DNA of 51,400 nucleotides from a virus (lineage: Duplodnaviria; Heunggongvirae; Uroviricota; Caudoviricetes). Below, one piece after another: positions 1 to 51,400 of this stretch. The stretch lies in IMG/VR virus record IMGVR_UViG_3300013288_000004, positions 255,360-306,759 of that record; one strand, given 5' to 3'. The translations under genes were made by a program, and so were the position numbers. Below the pieces are notes generated by a model. It saw only the letters and a list, made by a program, of their open reading frames with translations. It was not told where the DNA came from and searched no databases. The stretch's first letter is position 1. Each line of letters opens with the position of its first letter.

Positions 1-777
1 TTCTTCTTGAATTGATAAAATGAATTCATAACTCTTGGTCCTATAATGTAAATACTGGTCGAAGATAGGTGGAAACCTATTCACTGACTTAGCCTGTTTG
101 ACAACATTTTTCATCGCATCAAGCATTCTAAGATTCGATATATCACCGCATACTTCTGCTGGGATATTCATCTTCCAACAGAATGCTTGAGACACAATAT
201 GATCTAAATTATAAACACCTTCTTGCCCAACTCTACCTCGTGGTAAATTATCTGGATTAATTGTATCGATATATTTTTTATAATTTTTTTCGGAATGGTG
301 TCTTACTAATTTTTTATAGTTTTGAAACGATTTATGGTTAGCACAAATAAACTGAAATCTCTCTTTGTTCAACTCATCAAACCGCTTTCTTTTCTTATCA
401 TCATTACATGGTCTACAAAATGACCTCTCAGATAATAGATATGTTGGTTTTGTCTTCCACCATCTACCACATTCGCAGTTAGTATTTCTAGCTTCTATTT
501 CATCTAATTTGGTGTTAAATTCTGTAAATTCAAACCCCAGATCAATAAGACGATTTCGCATACTAATATTTTCGTCTTTGTATGTTTCTCTTTTCGTGCA
601 TTTTGGACAACCAATCATTCCATGTTTTTTATAATTACCCATTTTTGATTTTGGTGTTGCCTTAAATACGTCCCCACATAACAAACATTTGATGTCATGG
701 TGGTTATTTGCTATGGAGAATTCTCCAACTATCTGTAATCCTATAGTTTCTAAACAATCTGGATATGTTTGATTCAT
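1..777 (-). CDS. Zn-ribbon + HNH homing-endonuclease-like protein (3' end runs off the window)
   Basis: Not in the ORF track. ATG at 777 with AAGGA RBS, open to position 1 (259 codons): MNQTYPDCLE...CLLCG...CPKC...CECG...CRPC...YNLDHIVSQAFCWKMNIPAEVCGDISNLRMLDAMKNVVK; CxxC pairs then an LDH..N..N HNH-type motif; free-standing position downstream of the capsid gene. Confidence 0.75.
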   Translation of the reverse strand, partial: MNQTYPDCLETIGLQIVGEFSIANNHHDIKCLLCGDVFKATPKSKMGNYKKHGMIGCPKCTKRETYKDENISMRNRLIDLGFEFTEFNTKLDEIEARNTNCECGRWWKTKPTYLLSERSFCRPCNDDKKRKRFDELNKERFQFICANHKSFQNYKKLVRHHSEKNYKKYIDTINPDNLPRGRVGQEGVYNLDHIVSQAFCWKMNIPAEVCGDISNLRMLDAMKNVVKQAKSVNRFPPIFDQYLHYRTKSYEFILSIQEE

Positions 778-800
778 AATTATTCCTTTATTATGTTTAA

Positions 801-829
801 ATCATATCAGTTATTTATTGTAGTGTCAA
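801..829 (-). promoter_or_regulatory. sigma70-type promoter for the endonuclease gene
   Basis: TTGACA(829-824)-N17-TATGAT(806-801); spacer also contains ATAAATA. Confidence 0.75.
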
Positions 830-919
830 TAGATGTTGACAGCGATAGTAGACCGAAGAATTACCGGACCAATGTAGTAAGCTCCGCTATTACCTAGAAT
901 TTAGCAAGTATAGAAAAAG

Positions 920-945
920 AAAAAGCCCGGTTTTCCGGGCTTTTT
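920..945. terminator. Rho-independent terminator after major capsid gene
   Basis: AAAAAGCCCGG-TTTT-CCGGGCTTTTT. Confidence 0.85.
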
Positions 946-972
946 CAACAACTTACAACGTTTTAGTTCAGA

Positions 973-2382
973 TCACAGGAACTCTAGGTTCTGTACACTT
1001 ATGCGACCATAGTAGTCAGCGCTATTCCCAAGGGAAGTAGTACTATCAACGAACACAGCCTTCGCATAACGAGTCATTAAACCGACGACTGGGTTATGTG
1101 TAACTGGATTCATGATAACACCAGTGCTCATCACTGGAACATATGGACAGTAGAAATAACCAGCGTCCAATTCACCATTACCACCCTTCAAACCAACCAA
1201 GATCTTATCGTTTCCGTAAGGATCGGTTGTACCCGGTTCAGCCTGATTCCAAAGATAGCTATAAACCTTCACGCTACCATTCAAAGTACCAGCTAAGAAG
1301 TTATTTGTTGGAGCCTTACCGTTAAAATCAACGGCTGGAGCAAAAACAGCCTTCGCAGCAGAGTTAAGAACAGTCACGATCATTGGGCTTACAACCACAA
1401 AGTTCGCAGCAGCTTTACGAGTCTTACGTGCAATTTCATTACCAACTTCTGCAATCTTCACGCCCAAGTTAGCAAAACGATCACCAACGAATGCTGGAGC
1501 ATAAGTTGTACCAGCAGTTGCGGAGAAGTCGAAACCGCGAATTGTACCAGCTAGTGATAACAAATCGTTGATAACTTCTGCGTCAATTTCCTGAGTAATG
1601 GTTGCAGAAAGAGCTTTCACAATTTCGCTTTCAATATTCAGATTGTGCTGTGACTTAGCGTCCTGCATGGATTCGATGGTCCAACCAGCCTGTAACTTAC
1701 GAGTCTTAGCTTCAACAGCCTGAGACACGATGTCCAAAGTGACCTTACGACCACCAGAAGCTTCTAGGTGTGAACCTGAACCACCGTACAAGGAACCACC
1801 AACGGTTTCGCCATAAAGGGTAGTACCGGAAGTGTAAGTATCGGAAGCTTGTGAAGAACCCCAACCTTCACCAGTTGCAGTTGCTGCTGCAATATCGTCT
1901 GGAGCAGAAGTACCATCGGCACCAGCATATGAAATACCGGATGCACCAGCAGACTGCGCAGAACCAATTGTACCAGAATAGAACTGACGGATTGGTTTAG
2001 CATTACCAAAGATTTCATCACCAGAAGCGATATCGTATCCGCCAAACTGTGAACGTGATGCATCATGGGTTACATCTTCAGCATACTTATACTTCATGCT
2101 GAATACCTGTGAAACTGGACCGGTCATTGGCTGCACACCGACTAAGTCAGTAGCAATTGTGCCCGGAATAATACGACGAATCAACGGAAGAAGATTCTTA
2201 CGGAAATTCGCAATATCATGTGCTTGGATTGAACCAGCCGCAGCAGTTTCATTTACCAAGTATTGCTTTGAGTTTTCCAACACCTGATCGGTGATGGCTC
2301 TGCGTGACCCGGATAGACCATCAAGCAATTCTGCTTTAGTCTCAGCCCAGCCTTCAGTTAACATTTTAGATTCATCTAACAT
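973..2382 (-). CDS. gp23: Major capsid protein (T4 gp23 family)
   Basis: LVGVQPMTGP, VEAKTRKLQAGWTIE..QD, DAGYFYCPYVP, GLMTRY motifs. Confidence 0.97.
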   Translation of the reverse strand: MLDESKMLTEGWAETKAELLDGLSGSRRAITDQVLENSKQYLVNETAAAGSIQAHDIANFRKNLLPLIRRIIPGTIATDLVGVQPMTGPVSQVFSMKYKYAEDVTHDASRSQFGGYDIASGDEIFGNAKPIRQFYSGTIGSAQSAGASGISYAGADGTSAPDDIAAATATGEGWGSSQASDTYTSGTTLYGETVGGSLYGGSGSHLEASGGRKVTLDIVSQAVEAKTRKLQAGWTIESMQDAKSQHNLNIESEIVKALSATITQEIDAEVINDLLSLAGTIRGFDFSATAGTTYAPAFVGDRFANLGVKIAEVGNEIARKTRKAAANFVVVSPMIVTVLNSAAKAVFAPAVDFNGKAPTNNFLAGTLNGSVKVYSYLWNQAEPGTTDPYGNDKILVGLKGGNGELDAGYFYCPYVPVMSTGVIMNPVTHNPVVGLMTRYAKAVFVDSTTSLGNSADYYGRISVQNLEFL

Positions 2383-2417
2383 AAATTTCTCCTGTAGTTA
2401 ATGTTATGATTTGAGTT

Positions 2418-3359
2418 TTATTCAATACCAGCTAATCTTCTTAGCGAGCTACGAGCCTGATCATCTAGGACTCTCACTGGCGCTTCGACGCTTTCGCTAA
2501 CAGGACGTGCTGGCGTATCTCCTGTTTTAACAACCGTTTTTACCTCGGTCACAGGCTTTTCACTCTTATCACTTTCGGCAAGTACCTTTTCATCCTTCTC
2601 CGCAGTGTGAGTAGTAACAGCAGTAGCAGATTCAGTTAAAACTCGGCCAATATACTTCTTATAAGTTTCTTCCAACTTCTCAGTTGGTTGAGTCTTTAGA
2701 ATGGCTTCCATAACTTCTCTACTACGGCCAGCTAACGGCTCCAACACTTCTGCTAATTTCTTAGCATGGGTTAAAGTCGCAAATTCTTCTTTGAGTTTCT
2801 TCAACTCTTTATTCTTTGTATTCAGTTCTTCAGTTGCTTCGCTTAGTGCTGACTGAACTTTATTCTCGTCTACATAACGTGCTCTGAAAGTCTGTTCGAA
2901 TGCTTCGAAGATTTTCATTCCAAGATCATTCTTCTTAGCTTCTTCAATGCTTTCCTTCAATTCTTCAAACTCTGCTGTTAAAGTCATTTCCAGATATTCA
3001 TCTAGCTCTTTAACCAAAGTCTGCATATCACTCTTTACAGTTTCCTGAAGTTGTTTCTTCATCTTGACTTCTTTCTCTGCAAACTCAACTTCTAAGTCGC
3101 GGAAGTTATTAATATCTTCCTTAAGCTCTTCGATTTCCTTGGTGAAAAATTCTTCAGCCTTGGTATCCAATGCTTCGATCAACTTCTCACGATCAGCAAT
3201 GAACTGTTCGGTCAATTCGATTCTAATTTTTTCTTCAGCTTCTTCTTTAGCCTTAGTAGTAACTTCGTTGATCATGGTTTCGAATGCTGTTTTAATTTCA
3301 TTCTTGGTGTCTTCAGTCAATACTTCAGCAGCAAGCAATTTCTTTAGTAGTTCATCCAT
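2418..3359 (-). CDS. gp22: Prohead core scaffold protein (gp22-like)
   Basis: Glu/Lys-rich coiled coil immediately upstream of gp23; likely start MDELLKK at 3359 with GGGAG RBS; LGMKIFEAF motif. Confidence 0.85.
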   Translation of the reverse strand: MDELLKKLLAAEVLTEDTKNEIKTAFETMINEVTTKAKEEAEEKIRIELTEQFIADREKLIEALDTKAEEFFTKEIEELKEDINNFRDLEVEFAEKEVKMKKQLQETVKSDMQTLVKELDEYLEMTLTAEFEELKESIEEAKKNDLGMKIFEAFEQTFRARYVDENKVQSALSEATEELNTKNKELKKLKEEFATLTHAKKLAEVLEPLAGRSREVMEAILKTQPTEKLEETYKKYIGRVLTESATAVTTHTAEKDEKVLAESDKSEKPVTEVKTVVKTGDTPARPVSESVEAPVRVLDDQARSSLRRLAGIE

Positions 3360-3412
3360 TGTTTTAATTCTCCCGAATAGAAATGGTATTTTCATATTAT
3401 TTATGTGAGTTG

Positions 3413-3420
3413 TATTTATA
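3413..3420 (-). promoter_or_regulatory. T4-type late promoter TATAAATA for scaffold/capsid
   Basis: Exact TATAAATA upstream of gp22; gp55 sigma is encoded in the window. Confidence 0.7.
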
Positions 3421-3448
3421 ATCAATAAAAAATAAAATTATACTTTTG

Positions 3449-3461
3449 TAAGTGCTTGATT
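3449..3461 (-). promoter_or_regulatory. IHF consensus-like site
   Basis: AATCAAGCACTTA matches WATCAANNNNTTR in the divergent intergenic region. Confidence 0.35.
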
Positions 3462-3512
3462 TATAAGGATATTTTTTCTATAACATTATATAAAAAATTC
3501 GAAAAATAACTA

Positions 3513-3541
3513 TTGACAGCAATAAAAAATTGCTGTAAACT
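3513..3541 (+). promoter_or_regulatory. sigma70-type promoter with an overlapping inverted repeat
   Basis: TTGACA-N17-TAAACT; ACAGCAAT-N5-ATTGCTGT (3516-3536) covers the spacer. Confidence 0.6.
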
Positions 3542-3565
3542 ATTGTTTTTATTGGATATTATTTT

Positions 3566-3895
3566 ATGAAAAGTAACGAAGTTATAATGATAGATTTCGA
3601 CGGAACCATTTCACCAATGCATGGTTTTTCTGTTGCGCCGACATTTGAAGTGGTCAACTCTATCAAGAGATTATTCGAAAGATATAGAATAGGAATCTAC
3701 AGTTGTAGATTTAATAGTGAGATTTGTGACCGTATAGATGGTCAGCGAGTGATAGAATATCTAAAGAAATACGACATCCCATATGATTTTATTCAATATG
3801 GGAAGCCGTTGTTTGTTGCTTTAATTGATGACAGGGCGTACAACCCAAACCATATTGGTTGGGAAAATATAGAAAAGAGCTTAATTGTTACATAG
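3566..3895 (+). CDS. HAD-superfamily hydrolase-like protein
   Basis: IDFDGT motif I, IYSCR, GKP..LIDDRA motifs III/IV. Confidence 0.8.
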   Translation: MKSNEVIMIDFDGTISPMHGFSVAPTFEVVNSIKRLFERYRIGIYSCRFNSEICDRIDGQRVIEYLKKYDIPYDFIQYGKPLFVALIDDRAYNPNHIGWENIEKSLIVT

Positions 3896-3915
3896 CACTG
3901 GGATTGCCCAACCTG

Positions 3916-4263
3916 TTAGTCTGTGGCCAATGATCTAGCCTTTTTGATTATATCCTTATTCACCGTTTTCAAATCTTGAATGAATTGCGCTACATCCAAA
4001 TCACACTTGTCTAACAGACGCAGGACTGTTGATCTTTGATCCACAAATCCAACCAGAGAAATCTCTCTATAAATCTCCGCGTACATCAAAAACAGTACAT
4101 GGCATTTAGTTTTTCTAGAAAAACCATATAATGGTTCTCTATCTTTTAATATGTTATAAACGATGAACATATGTGGACTATTTTTAAACGCGCCCCTGAA
4201 TGCTAGGGTTTTCCAGTTTGTTATAAACTGATAATAATCTTCTTTAGTATTAAAATATTTCAT
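3916..4263 (-). CDS. Hypothetical protein coupled to Pth2-like gene
   Basis: 115 aa, ATGA overlap with upstream gene, GGAG RBS. Confidence 0.7.
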   Translation of the reverse strand: MKYFNTKEDYYQFITNWKTLAFRGAFKNSPHMFIVYNILKDREPLYGFSRKTKCHVLFLMYAEIYREISLVGFVDQRSTVLRLLDKCDLDVAQFIQDLKTVNKDIIKKARSLATD

Positions 4264-4601
4264 TTTAGTTCTCCTTTGAATAATTGAAATTTTGAAAATA
4301 GTTTTCTATCCGCACCATATATTGGTTCGGAACAAATTGATGTTAATTCATTGTTTCTGTCAGGCTCTCTGAATTCTATAATTTTTATACCACTGTCAGT
4401 CAGATGTGCAGCCTGTCGCATGAGATCATCCTCGTTCTTGACAGAGCATAAGACAATTGACGGGTGTTTCGCTGTGGGATATTTTTTAGTGCATTCGATA
4501 GCAGCATGACAAGACTGTACAGCTATCTGCGGTAAAGATAGGTCTGTTCTCGTTAAGATGTAAAGATATGGATTGTTTTTATGGAATGTATCATCGGACA
4601 T
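4260..4601 (-). CDS. Peptidyl-tRNA hydrolase 2 (Pth2)-like protein, divergent type; may begin at 4682 via UAG read-through
   Basis: YILTRTDLSLPQIAVQSCHAA...FREPDRNNELTSI motifs. Confidence 0.75.
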   Translation of the reverse strand: MSDDTFHKNNPYLYILTRTDLSLPQIAVQSCHAAIECTKKYPTAKHPSIVLCSVKNEDDLMRQAAHLTDSGIKIIEFREPDRNNELTSICSEPIYGADRKLFSKFQLFKGELK

Positions 4602-4658
4602 TGCATCCGATAGTATTGAGTATTGTTTATCAGTTGATTGATAATTGTTTTGTGAAAC

Positions 4659-4682
4659 CTACCAGCCAGTTTTTTCGTTCAT
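4659..4682 (-). CDS. 7-codon leader mini-ORF MNEKTGW-amber, in frame with Pth2-like gene
   Basis: AAGGAAATAAA-ATG AAC GAA AAA ACT GGC TGG TAG, then 19 open codons to ATG 4601. Confidence 0.55.
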   Translation of the reverse strand: MNEKTGW

Positions 4683-4692
4683 TTTATTTCCT

Positions 4693-4992
4693 TTAAGTTA
4701 GTTTAAATGATTTTTTACTATTTCTATGCCTTTCTCGTTCTACATCATACTCTTGCATAACGTATTTATCAATGTTCTTATCTATAAAAAATTCTACTAT
4801 TTCTGGATAGATCCCATGCGTGCTATGAAGTTCCTCCAACAGTTTACCGTTTAATTCGGACCGCTGTAGAAGCTTTGGTATGATAGTCTCTGCTCTATTC
4901 ATTAAATATAAAAAATTTTCCTCTTCTTTTAAAATGATATCATCAATCTGCTGATTTGATTCATTTGGTCTGTTAAAACATTTTGGAGGCAA
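4693..4992 (-). CDS. Stand-alone fragment resembling the helical domain of alanyl-tRNA synthetase
   Basis: IILKEEENF...LNGKLLEELHSTHGIYPEIV...EYDVERERHR resembles AlaRS EEEQF...LDGE.AFRLYDTYGFP.D...F...MEEQR; TTG start after AAGGTGGG. Confidence 0.55.
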   Translation of the reverse strand: MPPKCFNRPNESNQQIDDIILKEEENFLYLMNRAETIIPKLLQRSELNGKLLEELHSTHGIYPEIVEFFIDKNIDKYVMQEYDVERERHRNSKKSFKLT

Positions 4993-5003
4993 ATAATCCC
5001 ACC

Positions 5004-5267
5004 TTACACTCTCTCTACTTCTCCCGCACCATATGCACTCGCTCTCCCGCTGATCTGTAGGAAAATTATGAGTATCATTATGTAAACGATGATGACCAGC
5101 ATGGTATGCATACCATGCTTTTTTTTTACATCTTTCTTGAATTGTGTGTCTTCTTTATATCTTTTGATGATTTGGTTCATAATTTTTCTGTACAAATAAC
5201 ATATGAATGCTAGTAAATCACAAAACAGAAACGCAGTCAATATTGACTGCGTTTCGTTATTCATCAC
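5004..5267 (-). CDS. Small membrane protein
   Basis: Two hydrophobic segments. Confidence 0.6.
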   Translation of the reverse strand: MMNNETQSILTAFLFCDLLAFICYLYRKIMNQIIKRYKEDTQFKKDVKKKHGMHTMLVIIVYIMILIIFLQISGRASAYGAGEVERV

Positions 5268-5324
5268 ATATTAGTTTCTCTTCGTAAAATTCCATATAAA
5301 TAGATCAACAACATAGGAATTCGT

Positions 5325-5576
5325 ATGAAATGGTTAACTGCTTCTGAAATTTGTAAGGAACTTAAAATTTCTTCAACAACTCTACATAACTGGAAGAAAG
5401 CCGGTAGGCTTTCCATCAAAAAACTGTCAGCTTCTAAGTTTCTTTACGACTTGGATCATATCATGCAAAATGAGATAGATCAAGAAACCACGTCGAACAA
5501 CGATAATATTCAAAATTCATTGCAAGAAATCTATAGACATCTCAAAATTATTGAAAAAGAAATGCAACTGGTATAA
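5325..5576 (+). CDS. tnpA: MerR-like HTH protein, IS607 TnpA lacking the serine-recombinase domain
   Basis: WLTASEICKELKISSTTLHNWKKAGRL HTH; only 83 aa, no YARVS motif; TATAAATA at 5295-5302 upstream. Confidence 0.6.
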   Translation: MKWLTASEICKELKISSTTLHNWKKAGRLSIKKLSASKFLYDLDHIMQNEIDQETTSNNDNIQNSLQEIYRHLKIIEKEMQLV

Positions 5577-5606
5577 ATACAATTATACAAGAACATATGA
5601 GTTGAA

Positions 5607-6968
5607 ATGATTACGATAAAGCTTCCATATAAAACAACAGACGAAAACAAAGCCAAAATTCTTGAAATACAGAAAGAGCAAAATCGTCTGTTTGGAAAAG
5701 CTTACCAGTTTCAAAAGACGAATCCAACACAAAAAGAGATGACTTGCTATTTGAATCAACAGAATTCAACGTTGGACTCGTGGTTCATTCAGTCAGCTTT
5801 TTACGAAGGTAAGGCATGGTTGAAAGCTGATTTAGAGACATATGAAGACAAATTAAGTGATTGGGAAGACAGAAAAAGGATAGCTACTTCGGTTAAAACG
5901 ACCAAAAAAGCTGCAATTAAAAACAAGAAATTAAAACAAAAGCCATCATTATTTCGAGTTTTCGGCGGAAATAAGTTGAGAAAAGACTATAATCTTGGCA
6001 AAATTTCAAAAGATCAATACCAAAAAGACAAATTAGCACCTATTTCTGTCGTTGGCGAATCGTCTAAAAATGGAAATCGTAAATTTTGTTTACAAATTGA
6101 GAAGAGTATGGTCATTTTCAAGCCGCTTTGCGGCTTGAAAATTGAATTGTTTCTTCCAAATTTAAGAAACAACTATCAAAATTCATTGGTCGAATTACAA
6201 ACATTAGCTGAGACAAAACAGATTCCATATTCAGTAAAGTTGGATTCGGAAAACATTTATATTTCATACGAAAAGCCAATTTTACAAAATAAATTCTTTC
6301 AAATCAATACTTTAGCTCTTGATTTGAACCCAAATTATATTGGTTTGTCGGTGCAAAATCCATCGCAAGAAGTTATATTTACAAAGCTTTTTGATATAAG
6401 TAGGTTGACAGACACCAACAAACAAAACTATGAGCTTTCAATCATAGCAAAATACATAACCAATGTTGCAAAACATTATAATTGTAAAAATTTGGCTGTC
6501 GAAGACTTGAGCATCAAGTCAAGAGATCACGAAAAAGGCAAAAACTACAACAAAAATGTCAACAACAAATGGAATAGAAACTTGTTGTTGCAATATTTAC
6601 AGAAAAGATGCAGGCTTGTTGGTATTAAATTTTTAGAAGTAGCTGCATATTATTCAAGCATTATTGGCAACATGTTGCATCGTGGATTTGCTGATCCAGT
6701 TGCTTCAAGTTTAGAGATTGGTCGCCGTGCAACGCACGGCGCAACAAAACAGAAAGATGAGAACTTCTATCCAGATGTATCGATAGGAAATAAGTTTTGC
6801 CACCTGTTGGCTGACAAAACAGAAATATTTTCGAATTGGAAAGAAATTTCATCCTTCTTCAAAAAGAAACCGGAATTGAGATACCGGGTTCCACTTCCAT
6901 CAAGGGAGTGCTTTCAGGCTTTCATTGACAAAAAATCACTTGTTTTTACATGTGATGGTGTTGTATAA
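5607..6968 (+). CDS. tnpB: TnpB RNA-guided RuvC nuclease (IS607-associated type, no C-terminal Zn finger)
   Basis: RuvC-I ALDLNPNYIG, RuvC-II AVEDL, YYSSIIGN, RuvC-III ADPVASSLEIGRR; TATAAATA at 5572-5579 upstream. Confidence 0.85.
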   Translation: MITIKLPYKTTDENKAKILEIQKEQNRLFGKAYQFQKTNPTQKEMTCYLNQQNSTLDSWFIQSAFYEGKAWLKADLETYEDKLSDWEDRKRIATSVKTTKKAAIKNKKLKQKPSLFRVFGGNKLRKDYNLGKISKDQYQKDKLAPISVVGESSKNGNRKFCLQIEKSMVIFKPLCGLKIELFLPNLRNNYQNSLVELQTLAETKQIPYSVKLDSENIYISYEKPILQNKFFQINTLALDLNPNYIGLSVQNPSQEVIFTKLFDISRLTDTNKQNYELSIIAKYITNVAKHYNCKNLAVEDLSIKSRDHEKGKNYNKNVNNKWNRNLLLQYLQKRCRLVGIKFLEVAAYYSSIIGNMLHRGFADPVASSLEIGRRATHGATKQKDENFYPDVSIGNKFCHLLADKTEIFSNWKEISSFFKKKPELRYRVPLPSRECFQAFIDKKSLVFTCDGVV

Positions 6969-6982
6969 ATTTATATGACTTG

Positions 6983-7159
6983 TCATTCAAAAGATATCTT
7001 AAAATTGTTCTCATCTGGTGTTTTATACCATGCACCATCCATTTCATCACATAGAAAATTCTCTATGTTTTCTAATTGTTCCTCAGAGTATTTGGGGTTT
7101 CGTCTTGCTCTGAACAACTCCAGCATTAAATTAAAATATTGAAAAGAATTTTCGTTCAT
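6983..7159 (-). CDS. Small hypothetical protein (58 aa)
   Basis: Below ORF-track cutoff: MNENSFQYFNLMLELFRARRNPKYSEEQLENIENFLCDEMDGAWYKTPDENNFKISFE-TGA. Confidence 0.5.
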   Translation of the reverse strand: MNENSFQYFNLMLELFRARRNPKYSEEQLENIENFLCDEMDGAWYKTPDENNFKISFE

Positions 7160-7178
7160 TTTATTTTATCAAATTTAG

Positions 7179-7251
7179 TGGTAATGATGCGAATCGAACG
7201 CACATCTAAAGGTTTATGAAACCTTGGCTCTACCAGTTAAGCTACATTACC
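7179..7251 (-). tRNA. tRNA with CAT anticodon (Met or Ile2), CCA not encoded
   Basis: GGTAATG/CATTACC acceptor, AAGGT-TTCATAA-ACCTT anticodon arm, GTTCGATTC T-loop; followed by A-CTA. Confidence 0.9.
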
Positions 7252-7257
7252 GATTTT

Positions 7258-7349
7258 TGGAATAAGTAGGATTCGAACCTACGGAGCCGTTTTTTAGGCG
7301 GCTCAAAAGTTTAGCAAACTTTCGCAATCGACCACTCTGCCATTATTCC
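7258..7349 (-). tRNA. tRNA-Ser(GCT), long variable arm, CCA not encoded
   Basis: GGAATAA/TTATTCC acceptor, AAAGT-TTGCTAA-ACTTT, variable arm GAGCCG..CGGCTC, GTAGGTTCGAATCCTAC. Confidence 0.9.
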
Positions 7350-7720
7350 GTACTGTTATTTATACATGTGACTCTTGGGAAAGTAGGACAATTCATGTTA
7401 TTACAAACATAACCCATCGACTGTGACAAATCTATTCCACATAGATTGCAAGTCATTTTTTGATGGTAACCCCAATCTCTCAACGGTACGCTAAACGGGC
7501 TTACATATGGTTGTACCTGCTTTTTCCTACCTTCTAACTGATCGCGCATATCCACTAATTCATTAATATCAATCTGTTGAAGCTGAACGTTGCGTTTTGC
7601 GTCAGTCAATTCCAACTCCAACTGTTCTACTATTTTTTGTAGTTTTAGTAGATTCATTGATTTGTTGTAAATCTCTTCGGACAATTCTAATATTCTTTTA
7701 ATATTATCTTCTGATGACAT
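7343..7720 (-). CDS. Coiled-coil protein with C-terminal Cys4 Zn finger
   Basis: Heptad N-half; CNLCG...GYVCNNMNCP. Confidence 0.7.
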   Translation of the reverse strand: MSSEDNIKRILELSEEIYNKSMNLLKLQKIVEQLELELTDAKRNVQLQQIDINELVDMRDQLEGRKKQVQPYVSPFSVPLRDWGYHQKMTCNLCGIDLSQSMGYVCNNMNCPTFPRVTCINNSTE

Positions 7721-7742
7721 TTCTAATATTCCATTTTCCTTA

Positions 7743-7771
7743 ATAGTACTCTACATTTTTTATGCTGTCAA
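7743..7771 (-). promoter_or_regulatory. sigma70-type promoter for 7720 gene and tRNAs
   Basis: TTGACA-N17-TACTAT. Confidence 0.7.
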
Positions 7772-7804
7772 ATGGATACGGGAGCCTCTGTCTCCCGTTT
7801 CCAT
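7772..7804. terminator. Stem-loop after porin-like gene
   Basis: ATGGA-T-ACGGGAG...CTCCCGT-T-TCCAT. Confidence 0.5.
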
Positions 7805-7827
7805 TAACTATCATAATATAATTGATG

Positions 7828-8508
7828 TTAGAATGTATATGAAGCGCCTAACCATACATTATCATCGATCCCTTCGAGTGGTTTATCACCACCAAAGGAA
7901 TAACCGACATTTACATCAAGTTCTCGCCAAAGATCGTATGATGCATAAACCTGAAAATTGTTCCATTCAACATTGGAAACCCCGTAAGCATCACCATCAT
8001 AACTAATGAAGCTACCTGATGCACCTAGCAATAGTTCCTGTGTAAACGGTCGTCCTTCAACGCCTACGGCGAAATAAGTATCAGTATTCACATCGTTTGA
8101 CAAGCCCTGACCAATCTCACCATAAAAATATGAGTACTGTCCTCGCGCACGCAATTCAGTATAATCATCATAATAACTTACAGGATTCAACACTCTCGCT
8201 AAAGAGACTGAGTATGTAAAATCATTCCATACTGCTCCATAACCAACCTGAAAATCAGTACGCACTTGTGTATTGTCATTTAATGGTGTGACTTCCACTG
8301 TATCGAAGTCACCAGATACATACACACCATCCCACACAACGTTATCAAACAACAACCCTAGACCTACAGTTCCCTGTGAACCTGTCAAGTCCTGACCACG
8401 ATATACAAAATCTGTTCCTGCACGAAACACAGCAGTTGAATTACTTTCAGATGCTACCGCAACTGTTGATGCCAACGCTAAACTAACTGCTAAAATTAAA
8501 CTCTTCAT
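7828..8508 (-). CDS. Outer-membrane beta-barrel protein, TorF/TIGR02001-like putative porin
   Basis: Sec signal peptide (..STVAVA|SE), TDFVYRGQDLT motif, alternating strands, C-terminal WLGASYTF BAM signal; TTGACA-N17-TACTGT at 8566-8538. Confidence 0.8.
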   Translation of the reverse strand: MKSLILAVSLALASTVAVASESNSTAVFRAGTDFVYRGQDLTGSQGTVGLGLLFDNVVWDGVYVSGDFDTVEVTPLNDNTQVRTDFQVGYGAVWNDFTYSVSLARVLNPVSYYDDYTELRARGQYSYFYGEIGQGLSNDVNTDTYFAVGVEGRPFTQELLLGASGSFISYDGDAYGVSNVEWNNFQVYASYDLWRELDVNVGYSFGGDKPLEGIDDNVWLGASYTF

Positions 8509-8562
8509 CTTATATTTCTCCTATAGAAAGATGTACTACAGTAAACAAAAAAACATCACTTG

Positions 8563-8754
8563 TCAATCTATCATGTCAACAATTTTTGACAGATAGTGAA
8601 TCCCAAATCCCATACTTATTAATCCAACTAATATTTTTAATGCGACAATGACACTTAGTTCGGTAAACAATACCATTATTGTTAACCAAATAGGTGAAGT
8701 CATTACTATGACGATGATGAAACTTATTAACGTACTAAAGACTGGGTGGATCAT
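8563..8754 (-). CDS. Small membrane protein
   Basis: Two hydrophobic helices; start uncertain (8754 or 8766). Confidence 0.5.
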   Translation of the reverse strand: MIHPVFSTLISFIIVIVMTSPIWLTIMVLFTELSVIVALKILVGLISMGFGIHYLSKIVDMID

Positions 8755-9088
8755 ATTTATATCCATAATTAAATGCCGTACCACCTGCATGATTAAACCC
8801 ATTGTTGGTGTACATAGTTTTTAATATATCAGAACTTACGGATTTGTCAAGTGGCATTGCATCTAGACATAAAATTAGATTATTATCGTCGCAATATTGC
8901 TTTACCATCTCTAATAACTTCTTCGCATAACCTTTTTGTCGGTGCTCTGGAAATACTCGTAATTCTTGTAAGTATTTGATTTTGTTAAAGTTTATATCTT
9001 CAGATATTCCATACGCTGACCTACTTATAGCGGATTTATTACATTCTGATAATTCGGCATATCCTATGTTTTCAATTGATATCTTCAA
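8735..9088 (-). CDS. GNAT acetyltransferase
   Basis: LRVFPEHRQKGYAKKLL acetyl-CoA motif A; Y..NGF. Confidence 0.85.
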   Translation of the reverse strand: MKISIENIGYAELSECNKSAISRSAYGISEDINFNKIKYLQELRVFPEHRQKGYAKKLLEMVKQYCDDNNLILCLDAMPLDKSVSSDILKTMYTNNGFNHAGGTAFNYGYKYDPPSL

Positions 9089-9593
9089 GTATCTTCACCT
9101 TATCCCAAAAAGCTTCAGCTTCTTCAATCGTTTTACAGTTGCCAAAATTATAAACTGGAATATTGAGACTTTTCGCTAAGCGAATTGCCGTAGCAGTCCC
9201 ACCAGCAGCGTCTTGCGCGTCAACAGTCCAACACAACACAAAAGATGATAGAATCTCATCTTCCAAAACGCCCTTAATTTGATGTACGTTTCTTGAATGT
9301 AAACGCACACCAGCATCTGTTAAACATGCAAAATGTTGCTCAGATATTATCGTTTTCAATATTTCAGTAGCTCTTTTATCAAAGGTTAAAGTGGATGTAT
9401 TTTTATTAAACTTTTTCCACGGCAACCATATCTCTTTATTATCTCCTGCGCCAGCCTCAAATGCTGCATCTGCACCATCTGCACCACCTGATCTGAGTGT
9501 ATAATACGGTGATAATTCCTTAGCTATTCTTGTAAATAGCTCACATATAAATGCTGGTGTCTGTCTTGAGCCCACGCCGGTAAAATATTTCAT
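9072..9593 (-). CDS. SLOG/DprA-like nucleotide-binding protein
   Basis: FTGVGSRQTP, LRSGGADGADAAFE, GGTATAIRLA...IPVYN. Confidence 0.8.
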   Translation of the reverse strand: MKYFTGVGSRQTPAFICELFTRIAKELSPYYTLRSGGADGADAAFEAGAGDNKEIWLPWKKFNKNTSTLTFDKRATEILKTIISEQHFACLTDAGVRLHSRNVHQIKGVLEDEILSSFVLCWTVDAQDAAGGTATAIRLAKSLNIPVYNFGNCKTIEEAEAFWDKVKILEDIN

Positions 9594-10093
9594 AATTTTG
9601 AAATCTTCTTTTTCATCAGAGTTATAAGTGAATAAAAATCGTGCACTAAAGTAATGTTATTGCAATAGTATTCGCATATGAATTCGACATTACCATATTT
9701 CCAGAATCCTTTAGGACAGCACACAATCATTTCTTTACCATATGTTGCCATAGCGCCTAGTTCCAATAGTGAAATTGGAGATTTTGTAGATTCTTCAAAA
9801 TTTATGACAATTAAATCCGACTGAACCAATCTAGTCCATTCCCATTGAACCTGAGATTTGAACCTCGGATCTTTTGTTGTATTACCTATTGAATTATCCC
9901 AATCTTGTTTGTATGGATTGTATAAGCTTACATCTCTACCGGAAGTGGTATTGATATCTTTCACAGAATTGAAAATCTCTTCTTGCCATCTACGAGCCTT
10001 GCCCATTTCTATAGATCCTGCAAGAAATATCTTATAGTCCACCACTTCATCTTTTTCATTAATAAATGGTGAGGGAGTGTGCATGCTGATCAT
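9590..10093 (-). CDS. Nucleoside 2-deoxyribosyltransferase-like protein
   Basis: KIFLAGSIEMGKA..WQ, LYNP, QVQWE, SPISLLELG; start 10093 after AGAGG. Confidence 0.8.
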   Translation of the reverse strand: MISMHTPSPFINEKDEVVDYKIFLAGSIEMGKARRWQEEIFNSVKDINTTSGRDVSLYNPYKQDWDNSIGNTTKDPRFKSQVQWEWTRLVQSDLIVINFEESTKSPISLLELGAMATYGKEMIVCCPKGFWKYGNVEFICEYYCNNITLVHDFYSLITLMKKKISKL

Positions 10094-10094
10094 A

Positions 10095-10277
10095 TTAATA
10101 CCTCTTTGAGTTTTTGTACCATACACCCTTGAGAATAAAATTACAAGAAGGATTAAATTCTTGTGTCATTTTAGTTTTCTCGTCGCATGAACATATTTGC
10201 TCGTCCATTTCAGAATGTTTAATCATTCTGTCTTCAATCTTACCACATTTTTCACATTTAAAAGTAAATATCGGCAT
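10095..10277 (-). CDS. FmdB-family Zn-ribbon protein
   Basis: MPIFTFKCEKCG...CSC...FILKGVWY. Confidence 0.8.
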   Translation of the reverse strand: MPIFTFKCEKCGKIEDRMIKHSEMDEQICSCDEKTKMTQEFNPSCNFILKGVWYKNSKRY

Positions 10278-10329
10278 ATATTTTTCCTGAACATATAAAT
10301 ACAGTAAATAAACTATATTAGGAGTTATT

Positions 10330-10692
10330 ATGTCACTATTGCGCGAAACTGTCAACGACTATGTTGTAGATCGTCTTGAGGATGCTTTGTCCAAAATTGA
10401 AAAACGATGCGAAAATATTATCTTTACATATCATAGAATGTTAAAGGAAGGTGTTACTGATGACCTCCCGTTAGATATTGATGGTTCTATAACAGAATTA
10501 GAAAAGAGACTTAAAGCTGCATGGAGAGGAATCACTATTCTTAAGAAATTCCCTAAGAATTCTGAATCCTTGGTTTTACATCGAAGACGCATATTTGATA
10601 ATATGGGCAAGATTAAGAAATTAATGGTCACATTAATGAAAACTATGGGCAACCAAGTTTCTCAAGATGAGACTGGCGCACTGATGCTATAG
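10330..10692 (+). CDS. Hypothetical late protein
   Basis: AGGAG RBS, TATAAATA at 10294-10301. Confidence 0.7.
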   Translation: MSLLRETVNDYVVDRLEDALSKIEKRCENIIFTYHRMLKEGVTDDLPLDIDGSITELEKRLKAAWRGITILKKFPKNSESLVLHRRRIFDNMGKIKKLMVTLMKTMGNQVSQDETGALML

Positions 10693-10787
10693 ACTCTGGC
10701 CAACGGCTGCAAACACAGGCTTCAGCTAGACAGCCTCAACAACAGTTTACTCAACAGCCACAACGTAGAATGGCTTAAGTAATAAAG

Positions 10788-10814
10788 AAAAACCCCTCGG
10801 TCGAGGGGTTTTTT
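10788..10814. terminator. Bidirectional terminator
   Basis: AAAAACCCCTCG-GT-CGAGGGGTTTTTT between convergent genes. Confidence 0.85.
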
Positions 10815-11211
10815 ATAAGCAACTGATCAACCTTTTTAATTCTTGTTTATCCATCAAAGGGACGTGAGTATACATAACATGGTTCCATTCATCGTCGGTA
10901 AATCCTAACATATGCGCTGTAATTGCAACCTTCCTTGATATTTTATATTCGTATATAATCATATAATCAAAATAAGAAACGTCTTCATCCGAAGATGTAA
11001 AATATCTATGATATATTGGTAAATAGTCACCATTATGTCGCTTCCAAGTTCCATTATTGCGATCATTTATAAAACTTTCACAACTTTCTATTACTTCTGA
11101 TATGCATCTCTTAACAGCGCGATTATCGACCCACCTTCTACCGGTATCACAAAAACCACATCCTACAATTTTATCATTTCTGATTAACAGTCCCCATGTA
11201 GGTAAGGACAT
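10813..11211 (-). CDS. Hypothetical protein
   Basis: 132 aa ORF directly after GroES gene. Confidence 0.6.
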   Translation of the reverse strand: MSLPTWGLLIRNDKIVGCGFCDTGRRWVDNRAVKRCISEVIESCESFINDRNNGTWKRHNGDYLPIYHRYFTSSDEDVSYFDYMIIYEYKISRKVAITAHMLGFTDDEWNHVMYTHVPLMDKQELKRLISCL

Positions 11212-11212
11212 T

Positions 11213-11506
11213 TTACTCTTCCACTATTGCAAATATATTATCTTCATTAATCATCAAATGACCGCCATCTACCTTCATTGCTGATTCTGGCTTATATAAA
11301 ATTACGTCACCCGGTCTTACTGATATGGTGATTTCTTTCTTTAACTTTTCATCATAATAAGATTCTGCGGCAGAGATTACTGTTGCAATTGCAAAATCTT
11401 CCGCTTCACCTTTTTCCAAAAGAAGGATACCACCATCGGAAACGGTCTTCTTATCTTTTCTTTCTATTAAAATGTTTCTTCCTATTGTTCTAATTTTTTC
11501 AGTCAT
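11213..11506 (-). CDS. groES: GroES-family co-chaperonin
   Basis: IRTIGRNILIER...TVSDGGILL...VRPGDVILY...INEDNIFAIVE. Confidence 0.9.
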   Translation of the reverse strand: MTEKIRTIGRNILIERKDKKTVSDGGILLLEKGEAEDFAIATVISAAESYYDEKLKKEITISVRPGDVILYKPESAMKVDGGHLMINEDNIFAIVEE

Positions 11507-12041
11507 GTAATTTTAATCCGTAGTAGTAATTGTAATGGCTATCTTTATAACTTGCATCTTTATATATGGGTTCTTTTAAATGAAGTTTTTCTTCATGTTG
11601 GTCATATGATGCAACCAATCCTATATTCCATACATCAGCATACGAAAATATACAAAATTCTTTGTTTGTGCTTCCTTCTGGTAATATAACTATATTATTG
11701 GTTTCACCTTCTATGAAGGACAAAAAGATTCCGTTTGTGTGTGACTTTATTTTATCAAAAGTTTCTTGATTTGAAACAATCATTAAATTTGGTTTCTTAC
11801 CAATTTTTGAAACCAAGTTTGCAAAACATGGAAGGACTTCAGAATTTACAGAGTTGTATCTAGAATTAGTTATTCTGTTTTTATCTTTCAATAATTCATA
11901 AAATTCTAAAAATAATAAGTCTTCACGATTTACATTTACTGTTGATATAATCTTGTATTCCTGAACATCGACTCTAACATCATAGATATTATCGATTCCG
12001 CGTCTAGATAATACGTATGATTGTAATGGATTAAATAACAT
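11499..12041 (-). CDS. Hypothetical protein, possibly a degenerate capsid-domain paralogue
   Basis: 180 aa; weak resemblance to gp23 C-terminal part. Confidence 0.55.
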   Translation of the reverse strand: MLFNPLQSYVLSRRGIDNIYDVRVDVQEYKIISTVNVNREDLLFLEFYELLKDKNRITNSRYNSVNSEVLPCFANLVSKIGKKPNLMIVSNQETFDKIKSHTNGIFLSFIEGETNNIVILPEGSTNKEFCIFSYADVWNIGLVASYDQHEEKLHLKEPIYKDASYKDSHYNYYYGLKLHD

Positions 12042-12053
12042 TTTATAATCCTT

Positions 12054-12437
12054 TTATAGTAGTTGTAAGTGACCAGTGACATTGTCGATCAACTCTGATA
12101 TGTCCGGGCCAATCGCCAAAGCCGTTAAAGTTGGCACTCCGTTAAACTCCGTTGCTCCAGAATCTACTATCTTACTAACATACAAATCAGACGCTTTAGC
12201 TAAATCATACAACTCTAACATTTCTTGTTCCGAATCAACGCTAACGCATATTTTAGTAAATTTATTATCTATCCAATCCAATTCTTGTCTCGTAAACAAA
12301 ACTTCTCCGGGTCTATCTCTTAATTGTTTAATTTTATCAATTAGAAATACATTTGAAGCATGTGCTGCCTGTGCAGCAATCTTTCCCTTACGCATATTCA
12401 AATCTTTTCGAATGACTAATACTTGCTTAACGTTCAT
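12054..12437 (-). CDS. pth2: Peptidyl-tRNA hydrolase Pth2 (canonical archaeal/eukaryotic type)
   Basis: KQVLVIRKDLNMRKGKIAAQAAHAS, TKICV, VDSGATEF, TALAIGP, VTGHLQLL. Confidence 0.92.
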   Translation of the reverse strand: MNVKQVLVIRKDLNMRKGKIAAQAAHASNVFLIDKIKQLRDRPGEVLFTRQELDWIDNKFTKICVSVDSEQEMLELYDLAKASDLYVSKIVDSGATEFNGVPTLTALAIGPDISELIDNVTGHLQLL

Positions 12438-12461
12438 AAACAATGATCCTATTTGAGTTAA

Positions 12462-12490
12462 ATCATATATCATGAATTCAAAAATGTCAA
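12462..12490 (-). promoter_or_regulatory. sigma70-type promoter for pth2-groES operon
   Basis: TTGACA-N17-TATGAT. Confidence 0.75.
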
Positions 12491-12541
12491 ATGTTTCGAA
12501 ACGTGATAAATAAATATACAATCAAACTGGAGTTTTATAAA

Positions 12542-12907
12542 ATGCGCATAGATACTTTACTAAACGAAACACAATTTCTACCATCAACAGATACTATTTC
12601 ATTTTCTGACTTAACCCCTATTCAGTTAAATATACTAAGAAAATTGAATGATGGTTTATTGGATTATGAAACTGCCACACCACGCGAACAGTTAACCATA
12701 GATGAACTGGAAGATTTAGGTTTAGTTGTACAGGGTATGTTAAGCCCTGCTGGTGAGAAAATGGTGGATGTTGCGAACTCTTCTGGATATTCTTCTTATG
12801 CTAGAGAAGCTGGTCAAAAATCTGCTAAATTGAGTAGTTTGAAAGGTAAAGCTCCATCTGAGATGGATGACGTGGAATCTGATGAAGTAAATAGCGTAAG
12901 ATTCTAA
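12542..12907 (+). CDS. Hypothetical late protein, winged-helix-like
   Basis: GGAG RBS, ATAAATA upstream; IDELEDLGLV..GMLSPAG. Confidence 0.65.
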   Translation: MRIDTLLNETQFLPSTDTISFSDLTPIQLNILRKLNDGLLDYETATPREQLTIDELEDLGLVVQGMLSPAGEKMVDVANSSGYSSYAREAGQKSAKLSSLKGKAPSEMDDVESDEVNSVRF

Positions 12908-12927
12908 TAATATTTAATTGTTACAAT

Positions 12928-12956
12928 AAAAAACCCGCCTCTCGGCGGGTTTTTTT
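12928..12956. terminator. Bidirectional terminator
   Basis: AAAAAACCCGCC-TCTC-GGCGGGTTTTTTT. Confidence 0.85.
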
Positions 12957-12976
12957 GTTTTATCGTTTAAAATATG

Positions 12977-13609
12977 TTATCTATTACCAATACTTTTTAT
13001 AAAATTAGTTATTTCTTTAGCGAAAAATTTCTGCGCAGATTTATCGTGTTGAAGAGCTTCGCTTAATGTTAAAACTTTTCTTCCAGACTTATCTAAATCC
13101 AAACTTTCATAGACGGACATTGGTAAAGCGCCCGGAGCAGAAGGCGTAATTACTGAGTCAATTGTTACAAGTCCGAACGACGAAACTGTACCATCCTCTG
13201 CAACTTGACCTGTACCTCTACTCGAAACACCAATTTTAACACCAGTCTTTAATAGGTGATGTAAGATGTTGCCCATAGGAGTTTCTACTATAACCTTAGC
13301 CTTACCAACAGCATTAGTACCATCCATATACATTTCTGTAATAACATGTGATACTCTATCCATATTAATATTCAAACTATTTGGATGATCCGCTTCACCG
13401 AATACACCACCATATTCTTGGATTCTTTTTGAAAAATCCAAAACAGCAGTATTCATTTCATGTAATGGATATTTTCTTTTATTTCGGTTGACAATATCTG
13501 CTTGCATAAAAACACCTTTTAAAAACATGTTTTTACTTTCGCCATCCACCCCTTCAAGGATAGTATCAAGACTATTTCCAGTGCTTTCTATTAATAATTC
13601 ATTTTTCAT
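12977..13609 (-). CDS. gp21: Prohead core protease
   Basis: GVFMQADIVNRNKRKYP, GEADHP, DRVSH, TPMG, GVSSRGTG, PSAPGA. Confidence 0.95.
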   Translation of the reverse strand: MKNELLIESTGNSLDTILEGVDGESKNMFLKGVFMQADIVNRNKRKYPLHEMNTAVLDFSKRIQEYGGVFGEADHPNSLNINMDRVSHVITEMYMDGTNAVGKAKVIVETPMGNILHHLLKTGVKIGVSSRGTGQVAEDGTVSSFGLVTIDSVITPSAPGALPMSVYESLDLDKSGRKVLTLSEALQHDKSAQKFFAKEITNFIKSIGNR

Positions 13610-13611
13610 AA

Positions 13612-13983
13612 TTAAACCTGCTGTCCAAATTGTTGTTCAATAAACTGGAACAGTTGTTCCACAGTATAAAACTCTTGCTTGACTCTTCCGTCAGCACTAA
13701 TGAAAACAATAGCGGAATCGTCGTCAAGTTGATTGACGATTCTACCTACAACTTTACCATTTACAACGACATGATCACCATTTAAAGATACATCATATTC
13801 GCTTTCTTTTAAAAGTTGCATAAATTTCTTGAAATTCTCTGATACTTGTTTAGTTTTTCCACCAGTGGCTAACACACTTTTAGTTTTCTGAATTGAATAT
13901 GCCTTTATCGCTTCTTGAGCAGATGCATCATCATTTCCAATTACTGAATTGATAAATTTTGTTAGTAACTCTTTCTTGTCCAT
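13612..13983 (-). CDS. Hypothetical head-module protein
   Basis: GAGGA RBS before MDKKELL; between portal and protease. Confidence 0.7.
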   Translation of the reverse strand: MDKKELLTKFINSVIGNDDASAQEAIKAYSIQKTKSVLATGGKTKQVSENFKKFMQLLKESEYDVSLNGDHVVVNGKVVGRIVNQLDDDSAIVFISADGRVKQEFYTVEQLFQFIEQQFGQQV

Positions 13984-13993
13984 TTTTAAATCC

Positions 13994-14191
13994 TCATTGT
14001 GCATTGGTTGTTTGTTGCATATACTTCACTAAATTTTCATGATGGTATTTGGTTTTCATTTTTTTACGCTTCTTCGCGCTTTCTTTTGACTTTTTTGATA
14101 CATCATCTGTATGTTCGCAACCGCAACCACTATCAAGTATGTCACTTGGCCCAACATATTTCTGTTCCAAAAACGTTGAAAACTTTATCAC
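13994..14191 (-). CDS. Small hypothetical head-module protein
   Basis: ATGA-coupled; MIKFSTFLE leader. Confidence 0.6.
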   Translation of the reverse strand: MIKFSTFLEQKYVGPSDILDSGCGCEHTDDVSKKSKESAKKRKKMKTKYHHENLVKYMQQTTNAQ

Positions 14192-14403
14192 TCTCCACCT
14201 CCAGAACCTCCCGCTGAACCTTCTCCAGCGGAGGTTGAAACTGATGTGCCACTGTAGTTGCCTACACTATTCATACCATACTTACCCTTCTTTAATTTAT
14301 GACCTTTTTTAGCAGTCTTAAACGGTTGGTCAACTGTTGGTAATTTTGTGCAATCATCTATGGCACTATCATTTCCGGGTGAGACTATATTAAGTAATTT
14401 CAT
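14188..14403 (-). CDS. Small hypothetical head-module protein
   Basis: TAATG-coupled, Gly/Ser-rich C-terminus. Confidence 0.6.
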   Translation of the reverse strand: MKLLNIVSPGNDSAIDDCTKLPTVDQPFKTAKKGHKLKKGKYGMNSVGNYSGTSVSTSAGEGSAGGSGGGE

Positions 14404-15041
14404 TACTTTTTAAACTTTTTGAAGAAGTCTTTCTTATCTTCTTTCTTATCATCGTCGGAATCATCAGAATCGTCGTCTTTCTTCTTAGACTTCTTGAAGA
14501 AATCTTTCTTACCCTTCTTCTCATCCTTTTCATCATCTTCTGATTCGTCTTCATCTTCTTCAGAATCATCATCGTCATCTTTTTCATCATCTTCTGATTC
14601 GTCTTCATCTTCTTCAGAATCATCCTCATCATCTTTCTTTTTGGAATTACCTTTCTTATCTTCATCATTGTCACAACCTTCTTTTACCGGCTTCTTGAAT
14701 GTGACTCCTACTAACTTTTCTAAGGCATGGATGACAGCATCACATTGTTCCTTACCTTTAGCGCAAAGATTCTTAGCGCAAGCACCAATATCCTTTTCTG
14801 AACATTCTTTAACGCCTGCTGCCTTAGCTAACTTGGATAGAAATTTAACTTTCTTATCACCATCTGCCTTTTTGAATAGACTCTTTATACGTGCTACCAT
14901 TTCTTTAGTAGACATCACTTCCTCATGATCTTCGTTGATCATTCTGGCTGATTTTTCTGCAATGACTTTACGAAGAGCGGCAACTGCCAAGTCTTTTTCG
15001 CCTTCAATTGCATGTTCAACAAATAGATTTAGATATTTCAT
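14403..15041 (-). CDS. Acidic prohead core-like protein (gp67-like position)
   Basis: Directly downstream of portal; long Asp/Glu/Lys low-complexity tail. Confidence 0.65.
   Translation of the reverse strand: MKYLNLFVEHAIEGEKDLAVAALRKVIAEKSARMINEDHEEVMSTKEMVARIKSLFKKADGDKKVKFLSKLAKAAGVKECSEKDIGACAKNLCAKGKEQCDAVIHALEKLVGVTFKKPVKEGCDNDEDKKGNSKKKDDEDDSEEDEDESEDDEKDDDDDSEEDEDESEDDEKDEKKGKKDFFKKSKKKDDDSDDSDDDKKEDKKDFFKKFKK
14527..14624. repeat. 44-nt exact direct repeat, 54-nt period, in acidic tail
   Basis: 14527-14570 identical to 14581-14624 (DDSEEDEDESEDDEK). Confidence 0.9.
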
Positions 15042-15084
15042 ATTCTTTTCCCTTGATAGAAATGTTTACATTATTTATGCGATT

Positions 15085-16830
15085 TTATTTTTTATTGTTC
15101 ATTTTATTATTGGACGGTGGCTTTCCGCCAGATGGTGGTGTATTTTTTCCACCTGTTGCAGCTTTAGTGTCGTTCAAATCTGTAGATTCCGTACCGCCTA
15201 AAGTAGTACTATCACCACCTTCGGTATCTTCTAAATCACCTTCTCCACCAAAGTCGCCAAAACCTCCACCGCCACCTAGAACACTACCGGAGCTTCCACC
15301 GAAACCACCCTCAAAACCACCTAATTCGGCTTGATCCGGGTTGTATAGTTTTGGTAAATCTCTATCATCGCCATTAACATTCAAGCCAAGCTCACCACGC
15401 TTCAGCTTCTCATTCATCTTGATCTTGTTCTGAGATAGTTGTAGGTATTCTTCCATTGCAAAACGTTTCGCTAGTTCTGGAATACCAGAAGCGGTTGAAT
15501 AGTTGTTTAATAGTTCAGCATCCATCAATTGTTTTCTAGAAGCTTCGTAATTGGATGGTGGTGGTAATGTTACTCTGAAAATAGAAGTATCTACGTTTAT
15601 ACTATTTTCTTGTAAGAATTTCTTGAATTCACTATCAAAGGTCTCTTCCAAACTTCTCTGAATTCTTTCCATATACAATGAGAATTTAACTTCTTGTAGG
15701 TAAGCAATGCCAACCTTTCCGTCATTAGCAATACTTCCACCTTCAGCAGAACCATTCATGAAAGAATCTGGAACTCTCAAACCTCTCCATAGTCTCTTAT
15801 AGAAATATTCTAAATCTTCTAATGAACCTAAATTCTGACCACCGGGCAATACTTCAATTTTGTTACCGGAACCATCAGTACGCATCGCCATGAAATAATC
15901 TTCTTGCTGCGACATTGGGTTATAAACGCTTTCTATCTGAGTGCCCACAGTAGTTTGAATAGGAACTTTCTTCTGTTTGATGTCATTCTTGAATTTCTCA
16001 AGATACGCTGCTCTTTGTTGTGGGGGCATATTACCGACGTCAACATAGAACACTCTTTTTTCTGGTGCTCTTTGAATTCTGTAAATAATGATAGAATCTT
16101 CTAATAATTCTTTCTGTTTAAACGTTCTATAGATTGAATATAATACCGATTTGCCGAATGGTGCTTCGTCATCAGTCTCTTGATATAGTGTAAATCTCAC
16201 CACATCGTCTGCTGGAAGAGTTGCCATTGACTCGCCTTGATCCTGCGCTCCAATACCATAATTGGTTAACATTCCCATAGCAGAGTTTACAACACTATAA
16301 TCTAATCTAAATTCCCAACCCTGCACATCTGTTACATCATCTTCTCTAACTACTGCACCATAAACATTCTTAGGATTAATATAAATGTACTTTTTTCTAC
16401 CGCCTTTAGGTTTTATGAAAAAACAATCACCATATTTTATAGTATTTCTAGCTATGGAATATAGTCTAGTATGCCATTTATGTATATTACACCACGTTCT
16501 AATAGCAGCATTTAAAGTCACAACAGTATTCGGATGTACGTATTGTTCTTGTCCAGCAATAATGTCAACTCTTAATGGCAATTCACCTTTTACATTGTTA
16601 CCGGATATTTCTTCAGCCATATAATCTAGAGCTATTGAAACATCTAAATCAGCATCCATCGCATCATATTCGCGATATCTAGTCATTCTGGAATTACTAC
16701 CAGTTACTATTCTATGGTACCATCCATAATTACCATAACCACCACCCAACCCAGTAGTATCTATATTATCACCTATAGAAGTCTTTGGAGATGATGGTGT
16801 TACTATTTTATAATACTTAGTTATTGACAT
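15085..16830 (-). CDS. gp20: Portal protein
   Basis: LLEDSIIIYRIQRAPEKRVFYVDVGNMP, IEVLPGGQNLG. Confidence 0.97.
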   Translation of the reverse strand: MSITKYYKIVTPSSPKTSIGDNIDTTGLGGGYGNYGWYHRIVTGSNSRMTRYREYDAMDADLDVSIALDYMAEEISGNNVKGELPLRVDIIAGQEQYVHPNTVVTLNAAIRTWCNIHKWHTRLYSIARNTIKYGDCFFIKPKGGRKKYIYINPKNVYGAVVREDDVTDVQGWEFRLDYSVVNSAMGMLTNYGIGAQDQGESMATLPADDVVRFTLYQETDDEAPFGKSVLYSIYRTFKQKELLEDSIIIYRIQRAPEKRVFYVDVGNMPPQQRAAYLEKFKNDIKQKKVPIQTTVGTQIESVYNPMSQQEDYFMAMRTDGSGNKIEVLPGGQNLGSLEDLEYFYKRLWRGLRVPDSFMNGSAEGGSIANDGKVGIAYLQEVKFSLYMERIQRSLEETFDSEFKKFLQENSINVDTSIFRVTLPPPSNYEASRKQLMDAELLNNYSTASGIPELAKRFAMEEYLQLSQNKIKMNEKLKRGELGLNVNGDDRDLPKLYNPDQAELGGFEGGFGGSSGSVLGGGGGFGDFGGEGDLEDTEGGDSTTLGGTESTDLNDTKAATGGKNTPPSGGKPPSNNKMNNKK

Positions 16831-16889
16831 TTAATTTATTCCGAGAATTCATCTAACATATTTAGGATAGAAACTATTTAATGTTCTTA

Positions 16890-19800
16890 TCATTTGAATG
16901 GACTCTCGCTAGCTCTACCGATATTTTTAGTGACTTTACTAAAAGCCATTGCGTTTGCATCTTTTACCTGTTGTTCAAAAGATGCTGCAATTTCTTTATC
17001 GGTGCGCGTCTCCAATTGTTTTTGCGTTTCGGCTGTTTTCCACCATGGTAAGAAATTTCCAAGAATATCCATGACGCCTGAAATTTTATCCATAAACTGT
17101 TTTACGACTTCTGGATCTATTTTCTTTTCGGCATCTTCTTTATCTTTTTCGGCTTGGGACATCTTTTGTTCTTGCGCCGCTAAGATTGTTGATGGTAAAC
17201 CACTGGCGTTGCTGTTCTCATCTATCCATTGAATCATAGAATTAGCTGCCTCTGGGTCTGCCTGTACCCCTATTCCAAAGTTTTCAGCGAATTTGTCCAT
17301 TTGCCAAAATAATTCTGCTGTACTATCAGTCATATAATCAAAAGCTGAACCAACCTCTTCGCCAACTTCTTGAACCGCTGCTTCCCCAAAATATGCTCCG
17401 GCAAGTCCTCCGGCTACACCCAATGCCCCAGCTACTACCGGGTTGAGTGTAGTTCCACCCATAGCGGTGCCGAGCGCTGCTCCAGCGGTGGCACCGGCCC
17501 ACCAACCACCAGCAGAACCCAATGCGGAGCCGATGGCACCACCAGTTCTTTCTGCCCTACCAACCGAAGAGTCTTCCCCTAATTCGTTGTATGTATACAT
17601 ACCAGTAAACAAACCGCCAAGTGGTCCGGGTAATTTTTTTGCCAATGCACCAAACAATCCTTTACCTGCTACTGTTGGTAAAAGGCTGGACCCGAGAGCC
17701 GCTGCACCAGTTCCTAATATCGCTTTATCTGAGAAGTTCCCTGCTGCTGCCACAGCAGCAGCGGTTGGAACTGCCGCGACTGGTAATTCTGCGCCGGTTC
17801 CTATGGTTTGTGTTCCATTACCAATGTTCAATATCGCACTTTGAATAGAAAATGTAGCGTTGGAAATCTCTCCATTTGGCCCAAGTGATCCTGCCCCACC
17901 GGCACCACCAGAGCCACCACCATCAGAAGATAATAAACTATATACTCCGTATGCTAAACCACCAAGTATTGCCAACTTACCGCCACCTTTTGCCATGGAC
18001 ATAGCTTTGGCCATTTTACCACCTCCACCGGCAGCGGCTGGTGCTGCGGGTGCCATCAAACCCATTTTGTTTGCTGCCCATAAAGTGCCTGCGGTGGTTG
18101 CTATTTGTGTACCAGCCCATCCTAATGCGGTACCGATTGGTGCGCCGATTGGACTGGAAAATGCACCACGTATCTTTTGTTCTACATCCAGTAAAGTTGT
18201 TTCAAACTTATTTAACGGTGCAATAATGTCTTCTAATGCTTGCTCTGATTTACTTCGTACTGGTGAAGAACCATCAGCATCAGTGTTTTTTTTATTTGTA
18301 TCTGCTGCTATTTTAGCGTTATATTGTGTAAACATTGCATCTTCGCTTAATGCATCGATTTGTATGATGTCTTTTAGCATGTTAAATGTCGCCATTTCCG
18401 TATATGCGGCATTGGCTTTTGCTTTCTCTTGTGGAGTCCCATCAACTTTCATATTACCAACAATACCAAGACTTTTTTTCTTTACACCGGCAAGAATTTC
18501 TTGATACCTTTCTTGATCGGTAGTTGACAAACCTTTCAAATTTCCTTTCTGGACAACGTTGATTATTTCTTTATCCCTTGCTGATAAACCACCGGGAAGA
18601 TATTGATCCAGCGCAGCCGAACCCATCTCCACACCAATTTGATCGCGGATCATTTTTTCTAATCCTGTCGCTGTGGCTGAACGCTGCATATCCAAAGTTT
18701 TTTTCAAATAATCATTATTATATCCTAACTGTCTTATATTACCTTTTACAACTTTTGTATGTTCTAAAATAGCGGCATCCCGCTCATCTCCAGTGAGATT
18801 TTTGGATAAAGTGTCTATAAACGGGTTTAGATACCCAGATTCCAACAATCCCTTAATTTCTGCTGTATATTCCTCCAAAGGCATTTGTAATTCATACGCT
18901 CCAGATTTCATTGCTTTCAAGAAACTGTCTGCACTTTGGATACGCTGTTGTGGAGTTTGATTCTTATCATAAGATCCACTGCGTCTCTGGAAATTGAAAG
19001 TTTCCAGCACCATTTTTGTGCCTTCAACACCTACCAAGCCCATTTTTCTTGCAGTATCTTGCAACTGAACCATCAAGGCGGAATCATCAAACGCATCCCC
19101 CGGATTATATGTTCCAGAAAACATTCCCAATTCGGATGCGTTAGTCTTTGCTACACTGTTTAACTCGCTAGGAGACAAACCCATTCTAGATGCGGTAATG
19201 AAATTATTTTCCGCCAAATTGGCCCCTAGCCGAGATAATACAGCATCATTAATGTTTTTACCCGTCGCAATGGCCATTGCGCCTGCGGCTAACGCCATGG
19301 CCTTTCCTTGTGATTGGACTTCTTTTACATATTCCTTAATTTGACTGAATGTGACACTCATCGTTTGTGACAATTGTTGTAACACATTTAATTGTTTTCC
19401 GGCCATTTCAATTTGTTCATTACTTAATTTTGCGTTTTTCTGTCCTAAATCGATTTTCATCTGCATTACAGCTTCGGCAAATCCTACATCTATCATAGCT
19501 TGACGCATGCCATCTGGCATCATAGCGATACCTTTTGATACATTATCTAATTCTTCGGAGATTTGTGTTTTTTGGGCTTTGTATGCTTCAGTAATCGCTG
19601 TTAACGCTTTCTCAATTTCTACTAATTCTTTTTTCTCTGATGTAGTTGCCGCTGAACCCCTTACATCTAATTCTCCTTTTCTGGTAGATAATTTACTTTT
19701 TTCTTCCAACAACTTATTTAATGTTATGGCGTTTTCTCTAAAATCTTTTAATGCGTGTATACTTGTTAACACACCTTTTGTTTGATTTTTTATAGCATCG

Positions 19801-20132
19801 CTATTTGCACCATGAGTTCGTATAGCGGCCAAGCTAGCCTTACTAAGTTTGTTAATGTCATCGGCATATTTACTAGTAGAATTATGTATGATTTTTTCTA
19901 TATCATTAAATGCTTCCTCTACCGACCTTGGCATTTTCAACAAATCTTTAAAACCTCTGTATAATCTACCAGTTACATCATTCATATCCTTTATATGATT
20001 TTCAAATTCAGATAAAGATTTCATACCCGTCTCACCTAACTCACCTTTCTCGGGGGCAAATTTTTGTCGCTGTAAAGTAAGAGTAGCAAATTCCATTATC
20101 TTGTTTATTTGTTGTGGGGTAAACTCTGCCAT
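16890..20132 (-). CDS. Tape-measure-like protein
   Basis: ~1080 aa, helical N-half, Gly/Ala-rich hydrophobic glycine-zipper segments. Confidence 0.6.
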   Translation of the reverse strand: MAEFTPQQINKIMEFATLTLQRQKFAPEKGELGETGMKSLSEFENHIKDMNDVTGRLYRGFKDLLKMPRSVEEAFNDIEKIIHNSTSKYADDINKLSKASLAAIRTHGANSDAIKNQTKGVLTSIHALKDFRENAITLNKLLEEKSKLSTRKGELDVRGSAATTSEKKELVEIEKALTAITEAYKAQKTQISEELDNVSKGIAMMPDGMRQAMIDVGFAEAVMQMKIDLGQKNAKLSNEQIEMAGKQLNVLQQLSQTMSVTFSQIKEYVKEVQSQGKAMALAAGAMAIATGKNINDAVLSRLGANLAENNFITASRMGLSPSELNSVAKTNASELGMFSGTYNPGDAFDDSALMVQLQDTARKMGLVGVEGTKMVLETFNFQRRSGSYDKNQTPQQRIQSADSFLKAMKSGAYELQMPLEEYTAEIKGLLESGYLNPFIDTLSKNLTGDERDAAILEHTKVVKGNIRQLGYNNDYLKKTLDMQRSATATGLEKMIRDQIGVEMGSAALDQYLPGGLSARDKEIINVVQKGNLKGLSTTDQERYQEILAGVKKKSLGIVGNMKVDGTPQEKAKANAAYTEMATFNMLKDIIQIDALSEDAMFTQYNAKIAADTNKKNTDADGSSPVRSKSEQALEDIIAPLNKFETTLLDVEQKIRGAFSSPIGAPIGTALGWAGTQIATTAGTLWAANKMGLMAPAAPAAAGGGGKMAKAMSMAKGGGKLAILGGLAYGVYSLLSSDGGGSGGAGGAGSLGPNGEISNATFSIQSAILNIGNGTQTIGTGAELPVAAVPTAAAVAAAGNFSDKAILGTGAAALGSSLLPTVAGKGLFGALAKKLPGPLGGLFTGMYTYNELGEDSSVGRAERTGGAIGSALGSAGGWWAGATAGAALGTAMGGTTLNPVVAGALGVAGGLAGAYFGEAAVQEVGEEVGSAFDYMTDSTAELFWQMDKFAENFGIGVQADPEAANSMIQWIDENSNASGLPSTILAAQEQKMSQAEKDKEDAEKKIDPEVVKQFMDKISGVMDILGNFLPWWKTAETQKQLETRTDKEIAASFEQQVKDANAMAFSKVTKNIGRASESPFK

Positions 20133-20165
20133 ATTATTCTTCAATTAATGAAATTATTTATCCTA

Positions 20166-20194
20166 TTGATATTCTTTTAAATTGATGTTATTAT
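20166..20194 (+). promoter_or_regulatory. sigma70-type promoter for gp55-gp47-gp46
   Basis: TTGATA-N17-TATTAT with TG extension; divergent TAAATAA for tape-measure gene. Confidence 0.55.
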
Positions 20195-20225
20195 TGTTGA
20201 GGACCATAAAAGGATATCTTAAAAT

Positions 20226-20807
20226 ATGGAAAAAGAAGTAAAGAAAAAGAAACCAAAGAAATATATAAACAATTCTGATCTGTTGAGAGAAATTGAATTA
20301 AGCCATAAACAAGACAGAATGACGGAAGAATTGGGGAAAATGGTTATAGAATTATGTAAAAGGTATGCTAAACATCCACAATATTCAAACATATATTCAC
20401 ATGAAGAGGATATGAAAGCATTTGCGATAATGACAGTAGTAAAAGTCTGGCGATCATTTAATCCAGAAAAATCAAACAATCCATTCGCATATTTCACTCA
20501 AATTCTGAGACACGCATTTTATCAATTTGGTAACAGTGAGAAAAAACAACAAGATACAAAAATAGCATTAAAGAAAGATTTAGGTTTAGATCCATCAATC
20601 ATGCAACTACTTGAGATGGAAAAAGTCAGTAAAGATAATTTTATAGAAGGTTTCGAAGACTGTTCTGATACTGAATCTGATATGACCCTATTCATCAATC
20701 CAGACTATGTAGATAGTGAAGAATCTGGTACAATTGAAACAATCGAAGTCGCAGAACCGAAAGATTCTGAGGCTGTAGAATTAGAAATAATAGAAGAAAA
20801 GGATTAA
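20226..20807 (+). CDS. gp55: Late-transcription sigma factor
   Basis: YINNSDLL, FNPEKSNNPFAYFTQI motif; upstream of gp47/gp46 as in T4. Confidence 0.9.
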   Translation: MEKEVKKKKPKKYINNSDLLREIELSHKQDRMTEELGKMVIELCKRYAKHPQYSNIYSHEEDMKAFAIMTVVKVWRSFNPEKSNNPFAYFTQILRHAFYQFGNSEKKQQDTKIALKKDLGLDPSIMQLLEMEKVSKDNFIEGFEDCSDTESDMTLFINPDYVDSEESGTIETIEVAEPKDSEAVELEIIEEKD

Positions 20808-20809
20808 TT

Positions 20810-21853
20810 ATGTTAAAAAAAGGTGCCTATTTTACTGATCTTCACTGGGGGAGACGTAATAACAGTGAAGATCATAATAAAGATTGTGATGGTTTTATAG
20901 ACTGGTTCATAAGTCAAGTTGAATCAGATACAACAATAGATCACATTGGTTTCTTGGGTGATTGGCATGAACATCGTGCATCTATTAATAGTTTCACTTT
21001 AGACTATTCTTACAATGCAATGAAAAAATTAAACTCTGTTGGAATTCCCGTATATATGATTCTTGGCAATCATGATTTAGGAAAAAAGTACGATAGAAGC
21101 ATATTCACAACCAGACCATTCGAAGCATTGACAAACATTAATATAATAAACGAACCAACAATCATAAAAGAGATTGTTGGTTCCGCTCTATTTTGTCCAT
21201 ATTTATTCCATGAAGAATATACAGAACTACTTAAATATCATGATGTTCCAATAATATTCTCACATCTTGAATTAAACGGTTTCATTGTTACTGGTGAAAC
21301 AATTACCATGAAACATGGTCCAAATCATAAAGATTTCTTCAAGAAACAAAAACGAGTATTCTCCGGTCATTTTCATAAGCGCCAGCACAAAGATAATATA
21401 CATTATATTGGTAATACATTCCCTATGGATTATTCTGACGCTAATGATAATGATAGAGGTATGATGGTCTATGATTTTGAGAAAGATACAATAAACTATA
21501 AAGCATGGCCAAATGCACCCACTTATATCAAATGTAAACTATCGGACATTATGGACGAAAATAATGATGTTCTTAAGCAAGGTGCTAGAGTAAAATGTAT
21601 AGTGGATATTGACATAACATATTCTGAAAGTATTGAACTGAAAAATATATTAACCACAGAATTCAATCTGAAAGAATTATTCTTTGAAGAAGAAACTGAA
21701 GAACTGCGAGAATCTCTTGAGGAAACAGTAATAAACGAAGAGACTCTAAACACAGAATCCACATCAGAGTTAGTTAAATCCATGTTAACACAAATCAATA
21801 ATAACAATATAGATAACGATCTATTAGTAAAAATATATGAAGGTAGAGTATGA
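20810..21853 (+). CDS. gp47: Recombination nuclease subunit (Mre11/SbcD-like)
   Basis: TDLHWG, LGDWH, LGNHD, SGHFH. Confidence 0.95.
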   Translation: MLKKGAYFTDLHWGRRNNSEDHNKDCDGFIDWFISQVESDTTIDHIGFLGDWHEHRASINSFTLDYSYNAMKKLNSVGIPVYMILGNHDLGKKYDRSIFTTRPFEALTNINIINEPTIIKEIVGSALFCPYLFHEEYTELLKYHDVPIIFSHLELNGFIVTGETITMKHGPNHKDFFKKQKRVFSGHFHKRQHKDNIHYIGNTFPMDYSDANDNDRGMMVYDFEKDTINYKAWPNAPTYIKCKLSDIMDENNDVLKQGARVKCIVDIDITYSESIELKNILTTEFNLKELFFEEETEELRESLEETVINEETLNTESTSELVKSMLTQINNNNIDNDLLVKIYEGRV

Positions 21854-24009
21854 AGATAGAATTTTCACATATAGAAATATCAAATTTCTTATCATATGGT
21901 AATAATACAACAACTGTAAAATTACAGTCGGACAAACCTATTTTAATTCTGGGTAAAAATTACGTAGCATCTTCTGATGGTTCAGATTCCAATGGTGCTG
22001 GTAAGAGTTCCATCCTAAATGCTATTTGTTTTGCACTATATGATGATGTTTTATTCAAGTGCAATGTTGACAAGTTAATTAACAATATCAACAAGAAAGA
22101 CCTTTTGGTAACTCTTTTCTTTTCTGTTGATAATGTGAAATATAAAATTCAACGATTTAGAAAAAATAAAGCATTAGGTGGTGATGGTATCAAGATTTTC
22201 AGGAATGGTAATGATAAATGGGAGTTCTCTGAGCAAATAACTCCAGATAGCACTAGTAATGCTAACAAACTCATAGTAAAAATTATCGGAAAATCATTTG
22301 AAATATTTTCTAGAATAGTGGTGTTCTCCGCTACTAGTAAACCATTTCTATCATTAACCTCACCAGAACAAATAGAATTTTTAGAAGAGTTGTTTGGTTA
22401 TTCTGAAGTATCAGACAAAGCTGACCAGATCAGAGAAAACTATAAATCAACAAAACAATTGTTTGAGAAAGAGTCTGCCGTTAATGTAGCTATAAAGGCG
22501 GAAATTCAAAGAAAGGCTGAACAACTTACACAATTAAATAAACTTTCAACAGAGTGGACTGTTAGACACGCTTCTACGATGTCTGAAGTGGAGACTCAAT
22601 TGTATAAGATGAAAGATATTGATTTCAGAATGCATGAACAGGCTTTCATTCATATTCAAAGTCTGGAAGATGGAAATAGGGACTTGAGTTCTCAAAACGA
22701 AAAAATAAAACAAAAGTTGCACAATATGGAACTCACTAGGAGTAAGGCCAGAAATTGGGAATCTGAACAGTCGCAAAAGATAAAGAACAAGGAACAGGAA
22801 CTTTTAAAAATAAATTCTCTTGACTATGATGTTTTGTTGGCAGTCGCCGAAGAATTGCAAGAACTACGTGCAGAAAAGAAAATTATAGAAAGTGGTGTAT
22901 CCAGAAATACTGTTATTTTATCCGATTTAAAAAAGAAAAATAATAATATTTCTAATGAAATCAATAGCTTATCCGAAAGCAAATGTCCTTATTGTAAACA
23001 AGATTATGCCGATGCTAAGTGTTCACACGACAAATTAGTTGCAGAACAGGCGGAATTATTAACAAAAATTCAAGAGATGGATGCAACAATATCGGAAGAC
23101 GTTAGCATTATTGCGCAATATGACAACAGAATAAATGAACTTACACAAGGTAAACAATATTCTATAATTGAACTATCTGCTATGAGGCAGTCTAGTGTCA
23201 TGGTGGAAAAAGAAATTGAGACGTTAAAATCTCAGACTAACCCACATCAAGTAGAAGATGAGCTATTTCTTGAGCCTGAAGCTCTAACGCAAAATGAAGA
23301 ATTCATTATCGAAAATAAAGAAAGTATACAAAATATACAAAATCGACTAATCATAAAAAACCAATATGAACTTTCGGAATTGAAGGCATCATTAAAACAT
23401 TATGAACGTAGATATGAGGAACTACAGAAAGAACAAAATCCCCATATTGAAAGTATATTGAATATAACTTCCACAGAAATGCCAGAAGTTAAAGATGCTG
23501 TGTTAGATGAAATGGATAGATTAATGAAACATCAAGATTTCTTGATTAAATTACTAACCAAGAAAGATTCATTTGTCCGTAAGAGCCTGCTTCAGAAGAA
23601 CCTACCATTACTTAATACGAGATTGAAAATATATTTACAGAAAATGGGTTTACCACATAAAGTAACATTCTTGGAAAACATGACGACACAGATCAAACAG
23701 TTTGATACAGAGATGGATTTCAACCAATTATCGTCTGGTCAACGCGCAAGAATAAATCTTGCGCTCTCATTTGCTTTCAGAGATGTATTACAATATCGCC
23801 ATGGACCGGTGAACTTCTGCATGTTGGATGAATGTCTTGATACTGGTCTTAGTAACACTGGCGTTCAATTAGCTGTTAAATTTATTAAAGAAGTAGCTAC
23901 AGAACAGAAACTAGCGTTGTTCATCATTTCTCATAGAGATGAAGCTGCAAGTATGTTTGATAATAAGTTGTGTATAGAATATAAAAACGGATTTTCAAAC
24001 ATTATATAG
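21850..24009 (+). CDS. gp46: Recombination ATPase subunit (Rad50/SbcC-like)
   Basis: NFLSYG, NGAGKSS, CPYC hook, LSSGQ, LDE, ISH. Confidence 0.95.
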   Translation: MKIEFSHIEISNFLSYGNNTTTVKLQSDKPILILGKNYVASSDGSDSNGAGKSSILNAICFALYDDVLFKCNVDKLINNINKKDLLVTLFFSVDNVKYKIQRFRKNKALGGDGIKIFRNGNDKWEFSEQITPDSTSNANKLIVKIIGKSFEIFSRIVVFSATSKPFLSLTSPEQIEFLEELFGYSEVSDKADQIRENYKSTKQLFEKESAVNVAIKAEIQRKAEQLTQLNKLSTEWTVRHASTMSEVETQLYKMKDIDFRMHEQAFIHIQSLEDGNRDLSSQNEKIKQKLHNMELTRSKARNWESEQSQKIKNKEQELLKINSLDYDVLLAVAEELQELRAEKKIIESGVSRNTVILSDLKKKNNNISNEINSLSESKCPYCKQDYADAKCSHDKLVAEQAELLTKIQEMDATISEDVSIIAQYDNRINELTQGKQYSIIELSAMRQSSVMVEKEIETLKSQTNPHQVEDELFLEPEALTQNEEFIIENKESIQNIQNRLIIKNQYELSELKASLKHYERRYEELQKEQNPHIESILNITSTEMPEVKDAVLDEMDRLMKHQDFLIKLLTKKDSFVRKSLLQKNLPLLNTRLKIYLQKMGLPHKVTFLENMTTQIKQFDTEMDFNQLSSGQRARINLALSFAFRDVLQYRHGPVNFCMLDECLDTGLSNTGVQLAVKFIKEVATEQKLALFIISHRDEAASMFDNKLCIEYKNGFSNII

Positions 24010-24037
24010 AAAAAGGGCCGCAAATGCGGCCCTTTTT
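24010..24037. terminator. Bidirectional terminator
   Basis: AAAAAGGGCCGC-AAAT-GCGGCCCTTTTT. Confidence 0.88.
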
Positions 24038-24038
24038 G

Positions 24039-25676
24039 TTACATCCTTTCGAAAGCGTCATCCCACCATTTTGGTATGTATCTTTTCATTCTACTATACA
24101 AAGAAGCGAATGATTCATCCAAAATGTAAGTAGTACCCCAATCTTCCTTATTTCTGACAACTCGTCCAGATGCCTGAATGATTGATTTCATAGCTTGTAA
24201 CATGTACCACTTCTGGCTTATTTCTGATCGCCTCTTGACCCATGCATCACCTAGATATGGATATGGCGTTTTTGCTATAACACTAAATCGACCTAAATCA
24301 TCTTTTAGATCTAGTCCCTCGGTCACTGATGGACTAATTAATATCTTTGGTCCTTTGTGGTCATCTGTCATGAAATTTTCAATGACTTGCCCACGTGCTT
24401 CTTCTGCATCGCTGTTATGATGGTAAATGCGATGTGGTATATGTCCCTGTAATTCGCGTACAAGCCAATTTGAGACCTGATAAGAGCCAGTATGTACCAC
24501 GCCATTGTCAGAGGCGTGCAAGTCCTTACAAATTGTTTTAAGGGCTTTAATCATGGCCTTTCTATCTGGTTCTCGTTCCTTGCTATCCCATCCATATGTC
24601 ATTTTAGCAACTGGGTTAAAAATAACTAATCTGTTGTCTACATCGAACTCGGATGGCATTGAAATAAATGCGGTTTGTGATGGATCTATACCTAGATCTG
24701 AACAGAACTCGTCCTTGTCCAAAATTGTAGACGACATAAACAAAAAGCGATGTGCTGTGTCATCGAAGAAGGAGCTAAAAATGTTTCTTGCATATAGCTC
24801 TTTGATCTCAAATGACTCAGGATGTTCAATTAACACATGTTCAGCAACGAACTCGTCCTTTGGCTTATCCATTAATAAATTAACCATCATCAAATGTTTC
24901 TTCGCTTTTTCTAATTCATCAATCAACATCATTTCTGTTTTAGATGGATTTTTACCTGCTGACATCTTATGTAAAATTTCATCAACTGCTATCTGTTGAT
25001 TCGCAATAAAAGACACAATAGCGTTTGTGTATTCAGTCGCAATGAAATTATGTGCATCTAATAAATTTTTAGGTTTTCTGTAATTACAGACATATCTAGC
25101 GCATGACTTCTGTGAAATGTATACACCAAATAAGTCAATTAGTTGTTTCTCGATATTATGGCATTCATCAAACACCATAAGCTTTCTTTTCTTCATTAGA
25201 TCAGCAGGTGTTAATTTATATGTGATAGCAAGTGTATAATTCATTACTAAATTACGAGAAGCGAGAGCTTCCTCGTATGCAGCCTTGTGACAACAAGGCT
25301 TGCACACTGGTTTAACTAAATTACCTATCTCACAATTGGTTCCTTTCATAGAACATTGATAATTGGATTTCCCATAGAACGAATAAGCCATATCAGGAAA
25401 TGAATCCTCATATTGCTTTTGTAATATTTTTTGAGGTGTTAAAATAAATGAATTACCAACTGATGGATTGTTCCCAGTAATTGAAGTATTAGTTGAATTA
25501 ACATTATCCATCCATGCACTAACATTTAATGCAATTGGTGACTTACCACCACCTACTGGTATTTCACATATGATATATTTTTTGTCTGCTGGTAGTGACT
25601 CAATCCATTTCAGTACTTCCACTTGTGTTTTACGTGGAGGTGATTTCTTGAATGGCCAGAAATTGAGAATGCTCAT
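24039..25676 (-). CDS. DinG/Rad3-family SF2 helicase
   Basis: PVGGGKS, Cys cluster, DECH, EGLDLKDD, QASGRVVR..EDWG. Confidence 0.9.
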   Translation of the reverse strand: MSILNFWPFKKSPPRKTQVEVLKWIESLPADKKYIICEIPVGGGKSPIALNVSAWMDNVNSTNTSITGNNPSVGNSFILTPQKILQKQYEDSFPDMAYSFYGKSNYQCSMKGTNCEIGNLVKPVCKPCCHKAAYEEALASRNLVMNYTLAITYKLTPADLMKKRKLMVFDECHNIEKQLIDLFGVYISQKSCARYVCNYRKPKNLLDAHNFIATEYTNAIVSFIANQQIAVDEILHKMSAGKNPSKTEMMLIDELEKAKKHLMMVNLLMDKPKDEFVAEHVLIEHPESFEIKELYARNIFSSFFDDTAHRFLFMSSTILDKDEFCSDLGIDPSQTAFISMPSEFDVDNRLVIFNPVAKMTYGWDSKEREPDRKAMIKALKTICKDLHASDNGVVHTGSYQVSNWLVRELQGHIPHRIYHHNSDAEEARGQVIENFMTDDHKGPKILISPSVTEGLDLKDDLGRFSVIAKTPYPYLGDAWVKRRSEISQKWYMLQAMKSIIQASGRVVRNKEDWGTTYILDESFASLYSRMKRYIPKWWDDAFERM

Positions 25677-25869
25677 GGGTATCCATTTGTTTATTTAATG
25701 ACATGACATTGTAGCACATGTGTCTTTGTACGTCCATCTGTGTTCGCGAACGTTCGCATGTGTTCATTACGGATGGGTGGAAAATTATTTATTTCCAGAA
25801 AAGCCAAAAATTTTTTTGCATATAGTTAAAAAGATTATAATATAAAAGCTTATGGTTTAATTTATTAGT

Positions 25870-25913
25870 ACTACGTGCTACGCACGTAGTTAGAAATGCA
25901 TTCGCATTTCTAA
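25870..25913. repeat. Two abutting perfect hairpins
   Basis: ACTACGTGC-N3-GCACGTAGT and TAGAAATGC-N4-GCATTTCTA. Confidence 0.85.
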
Positions 25914-25970
25914 TTTTTTATCTTTTTATCTGTTAATTTATAGTCAAGAGCTTATAGTCTAAAGAGCAGT

Positions 25971-26310
25971 CCCCCCTCCCCATTTATTAACTAATTCAAA
26001 CCTTATTATTTTGCTTGAATCAGAGGGTTAAATACACTATGTCACTCTCCAAAACCCGGCCATTATATCCTTGCCATTGACGGTTGCCATGCATCACTCA
26101 TGGAATTAGAAGTCAGGTTAACTTCTAATTGTTTCATCGAATCATATTCTTTAATACAACGCTTAATATCGAAAAGCTATTACATATCAAAGTCATTCGA
26201 AAGGATCTTTAACCATTTTGGTGTAACAGATTTAAACCTTATCTGTCACTGGTTTTCCGACGTTGGCGGTTTTAATGCCTCAGTGCAACCCTGTCAATAT
26301 TACCAATTTT
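25971..26310 (-). ncRNA. Candidate structured non-coding RNA (~340 nt)
   Basis: Own consensus promoter, long-range closing helix, several hairpins whose G-U pairs favour the minus strand, no credible ORF. Confidence 0.55.
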
Positions 26311-26315
26311 TTTAA

Positions 26316-26344
26316 ATCTTACAGTACTATATATGGTTTGTCAA
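26316..26344 (-). promoter_or_regulatory. Strong sigma70-type promoter pointing into non-coding region
   Basis: TTGACA-N17-TAAGAT. Confidence 0.75.
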
Positions 26345-26352
26345 CTCAGTTG

Positions 26353-27768
26353 TTATTCTTGTGATCGTCTTTTCAACAATTCTTCACGCCACTTCATAAA
26401 TCCGTCTTTAGTATCTCTTGTTTTTTGTGTAGTGGTGCTATCAGCTCTATCTCCAATTTGGTTTGGTTGATTAGCTACTTTAGATCCCAAATCAGATATG
26501 TTCGCATTCCTAATTTGCTTTCTATCTTGAATTTTATCATATGCGTCATCGTCTCTGATGGGGGGTGAGTTTGGCATAATCCTATCGACTGGTCTACCCT
26601 TTATAGCATCAACTGCTTTATTATTGTTGCCTAATGATCCCCCACCTTTTCCGTCTCCACCATTTTTTATGATACCTGCAACAGCCTGACCCTTGTCGGT
26701 AAATTTACCATTCTTGTCTAATAAGCCATTTGATTTGAAAGATTCCAATGAACTGGGACTGACCAACACTTTGGTTAAACTATTGACATTTAGAAACAGT
26801 TTAAGTAAATCTGATTTTTGTTTTGATGACATATTATCCACAAAGGCTGAAGCATCTAATGATGTCGTAGAACCCGCTAAACGCTTCGAAAGCGCATTTT
26901 GTTGATATTGACTATCCGATGAAAGTCTTTTTAGAGTTTGGTAGAATTCAATTGCCAGATTGCGTGCACTAAAAACAAAGTTTTTATCACTTAGTAATGT
27001 CATTATATCATCTGTCAATTTTTTATTAAGTACACCAGTCTCGCTAATTACACCCAATGCATTTAAATAGCTAGCTGTAGTTTTTTTGTTATCCAGCTTA
27101 TCCATTACGGTGTTAGTATATCCATCTTTCTTAGCATCTTCCCTAACTTTTATTAAATGCTTTAAGAAAGCTAATTCTGGTGCATCCATTTGTGTAAATA
27201 CTGAAAAAGCTTTTTGTAAATTTTCAGGCAGTTTTGCTACATAGGCTTTACCTGCCTCGTATTCTTCAGCGGAAAGGGTTTCTTTCATTTTCTGAAGTGG
27301 GCTTTTATAGAATTGATCTAATATTGGTTTTATTTGTCCTCGTAACTTACTTATTTTATCCCTTCTGACAGATTCTGCTTTAGTATTGTCAGGAAATTCG
27401 TAGTCCATCGCATTACCTGTAGAGTCAAGAATTGGATCTACTAAACGATATTTTGCAAGTGTATCAAATATGGCCTTCATGTTTCTGGCCGTTTTTTCTT
27501 GATGTTGTGGGAAATGTTGACGGAAAGCCGCTTTTTCTTGTTCGCTGGACATGGAATCCAATTGATATAATTTTCTAATTAGAACTCTATTGTTCATAGC
27601 TGTTCTACCAGAGACTAATTGCCCTGATATCCATTCCTGTGTAGGAGGTATGTAGCCATTTTGCAATATTTTGGCCATAATTTCTTTAGTTATCGCAGGT
27701 GCCATAACTTTCTCGAAATGATCACCACCCGTGATTTTCGATTCAATTAGATAAAAATTAGTTATCAT
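26353..27768 (-). CDS. Hypothetical protein, possible internal head protein
   Basis: 471 aa; MITNFYLIE leader; repeated L..GL....G.LT motifs. Confidence 0.7.
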   Translation of the reverse strand: MITNFYLIESKITGGDHFEKVMAPAITKEIMAKILQNGYIPPTQEWISGQLVSGRTAMNNRVLIRKLYQLDSMSSEQEKAAFRQHFPQHQEKTARNMKAIFDTLAKYRLVDPILDSTGNAMDYEFPDNTKAESVRRDKISKLRGQIKPILDQFYKSPLQKMKETLSAEEYEAGKAYVAKLPENLQKAFSVFTQMDAPELAFLKHLIKVREDAKKDGYTNTVMDKLDNKKTTASYLNALGVISETGVLNKKLTDDIMTLLSDKNFVFSARNLAIEFYQTLKRLSSDSQYQQNALSKRLAGSTTSLDASAFVDNMSSKQKSDLLKLFLNVNSLTKVLVSPSSLESFKSNGLLDKNGKFTDKGQAVAGIIKNGGDGKGGGSLGNNNKAVDAIKGRPVDRIMPNSPPIRDDDAYDKIQDRKQIRNANISDLGSKVANQPNQIGDRADSTTTQKTRDTKDGFMKWREELLKRRSQE

Positions 27769-27795
27769 TGTTTATATTTCCAAAATGTATAAACA

Positions 27796-28464
27796 TTATT
27801 TATCCTTAAAGATTTCAAACATAATTTTTGCGTCATTTATATCTTCTATTGGTTTTGGTATATTTTTGTTCTTTAAGATTGATTCAGAATTATCTCTAAG
27901 GAATGATGACCATGTACACGAGATATCAGATTCTATGATAGCTTTACACATTTCTGTTTTAGTAAATTTACCACCAGCTACACCATCATTATTACGGTAT
28001 TCTATTTTCTTTTTGACTTGAATAGGTTTGTAAGCCCATTTTGCCGTTAATGACTTCAGAGTTTTTGGCGATATGATCGTTACATTGTCTGTAAGTGCTA
28101 AACACTTTAGTCGGATTGTTGTACTCAGAGTCACTAAGTCTATCAAAGGACCAGCGTTAGATGAATAGCTATACCCTTCTATAAAGATATTAATATCATT
28201 CGTACATTCCTTAGAGATTGTGTTAAAAATGAATGCGGATATATTATTATATCTTTTTATTTTTTGGATTTCTGATTTGGAATAATCATCATCCAGTTTC
28301 AAGTCATTCATAATGTGATAATTTAAATATGGTTCACAGATGGTGAACCATTTATTATATCCATTCTTAGTGAGAGCGTAAGAATCATGAGTGATGATAA
28401 ATTTTTTATCATCTATGACCATTGCAGTGCAATTAATAGATGGGTCTATAGTAATAGTATGCAT
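27796..28464 (-). CDS. RuvC-like Holliday junction resolvase
   Basis: TIDPSINCTA, FIEGYSY, ISPKTLK, EDINDA. Confidence 0.75.
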   Translation of the reverse strand: MHTITIDPSINCTAMVIDDKKFIITHDSYALTKNGYNKWFTICEPYLNYHIMNDLKLDDDYSKSEIQKIKRYNNISAFIFNTISKECTNDINIFIEGYSYSSNAGPLIDLVTLSTTIRLKCLALTDNVTIISPKTLKSLTAKWAYKPIQVKKKIEYRNNDGVAGGKFTKTEMCKAIIESDISCTWSSFLRDNSESILKNKNIPKPIEDINDAKIMFEIFKDK

Positions 28465-28646
28465 TAGTATATCGGCACCTTGAACGGTTTCTTGAGTTCG
28501 TTGTCTATACGTTTAGAAATAAATCCAACCATTCTTGACCTTTCTGCTGGTGTTAAATTAAAAGCATCTTCATATTGCACCCCACCTCTCATATAAAATG
28601 ATATTTCAATGCATGCATCTATAACAGAATTTGCATGCATCTCCAT
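28464..28646 (-). CDS. gp51: Baseplate hub assembly chaperone (gp51-like); probably also the -1 frameshift extension of gp26
   Basis: FYMRGGVQYEDAFNLTPAERS motif; weak RBS. Confidence 0.65.
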   Translation of the reverse strand: MEMHANSVIDACIEISFYMRGGVQYEDAFNLTPAERSRMVGFISKRIDNELKKPFKVPIY

Positions 28647-28669
28647 TTCTTTATATAAAGTGGATATTT

Positions 28670-29635
28670 TTACTGGATCGTTTGACCGTAAGGTGTCAAA
28701 AAAAAATTTATTGGATTTATTGCTGTAGGTTTATTCACAACCTTGTTACAATCCTTACAAACAAATTTACAATCGAATGCAATACCCCAATTATGTAATA
28801 CTTGAATTTTCTCTAATAATTCATCCCGCAATGCTACTGGAAGAGCTTCTAACCACCCTAAAATCATATCTTCATCGGTGATACCATCTACTGATGCGAT
28901 CATCGCTGAGAATATTTTCAATTGCGTTGCATGAGTAGCCTCTAGAACATCATCAAATTTAGGAATTAAATTCTGTTTAACCTCAATCAGACTTCGCATT
29001 GTTACTGGTTTAATAGTGACATCAAAAATATCACCTAATACGAAGGCCAAATTTCCAAAATCATCCTTGCTTATTTCTTTCACACTACCGATAAATGACA
29101 ATAAAGATATATCATATTCTCGTTCTACTCTTTGATCCATTGGGGTTTCTAAAGAATCATCGTCACACTTGTAAAATACTTTGATAAATTCACCGTGTGT
29201 AACTTTTCTGATACATGCCAAAAGGAATTCAATATCGTTAGATGACATATCCAATGGTTTTAAAACTCCGGGGACACATCTTTTGATCACACGGTCGATT
29301 GCTGTTCCTTGGAACACCATGTCCGGTGATTTCATTATAAGCTCTTCGTGTCCAGTCATTGGATACACCACAACTTCCCCATTGACTACACTTTCATCTA
29401 TCTCACCATTTTTATAAAAAACACCTCTTGTAGGAAGACGAAATGTCTCACCGGGAATTCTATGTAATTTTTGTAGCAATGGATTTTCAGCGGGTGATGA
29501 TATTTTATTACTGATAATATCGGTTACACCAACTTTAGCCACAGGAGTAGCTTCTTCTAATTTTTGTTGAATCTCTTTTGTATTGGTAGGCGCAACATTA
29601 GTAGCAAAGGCTTTTTCAAAATCTTCTTTATTCAT
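28670..29635 (-). CDS. gp26: Baseplate hub protein (gp26-like)
   Basis: RLPTRG, YPMT..EE, D.EFLLACIR, CKDC, terminal INFF. Confidence 0.8.
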   Translation of the reverse strand: MNKEDFEKAFATNVAPTNTKEIQQKLEEATPVAKVGVTDIISNKISSPAENPLLQKLHRIPGETFRLPTRGVFYKNGEIDESVVNGEVVVYPMTGHEELIMKSPDMVFQGTAIDRVIKRCVPGVLKPLDMSSNDIEFLLACIRKVTHGEFIKVFYKCDDDSLETPMDQRVEREYDISLLSFIGSVKEISKDDFGNLAFVLGDIFDVTIKPVTMRSLIEVKQNLIPKFDDVLEATHATQLKIFSAMIASVDGITDEDMILGWLEALPVALRDELLEKIQVLHNWGIAFDCKFVCKDCNKVVNKPTAINPINFFLTPYGQTIQ

Positions 29636-29732
29636 ATATAACTCATACTCTGTTATTTCGATTCTATTTATGTGGTGTAAAATATGTGTTTTTCGTAACG
29701 GCTAAATAATTAGTATATTTGAGAGTTGGAAA

Positions 29733-30428
29733 ATGTTTGAACATAAGATAGTATTAAAAGTCAAAACCTTCGCAGCTAATGAAGCTGCGGCTGCACGAAT
29801 CAATGATATGAGAGCCGCGCCGCAAACATTGAGTACAGCAGAAAGAAACTCACCCAATCAAACATCATCTGGTACATCTGACACAGAAAATGTAGATGAT
29901 GATATCTTTGAAAAGAGAATGGTTACTTTTCACTCCACTCCAGAAGTTAGTGAACAGGGGACTGTTAATTATATTGATATTTCCGACATTAGAGCGGCTG
30001 GTTCTCACTCCGTATATCTTGGTTCTCCTGCTAGAGTATTTAATATAAATCATAAGTTTATCTCTAGAACTAGGATAGAGGCTGAGAATACATGGAGGGC
30101 AATTAACACATTACGCGGATGGAGAATGCCAAAAAATGGCATTCAACCGGCATCTGGTATAAATGTTATGAATACTGGCTTAGATACAAATGCGCCATCT
30201 GTATTAAATCTATTTGGATATGGAAAGACCTTCAGAGGAATTCCAGTCGTAATAACAAGCTTAACTTTTGACTGGAATTCTGAATCCGATTATATTAAAT
30301 GTAATAATGGATCTGATATTCCGATTATCCTTCCAATGACTATTTCTCTCAAGGAAATGCGAACATACTGGGATATGAATTCCTTTAATTATGATCAATT
30401 TAGAAGAGGAGAATTGATGTGGTGGTAA
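29733..30428 (+). CDS. Baseplate/tail-tube initiator-like protein
   Basis: PSVLNLFGYG..IPVVITSL...P.ILPMTISLKE pattern; start of baseplate operon. Confidence 0.55.
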   Translation: MFEHKIVLKVKTFAANEAAAARINDMRAAPQTLSTAERNSPNQTSSGTSDTENVDDDIFEKRMVTFHSTPEVSEQGTVNYIDISDIRAAGSHSVYLGSPARVFNINHKFISRTRIEAENTWRAINTLRGWRMPKNGIQPASGINVMNTGLDTNAPSVLNLFGYGKTFRGIPVVITSLTFDWNSESDYIKCNNGSDIPIILPMTISLKEMRTYWDMNSFNYDQFRRGELMWW

Positions 30429-30799
30429 AAAAGACACAGTTTCGTCAATATCAAAATAAAAATTCATTAAGGAAAAGATATTGTAGGTATGCTCAGGGTG
30501 GAAATACCGATGAATTTACGAATAGATTGGGATGGTGGGAAAGATTTGATTTGACAGATACACAAAATGATGATATTTTTATTCCCAAATTATCTAAGAC
30601 ATATGAAAAACGTCCAGACTTATTGGCTTTTGATATGTATAATCGTTCAGATTATGATTGGGTAATATTACAATATAATAATATCGTAGATATTGAAGAA
30701 GAGTTTATTACTGGAGTTAGTTTGATAGTGCCCAGTAAACTTAGAGTAAATATAGACATCATGAGTAATGCGTCGAGAAATATAAATGTCGAACCCTAA
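30419..30799 (+). CDS. gp53: Baseplate wedge protein (gp53-like)
   Basis: RPDLLAFDMYNRSDYDWVILQYNNI LysM-like motif. Confidence 0.8.
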   Translation: MVVKKTQFRQYQNKNSLRKRYCRYAQGGNTDEFTNRLGWWERFDLTDTQNDDIFIPKLSKTYEKRPDLLAFDMYNRSDYDWVILQYNNIVDIEEEFITGVSLIVPSKLRVNIDIMSNASRNINVEP

Positions 30800-32615
30800 A
30801 AATATATTTGATCAATATGAAACGCTTAATACAAAACATTTGTTATTAGCGTGGAAATACACCGAGGATGCGTGTAAAACCAAAGTACCAACCATGGGTA
30901 TTGGTGGTCCCGGATCAGAATTACCGAAGACGCATTGTCAAGGTGGAAAAGCTATCGTCATTGTTAATGAATTAGTAGACCAACGATATTTTATTAACCA
31001 TGTATCATGGACGTTTTCTTATTATAGCCCGATAGAAATTTCAAGTACTTCAATGTTGGGTAATATTCAAATAGCCTCGCAAATAAATTACGAGTTTCCC
31101 ACATTCATAAAAAACGTTACTTCACAATTAGACATGTGTGCGACACATATTACGTGGTGGTTGAGAACTTGTTTTATAGGAACTCGCGTAGACGGTGGAG
31201 AGGACTATCATTTTGCAAAACCATTAATGTTCCACGCTGCTGATAATTTTTATAATATAGCCAATACAAAATCACACATATATGGTATGAATTTTATGGC
31301 TACATATAATACATTCGGTCAATTGACTAACTTTTCTGGCATTCATCAGTTAACTATAACACATAAAGATGGCGCTTTACATAAAGAGATTCCAAAACCA
31401 GAAGCACCAAATTGTGGAATATTAACTAGAGCGGCAGAGGATGCTGCCAAAGCCGAAGCAAGAGATAAAAGATTGGAAAAAAGTAAACCAATGAAAACTC
31501 TGAAGGATATCTTTGAGGCATTGGAATTAGAACTAAAAGAACAAAGGTTCGCACACAAGCGACAATTACAAGAATGGTTAACAAATGTAAGAGATGATTA
31601 TGTCAAAAAGATAGATGAACCTGTCCAGAAAAAAGGCGAAGAATTACCGTTAGATTATATAATAGCAGTTGGTGATGCTGCCGATGGTCCGGTGGATAAT
31701 AGAAATATGCCATTTGAACAGCCTGAACAGGGACAAGATAAGCCGGGTATCAGATCAATAACATTGCCTCCGGGGCTGAATATAATATCAGCAGTAGATT
31801 ATCTTATGAGATATTCAAAGAGAATGGGATTGGTTTCCGCAGATGGGGGAACATGGAAAACAAACCTCTGTATAGTGCGCCGCTGTGGTGGTAAATATGA
31901 TTGTTTCATAAACATAAACGGTGCGGAAATAGCAAAAAATGGTTTAGAGACGGATACAGGTCCGGGAAAGAGCGCTGTTGGACAACCATTGGAATTTAAT
32001 TTCAGTCTTGAGGGAATGGGATATGAGAATAAAGATGATTTAGATATAACAAACTTTCAGGTTTCATCTATATCAGACCACGGCTGGGCAGTTATGGAAG
32101 AACAAGTCGAAGAAGATGAAGCGGAAGTTAATTATGGTTCTAGAGAGCAGATGACGTTTGAGAGAATACCTGACAAAAAATATTTTTGGTCACAATTTTC
32201 TGGAGTACGTGGGTTATCTTCTCCTAAAAATTATGGGTTAGAAAGTGCAGAAGACGCAGCAAAGATAGATATGTCTTTTCATACGTTGAAGCGTGCACAA
32301 ACTTCAAGAAATATGATGAGGATACGTGGAAATTTTGAATTATATTCAGATTTATGTAGAAACCCGTGGAAAGTTAAAAATAGCGATCCAGATCTACCAC
32401 TATTATACAAATTTCCAGAGAGATATCCAATTTATATGAAAGTTAATATAAAATTGACAAGGGAGGGTGGATTACTAGGCCAGCAGGATGTTCCCGGAGA
32501 TCAAGAGTATTTTTATCACCAGAAACATTATCATGCTACAACAATCACAAGTGTCATTCAGGGATCAGATTTTTATCAGATTATTAATTTAGCAAGGGCA
32601 GATGATATTATATGA
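30786..32615 (+). CDS. Baseplate hub-like protein (gp27-like position)
   Basis: 609 aa just upstream of gp5; MRIRGN and Y...ITS...GSDFYQ.INL C-terminal pattern. Confidence 0.55.
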   Translation: MSNPKNIFDQYETLNTKHLLLAWKYTEDACKTKVPTMGIGGPGSELPKTHCQGGKAIVIVNELVDQRYFINHVSWTFSYYSPIEISSTSMLGNIQIASQINYEFPTFIKNVTSQLDMCATHITWWLRTCFIGTRVDGGEDYHFAKPLMFHAADNFYNIANTKSHIYGMNFMATYNTFGQLTNFSGIHQLTITHKDGALHKEIPKPEAPNCGILTRAAEDAAKAEARDKRLEKSKPMKTLKDIFEALELELKEQRFAHKRQLQEWLTNVRDDYVKKIDEPVQKKGEELPLDYIIAVGDAADGPVDNRNMPFEQPEQGQDKPGIRSITLPPGLNIISAVDYLMRYSKRMGLVSADGGTWKTNLCIVRRCGGKYDCFININGAEIAKNGLETDTGPGKSAVGQPLEFNFSLEGMGYENKDDLDITNFQVSSISDHGWAVMEEQVEEDEAEVNYGSREQMTFERIPDKKYFWSQFSGVRGLSSPKNYGLESAEDAAKIDMSFHTLKRAQTSRNMMRIRGNFELYSDLCRNPWKVKNSDPDLPLLYKFPERYPIYMKVNIKLTREGGLLGQQDVPGDQEYFYHQKHYHATTITSVIQGSDFYQIINLARADDII

Positions 32616-35326
32616 AAGCAGAACTCAATCATGATTTATCATTATTTTATGATGAATTTTGGAAATTGCAAGGCGTGGATAACGCCGGTGAAAACTATGC
32701 AAAATTTTTATTATATCCATCTGTTGGTATCGTCCTTAATACAGATGATCCATTACAAATGGGTAGGGTCCAAGTATTTTGCCCAGCATATGGAGACAAT
32801 CCAAAGAAATTGTTACATCTCCCATGGTGTGCCTATGCTAGTGCGTTTGGCGGATCAATTAAGAATAAATGCTTCACCAGAGGCGTAAAGGATGGTCCAG
32901 AGAAATCTACAGGCGCAGTCCAATATGGTTTCTGGGCAGTGCCAGAGCAAGGCGCGCATGTTGTAGTGGGTTGTTTAGACGGTGACCCTAAGCGTAGATT
33001 TTATTTTGGATCATTACCAGAACATCAAGAAACACACACTTTGTTTCATGGTAGATACAAATGGGGAGAGGGCGGTATTCCTAACGGACCATTAACTTCC
33101 GATGGCGAACCTATAGAACCAGCATACACCAATCTGGGTAAAGCTTTCCAAGATGATAGAACATCTAGAGAATGGAAAACCAGAGTCGCGGACTATCAGG
33201 CTACAGCGGTACGAGAGGATGTAGGTGAAGTTCCCAATGATACAAAAGACAAATACCTTGACCAACAGTATGATAAAATTTCAGATGCGGAACAAGATGA
33301 TTGGGTGAAGCCTATACTAGGCGCACATGGATATGATTGGACAGGGTTCAAAGGCACTGGCGCGTTCTTATCCTCAAGAGCTTATGGATTTTCTACACCG
33401 GGTTTTCATGCATGGTCAATGGATGATAGAGCATTTAATTCTAGAATTAAATTAAGGTCTGCTACCGGTCATCAAATCATAATGGATGATACTAATGAAC
33501 GTATTTATATTATGACTAACAAAGGCAAATCATGGGTAGAGTTAGATTCTAGCGGGAATATTGATGTATATTCAGATAAAAGAATATCAATGCATGCTAA
33601 ACAGGATATTAATTTTACCACTGACGAGACTTTTAGAGTTCATGCTAAGAAAGGTATACACATGTATGCTGGTAATAATATATCACAAGAAGATCTGGAA
33701 GCAGTGCCAAATGATGGTGAAATAAGAATACAAGCCGAAGATGATTTTCATCTAATAACAAATAAAAACATGAGATGGTACTCATATGAAGATTCTCTTT
33801 TTGAGATTGGTGGAAAAAAATGTGAATCTATAGGAGATTCATATTATTTACATGTACAAAACGACATTCATACTATAACGAATTATGGTTCATATTTTTT
33901 AAGCATATCTGCTGATATTAATGAAATAGTTAATGGTAGTGTAAAAAGATATGCATTGGGTAATCAAGCTTATGCTGCTGATGGAGATTTTGAATCATTC
34001 GCGTTCGGCGGACAGATGGACATAGGATCACAACGTAATTTTAATATAAAAAGTATCGCAGAAGATATAACAGTAGAAAGCATGGGTAGTAATACTTCAT
34101 CTAGTGGTGGTGTATTTATAAAAACTCCACGATCACAGCAAGGTATATCTAATAAAGGTATATTCATGGCGACAAAAGAAAAAATTAGGGGGAGATCAGA
34201 AGAAGATACAGATTTTGAAGTAGGAAATACTAACATACAAGATAGACCAACATTAGAAGATGATGATTTGTTGTGTGAAGGGGTCGGTCAAATTGATTTA
34301 ACAGGGTTAACTGGCGCAGATTTAGCAGCGGCAGCAGCCCATAACGCTGGATTTAGGGGCAATGATCTATTGACAGCAGTGGCTATAGCTGGTGGCGAAT
34401 CATCATATAACCCAAATGCTAGAAATGGGGCAGACGCTTCTGGTGATGGTGTGTGGGGGTCTTCTCAGGGGTTATGGCAGGTTAGAACTTTAAATCAGAA
34501 TCCAAATAATAGTACATATCGCGGAGATCATCTGCGCGTTAATGATGGCAGTCTTTATAATGCCCAACAAAATGCTAATGTGGCAGCACTAATAAGTAAT
34601 TTATCAGCAAATAATGCACAGGGTCAGGGGGCAGATTTTGGCGCGTGGACTGTATATAGAGAAGGAATTTATAGGAATTATGAAGATCTAGCAAGACAGG
34701 CTATAGCAAATGTTTGTGGAGGTGGTGGTCCAATGTCATATTCACCATCATCCAAATTCACTTCAGCTTTTTCCGCACCCCTTGGGATAAGCTCAGATGT
34801 TACAGGTTGTGTCGGGCAGACTATTCGCTCAATGGCCGAAGATTTCATAGATAATTGTTTAGAATCCGCAAAAACGGCTCTAATAATAAAATCACAAAAA
34901 ATGATTATGAAAGCGGTTGACGATTTAGAATTTAAAATAGATGATACTATTATAGGAACATCCGTTAAGAGTATTGTTGGAAAGATCACAGAATTGGTCG
35001 GTTTTGCAGATGGTATTGGTGCGGTATTGGAGGCAGCGTTCCCGGCGATTTCGGCTGCATTATCTGCATTGGGTGGATCTATTTCTTTACCGGCGATCCC
35101 AACTGGTTGGTTAGCCGCATTGGATGCTTTGGGTGGAGATATAGCAGCTTTTTTTAAACCATTGGCAGGTTTGTTGGATATGTTTGATGATATTATTGCA
35201 ACAATATGCGATCCGCCTAATGTTGACATACCATTCTTCAAAAGTGTATCACAAAGTATATTTTATTATGATAACCACGATTTGATAGGATGTCTTTCAC
35301 TACCAGATTTAGGAGATATATTATAA
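32612..35326 (+). CDS. gp5: Baseplate central spike (gp5/VgrG-like) with inserted lytic-transglycosylase domain
   Basis: DDPLQMGRVQV OB-fold, beta-helix region, AVAIAGGESSYNPNARN...GLWQV...FGAWTVY. Confidence 0.85.
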   Translation: MKAELNHDLSLFYDEFWKLQGVDNAGENYAKFLLYPSVGIVLNTDDPLQMGRVQVFCPAYGDNPKKLLHLPWCAYASAFGGSIKNKCFTRGVKDGPEKSTGAVQYGFWAVPEQGAHVVVGCLDGDPKRRFYFGSLPEHQETHTLFHGRYKWGEGGIPNGPLTSDGEPIEPAYTNLGKAFQDDRTSREWKTRVADYQATAVREDVGEVPNDTKDKYLDQQYDKISDAEQDDWVKPILGAHGYDWTGFKGTGAFLSSRAYGFSTPGFHAWSMDDRAFNSRIKLRSATGHQIIMDDTNERIYIMTNKGKSWVELDSSGNIDVYSDKRISMHAKQDINFTTDETFRVHAKKGIHMYAGNNISQEDLEAVPNDGEIRIQAEDDFHLITNKNMRWYSYEDSLFEIGGKKCESIGDSYYLHVQNDIHTITNYGSYFLSISADINEIVNGSVKRYALGNQAYAADGDFESFAFGGQMDIGSQRNFNIKSIAEDITVESMGSNTSSSGGVFIKTPRSQQGISNKGIFMATKEKIRGRSEEDTDFEVGNTNIQDRPTLEDDDLLCEGVGQIDLTGLTGADLAAAAAHNAGFRGNDLLTAVAIAGGESSYNPNARNGADASGDGVWGSSQGLWQVRTLNQNPNNSTYRGDHLRVNDGSLYNAQQNANVAALISNLSANNAQGQGADFGAWTVYREGIYRNYEDLARQAIANVCGGGGPMSYSPSSKFTSAFSAPLGISSDVTGCVGQTIRSMAEDFIDNCLESAKTALIIKSQKMIMKAVDDLEFKIDDTIIGTSVKSIVGKITELVGFADGIGAVLEAAFPAISAALSALGGSISLPAIPTGWLAALDALGGDIAAFFKPLAGLLDMFDDIIATICDPPNVDIPFFKSVSQSIFYYDNHDLIGCLSLPDLGDIL

Positions 35327-35661
35327 TGATGCCTCAAGTCAATTTTAATGTTGTAAATGGATTTAGATCATTTACCATGGGAGCGGTAAGAGAAGAATAT
35401 GCGCCACCGTATGCCACACCAGCATGCTTATCAGAAGCCAAACAGGCATTATGGACAAACAGAGTCCCAATGCATGAACCGTGGCCCCGTGTGATGAAAG
35501 GTGATACAAATCCTCCTCCTAATTCAAAGAATCAAGAATATAAGAAAAACGTACATCATTTTGATCAATATGATAATGAAACTAGTCCTGCTGGGTTACA
35601 ACCAATTGGTAGAGTAGAAGGTGATGAAGACATCGATAGAGGACCATTGTGGAGAAGATAA
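35326..35661 (+). CDS. Hypothetical spike-associated protein
   Basis: TAATG-coupled to gp5, AGGAG RBS; RVPMHEPWPR. Confidence 0.65.
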   Translation: MMPQVNFNVVNGFRSFTMGAVREEYAPPYATPACLSEAKQALWTNRVPMHEPWPRVMKGDTNPPPNSKNQEYKKNVHHFDQYDNETSPAGLQPIGRVEGDEDIDRGPLWRR

Positions 35662-35685
35662 ATATATTTCAAACAATGGATTTAT

Positions 35686-36063
35686 ATGGCTGACGATTAT
35701 TACTATAAAGGATTCTCTTTCAAGAATTTCCAAAGAAATAAATCTTTTATATTAAAAGATGTCGAATTAGTGAAAGAAGATTTAAGAAATCATATATTCA
35801 CTAGGTTTGGTGAAAGAGTCAAGATGGCAAATTTTGGGTCCAGAATTCCAGATATGCCATTCGAACCTATGGATATAGAAAATCTCACCATAATATACGA
35901 GGATATGGAAACAGTTTTTAGATATGATCCAAGGGTTGAATTGTTGAATTTAACTGTTCTACCAGATTTTGATGAAAATATCGTTTTAGTATATGCAGAG
36001 TTGTATTATCGTGAAATAAACATTAATGATCGTTTCGATCTAAAAATAGAATTCCAAAATTAA
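35686..36063 (+). CDS. gp25: Baseplate wedge protein
   Basis: NHIFTRFGERVKMANFGSRIPDMPFEP, YDPRV. Confidence 0.9.
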   Translation: MADDYYYKGFSFKNFQRNKSFILKDVELVKEDLRNHIFTRFGERVKMANFGSRIPDMPFEPMDIENLTIIYEDMETVFRYDPRVELLNLTVLPDFDENIVLVYAELYYREININDRFDLKIEFQN

Positions 36064-36074
36064 GGCAAAAATAA

Positions 36075-38972
36075 ATGAGTCGTCTAGTAAACGTTGCAGA
36101 GAGTTGGGAAAAGGTATATGAAGCTTATCAGCAAATAAATTTTGCTGCATGGGATTATCTGACCATCAAAGAGTCATTATTGGACTATTTGAAATTATAC
36201 CATACTGAAGATTTCAATGATTATATTGAAAGCTCAGAATTTATCATGGTTATCGAAAGCTTCGCTTATATCTGTGAATTATTGGCGTATCGTTTCGATT
36301 TAAATGCTCATGAGAATTTCATAACTGATGCCAACAGAAAAGAATCCATTCTAAGATTAGCTAAATTTTTGTCATACAAAGCATTTAGAAATGTACCCGG
36401 AAGAGGTTTGGTAAAAATTAAATCCATATCTACCAGTGAAAGAATATTTGATTCTACAGGCACTGATATTGCCAATAAGTATATCAATTGGAATGATCCG
36501 GTAGATTTGAATTGGAAAGAGAAATTTCTAGCAATTTTGAACTCCGCTTTTGAACAGCCATATGGTTCAGTCTTACAATCAGATAGAGTACAGGTTCAAG
36601 ATATATTATTTGAACTGTATTCATTAAATAATGATGTACTGACAAATAATGTCATTCCATATACAACATCAGTTTCCAGTGAATCATACCCATTTGAATT
36701 AGTAAGTTGCGAACTTAACGAAAACGGACCATACGAAAAACGACCAGAGAAAAACCAGAAATTTAACATGTTGTATTTGAGCGATGGTTTGGGTGATAGT
36801 TCTGACCACACTGGTTTTTTCATGTATACAAAACAAGGTCAATTACAAAGAGAAACATTTTCATTTGATGGTATAACTCCAAATCAGACGGTAGATATTC
36901 TTGTTGATAATTGTAATAATACTGATATATGGGTAAATAATATAGATCCTGTTACGGAACAAATAATAGTCGGAACAGAGTTGAATAGTACATCAAGAAT
37001 AGGTGAGTGGGAAGAAGTAGATCTAGCCAATTCTCAAAATATTGTATTTAACACAAATCCAAACAGAAACAAATATGAAATAGAGACTTTAGCTAGAGAT
37101 CGTTTTAGAGTTATATTCGGTGATGGTAAATTTTCAGCTATACCTAGCGGAATGTTTGAAGTGTGGTATAGATCATCAGCCAATGCTGAATATGTTATTC
37201 CTGTCAGTGCTATACAAAATATATCAGCATCTTTTGGTTACATGGATAAAAATAATAGAAGACAGACTATAACTGTTTTGTTTTCATTAGTAGATCCTAT
37301 ACAAAATGCTGCCCCAAGTGAAGATATTGAAAGTATTAGAAGAATAGCGCCGTCCGTTTATTATACTCAAGATAGAATGGTCAATAATAAAGATTATAAC
37401 GAATTCTTATTACAAGATAATTCTATCTTAAAAATGAAGGCATTGAATAGGACGTTTGCGGGAGATTCAAAATACGTTTATTGGCAAGACCCAAGAAATT
37501 TCTATGAGAATGTTAAACTGTTCGGTGACGACTTAGTTGTATATTTTAGATCTGGTGAGAAGCAACAGGTCATATCATCTGGAGATTTGCCGGAAGAAGG
37601 TGGAGAAAGCGAAGAGACCATAAACGCCCTTATAGATAATTATATAATACCTATATTCGATACCGAAGAATTCTTCATAAAACAAATATTGGATGAAGTA
37701 CCTCCCAACGGAATTCGTAAGAATTTCACAGACGAAGAGCGTCAAACATTAGAAGATCAATTGTTAATATTGATTAACAATAAACCCGGTACCATTTATT
37801 TTCTTTATAATGTCGCTGGTGATGTATGGTCATTTACCAATGATCCTGATGATGAGGAAGATTCATCAATATACTTAACAGCAAATAATAACGAATGGGT
37901 ATTAGTGTATAAGACGAAGAATTTAATTGTTCATAGTGATGAAACTAAATTTTGGGTGTCAAACGATGACAGAAAAGTAATAACCTACGACACATTAAAG
38001 ACTAACTATGATGAAATAGTAATTTTAAGCGCGAATGTCGGAACCACGTCTTGCGCATTAACTAGAAATTACACATTTAGGGTTATTCGTCAAGATATTA
38101 TCGATGTTGGTGTCAATTCTGGTTTGGAAAGTATTCACGACATGATAATCATACCCAATGACGACGATGGGGATGGTATGCCAGATGAGGTAACATTACC
38201 ATATTTAATAGCGTCTGGTAACTATGTATATTTCCAAAGAGAATGCACTAATTGCGAGTGGGTGTGGAAACCAGCAACAGACGAAAATATAGCTCTGTAT
38301 CAGGAAGATCAAGACGAAGAAACTGGATTATGGAAACGAGAAATCGGTCGTCAATATATCAATTTCTTATGGCTACACAGAACCCCAAGATACCATCTGA
38401 TAGACCCATCACCGTCTAATATTATTGACATGTTCATAATGACAAGAGGTTATTATAATGCTGTGAGTCTGTGGTTAAATGATAGACTGGAAACAAAGCC
38501 CGAACCACCTAATACATTCCAATTAAGAAATGATTATAATAATTTACTTGGGAATAAAATGATTTCCGATTCTGTGATTATCCATCCCGGAAAAGTAAAG
38601 GTCATTATAGGGAAACATGCTATAGATTCTTTAAAGGCAAAAATAAAAGTTATTCGCTCTGTGAATAATAGAAAGATGACCAATAATCAAATAAAGACCG
38701 TTATAGTGGACGCTGTTAAAAAGTTCTTTGACATTAATAAATGGGAATTCGGACAAACGTTCAATTTCACTTTGTTAGCTTCTTACATACATAACACACT
38801 TCCAGTAGAATTGGATTCTGTAGTTTTGGTACCAACCAGTGCTACGCATATATTTGGTGATTTATTACAAGTATTCTGTAAGGATGATGAAATCATTCAA
38901 CCTTCTATAAGCGTAAATGATATTGAAATAGTAGAGACTTTAAATCCTGAAATTCTAAAGCAAACATTATAA
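36075..38972 (+). CDS. gp6: Baseplate wedge protein
   Basis: ENFITDA.RKESILRLA, FGDGKF, EDIESIRRIAP..YYTQDRMV..KDY. Confidence 0.88.
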   Translation: MSRLVNVAESWEKVYEAYQQINFAAWDYLTIKESLLDYLKLYHTEDFNDYIESSEFIMVIESFAYICELLAYRFDLNAHENFITDANRKESILRLAKFLSYKAFRNVPGRGLVKIKSISTSERIFDSTGTDIANKYINWNDPVDLNWKEKFLAILNSAFEQPYGSVLQSDRVQVQDILFELYSLNNDVLTNNVIPYTTSVSSESYPFELVSCELNENGPYEKRPEKNQKFNMLYLSDGLGDSSDHTGFFMYTKQGQLQRETFSFDGITPNQTVDILVDNCNNTDIWVNNIDPVTEQIIVGTELNSTSRIGEWEEVDLANSQNIVFNTNPNRNKYEIETLARDRFRVIFGDGKFSAIPSGMFEVWYRSSANAEYVIPVSAIQNISASFGYMDKNNRRQTITVLFSLVDPIQNAAPSEDIESIRRIAPSVYYTQDRMVNNKDYNEFLLQDNSILKMKALNRTFAGDSKYVYWQDPRNFYENVKLFGDDLVVYFRSGEKQQVISSGDLPEEGGESEETINALIDNYIIPIFDTEEFFIKQILDEVPPNGIRKNFTDEERQTLEDQLLILINNKPGTIYFLYNVAGDVWSFTNDPDDEEDSSIYLTANNNEWVLVYKTKNLIVHSDETKFWVSNDDRKVITYDTLKTNYDEIVILSANVGTTSCALTRNYTFRVIRQDIIDVGVNSGLESIHDMIIIPNDDDGDGMPDEVTLPYLIASGNYVYFQRECTNCEWVWKPATDENIALYQEDQDEETGLWKREIGRQYINFLWLHRTPRYHLIDPSPSNIIDMFIMTRGYYNAVSLWLNDRLETKPEPPNTFQLRNDYNNLLGNKMISDSVIIHPGKVKVIIGKHAIDSLKAKIKVIRSVNNRKMTNNQIKTVIVDAVKKFFDINKWEFGQTFNFTLLASYIHNTLPVELDSVVLVPTSATHIFGDLLQVFCKDDEIIQPSISVNDIEIVETLNPEILKQTL

Positions 38973-39031
38973 AATGTAGGTTTTGTAGTTTTACAATACG
39001 AATAAATAAGGATTACATCTAAGGAACATAT

Positions 39032-42000
39032 GTGAGTAATTCTGATTATTCTAAGAAGCGCACTAATTTAAACGATTTAATACCTACCATTAATAAGTCC
39101 AAGTTACTTGAATCTATTAATGAAAATCTGTTTAACAGGTACCTAACTAAACCAGAAACAATTCGTTACATTGGTAATGTGGGAGATGTCGATACATCTC
39201 CCAATGCGATAGGCAATATACAAGAGGTTGACGAATTTCGTCAAGAGAATCAATTACAGCCAATAGTGCAGCACACGGTTGGTTCCGTGAAGCATTTCTT
39301 GTCCTTCCAAGAGTTTCTGAAAAAATTAGAACTTACTGGCGTTGATGTAAATTCGTTGGATGATTGGGGAAAGATTTTACAATTTAACTGGAACCCACCA
39401 ATTGATTTCGATAAGTTGATAAATTATCGTGATTATTTTTGGAATTCTCCAACATCCGAGCCTGATTATATAACAATCAAAAACAACCTAACCCGCAGCA
39501 CCACAAGATTTCAGACTGCTTTGAGTAGTGTGTTACAAATCACCAAACAATATGAAATACACAGTACGTCTACTAATTCGATAGACGTTGAAGGCAATCA
39601 TACAAACAAATTCTCTACTGGTGATTATGTAATAATTGGTTCCAATAGTGGTCCGCATATATTGTCAAAGGTATTTTCATCTAGTTATAGTAGCGGTAGC
39701 CAAAGAACTACTATAAACATTTTAGATAATGTACCATCATATGAAGTTGATAGCATTGCAAATGCCATGCTGTATGATGCCAATGTTAATGAAACCAGCA
39801 TAACTGTATCAGGAAATGTGACACCATTATTTAAAAAAGGTTATGTTTTTTCTGTTTATGATAGTTATGAAGTATTATTAACGGTAGAATCTAGTTCGTT
39901 CGACCCAGTTTTCAATATATCGACTATTGTCATAACTACCGGGCAACACATATTGAACCCTAATGTCACTGTATTAAACACCACTCCATTACTATTTTTA
40001 TTAAATGGCGAAATACTGGCTCACTCAGATGAACAATTTTTATACTCTCCTAATTTATGGGGAATTGAAGATGTTAGTTATTTTTGGTCAAATGACGTGC
40101 TATTACATTCCGGAACAAATGGTGAAACCGCGATTGGGTCTGACAATTTAACTGACAACACTGTTAATTTCATAACATCTGGGATTTCCATAGGTGATAT
40201 AGTTCATATAACATCTGGCAATCAAATCGGAGAATATAAGGTTGAATCTGTGTATTCAACCACACTTAGATTAGATAAGATGATGTTCGATGAATCTAAT
40301 ATAGAATATTACATATCAAGATCTGGTAACATATTAAATATACCATTAGAAAATATAACAAACCGTTTATATTATGTGCAATTTATTGATGAATTACAAC
40401 AATACGATGGTTCCACATGGAACACCGTATTAAAAAATGCTTCATTTTTAACTACAGTTACAAATTCATTAAATTTCAATGTATGTAAACAAACTGACGA
40501 ATGGTCATCAACAAACTTATGGGTACACAAAGACCAGATAAAGGACATGACAGATAAAACCAGAGCACAAATTCCTATAATAGAATTTGATGACTGTTTG
40601 GAAATGTCTCAAACTTCTATCGCAACACATGAATGGGATTATAGAGAGAATTCTGACTCTAGTTACATAACAACAGATATATCACCATCCTTATTCGAAT
40701 TGCATGATGTTTCTCTAACAATTGGTAATGAATTTTATTTCGATGGTTATTATACAATCGTTTTTAACGAAAAATATGGAAACCTTTCAGATGGTATGGC
40801 TGTAGGTTCTGAATTAGTATTCACAGAATTTGTTGAAAATAACGGTGTATATAAAATTGCAAATGTAGAATTTGTAAAAATAGCAATAAGCAATAGGTAT
40901 GTAACTAAAGTAACATTAGAACAAGCGTTAGCTGATACTGCCGATTTTCCTATTGGTGGTAGAATTACACCAAGATATACATCTTTAGGGCATGAATTTG
41001 TATATGACCAGTACCAATGGAGGTTTAAAGGTGTAAAAGAAATTAAATCATCAAGCTTGAATTGGACGAGAAATCCAATGTTAGATGATTATGTATATTC
41101 ATTCTCAACTTCTGATTATGTTTCAAATGTTTATCTATCTGCACAAGAAATTAAATATTTACTACCAATGCAGGGACCGGAGATATTGTTTGACAATATT
41201 CTTCAAAATGTAGTTTTATATGATGATTATCAAGAAGGTGATATTCGAGTATACATTAATGGCGAACGACAATATGGTAATTTCTCAGATATAGATGGTT
41301 TGGTTAATGATGACTATGTCGGTGGTATAAAGTTTGATGATTCTGTAATCTTATCAGAATCCGACACTATAAGAATTGAAGTAGGTGAATATTTCCTTGA
41401 GGATGTAGGTAGAAGAGATGTTCTCGTAAACACTTCAGATTACAATCTTGTAGATGATTATTTTGTATATAGTAACATAAAAGAAAAATACAACTTAGTT
41501 AGATTACGAAAAATAGAACAAAAGAGATTCCAGAGAAATTCATATCCAGTTTTTTCGATATACAATGATGATGGAACAGCCAGTGAGTATGCCTCTGAGA
41601 TATTTAAGTATACTGAACAATCTGATATGCCGGTTAATCCATATATTTTTAGAAGAATAAAATATGATTATGCGTTAAAAGATTTCTTCTTTGAAAACAA
41701 ATTAAATAGTGAAAATCAAAACCTGTACGCATATAAACGCAATGGTCAATTACATACGGTATGGCATCATGGTATTGATAACGAATTAACTGTGCCACAG
41801 ACCGTTGGGGATGTTTGGAATATAATAGACCCATGGTATTATAATATAGAACATGAGAATAGAAAAGATGTATCTTTAAGGGATGTTTTCAGACATGCTA
41901 GTAGTTGTATATCAGAACAACAAAAAGATATAGTATATTTCTCCAGTGAAAAGAGTAAATATTATTTACAAACATACCCTAATAAAGTATTAGGCGGCAC

Positions 42001-45000
42001 TATAAAAGAACATAATGGTGGATTAGATAGTTTAGTATCGGCAATATTCACAAACAGCGGTACTCCCGGAGCCATAATAGATTTTGCGGCAGCGCAATAT
42101 AATACATCTTTAAATTATATTAAAGAGATATACAGAGATATATTAGTGAGTCATATATTATCTGATGAAAATGTAACATACTCTGATTTTGTTAATAATA
42201 TAATTTTAGATACGATTGATGTATATGAAAACAATGATTCATTTAACGAATTGTATGGCGATTCCTTAAATACAAGTTTAAAGAATTTCATATCTTCTGC
42301 AACTAGTCTCGGAATATTCCAAAGTAAGGTTCCACATTTATTTAATAATGAGAATAATGATGTATGTCTGGTGCATCATACTGGACATCTATCTCAGATC
42401 ATTTTTACCAATGCAGAACGTGAGCAGATAATTCAGAGATTGCCGTCTAATACAGCTAAACAAACTGTAACTAGTTCTAGTCAAGCATTCCCTACACCTA
42501 CTTTAGTAGGACAATTATTAATAAGAACTGACCTACAAACAAAAACGAGAAAGATATATAAAACCTCATCCACGTTGGAATGGTTTGAGTTAGATTTGCT
42601 TGATACTCTGTCTAAATTAATGTTAGACGTTGAAACAAAATTATATAACGATTGTAATGAATACACTGAAAGGTATGATTTTTCCATCGTACAACAAAAA
42701 GAATTGTTTGATCAAAAATATAAACAACAATTCATCAAATTTACTAAAAGATTCAATATAGAATATCCATTTTCTATAGCAAACACATTCAAGAGTCATG
42801 ATTCATTTACTTGGAATTATTATTATACACCTATTCCAGAGCATCCTAAAACTGGAATGTTCGATCCATCTACTTTTGGTTCTTGGCAAGCACTTTACCA
42901 ATATGTTTACGGTACTGCGTATCCACATCAGCAACCATGGATTCTGCAAGGATATTATGACAAACCTTCTTGGTGGGATGAGACGTATCTCAATACGGAT
43001 GTTAATGTAAATAGATATTGGAAAGAGTTAATGTGGATAAACATTTTAAGTGGTGTTGTCCCTAATGGTAAATTACTTCCAAATGAATCCATAGCGACTG
43101 GAACTATAGGTGAAATAGAGGAAGTGTTTTTATTCCTTCCTGTGAACATGTTGGATGTACCAACAAATGACGGTTATGAACCGGATGAATTATTACCACC
43201 ATATTGGAATAGTAGTAATATTGCTAATTCTAATATACGAACATTATTCGACATAAATTCTGGTTATGGGGTTAACACTCCGAATCTAGACTACGAATTT
43301 GGACAAAATGGTACTTATGAGTGGGTATGGAAAAATTCTATCTGGCATAATTATGATTTAATGACAATATCATATAAATTAGATCCTATTACATTTTTTA
43401 ATGCTGTTTTTGATTCTAAATTCAATGTTATAGATTGTTTGCAGATAGATGAAAGAATGCACAAAGTTAGAAATCACAATATAACAGTATTTCATGGCGA
43501 ATTGATTGATAATGAAATATACAAGTCAGATGGTACGAACCAATGGTATGTATTTTTTAATAGATATAATTCCCTAGACGGTAATGCTGCTGCTTTTAAA
43601 GATACATGGAATAATTGGCAACAAAAATTATCCTATCTATTCTCCGGAATGATTGACACTAACAACTTAGAAATTTTTAATTATAATTTTGACATAACTG
43701 ATAAAGATTATTCTTTGGATATTGATAAGACAGTATCCTTTGATAAAAAACAAATGACTGGTTTAAATGCTAAACTCTTATCAGTGCCATCAAAATATAG
43801 TAAGAGTAGAGATACTGGTATTGGTTGGACTACAGAGTTCTCTCCATTAGGGTTAGAAGAAACAATTGATGTTTATAGACCACAGGCTTTTGATTTTTAT
43901 GCTGATGTAAGTAATAATTTATTTGTTGCTGGAAAATACAAATTATTAGCTGCTAGTATAGCAGTTCCAGTCGGATTCCAAAATATTGATTTCTCACAAA
44001 CAGTGTTTAATTCATTAAACACAGGACTGTCAAATTCAAATTTCAATTACCATGCATCCGTATTAGTGGATGGTGCTACAAATATTCCTCTGGTAATAAA
44101 AGGACACAAAGCCCAAACATTTACAAGTCTATTGACAGAAATTAATTCACAATTGTCCACGTTCGCTGTTGCAAGTATATATTACGGTGACATTAGAATT
44201 CAAAGTGCTAACACTGGAATTGGGTCTGCTATTTCAATAACTGACTCCGGTTTATTTTCCTCTATAAATGGGTTTTCAGCCTTTATGTCACCTGACACAA
44301 TATCATATGAATTCTTAAAAATATTCGAAATATACAAAAATTTGGTCAGAGATTTTCAGCCCGGCTCGCAATTCACCATTGCTGATAGTACACAATTCAA
44401 TGGGACATACGATGTTTTGAATTCGTATTTTGATGTTCAATCGCAAACAACTAAGATATTCGTATCAAATAATATATTAGTATCCTCAGATATTGTTGAT
44501 GGATATATTATTCCGGAAAATATCAGAACAATACCGGAAGAATGGACAAATGGGACAGAGTTATTTGCGGAAACCAATGGTATATTACCAAATCCATTAG
44601 ATCCATTTACTCCATATTATTTTATTCGCGTAGATGATTATTCTTTCAGATTATCCAATTCACAAAAAGGTGCCCAAAATGGAAGTTATGTACCAATAAC
44701 ATCGGTTGGAAGTGGTGCACATGTCATAGGAAAAATGGACAGGACTTTTAAGGCTCTGAGCGGATCTATCACCAATTACCCTTGGCGCGTATACCAAAGT
44801 GACAGGAGAAATGTAGTTACGGAAAATCTTCCATTCCAAACATCTGGAATTCAAGATGCTGTAAATTTCTTAATGGGATATAACGATAAACTATATGATG
44901 ATGGTATTATATTCTCAAATAAAGATGCTGATAATAAAGATAATATAGATAATAGAACAAACGATTGGCAATATTTTACTGAGAAATTTATTTCATGGGC

Positions 45001-48000
45001 TTATCAAATTCGTGCAATAAAGCAAGAGGATACATTACGGTTTGAAGTACAAGCAAATATTACTGATAACACATTAGACATACAGAATGGAGCTTATGTA
45101 AATTGGCCGAATGGTACGGAGGTTGTATTCTCTCTTGAGAATGGTGTCACTTTGCCAACTCCATTTAACAATCCACTATCAGAATATATTCCATATTATG
45201 TGATTAGAACAACCTCAAATACTAAAGTGCAGTTAGCTCTATCCACTTACGATGCACTACGAGGAAAAGCTATAGACATAACGGATACTGGCGTTGGTAA
45301 ATTCTATATTCGCACAGCCAATGCAATAACGGATTATCCGGTGTTTACACTAAATCCATGTAAACATACCGTTTTCATCAATCATCCGCAAGGCGTGATT
45401 AGTGACATTTTCAATAGGACCGATTATTTCTTCTCTGAGACACCACAAGTATATGACATATATGGAGAATCATTGAATAACCGTCAACTACTAATGTATA
45501 GAAATGATAAAGAAACTAAATTACGTTTAGTAGAAGACATCATAGAAAAAAATTCAAAACAGTTTATATACAATAAAAAAATTAACGAAAATGATATTTT
45601 GTACACTAGCGTTACATTGAATAATGATATCATTGAAATTGGAGGTTTTAAATTATTTTTGGATGGTTACGAGCATATTGTGAGTTTTAATGATTCGTCG
45701 GTAGACGATTCTTTAATATTTGATAAGTTCTTAGGGTTGAGAACCCCGAGATTTTATATGGAATATAGTAGAACTCCAGATTTTACTTTACGACCAAATG
45801 TTGGTGGACATGTTTTACAGAATGGCAAGTTAGTTGAAAATATAGAACATTCTGTAGAGAGCTTACGTTATTTGTTCGATGCCTATACTTCTATAGAGAA
45901 TAGACCGATAATAGAGAGATCAAGAAAATCTATTGGATACGATGGTCCAAAAGATTATATGGATGATTTACAAATAAACGATAAGACACAATTTTTATTC
46001 TGGAGAGGCATGATCCAGAACAAAGGTACTAATATGTCTATAGATGCTTTTGTCAATCAGCCAGTATTTTTAGAAGCTGGAGTTGATGAATTTTGGGCAT
46101 ATAGAGTTGCGTGCTTTGGTGATAGTAAAGAGAAAGTATATCCAGAATTGAAATTATTTACTAGAGATGTATCAACTAAAGAAATGAGAGTAGAATTTGT
46201 TACGCCGGATGGTGGTGCGCTAAACGATACATTTGAACCAATCAAATTGACAGATCTTAATAGATGGTGGAACCAACCAGATCAACTTTATATGTTATCA
46301 CCAAAACCATCGTTTTATTTTGACGCTCAGGTAACTTCTGTTTCGTATAATGTTGAGAGTGAAGCCAATATTTCAACAGAATTTAATGGTGTTACCAAGA
46401 ACACTGAGATATCGGAATCATTTACACCAGCAGAACCAATCTCTACGGTAAATGGTAGATATGTTTTTGAATTACCGAAAAAATCTGACAAGGTTATAGT
46501 AACATATTTTGATACAGTAACAGAAACTACTAAGCAATTATCAGAAGGGTATGATTACTTTCTGATAAACACAGGGGCTATTGAATTTACTGATATCACT
46601 GGTTTAGTTAATATCACTGTGGCCACATTATCATACAATTACGATGCGCAGAACCCAGCTACATTATTAGACAAAAAATCTGATGTAGTAATGAAACGAA
46701 TTCCAATTTGGCACCCGGCTATAGACCAACATTATCATGTTTCTGATTTTGTTATAGATATACGTTCAAATATTGACCGCGCTGTTTATAATTATGAAAA
46801 TGTTAGTGCGACAGAAACATCATGGTTAAAGAATAAAGAACATACCGTATGGTTGGATACGTCAAAAATGTATTACATTCCATACTATGACGCTAAAATA
46901 TTCCCAGATATTAATTATAGAATATTCAATTGGGGTAGAATGGCTGATTTTGGTAGTATAACCATGTATCAGTGGACCGAATCTTTGGTTCCACCGGAAC
47001 AATGGGAATCTGTCGTTATATCCGATTCTAATAATAAAAATCTATTGCAAAATGATAAAAGATCTGGTGAAGCGTATTATATTGTCTATAGAAATATAGA
47101 AGAAGAGACTGGAATGCCGCCTAATTGGGTAGAAAACAAAGATGAAATATTTGAATTTACTACTAAACTTGTACAAGCTGATACTATTGTAGAAAACACA
47201 ATAAACGTAGAACCAAAAGTTTATATAAATGGTTTCTTCGTGGGCACGTTTGATATAGAAGTTAATTCATTGTATGAATATTGTTACGGTCCTTTATTGG
47301 ATGGACAAACATCTAAACCAAGACCTCAAGATATTATTACTTTAGTATTCGAATCTCATATTCCTTCACAAGACGAATTAGACGCTGGCGGGATCTACAA
47401 AAAAGTATATCCGTATTCATATGTAACAAAAGTTGATCCTTTAAGTCATCAGGAATATAATGTGTATTATTTCTGGGTTAAGAATAAGGAAAATAAGATA
47501 GCTGTTACTGGTGATTCGTTTATTAACTTAAAAGAGGCACAAAAACAGATGCAGTTTATCCCTGTTCCATACATGATCTTACAAGGACTAAGAACGCCGG
47601 AATTTGGTTATGGTTTAGTTTACGGTATAGTTTTTGATGAAGACGAATATGAATTACCATATCGATATACACAATTGGTAATAAAAGGATTGGAAAATAC
47701 AGTAAAAGATGATGAAAGGTATGTACTTAGATTTACCAGAGATTTTACGCTAAGGGATGAATTACCGGGTCCAAACTCCTTATATTCTCCATTATATTTA
47801 AAAAATGTTCATTGGGAATGGAAATTAATACGTGAGAAACAATTAGCGAAAATAGACCTGTTCCTTTGGGATAGGATAATAGAATGTATGATAGGCAAAA
47901 GGATAATATCTGGAATCGTGGATAATACCAATCCATTACCAACATTGAATAGAACAGTTTATGATTCGATTTACGACAGAGACACAAGATATGGTTTGGG

Positions 48001-48355
48001 CGAAGAACAGATATTCATGGATGGTGAGTTGGCAAAATACATAGTTAACTACATGCTTAACGATCCTAATAATACCTTCATAAATGTTGATATTAATGAA
48101 TTCATAACTAATAATACTTTAGATAGTGAGAGTAATATCATATCTACCATGTATGCAATTTATAATAATTTTACAACAGAAGAGATTAATAAAATATTTT
48201 TTGAATTATTACATGCTGCGATGACACACAAGAAGCACCATTCTGAAATATTTAAGACATCGTGGGTTGCATTACAGTCTACTATAAATGTTTCTTCTCC
48301 CTCTAATGGAGTTATACGTTTACAAAACTTCATAGATGGTGAATGCCCATCATAA
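39032..48355 (+). CDS. Very large baseplate wedge/virion structural protein (3107 aa)
   Basis: Follows gp6; WNPPIDFDKLINYRDYFW and FWRGMIQNKGT motifs typical of jumbo myophage wedge proteins; GTG start after AAGGA. Confidence 0.75.
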   Translation: MSNSDYSKKRTNLNDLIPTINKSKLLESINENLFNRYLTKPETIRYIGNVGDVDTSPNAIGNIQEVDEFRQENQLQPIVQHTVGSVKHFLSFQEFLKKLELTGVDVNSLDDWGKILQFNWNPPIDFDKLINYRDYFWNSPTSEPDYITIKNNLTRSTTRFQTALSSVLQITKQYEIHSTSTNSIDVEGNHTNKFSTGDYVIIGSNSGPHILSKVFSSSYSSGSQRTTINILDNVPSYEVDSIANAMLYDANVNETSITVSGNVTPLFKKGYVFSVYDSYEVLLTVESSSFDPVFNISTIVITTGQHILNPNVTVLNTTPLLFLLNGEILAHSDEQFLYSPNLWGIEDVSYFWSNDVLLHSGTNGETAIGSDNLTDNTVNFITSGISIGDIVHITSGNQIGEYKVESVYSTTLRLDKMMFDESNIEYYISRSGNILNIPLENITNRLYYVQFIDELQQYDGSTWNTVLKNASFLTTVTNSLNFNVCKQTDEWSSTNLWVHKDQIKDMTDKTRAQIPIIEFDDCLEMSQTSIATHEWDYRENSDSSYITTDISPSLFELHDVSLTIGNEFYFDGYYTIVFNEKYGNLSDGMAVGSELVFTEFVENNGVYKIANVEFVKIAISNRYVTKVTLEQALADTADFPIGGRITPRYTSLGHEFVYDQYQWRFKGVKEIKSSSLNWTRNPMLDDYVYSFSTSDYVSNVYLSAQEIKYLLPMQGPEILFDNILQNVVLYDDYQEGDIRVYINGERQYGNFSDIDGLVNDDYVGGIKFDDSVILSESDTIRIEVGEYFLEDVGRRDVLVNTSDYNLVDDYFVYSNIKEKYNLVRLRKIEQKRFQRNSYPVFSIYNDDGTASEYASEIFKYTEQSDMPVNPYIFRRIKYDYALKDFFFENKLNSENQNLYAYKRNGQLHTVWHHGIDNELTVPQTVGDVWNIIDPWYYNIEHENRKDVSLRDVFRHASSCISEQQKDIVYFSSEKSKYYLQTYPNKVLGGTIKEHNGGLDSLVSAIFTNSGTPGAIIDFAAAQYNTSLNYIKEIYRDILVSHILSDENVTYSDFVNNIILDTIDVYENNDSFNELYGDSLNTSLKNFISSATSLGIFQSKVPHLFNNENNDVCLVHHTGHLSQIIFTNAEREQIIQRLPSNTAKQTVTSSSQAFPTPTLVGQLLIRTDLQTKTRKIYKTSSTLEWFELDLLDTLSKLMLDVETKLYNDCNEYTERYDFSIVQQKELFDQKYKQQFIKFTKRFNIEYPFSIANTFKSHDSFTWNYYYTPIPEHPKTGMFDPSTFGSWQALYQYVYGTAYPHQQPWILQGYYDKPSWWDETYLNTDVNVNRYWKELMWINILSGVVPNGKLLPNESIATGTIGEIEEVFLFLPVNMLDVPTNDGYEPDELLPPYWNSSNIANSNIRTLFDINSGYGVNTPNLDYEFGQNGTYEWVWKNSIWHNYDLMTISYKLDPITFFNAVFDSKFNVIDCLQIDERMHKVRNHNITVFHGELIDNEIYKSDGTNQWYVFFNRYNSLDGNAAAFKDTWNNWQQKLSYLFSGMIDTNNLEIFNYNFDITDKDYSLDIDKTVSFDKKQMTGLNAKLLSVPSKYSKSRDTGIGWTTEFSPLGLEETIDVYRPQAFDFYADVSNNLFVAGKYKLLAASIAVPVGFQNIDFSQTVFNSLNTGLSNSNFNYHASVLVDGATNIPLVIKGHKAQTFTSLLTEINSQLSTFAVASIYYGDIRIQSANTGIGSAISITDSGLFSSINGFSAFMSPDTISYEFLKIFEIYKNLVRDFQPGSQFTIADSTQFNGTYDVLNSYFDVQSQTTKIFVSNNILVSSDIVDGYIIPENIRTIPEEWTNGTELFAETNGILPNPLDPFTPYYFIRVDDYSFRLSNSQKGAQNGSYVPITSVGSGAHVIGKMDRTFKALSGSITNYPWRVYQSDRRNVVTENLPFQTSGIQDAVNFLMGYNDKLYDDGIIFSNKDADNKDNIDNRTNDWQYFTEKFISWAYQIRAIKQEDTLRFEVQANITDNTLDIQNGAYVNWPNGTEVVFSLENGVTLPTPFNNPLSEYIPYYVIRTTSNTKVQLALSTYDALRGKAIDITDTGVGKFYIRTANAITDYPVFTLNPCKHTVFINHPQGVISDIFNRTDYFFSETPQVYDIYGESLNNRQLLMYRNDKETKLRLVEDIIEKNSKQFIYNKKINENDILYTSVTLNNDIIEIGGFKLFLDGYEHIVSFNDSSVDDSLIFDKFLGLRTPRFYMEYSRTPDFTLRPNVGGHVLQNGKLVENIEHSVESLRYLFDAYTSIENRPIIERSRKSIGYDGPKDYMDDLQINDKTQFLFWRGMIQNKGTNMSIDAFVNQPVFLEAGVDEFWAYRVACFGDSKEKVYPELKLFTRDVSTKEMRVEFVTPDGGALNDTFEPIKLTDLNRWWNQPDQLYMLSPKPSFYFDAQVTSVSYNVESEANISTEFNGVTKNTEISESFTPAEPISTVNGRYVFELPKKSDKVIVTYFDTVTETTKQLSEGYDYFLINTGAIEFTDITGLVNITVATLSYNYDAQNPATLLDKKSDVVMKRIPIWHPAIDQHYHVSDFVIDIRSNIDRAVYNYENVSATETSWLKNKEHTVWLDTSKMYYIPYYDAKIFPDINYRIFNWGRMADFGSITMYQWTESLVPPEQWESVVISDSNNKNLLQNDKRSGEAYYIVYRNIEEETGMPPNWVENKDEIFEFTTKLVQADTIVENTINVEPKVYINGFFVGTFDIEVNSLYEYCYGPLLDGQTSKPRPQDIITLVFESHIPSQDELDAGGIYKKVYPYSYVTKVDPLSHQEYNVYYFWVKNKENKIAVTGDSFINLKEAQKQMQFIPVPYMILQGLRTPEFGYGLVYGIVFDEDEYELPYRYTQLVIKGLENTVKDDERYVLRFTRDFTLRDELPGPNSLYSPLYLKNVHWEWKLIREKQLAKIDLFLWDRIIECMIGKRIISGIVDNTNPLPTLNRTVYDSIYDRDTRYGLGEEQIFMDGELAKYIVNYMLNDPNNTFINVDINEFITNNTLDSESNIISTMYAIYNNFTTEEINKIFFELLHAAMTHKKHHSEIFKTSWVALQSTINVSSPSNGVIRLQNFIDGECPS

Positions 48356-48380
48356 ATATTATAAACCTTCGGACTGTTAA

Positions 48381-49046
48381 ATGATAGACCCAGATAAAAA
48401 AATATCAATATTGGATAACTATTTACATAGTACCAAATTTGAATGCGAACATCTTGAGGGGTCTGCTATAGAATATATCCCACAATATTATTGTGTAAAT
48501 ATATCATATGATGATAATTTGGTAAGACTAGCTTCCAGCTCTAGTCGTTTGCAATGTCATGGGGTTGCATTACACAATTCATCACCAAACCAACTAATCA
48601 AATATATTAGATTCGGTATAATACATTTTGATGAAAGTGTATTTACGGACTCTCCTATGTCACCATTGTTTATGGGTAGAAGTGGTGAAATAACTACAGC
48701 AGTACCTTCAAGAGATGTAATGCAGAAAATTGGCTTTGTGGTATCGCAGAATAGTGCTTTTATAGATATAAAAGATGCAACCACAATTCAACCGCCATAT
48801 ACAATTATAGCACCTTCTGTGACACCAACAGTGACACCAACAGTGACACCTTCTGTAACAGCCACAGTGACACCATCTGTAACGCCAACAGTGACACCAT
48901 CTGTAACAGCCACAGTGACACCAACAGTGACACCATCTGTAACAGCCACAGTGACACCAACACCGTCCACGATTCTACCGGGACTGATACAACAAAATGG
49001 TAGTTACGTATTACAACAAAATTCTATTAGAATTTTGTTGTGGTGA
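48381..49046 (+). CDS. Virion protein with Thr/Pro/Val-rich linker
   Basis: Capsid-cement-like G.A...G.I...G.ITT..P..IGFVVS pattern then ([12 protein letters not shown])n. Confidence 0.65.
   Translation: MIDPDKKISILDNYLHSTKFECEHLEGSAIEYIPQYYCVNISYDDNLVRLASSSSRLQCHGVALHNSSPNQLIKYIRFGIIHFDESVFTDSPMSPLFMGRSGEITTAVPSRDVMQKIGFVVSQNSAFIDIKDATTIQPPYTIIAPSVTPTVTPTVTPSVTATVTPSVTPTVTPSVTATVTPTVTPSVTATVTPTPSTILPGLIQQNGSYVLQQNSIRILLW
48810..48965 (+). repeat. Imperfect 12-bp tandem repeat ([12 protein letters not shown])
   Basis: Units GTGACACCAACA, GTGACACCATCT, GTAACAGCCACA. Confidence 0.9.
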
Positions 49047-49087
49047 TGATATAAATAATTTCAACGACATTTTTATAGGGTTATATA

Positions 49088-49579
49088 ATGGCTGATAGTA
49101 AAATTTCCGATTTAGCGGTCAATGACACATTGACAGGAACAGAATCATTTGTAATTGATCAGGGGTTGACTACTGTTAAACTGTCATTAGATGATTTGAA
49201 ACAATATACAAACGTTGGTGTATTATCGGAGTACACAATTACATTTAATTTTTCATCGGTCCCATCAATAATTCCTATAGGCACTGAATGCATATCAGTA
49301 GTCCCGAAAAATGGAACTATTTCAAAGGCGGTCATCCATGGACAAGGCAACTCTGGGTCTGCTGAAATTGACATATTAATAGCTTCCACGCCTATGGACA
49401 TACCATCCGCAGTTTCTATAACTGCCACTGAAAATTTAGAATTAATATCTGATTATGGTATTGTGTCAACTATTCCCGTAGCATGGACAGAAATTATCAA
49501 TGAAAATGATTTCATCATTGCCAAGATAATATCAACAGACTTAACCCAATTAACACTAATTTTAACAATAACAATATAA
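49088..49579 (+). CDS. Virion structural protein
   Basis: MADSKISDL N-terminal fibre-type motif; TATAAATA at 49050-49057. Confidence 0.65.
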   Translation: MADSKISDLAVNDTLTGTESFVIDQGLTTVKLSLDDLKQYTNVGVLSEYTITFNFSSVPSIIPIGTECISVVPKNGTISKAVIHGQGNSGSAEIDILIASTPMDIPSAVSITATENLELISDYGIVSTIPVAWTEIINENDFIIAKIISTDLTQLTLILTITI

Positions 49580-49592
49580 TAGGACATCAAAA

Positions 49593-50510
49593 ATGGCAAC
49601 ACATAGTTTTTCTTCATTAATATCACATGACACCGACGTGGATTTTAGAGCGTGGGGGTTGGAATTATCAGACGCTTTAGATCTGATAGGTTTTACAAAA
49701 TCAGCGGACACTGGACAAATTGATTGGAGCACTGTAGTTAAAGCGTCAACAGATCAAGCTGCTGGTTATGAAATAAGATTTTTAGATGATACATTACACG
49801 CCACTACTCCGATATATGTAAAGTTAGAATTTGGTACTGGACCATTCACTAACAGACCATCTATATGGGTGACTGTTGGTACTGGAACAAACGGTGCTGG
49901 CACCATCACAGGAATTACGGTAAGCAGAAGACTAATAAATCATTCCGAAGCTGAACTTTTATCTACTTCTGCAAATTACCCGACCTATATGTGTAAAACT
50001 GAAGGTGTAGTTTGGTTTTCTTGGAAAATTGGTAGTCGAAACACAGGGGGCGTAGGGGGCGCAACATTTGCAATTTTTAGAAGCTGTGATTCTTTCGGTG
50101 ATGTAACTGGCACTTCTATGGCGTGCTATATGACTCCAACCATGGATAATGGTGGATATGCATATTCAGCGAATGTTACATGCTACACCTTCGATACTGG
50201 ATATACTGCCAGTATAGGAAACACACAGCTATTTGGTGGTGGTGGAACTGGTTACACATTTTTACCTTACAATTTATCGCTAATACAGACAACTGTAGCT
50301 GGAGTTCCAGCGGCATTCCAAGTATCAAGACACTTTATAATAACCCCACAAGTATTTCCCATTAATGGGATAGTAAGTTCAACAGTTAGTGACGGAGTTA
50401 GTCTGGGTTCCACGTTTGATGCCACTGTTATTGGTAGTACATCACACACATACATTTCGTTGGCGACGAATTTATCATATTATGAATATGCTTGTTTGAT
50501 CTGGGAATAA
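49593..50510 (+). CDS. Virion structural protein (beta-rich)
   Basis: 305 aa, Thr/Gly-rich, AGGA RBS. Confidence 0.6.
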   Translation: MATHSFSSLISHDTDVDFRAWGLELSDALDLIGFTKSADTGQIDWSTVVKASTDQAAGYEIRFLDDTLHATTPIYVKLEFGTGPFTNRPSIWVTVGTGTNGAGTITGITVSRRLINHSEAELLSTSANYPTYMCKTEGVVWFSWKIGSRNTGGVGGATFAIFRSCDSFGDVTGTSMACYMTPTMDNGGYAYSANVTCYTFDTGYTASIGNTQLFGGGGTGYTFLPYNLSLIQTTVAGVPAAFQVSRHFIITPQVFPINGIVSSTVSDGVSLGSTFDATVIGSTSHTYISLATNLSYYEYACLIWE

Positions 50511-50517
50511 TTAAAAC

Positions 50518-50916
50518 ATGACAGTAGCTACAGTTGCAGAAACAACCATAAATGCCACATCAATTGTATCAATGGGTCCAACTACGTGGAAATGTGTGGT
50601 TATTGGAAACGATTATAACACTCTACCACAAGGGGAATTGAATGTTGGTGGCATTGTGTACTCATCTGGTGTACCCGTATCTAGAACTATAGATATATTT
50701 GACGCTGCCACTAATGCTTATGTTGGGTCATCACAGTCAAACTCTATAGGTGTGTGGATATATCAAAATTTACCTACTCGACCATCGGGGTATTATGTTG
50801 TGGCAAGAGGATTAGGACCACCAGAAGAAGACGCTATACGTCTTGATGTATCACCACCAGAGTTAAATATTGAACTGGATGTTAATTTAATTATCACTAG
50901 AACTTATTCGGGCTGA
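50518..50916 (+). CDS. Virion protein with CarboxypepD-regulatory-like beta-sandwich
   Basis: G.V...GVPV.RTI.IFD....YVG...SN..G.W....L...YYVVA. Confidence 0.55.
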   Translation: MTVATVAETTINATSIVSMGPTTWKCVVIGNDYNTLPQGELNVGGIVYSSGVPVSRTIDIFDAATNAYVGSSQSNSIGVWIYQNLPTRPSGYYVVARGLGPPEEDAIRLDVSPPELNIELDVNLIITRTYSG

Positions 50917-50952
50917 TGCAACCATAAATAAAATAACAGCCGAATGGTATAA

Positions 50953-51400
50953 ATGTTAAATTATTATTTTGATAAACTTACTGGAGATATTATAGCCCAT
51001 TCTGGACCTGCTCCAGATAGTGACAGAAGCGTATCGGTACAAATTAACGGTAATTCTGTATCCGTAAGAAATTACTCTTCCAATTTCTTTTTTAACGTTT
51101 TAGATTTGAATAGTGTAGCAATATCTGCTAATAGTATATCATATGATGATAAATACATAACTTTTAATTTTTCGGATAATGTTGTTGGTACTTTGAACAT
51201 ATATTTTGTTGGAAGTGTGCAAGAAATTATACAGATTACTAATACACCAACACCGACTTCATCAATTTCCATGACACCATCTGTAACAGCCACAGTGACA
51301 CCAACTGTGACACCAACTGTGACACCAACTGTGACACCAACTGTGACACCAACTGTGACACCAACTGTGACACCAACTGTGACACCAACTGTGACACCAA
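50953..51400 (+). CDS. Virion protein with TPTV repeats (runs off the window)
   Basis: Not in ORF track: [21 protein letters not shown]...[28 protein letters not shown]; ATAAATA upstream. Confidence 0.75.
51295..51400 (+). repeat. Perfect 12-bp tandem repeat GTGACACCAACT (>=8.8 copies)
   Basis: Read directly; continues past window end. Confidence 0.95.

Follow-up and report, generated by a model that had tools for sequence, protein, structure and literature searches.

Little is known of how jumbo phages begin replication, and the structured primer RNAs described to date come chiefly from ColE1-type plasmids. Both GOLLD and ROOL are found in phages. The described systems closest to the locus reported here are as follows. 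RNA II of ColE1 (PMC5043065), 550 nt in length, is made from a host-polymerase promoter and comprises several hundred nucleotides of folded RNA before the hybrid site, with alternative folds possible. The mitochondrial LSP/CSB II primer (PMC3488243) carries a conserved split G-run at the 3' end of the transcript. The T4 origins oriF and oriG consist of a promoter and an AT-rich element with a persistent R-loop, which is removed by UvsW; about 100 bp suffice for them, and no particular sequence is required downstream (PMC3016281). DinG unwinds both R-loops and G4 (PMC10400533). Mini-hairpins that are more stable as DNA than as RNA occur at the priming sites of phage G4 and RSF1010 (PMC13037366). 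GOLLD, ROOL and OLE (PMC12286853) are large multi-helix non-coding RNAs without known function.

The window, i.e. the whole stretch of 51,400 nucleotides that we analysed, is the final 51.4 kb of a 306,759-bp (~307-kb) virus genome; an independent assembly, of run X1, matches it without differences, and X1 is possibly the source of its DNA. The genome encodes T4-type capsid, portal, gp55, gp46/47 and baseplate genes (Pfam/PHROG annotation), together with 26 tRNAs and a permuted tmRNA. The virus is a T4-like jumbo phage and a relative of XacN1. The element under study occupies a 676-bp gap between a gene for a 471-aa protein (26353-27768, minus strand) and a DinG-like SF2 helicase gene (24039-25676, minus strand; Pfam Helicase_C_2, phrog_2488), and a RuvC-like resolvase gene (27796-28464, minus strand; phrog_159) belongs to the same conserved gene order. 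The helicase has four invariant cysteines (C108, C115, C125 and C128), likely for an Fe-S cluster, and is 45-49% identical to those of XacN1, Xoo-sp13, RAS14 and CM1, the closest four of 497 matching records. The parts of the locus follow one another in a fixed order: a promoter-like site, a folded body, an A-tract/G-tract, an AT-rich spacer with mini-hairpins, a second promoter-like site and the helicase gene.

A preliminary description of this DNA had proposed a promoter-driven structured RNA, and every motif it named was found on the minus strand at the position given. The predicted RNA (type 1) covers about 340 nt (25971-26310, minus strand). Upstream of it lies the sigma-70-type promoter-like site TTGACA-17-TAAGAT (26316-26344, minus strand; predicted start near 26309). 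The site is where it had been placed, agrees at 29 of 34 nt with the promoter that precedes this genome's tRNA-Tyr and has similar counterparts in 8 of the 18 members of the family (pattern search); taken by itself, the motif match is within chance expectation, with three promoter-like sites found versus 5.1 expected. An exact TATAAATA, a late-type promoter element by the T4 consensus, is present upstream in 3/18 members. The second promoter-like site (25708-25736, minus strand) stands just before the helicase gene; similar sites were seen by eye in relatives, and it is kept in G003, a genome that has lost the RNA. Since the helicase has this site of its own, the RNA is unlikely to be a simple 5' UTR of the helicase. 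The distance of 630 nt formerly given to the nearest downstream gene had been counted from the promoter; the helicase gene starts 295 nt past the G-tract. The first description saw no credible reading frame in the element; a 71-codon antisense frame (26100-26315) exists but is not conserved, and the longest antisense frame in L001, which is 90% identical, has 13 codons. We found no minus-strand terminator after the RNA, no plus-strand (antisense, RNA I-like) promoter-like site in 25500-26600, and no RNA run among the listed sequencing runs that contain the element.

Helicase searches returned 5, 30 and 56 loci, and those with the order hub, RuvC-like gene, variable gene, gap and helicase were inspected by eye; besides the window, fifteen of these hold a type 1 RNA. 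A pattern built from the 5' core alone matched 12 viral loci, 10 of them known and two new (L222 and L227), and both new loci end in an A-tract/G-tract, which was not part of the pattern. Type 1 now has 18 members, all at one locus, upstream of and co-oriented with the DinG-like helicase gene. Median pairwise identity is 47% (first 16 members), and the window's RNA has 40-90% identity to each of the rest. Only one copy is present in each of the four complete type 1 genomes searched, and a covariance model (R1) run against G003, XacN1, RAS14, 49 other loci and five partial records detected no second copy. No cultured phage with type 1 was found; BLASTN with three members against 50,697 phage records gave short chance matches only, and the core pattern matched nine times in GTDB genomes, in no case with a score from either the HMM or the covariance model. 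A 15-nt pattern of the XacN1 type was also tried and discarded, with no homologue among the 121 loci it matched.

In a helicase tree of 46 rows (L140 and L227 left out), the 26 loci with this gene order form one clade (support 100/98). Type 1 is spread across the clade and missing or replaced in 9/26 rows, on at least three branches, and is read from the tree as ancestral in the clade. In the complete genome G003 the helicase is the sister of L165's, and this genome is without the RNA, the G-tract and the mini-hairpins.

A search of Rfam 15 showed no family above the gathering threshold over the RNA (best E 2.5), no match in 17 homologous loci, and matches in the window to two tRNAs only. The element had not been recognised as a tmRNA, RNase P RNA or intron, and it is none of these: ARAGORN finds no tmRNA here and places the genome's permuted tmRNA elsewhere, Rfam gives no match to RNase P RNA or introns at permissive E, and no gene is interrupted. 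An RNase P-like core was considered and rejected; the strand proposed for its P4-like helix pairs locally in another helix, Pa (see below). No retron/DRT reverse transcriptase (PF00078) was detected in five genomes. A literature search listed no description of the type 1 family; four ncRNAs are described from PA5oct (PMC7318152). Six motifs were absent from six supplementary files of a survey of viral structured RNAs (PMC10690425), among whose 10,006 candidates the family may be present, and the word 'phage' does not occur in the main text of a 2026 preprint on non-coding families. With 18 homologues, covariation and no Rfam match, the earlier suggestion of an undescribed large structured ncRNA is borne out; as judged from sequence, these loci hold a genuine family of large folded RNAs, so far uncatalogued, that belongs to jumbo phages of the XacN1-like kind.

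Compared to shuffled sequences, the region has a folding energy of z -2.2 (z -3.6 for a slightly longer stretch), and z is below -2 in 11 of the 18 members. The core of the RNA consists of two stacked helices, Pa and P4. In an unfitted MAFFT alignment, the 14 core pairs were paired in 94% of 252 cells versus 79% in shuffles, with 50 two-sided changes versus 16, a count reached by 0/500 shuffles and not corrected for kinship; slid controls gave at most 46%. Covariation among homologous intergenic regions, which the preliminary description had named as a check, therefore supports the fold. L171, whose middle domain did not match the anchors, was omitted from counts at fixed offsets (n=17). Pa is formed by a 5' strand at 26287-26293 and a 3' strand at 26201-26207 (both minus strand), with 7/7 pairs in 13 of the 17 members and 6/7 in the other 4. 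P4 follows directly and is paired in 17/17 members with nine different 5' strands. It opens a long P4-P5 arm of nearly fixed length (26137-26200, minus strand), in which 26182-26178 forms an A-rich bulge and 26177-26161 a conserved apical loop, an arrangement that may resemble the double T-loops of T-box and RNase P RNAs.

In the predicted pseudoknot P1, 26257-26261 (minus strand) pairs with 26297-26293, and only the central pair is kept throughout (G-C or G-U in 18/18); the neighbouring pair is kept in 11/18. Hairpin P3 (26223-26249, minus strand), described earlier as GTGACAGAT/ATCTGTTAC, shows two two-sided changes in close strains, and P6 and P7 (26087-26130, minus strand) are two further variable hairpins. 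The hairpins first described have, taken together, three two-sided changes and one broken pair in close strains from four other studies, several of the contigs being of low depth. Towards the 3' end, a hairpin-type pseudoknot, P9/PK3, lies with a conserved GTTTGG-like block (26049-26085, minus strand) and is weak in the window's subclade: the 5 bp of PK3 are fully paired in 13/18 members versus 39/292 swapped combinations (4/5 in the window), and 85% of cells were paired in a second alignment test. The pseudoknots ATCCTT/AAGGAT and AAAACC/GGTTTT proposed before are not conserved beyond the closest relatives. A GTC/GAC pseudoknot was dropped, because Pa and a fifth P4 pair account for the same changes.

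The long-range helix of the first description survives in part. Its motif is present, but the conserved partner of 26293-26287 is 26207-26201, i.e. Pa. The GGTTGC/GCAACC half offers the same 5' strand an alternative partner at 26082-26087 (minus strand), which is a perfect 4-nt partner in 11/18 members versus 2.1 expected. In the window the alternative helix is predicted to be 4.5 kcal/mol more stable, pseudoknots being ignored. Because it competes with Pa for one strand, is conserved to this extent and has this predicted stability, a two-state folding switch is possible.

The RNA ends in an A-tract, a pyrimidine and a G-tract (25971-25990, minus strand; G4-A-G6 in the window), predicted to act as an R-loop anchor. 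All 18 members end in this manner: an A-rich run and a pyrimidine are followed by 6-10 G in the first 12 nt, a number that bears on a putative CSB II-type hybrid G-quadruplex, which would require at least two G-runs. Tracts of this kind occur eight times in this genome and 1-12 times per genome in seven genomes; because they recur, the weight of the G-tract lies in its fixed place in 18/18 members, not in rarity alone. Next to it, 25991-26027 (minus strand) contains the last hairpin and, at 26027-26022, a pyrimidine tract that could pair with the G-tract; own partners matched better than swapped ones (260/20000 permutations, kinship not corrected). The G-tract may belong to a closing helix, since it has a potential partner within the RNA; in the XacN1 type this pairing spans 11-13 bp. 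Unlike in the freely covarying helices, however, the G side never swaps to C in the 18 members.

Downstream lies an AT-rich spacer (25820-25970; about 74-77% AT), a predicted unwinding element, with two palindromes (25913-25890 and 25890-25870) whose GAAT and GTA loops are closed by C-G; the former has a terminator score on the plus strand as well. The AT content of the spacer is 0.77, whereas 121 other gaps have a median of 0.66, with 0.74 at the 90th percentile. C-GNA-G mini-hairpins are found within 250 bp after the G-tract in 12/18 loci and are absent from 6/18. We counted 15 GNA mini-hairpins in 4,500 bp of spacer and none in 123,500 bp of flank, a generous control because the flank is mostly coding. 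The locus accounts for 2/5 of the mini-hairpins genome-wide in G000, 1/4 in G001, 2/3 in G002 and 0/2 in G006; G003 has none. The palindromes lie on either strand, some have T runs after them, and similar ones at other sites look like terminators, but most have long AT-rich stems, unlike terminators. In close strains from four other studies, the similar stretch begins at the promoter and extends no further than the hairpins. Direct (iteron-like) repeats showed no clear enrichment (6/22 spacers versus 16/121 gaps).

The same gap holds other occupants. In 4/4 XacN1-type phages, it contains an unrelated RNA of ~480-560 nt (type 2; L006:3365-3855 in XacN1, L007, L008 and L140:2880-3360). Its helices covary, C6 and G6 form a long-range helix, no Rfam family matches it, and it is unannotated in the records seen; three of the four phages are cultured. 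Its 3' end is a purine run followed by C-G6, with an internal partner of 11-13 bp, so that a G-run persists (4/4) although the RNA body differs. A third candidate RNA, without a G-tract, is found at L183:2797-3460 and L190:2700-3200, followed in L190 by about nine copies of a short AT-rich direct repeat. The covariance model R1 detected no remote homology of type 1 to types 2 or 3. Four loci of the clade have only promoter-like sites and palindromes, and the RNA-less L169:3064-3495, L176:2031-2390 and L187:3148-3477 keep a promoter-like site and long AT-rich palindromes (stems up to 18 bp) with GNA loops.

We give a probability of about 0.5 to the reading that the predicted transcript is the primer of a transcription-initiated R-loop origin, by analogy to ColE1 RNA II, CSB II or T4 oriF. 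What the sequences show directly is the conserved fold, by covariation, and the layout; all later steps are inferred. The G-tract in 18/18 members, the AT-rich spacer and the mini-hairpins give it real, if circumstantial, support. In outline, host RNA polymerase would transcribe about 330 nt, and the 5' part would fold during transcription, the two competing partners of the 5' strand perhaps acting as an on/off switch. The purine-rich G-tract RNA would stay on the DNA as an R-loop, possibly with an RNA-DNA G-quadruplex like that of CSB II. In the AT-rich spacer, the DNA would open and the palindromes fold into single-stranded DNA hairpins, where a helicase or primase could load. A T4-type RNase H of the phage might trim the RNA to a primer, and the neighbouring DinG-like helicase might remove the R-loop, as UvsW does in T4. 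The T4-type RNase H domain (PF02739) is encoded in 5/5 genomes, including G003 without the RNA, and RNase HI in 0/5.

Each model system shares part of this design. As for ColE1 RNA II, a host-polymerase promoter-like site precedes a covarying fold of several hundred nucleotides with possible alternative states; the transcript and its hybrid are predicted, the RNA is shorter (340 nt) with a pseudoknotted core, there is no sequence or Rfam similarity, and the setting is a lytic phage genome where no antisense RNA I promoter was found. The split G-run at the predicted 3' end recalls CSB II, but the phage RNA has a long folded body, some members have only G6-G7, and quadruplex and termination are putative here. 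As in T4 oriF and oriG, a promoter is followed by an AT-rich element (AT-richness being a proxy for unwinding), and the genome encodes a T4-type RNase H and a helicase of an R-loop-unwinding type; the locus differs in that a conserved fold of 340 nt and the G-tract separate the promoter from the AT-rich element, and its helicase is DinG-like, not UvsW. The C-GNA-G mini-hairpins resemble the initiation hairpins of phage G4 and RSF1010 ssiA and the promoter hairpins of N4 (PMC13037366), except that here they lie on either strand, have long AT-rich stems and often tandem GA pairs; their use by a primase is putative. Large size and multiple helices are shared with GOLLD, ROOL and OLE, from which the phage RNA differs in its lack of an Rfam match, much shorter length, conserved 3' G-tract and downstream DNA palindromes.

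Several observations stand against a primer. G003, a complete sister genome, is without the module, and type 1 is missing or replaced in 9/26 rows of the clade, although the origin could be dispensable because it would be one of several replication routes, as in T4. The potential partner of the G-tract within the RNA, the strand-bias results given below and the direct repeats, not clearly enriched, count against a primer as well. A late-type promoter element precedes 3/18 members, and T4 origins are shut off late. There is no antisense promoter like that of RNA I, and the palindromes, missing in 6/18, lie on either strand and have terminator-like look-alikes. The main rival is a free, stable, trans-acting RNA (a scaffold, ribozyme or tRNA-binding RNA) of the GOLLD/ROOL sort, whose G-tract would close the terminal helix and whose palindromes would end transcription; we hold this to be a substantial possibility, if probably not the right one. 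An ornate fold with pseudoknots and sequence-conserved loops would suit such a role, and the arm of fixed length with its bulge and apical loop might grip a tRNA elbow, like T-box stem I and RNase P. The genome encodes 26 tRNAs and a tmRNA, and the RNA has its promoter in common with one of the tRNA genes; this, the late-type elements, the better match of own pyrimidine tracts and G-tracts and the T runs after some palindromes point the same way. A closing helix is at odds, however, with a G side that never swaps to C and with a G-run that is still present in the XacN1 type, where a different RNA body has taken over, and the long AT-rich stems of most palindromes are unlike terminators.

Next comes a cis-acting leader (attenuator or riboswitch) that would control read-through into the helicase by a two-fold switch. 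The constant position upstream of and co-oriented with the helicase, the single strand with two competing partners and the sense strand without a clear terminator agree with it, but we consider it improbable, given the second promoter-like site right before the helicase, kept in the RNA-less G003, about 300 nt of unconserved AT-rich DNA between the RNA and the start codon, and no terminator or Shine-Dalgarno platform that covaries with the RNA. Least of all do we expect an RNA element that is selfish or mobile, or the remnant of an intron, in a safe gap: such an element is suggested by the patchy presence of type 1, in whose place two other RNA types can stand, yet the RNA is single-copy in the four complete genomes searched and ancestral in the clade, reverse transcriptase occurs in 0/5 genomes, and Rfam gives no group I or II intron match.

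Returning to the primer reading, a more specific version appears rather doubtful as a whole: a dedicated pseudoknotted primer RNA with a fold switch during transcription, a G-tract lock on the DNA and possible tRNA sensing via the T-loop-like arm, swappable for unrelated folds that keep the G-rich end. Any pseudoknotted primer RNA in a phage would extend the ColE1-type mechanism to viruses, in a defined 500-bp module. Even if priming fails, there is a new large folded RNA family whose core is backed by covariation, besides two more uncatalogued RNA types in this gap, one of which occurs in cultured phages.

GC skew, another of the checks named at the outset, provided no clear replichore signal. 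The raw skew turns near the locus only with gene direction, which explains the minimum there, and it was discarded as a sign of an origin. In all seven genomes, whether the RNA is present or not, genes directed away from the locus contain 60-77% of the four-fold sites within 120 kb; between co-directional and head-on genes, four-fold sites differed at p<0.05 in 1/7 genomes in the GC test and in 2/7 in the TA test. Weak strand bias is expected where replication is mostly recombination-driven, as in T4. The main switch of gene direction is at about 29700 of the window, ~3 kb from the locus, in 7/7 genomes, including those without type 1. A 12-bp tandem repeat at the genome ends (window 51295-51400 and G000:C1:1-105), recorded as a 'terminal repeat', was rejected as an origin: it is coding (TPTV), and the record therefore probably ends at an assembly break inside a gene.

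The fast-evolving 471-aa protein upstream was considered as a partner or initiator for the RNA and rejected, as its distribution is not tied to the RNA (absent from L177 and L180, which have the RNA; present in L167, L169 and L176, which lack it). It has weak winged-helix hints: its model shows three helix-plus-hairpin units, Pfam HTH_45 matches 2/20 homologues, and a fold search was not significant, with MarR-type folds reaching E 0.56 at best. Like most structural genes, its gene is preceded by a TAAATA element. Near tRNA clusters, CTAAATA occurs within the -35/-10 spacer of promoter-like sites (G000:C1:96518, 96813, 152004 and 153136), which suggests combined early and late promoters; the RNA promoter carries CATATATA at about the same position. 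The genome also encodes a tRNA with a CUA anticodon (amber suppressor type; G000:C1:111535-111607, minus strand), and its circularly permuted two-piece tmRNA, predicted by ARAGORN at G000:C1:188755-189099 (minus strand), has the tag ASNDEFFDVEYAQAA.
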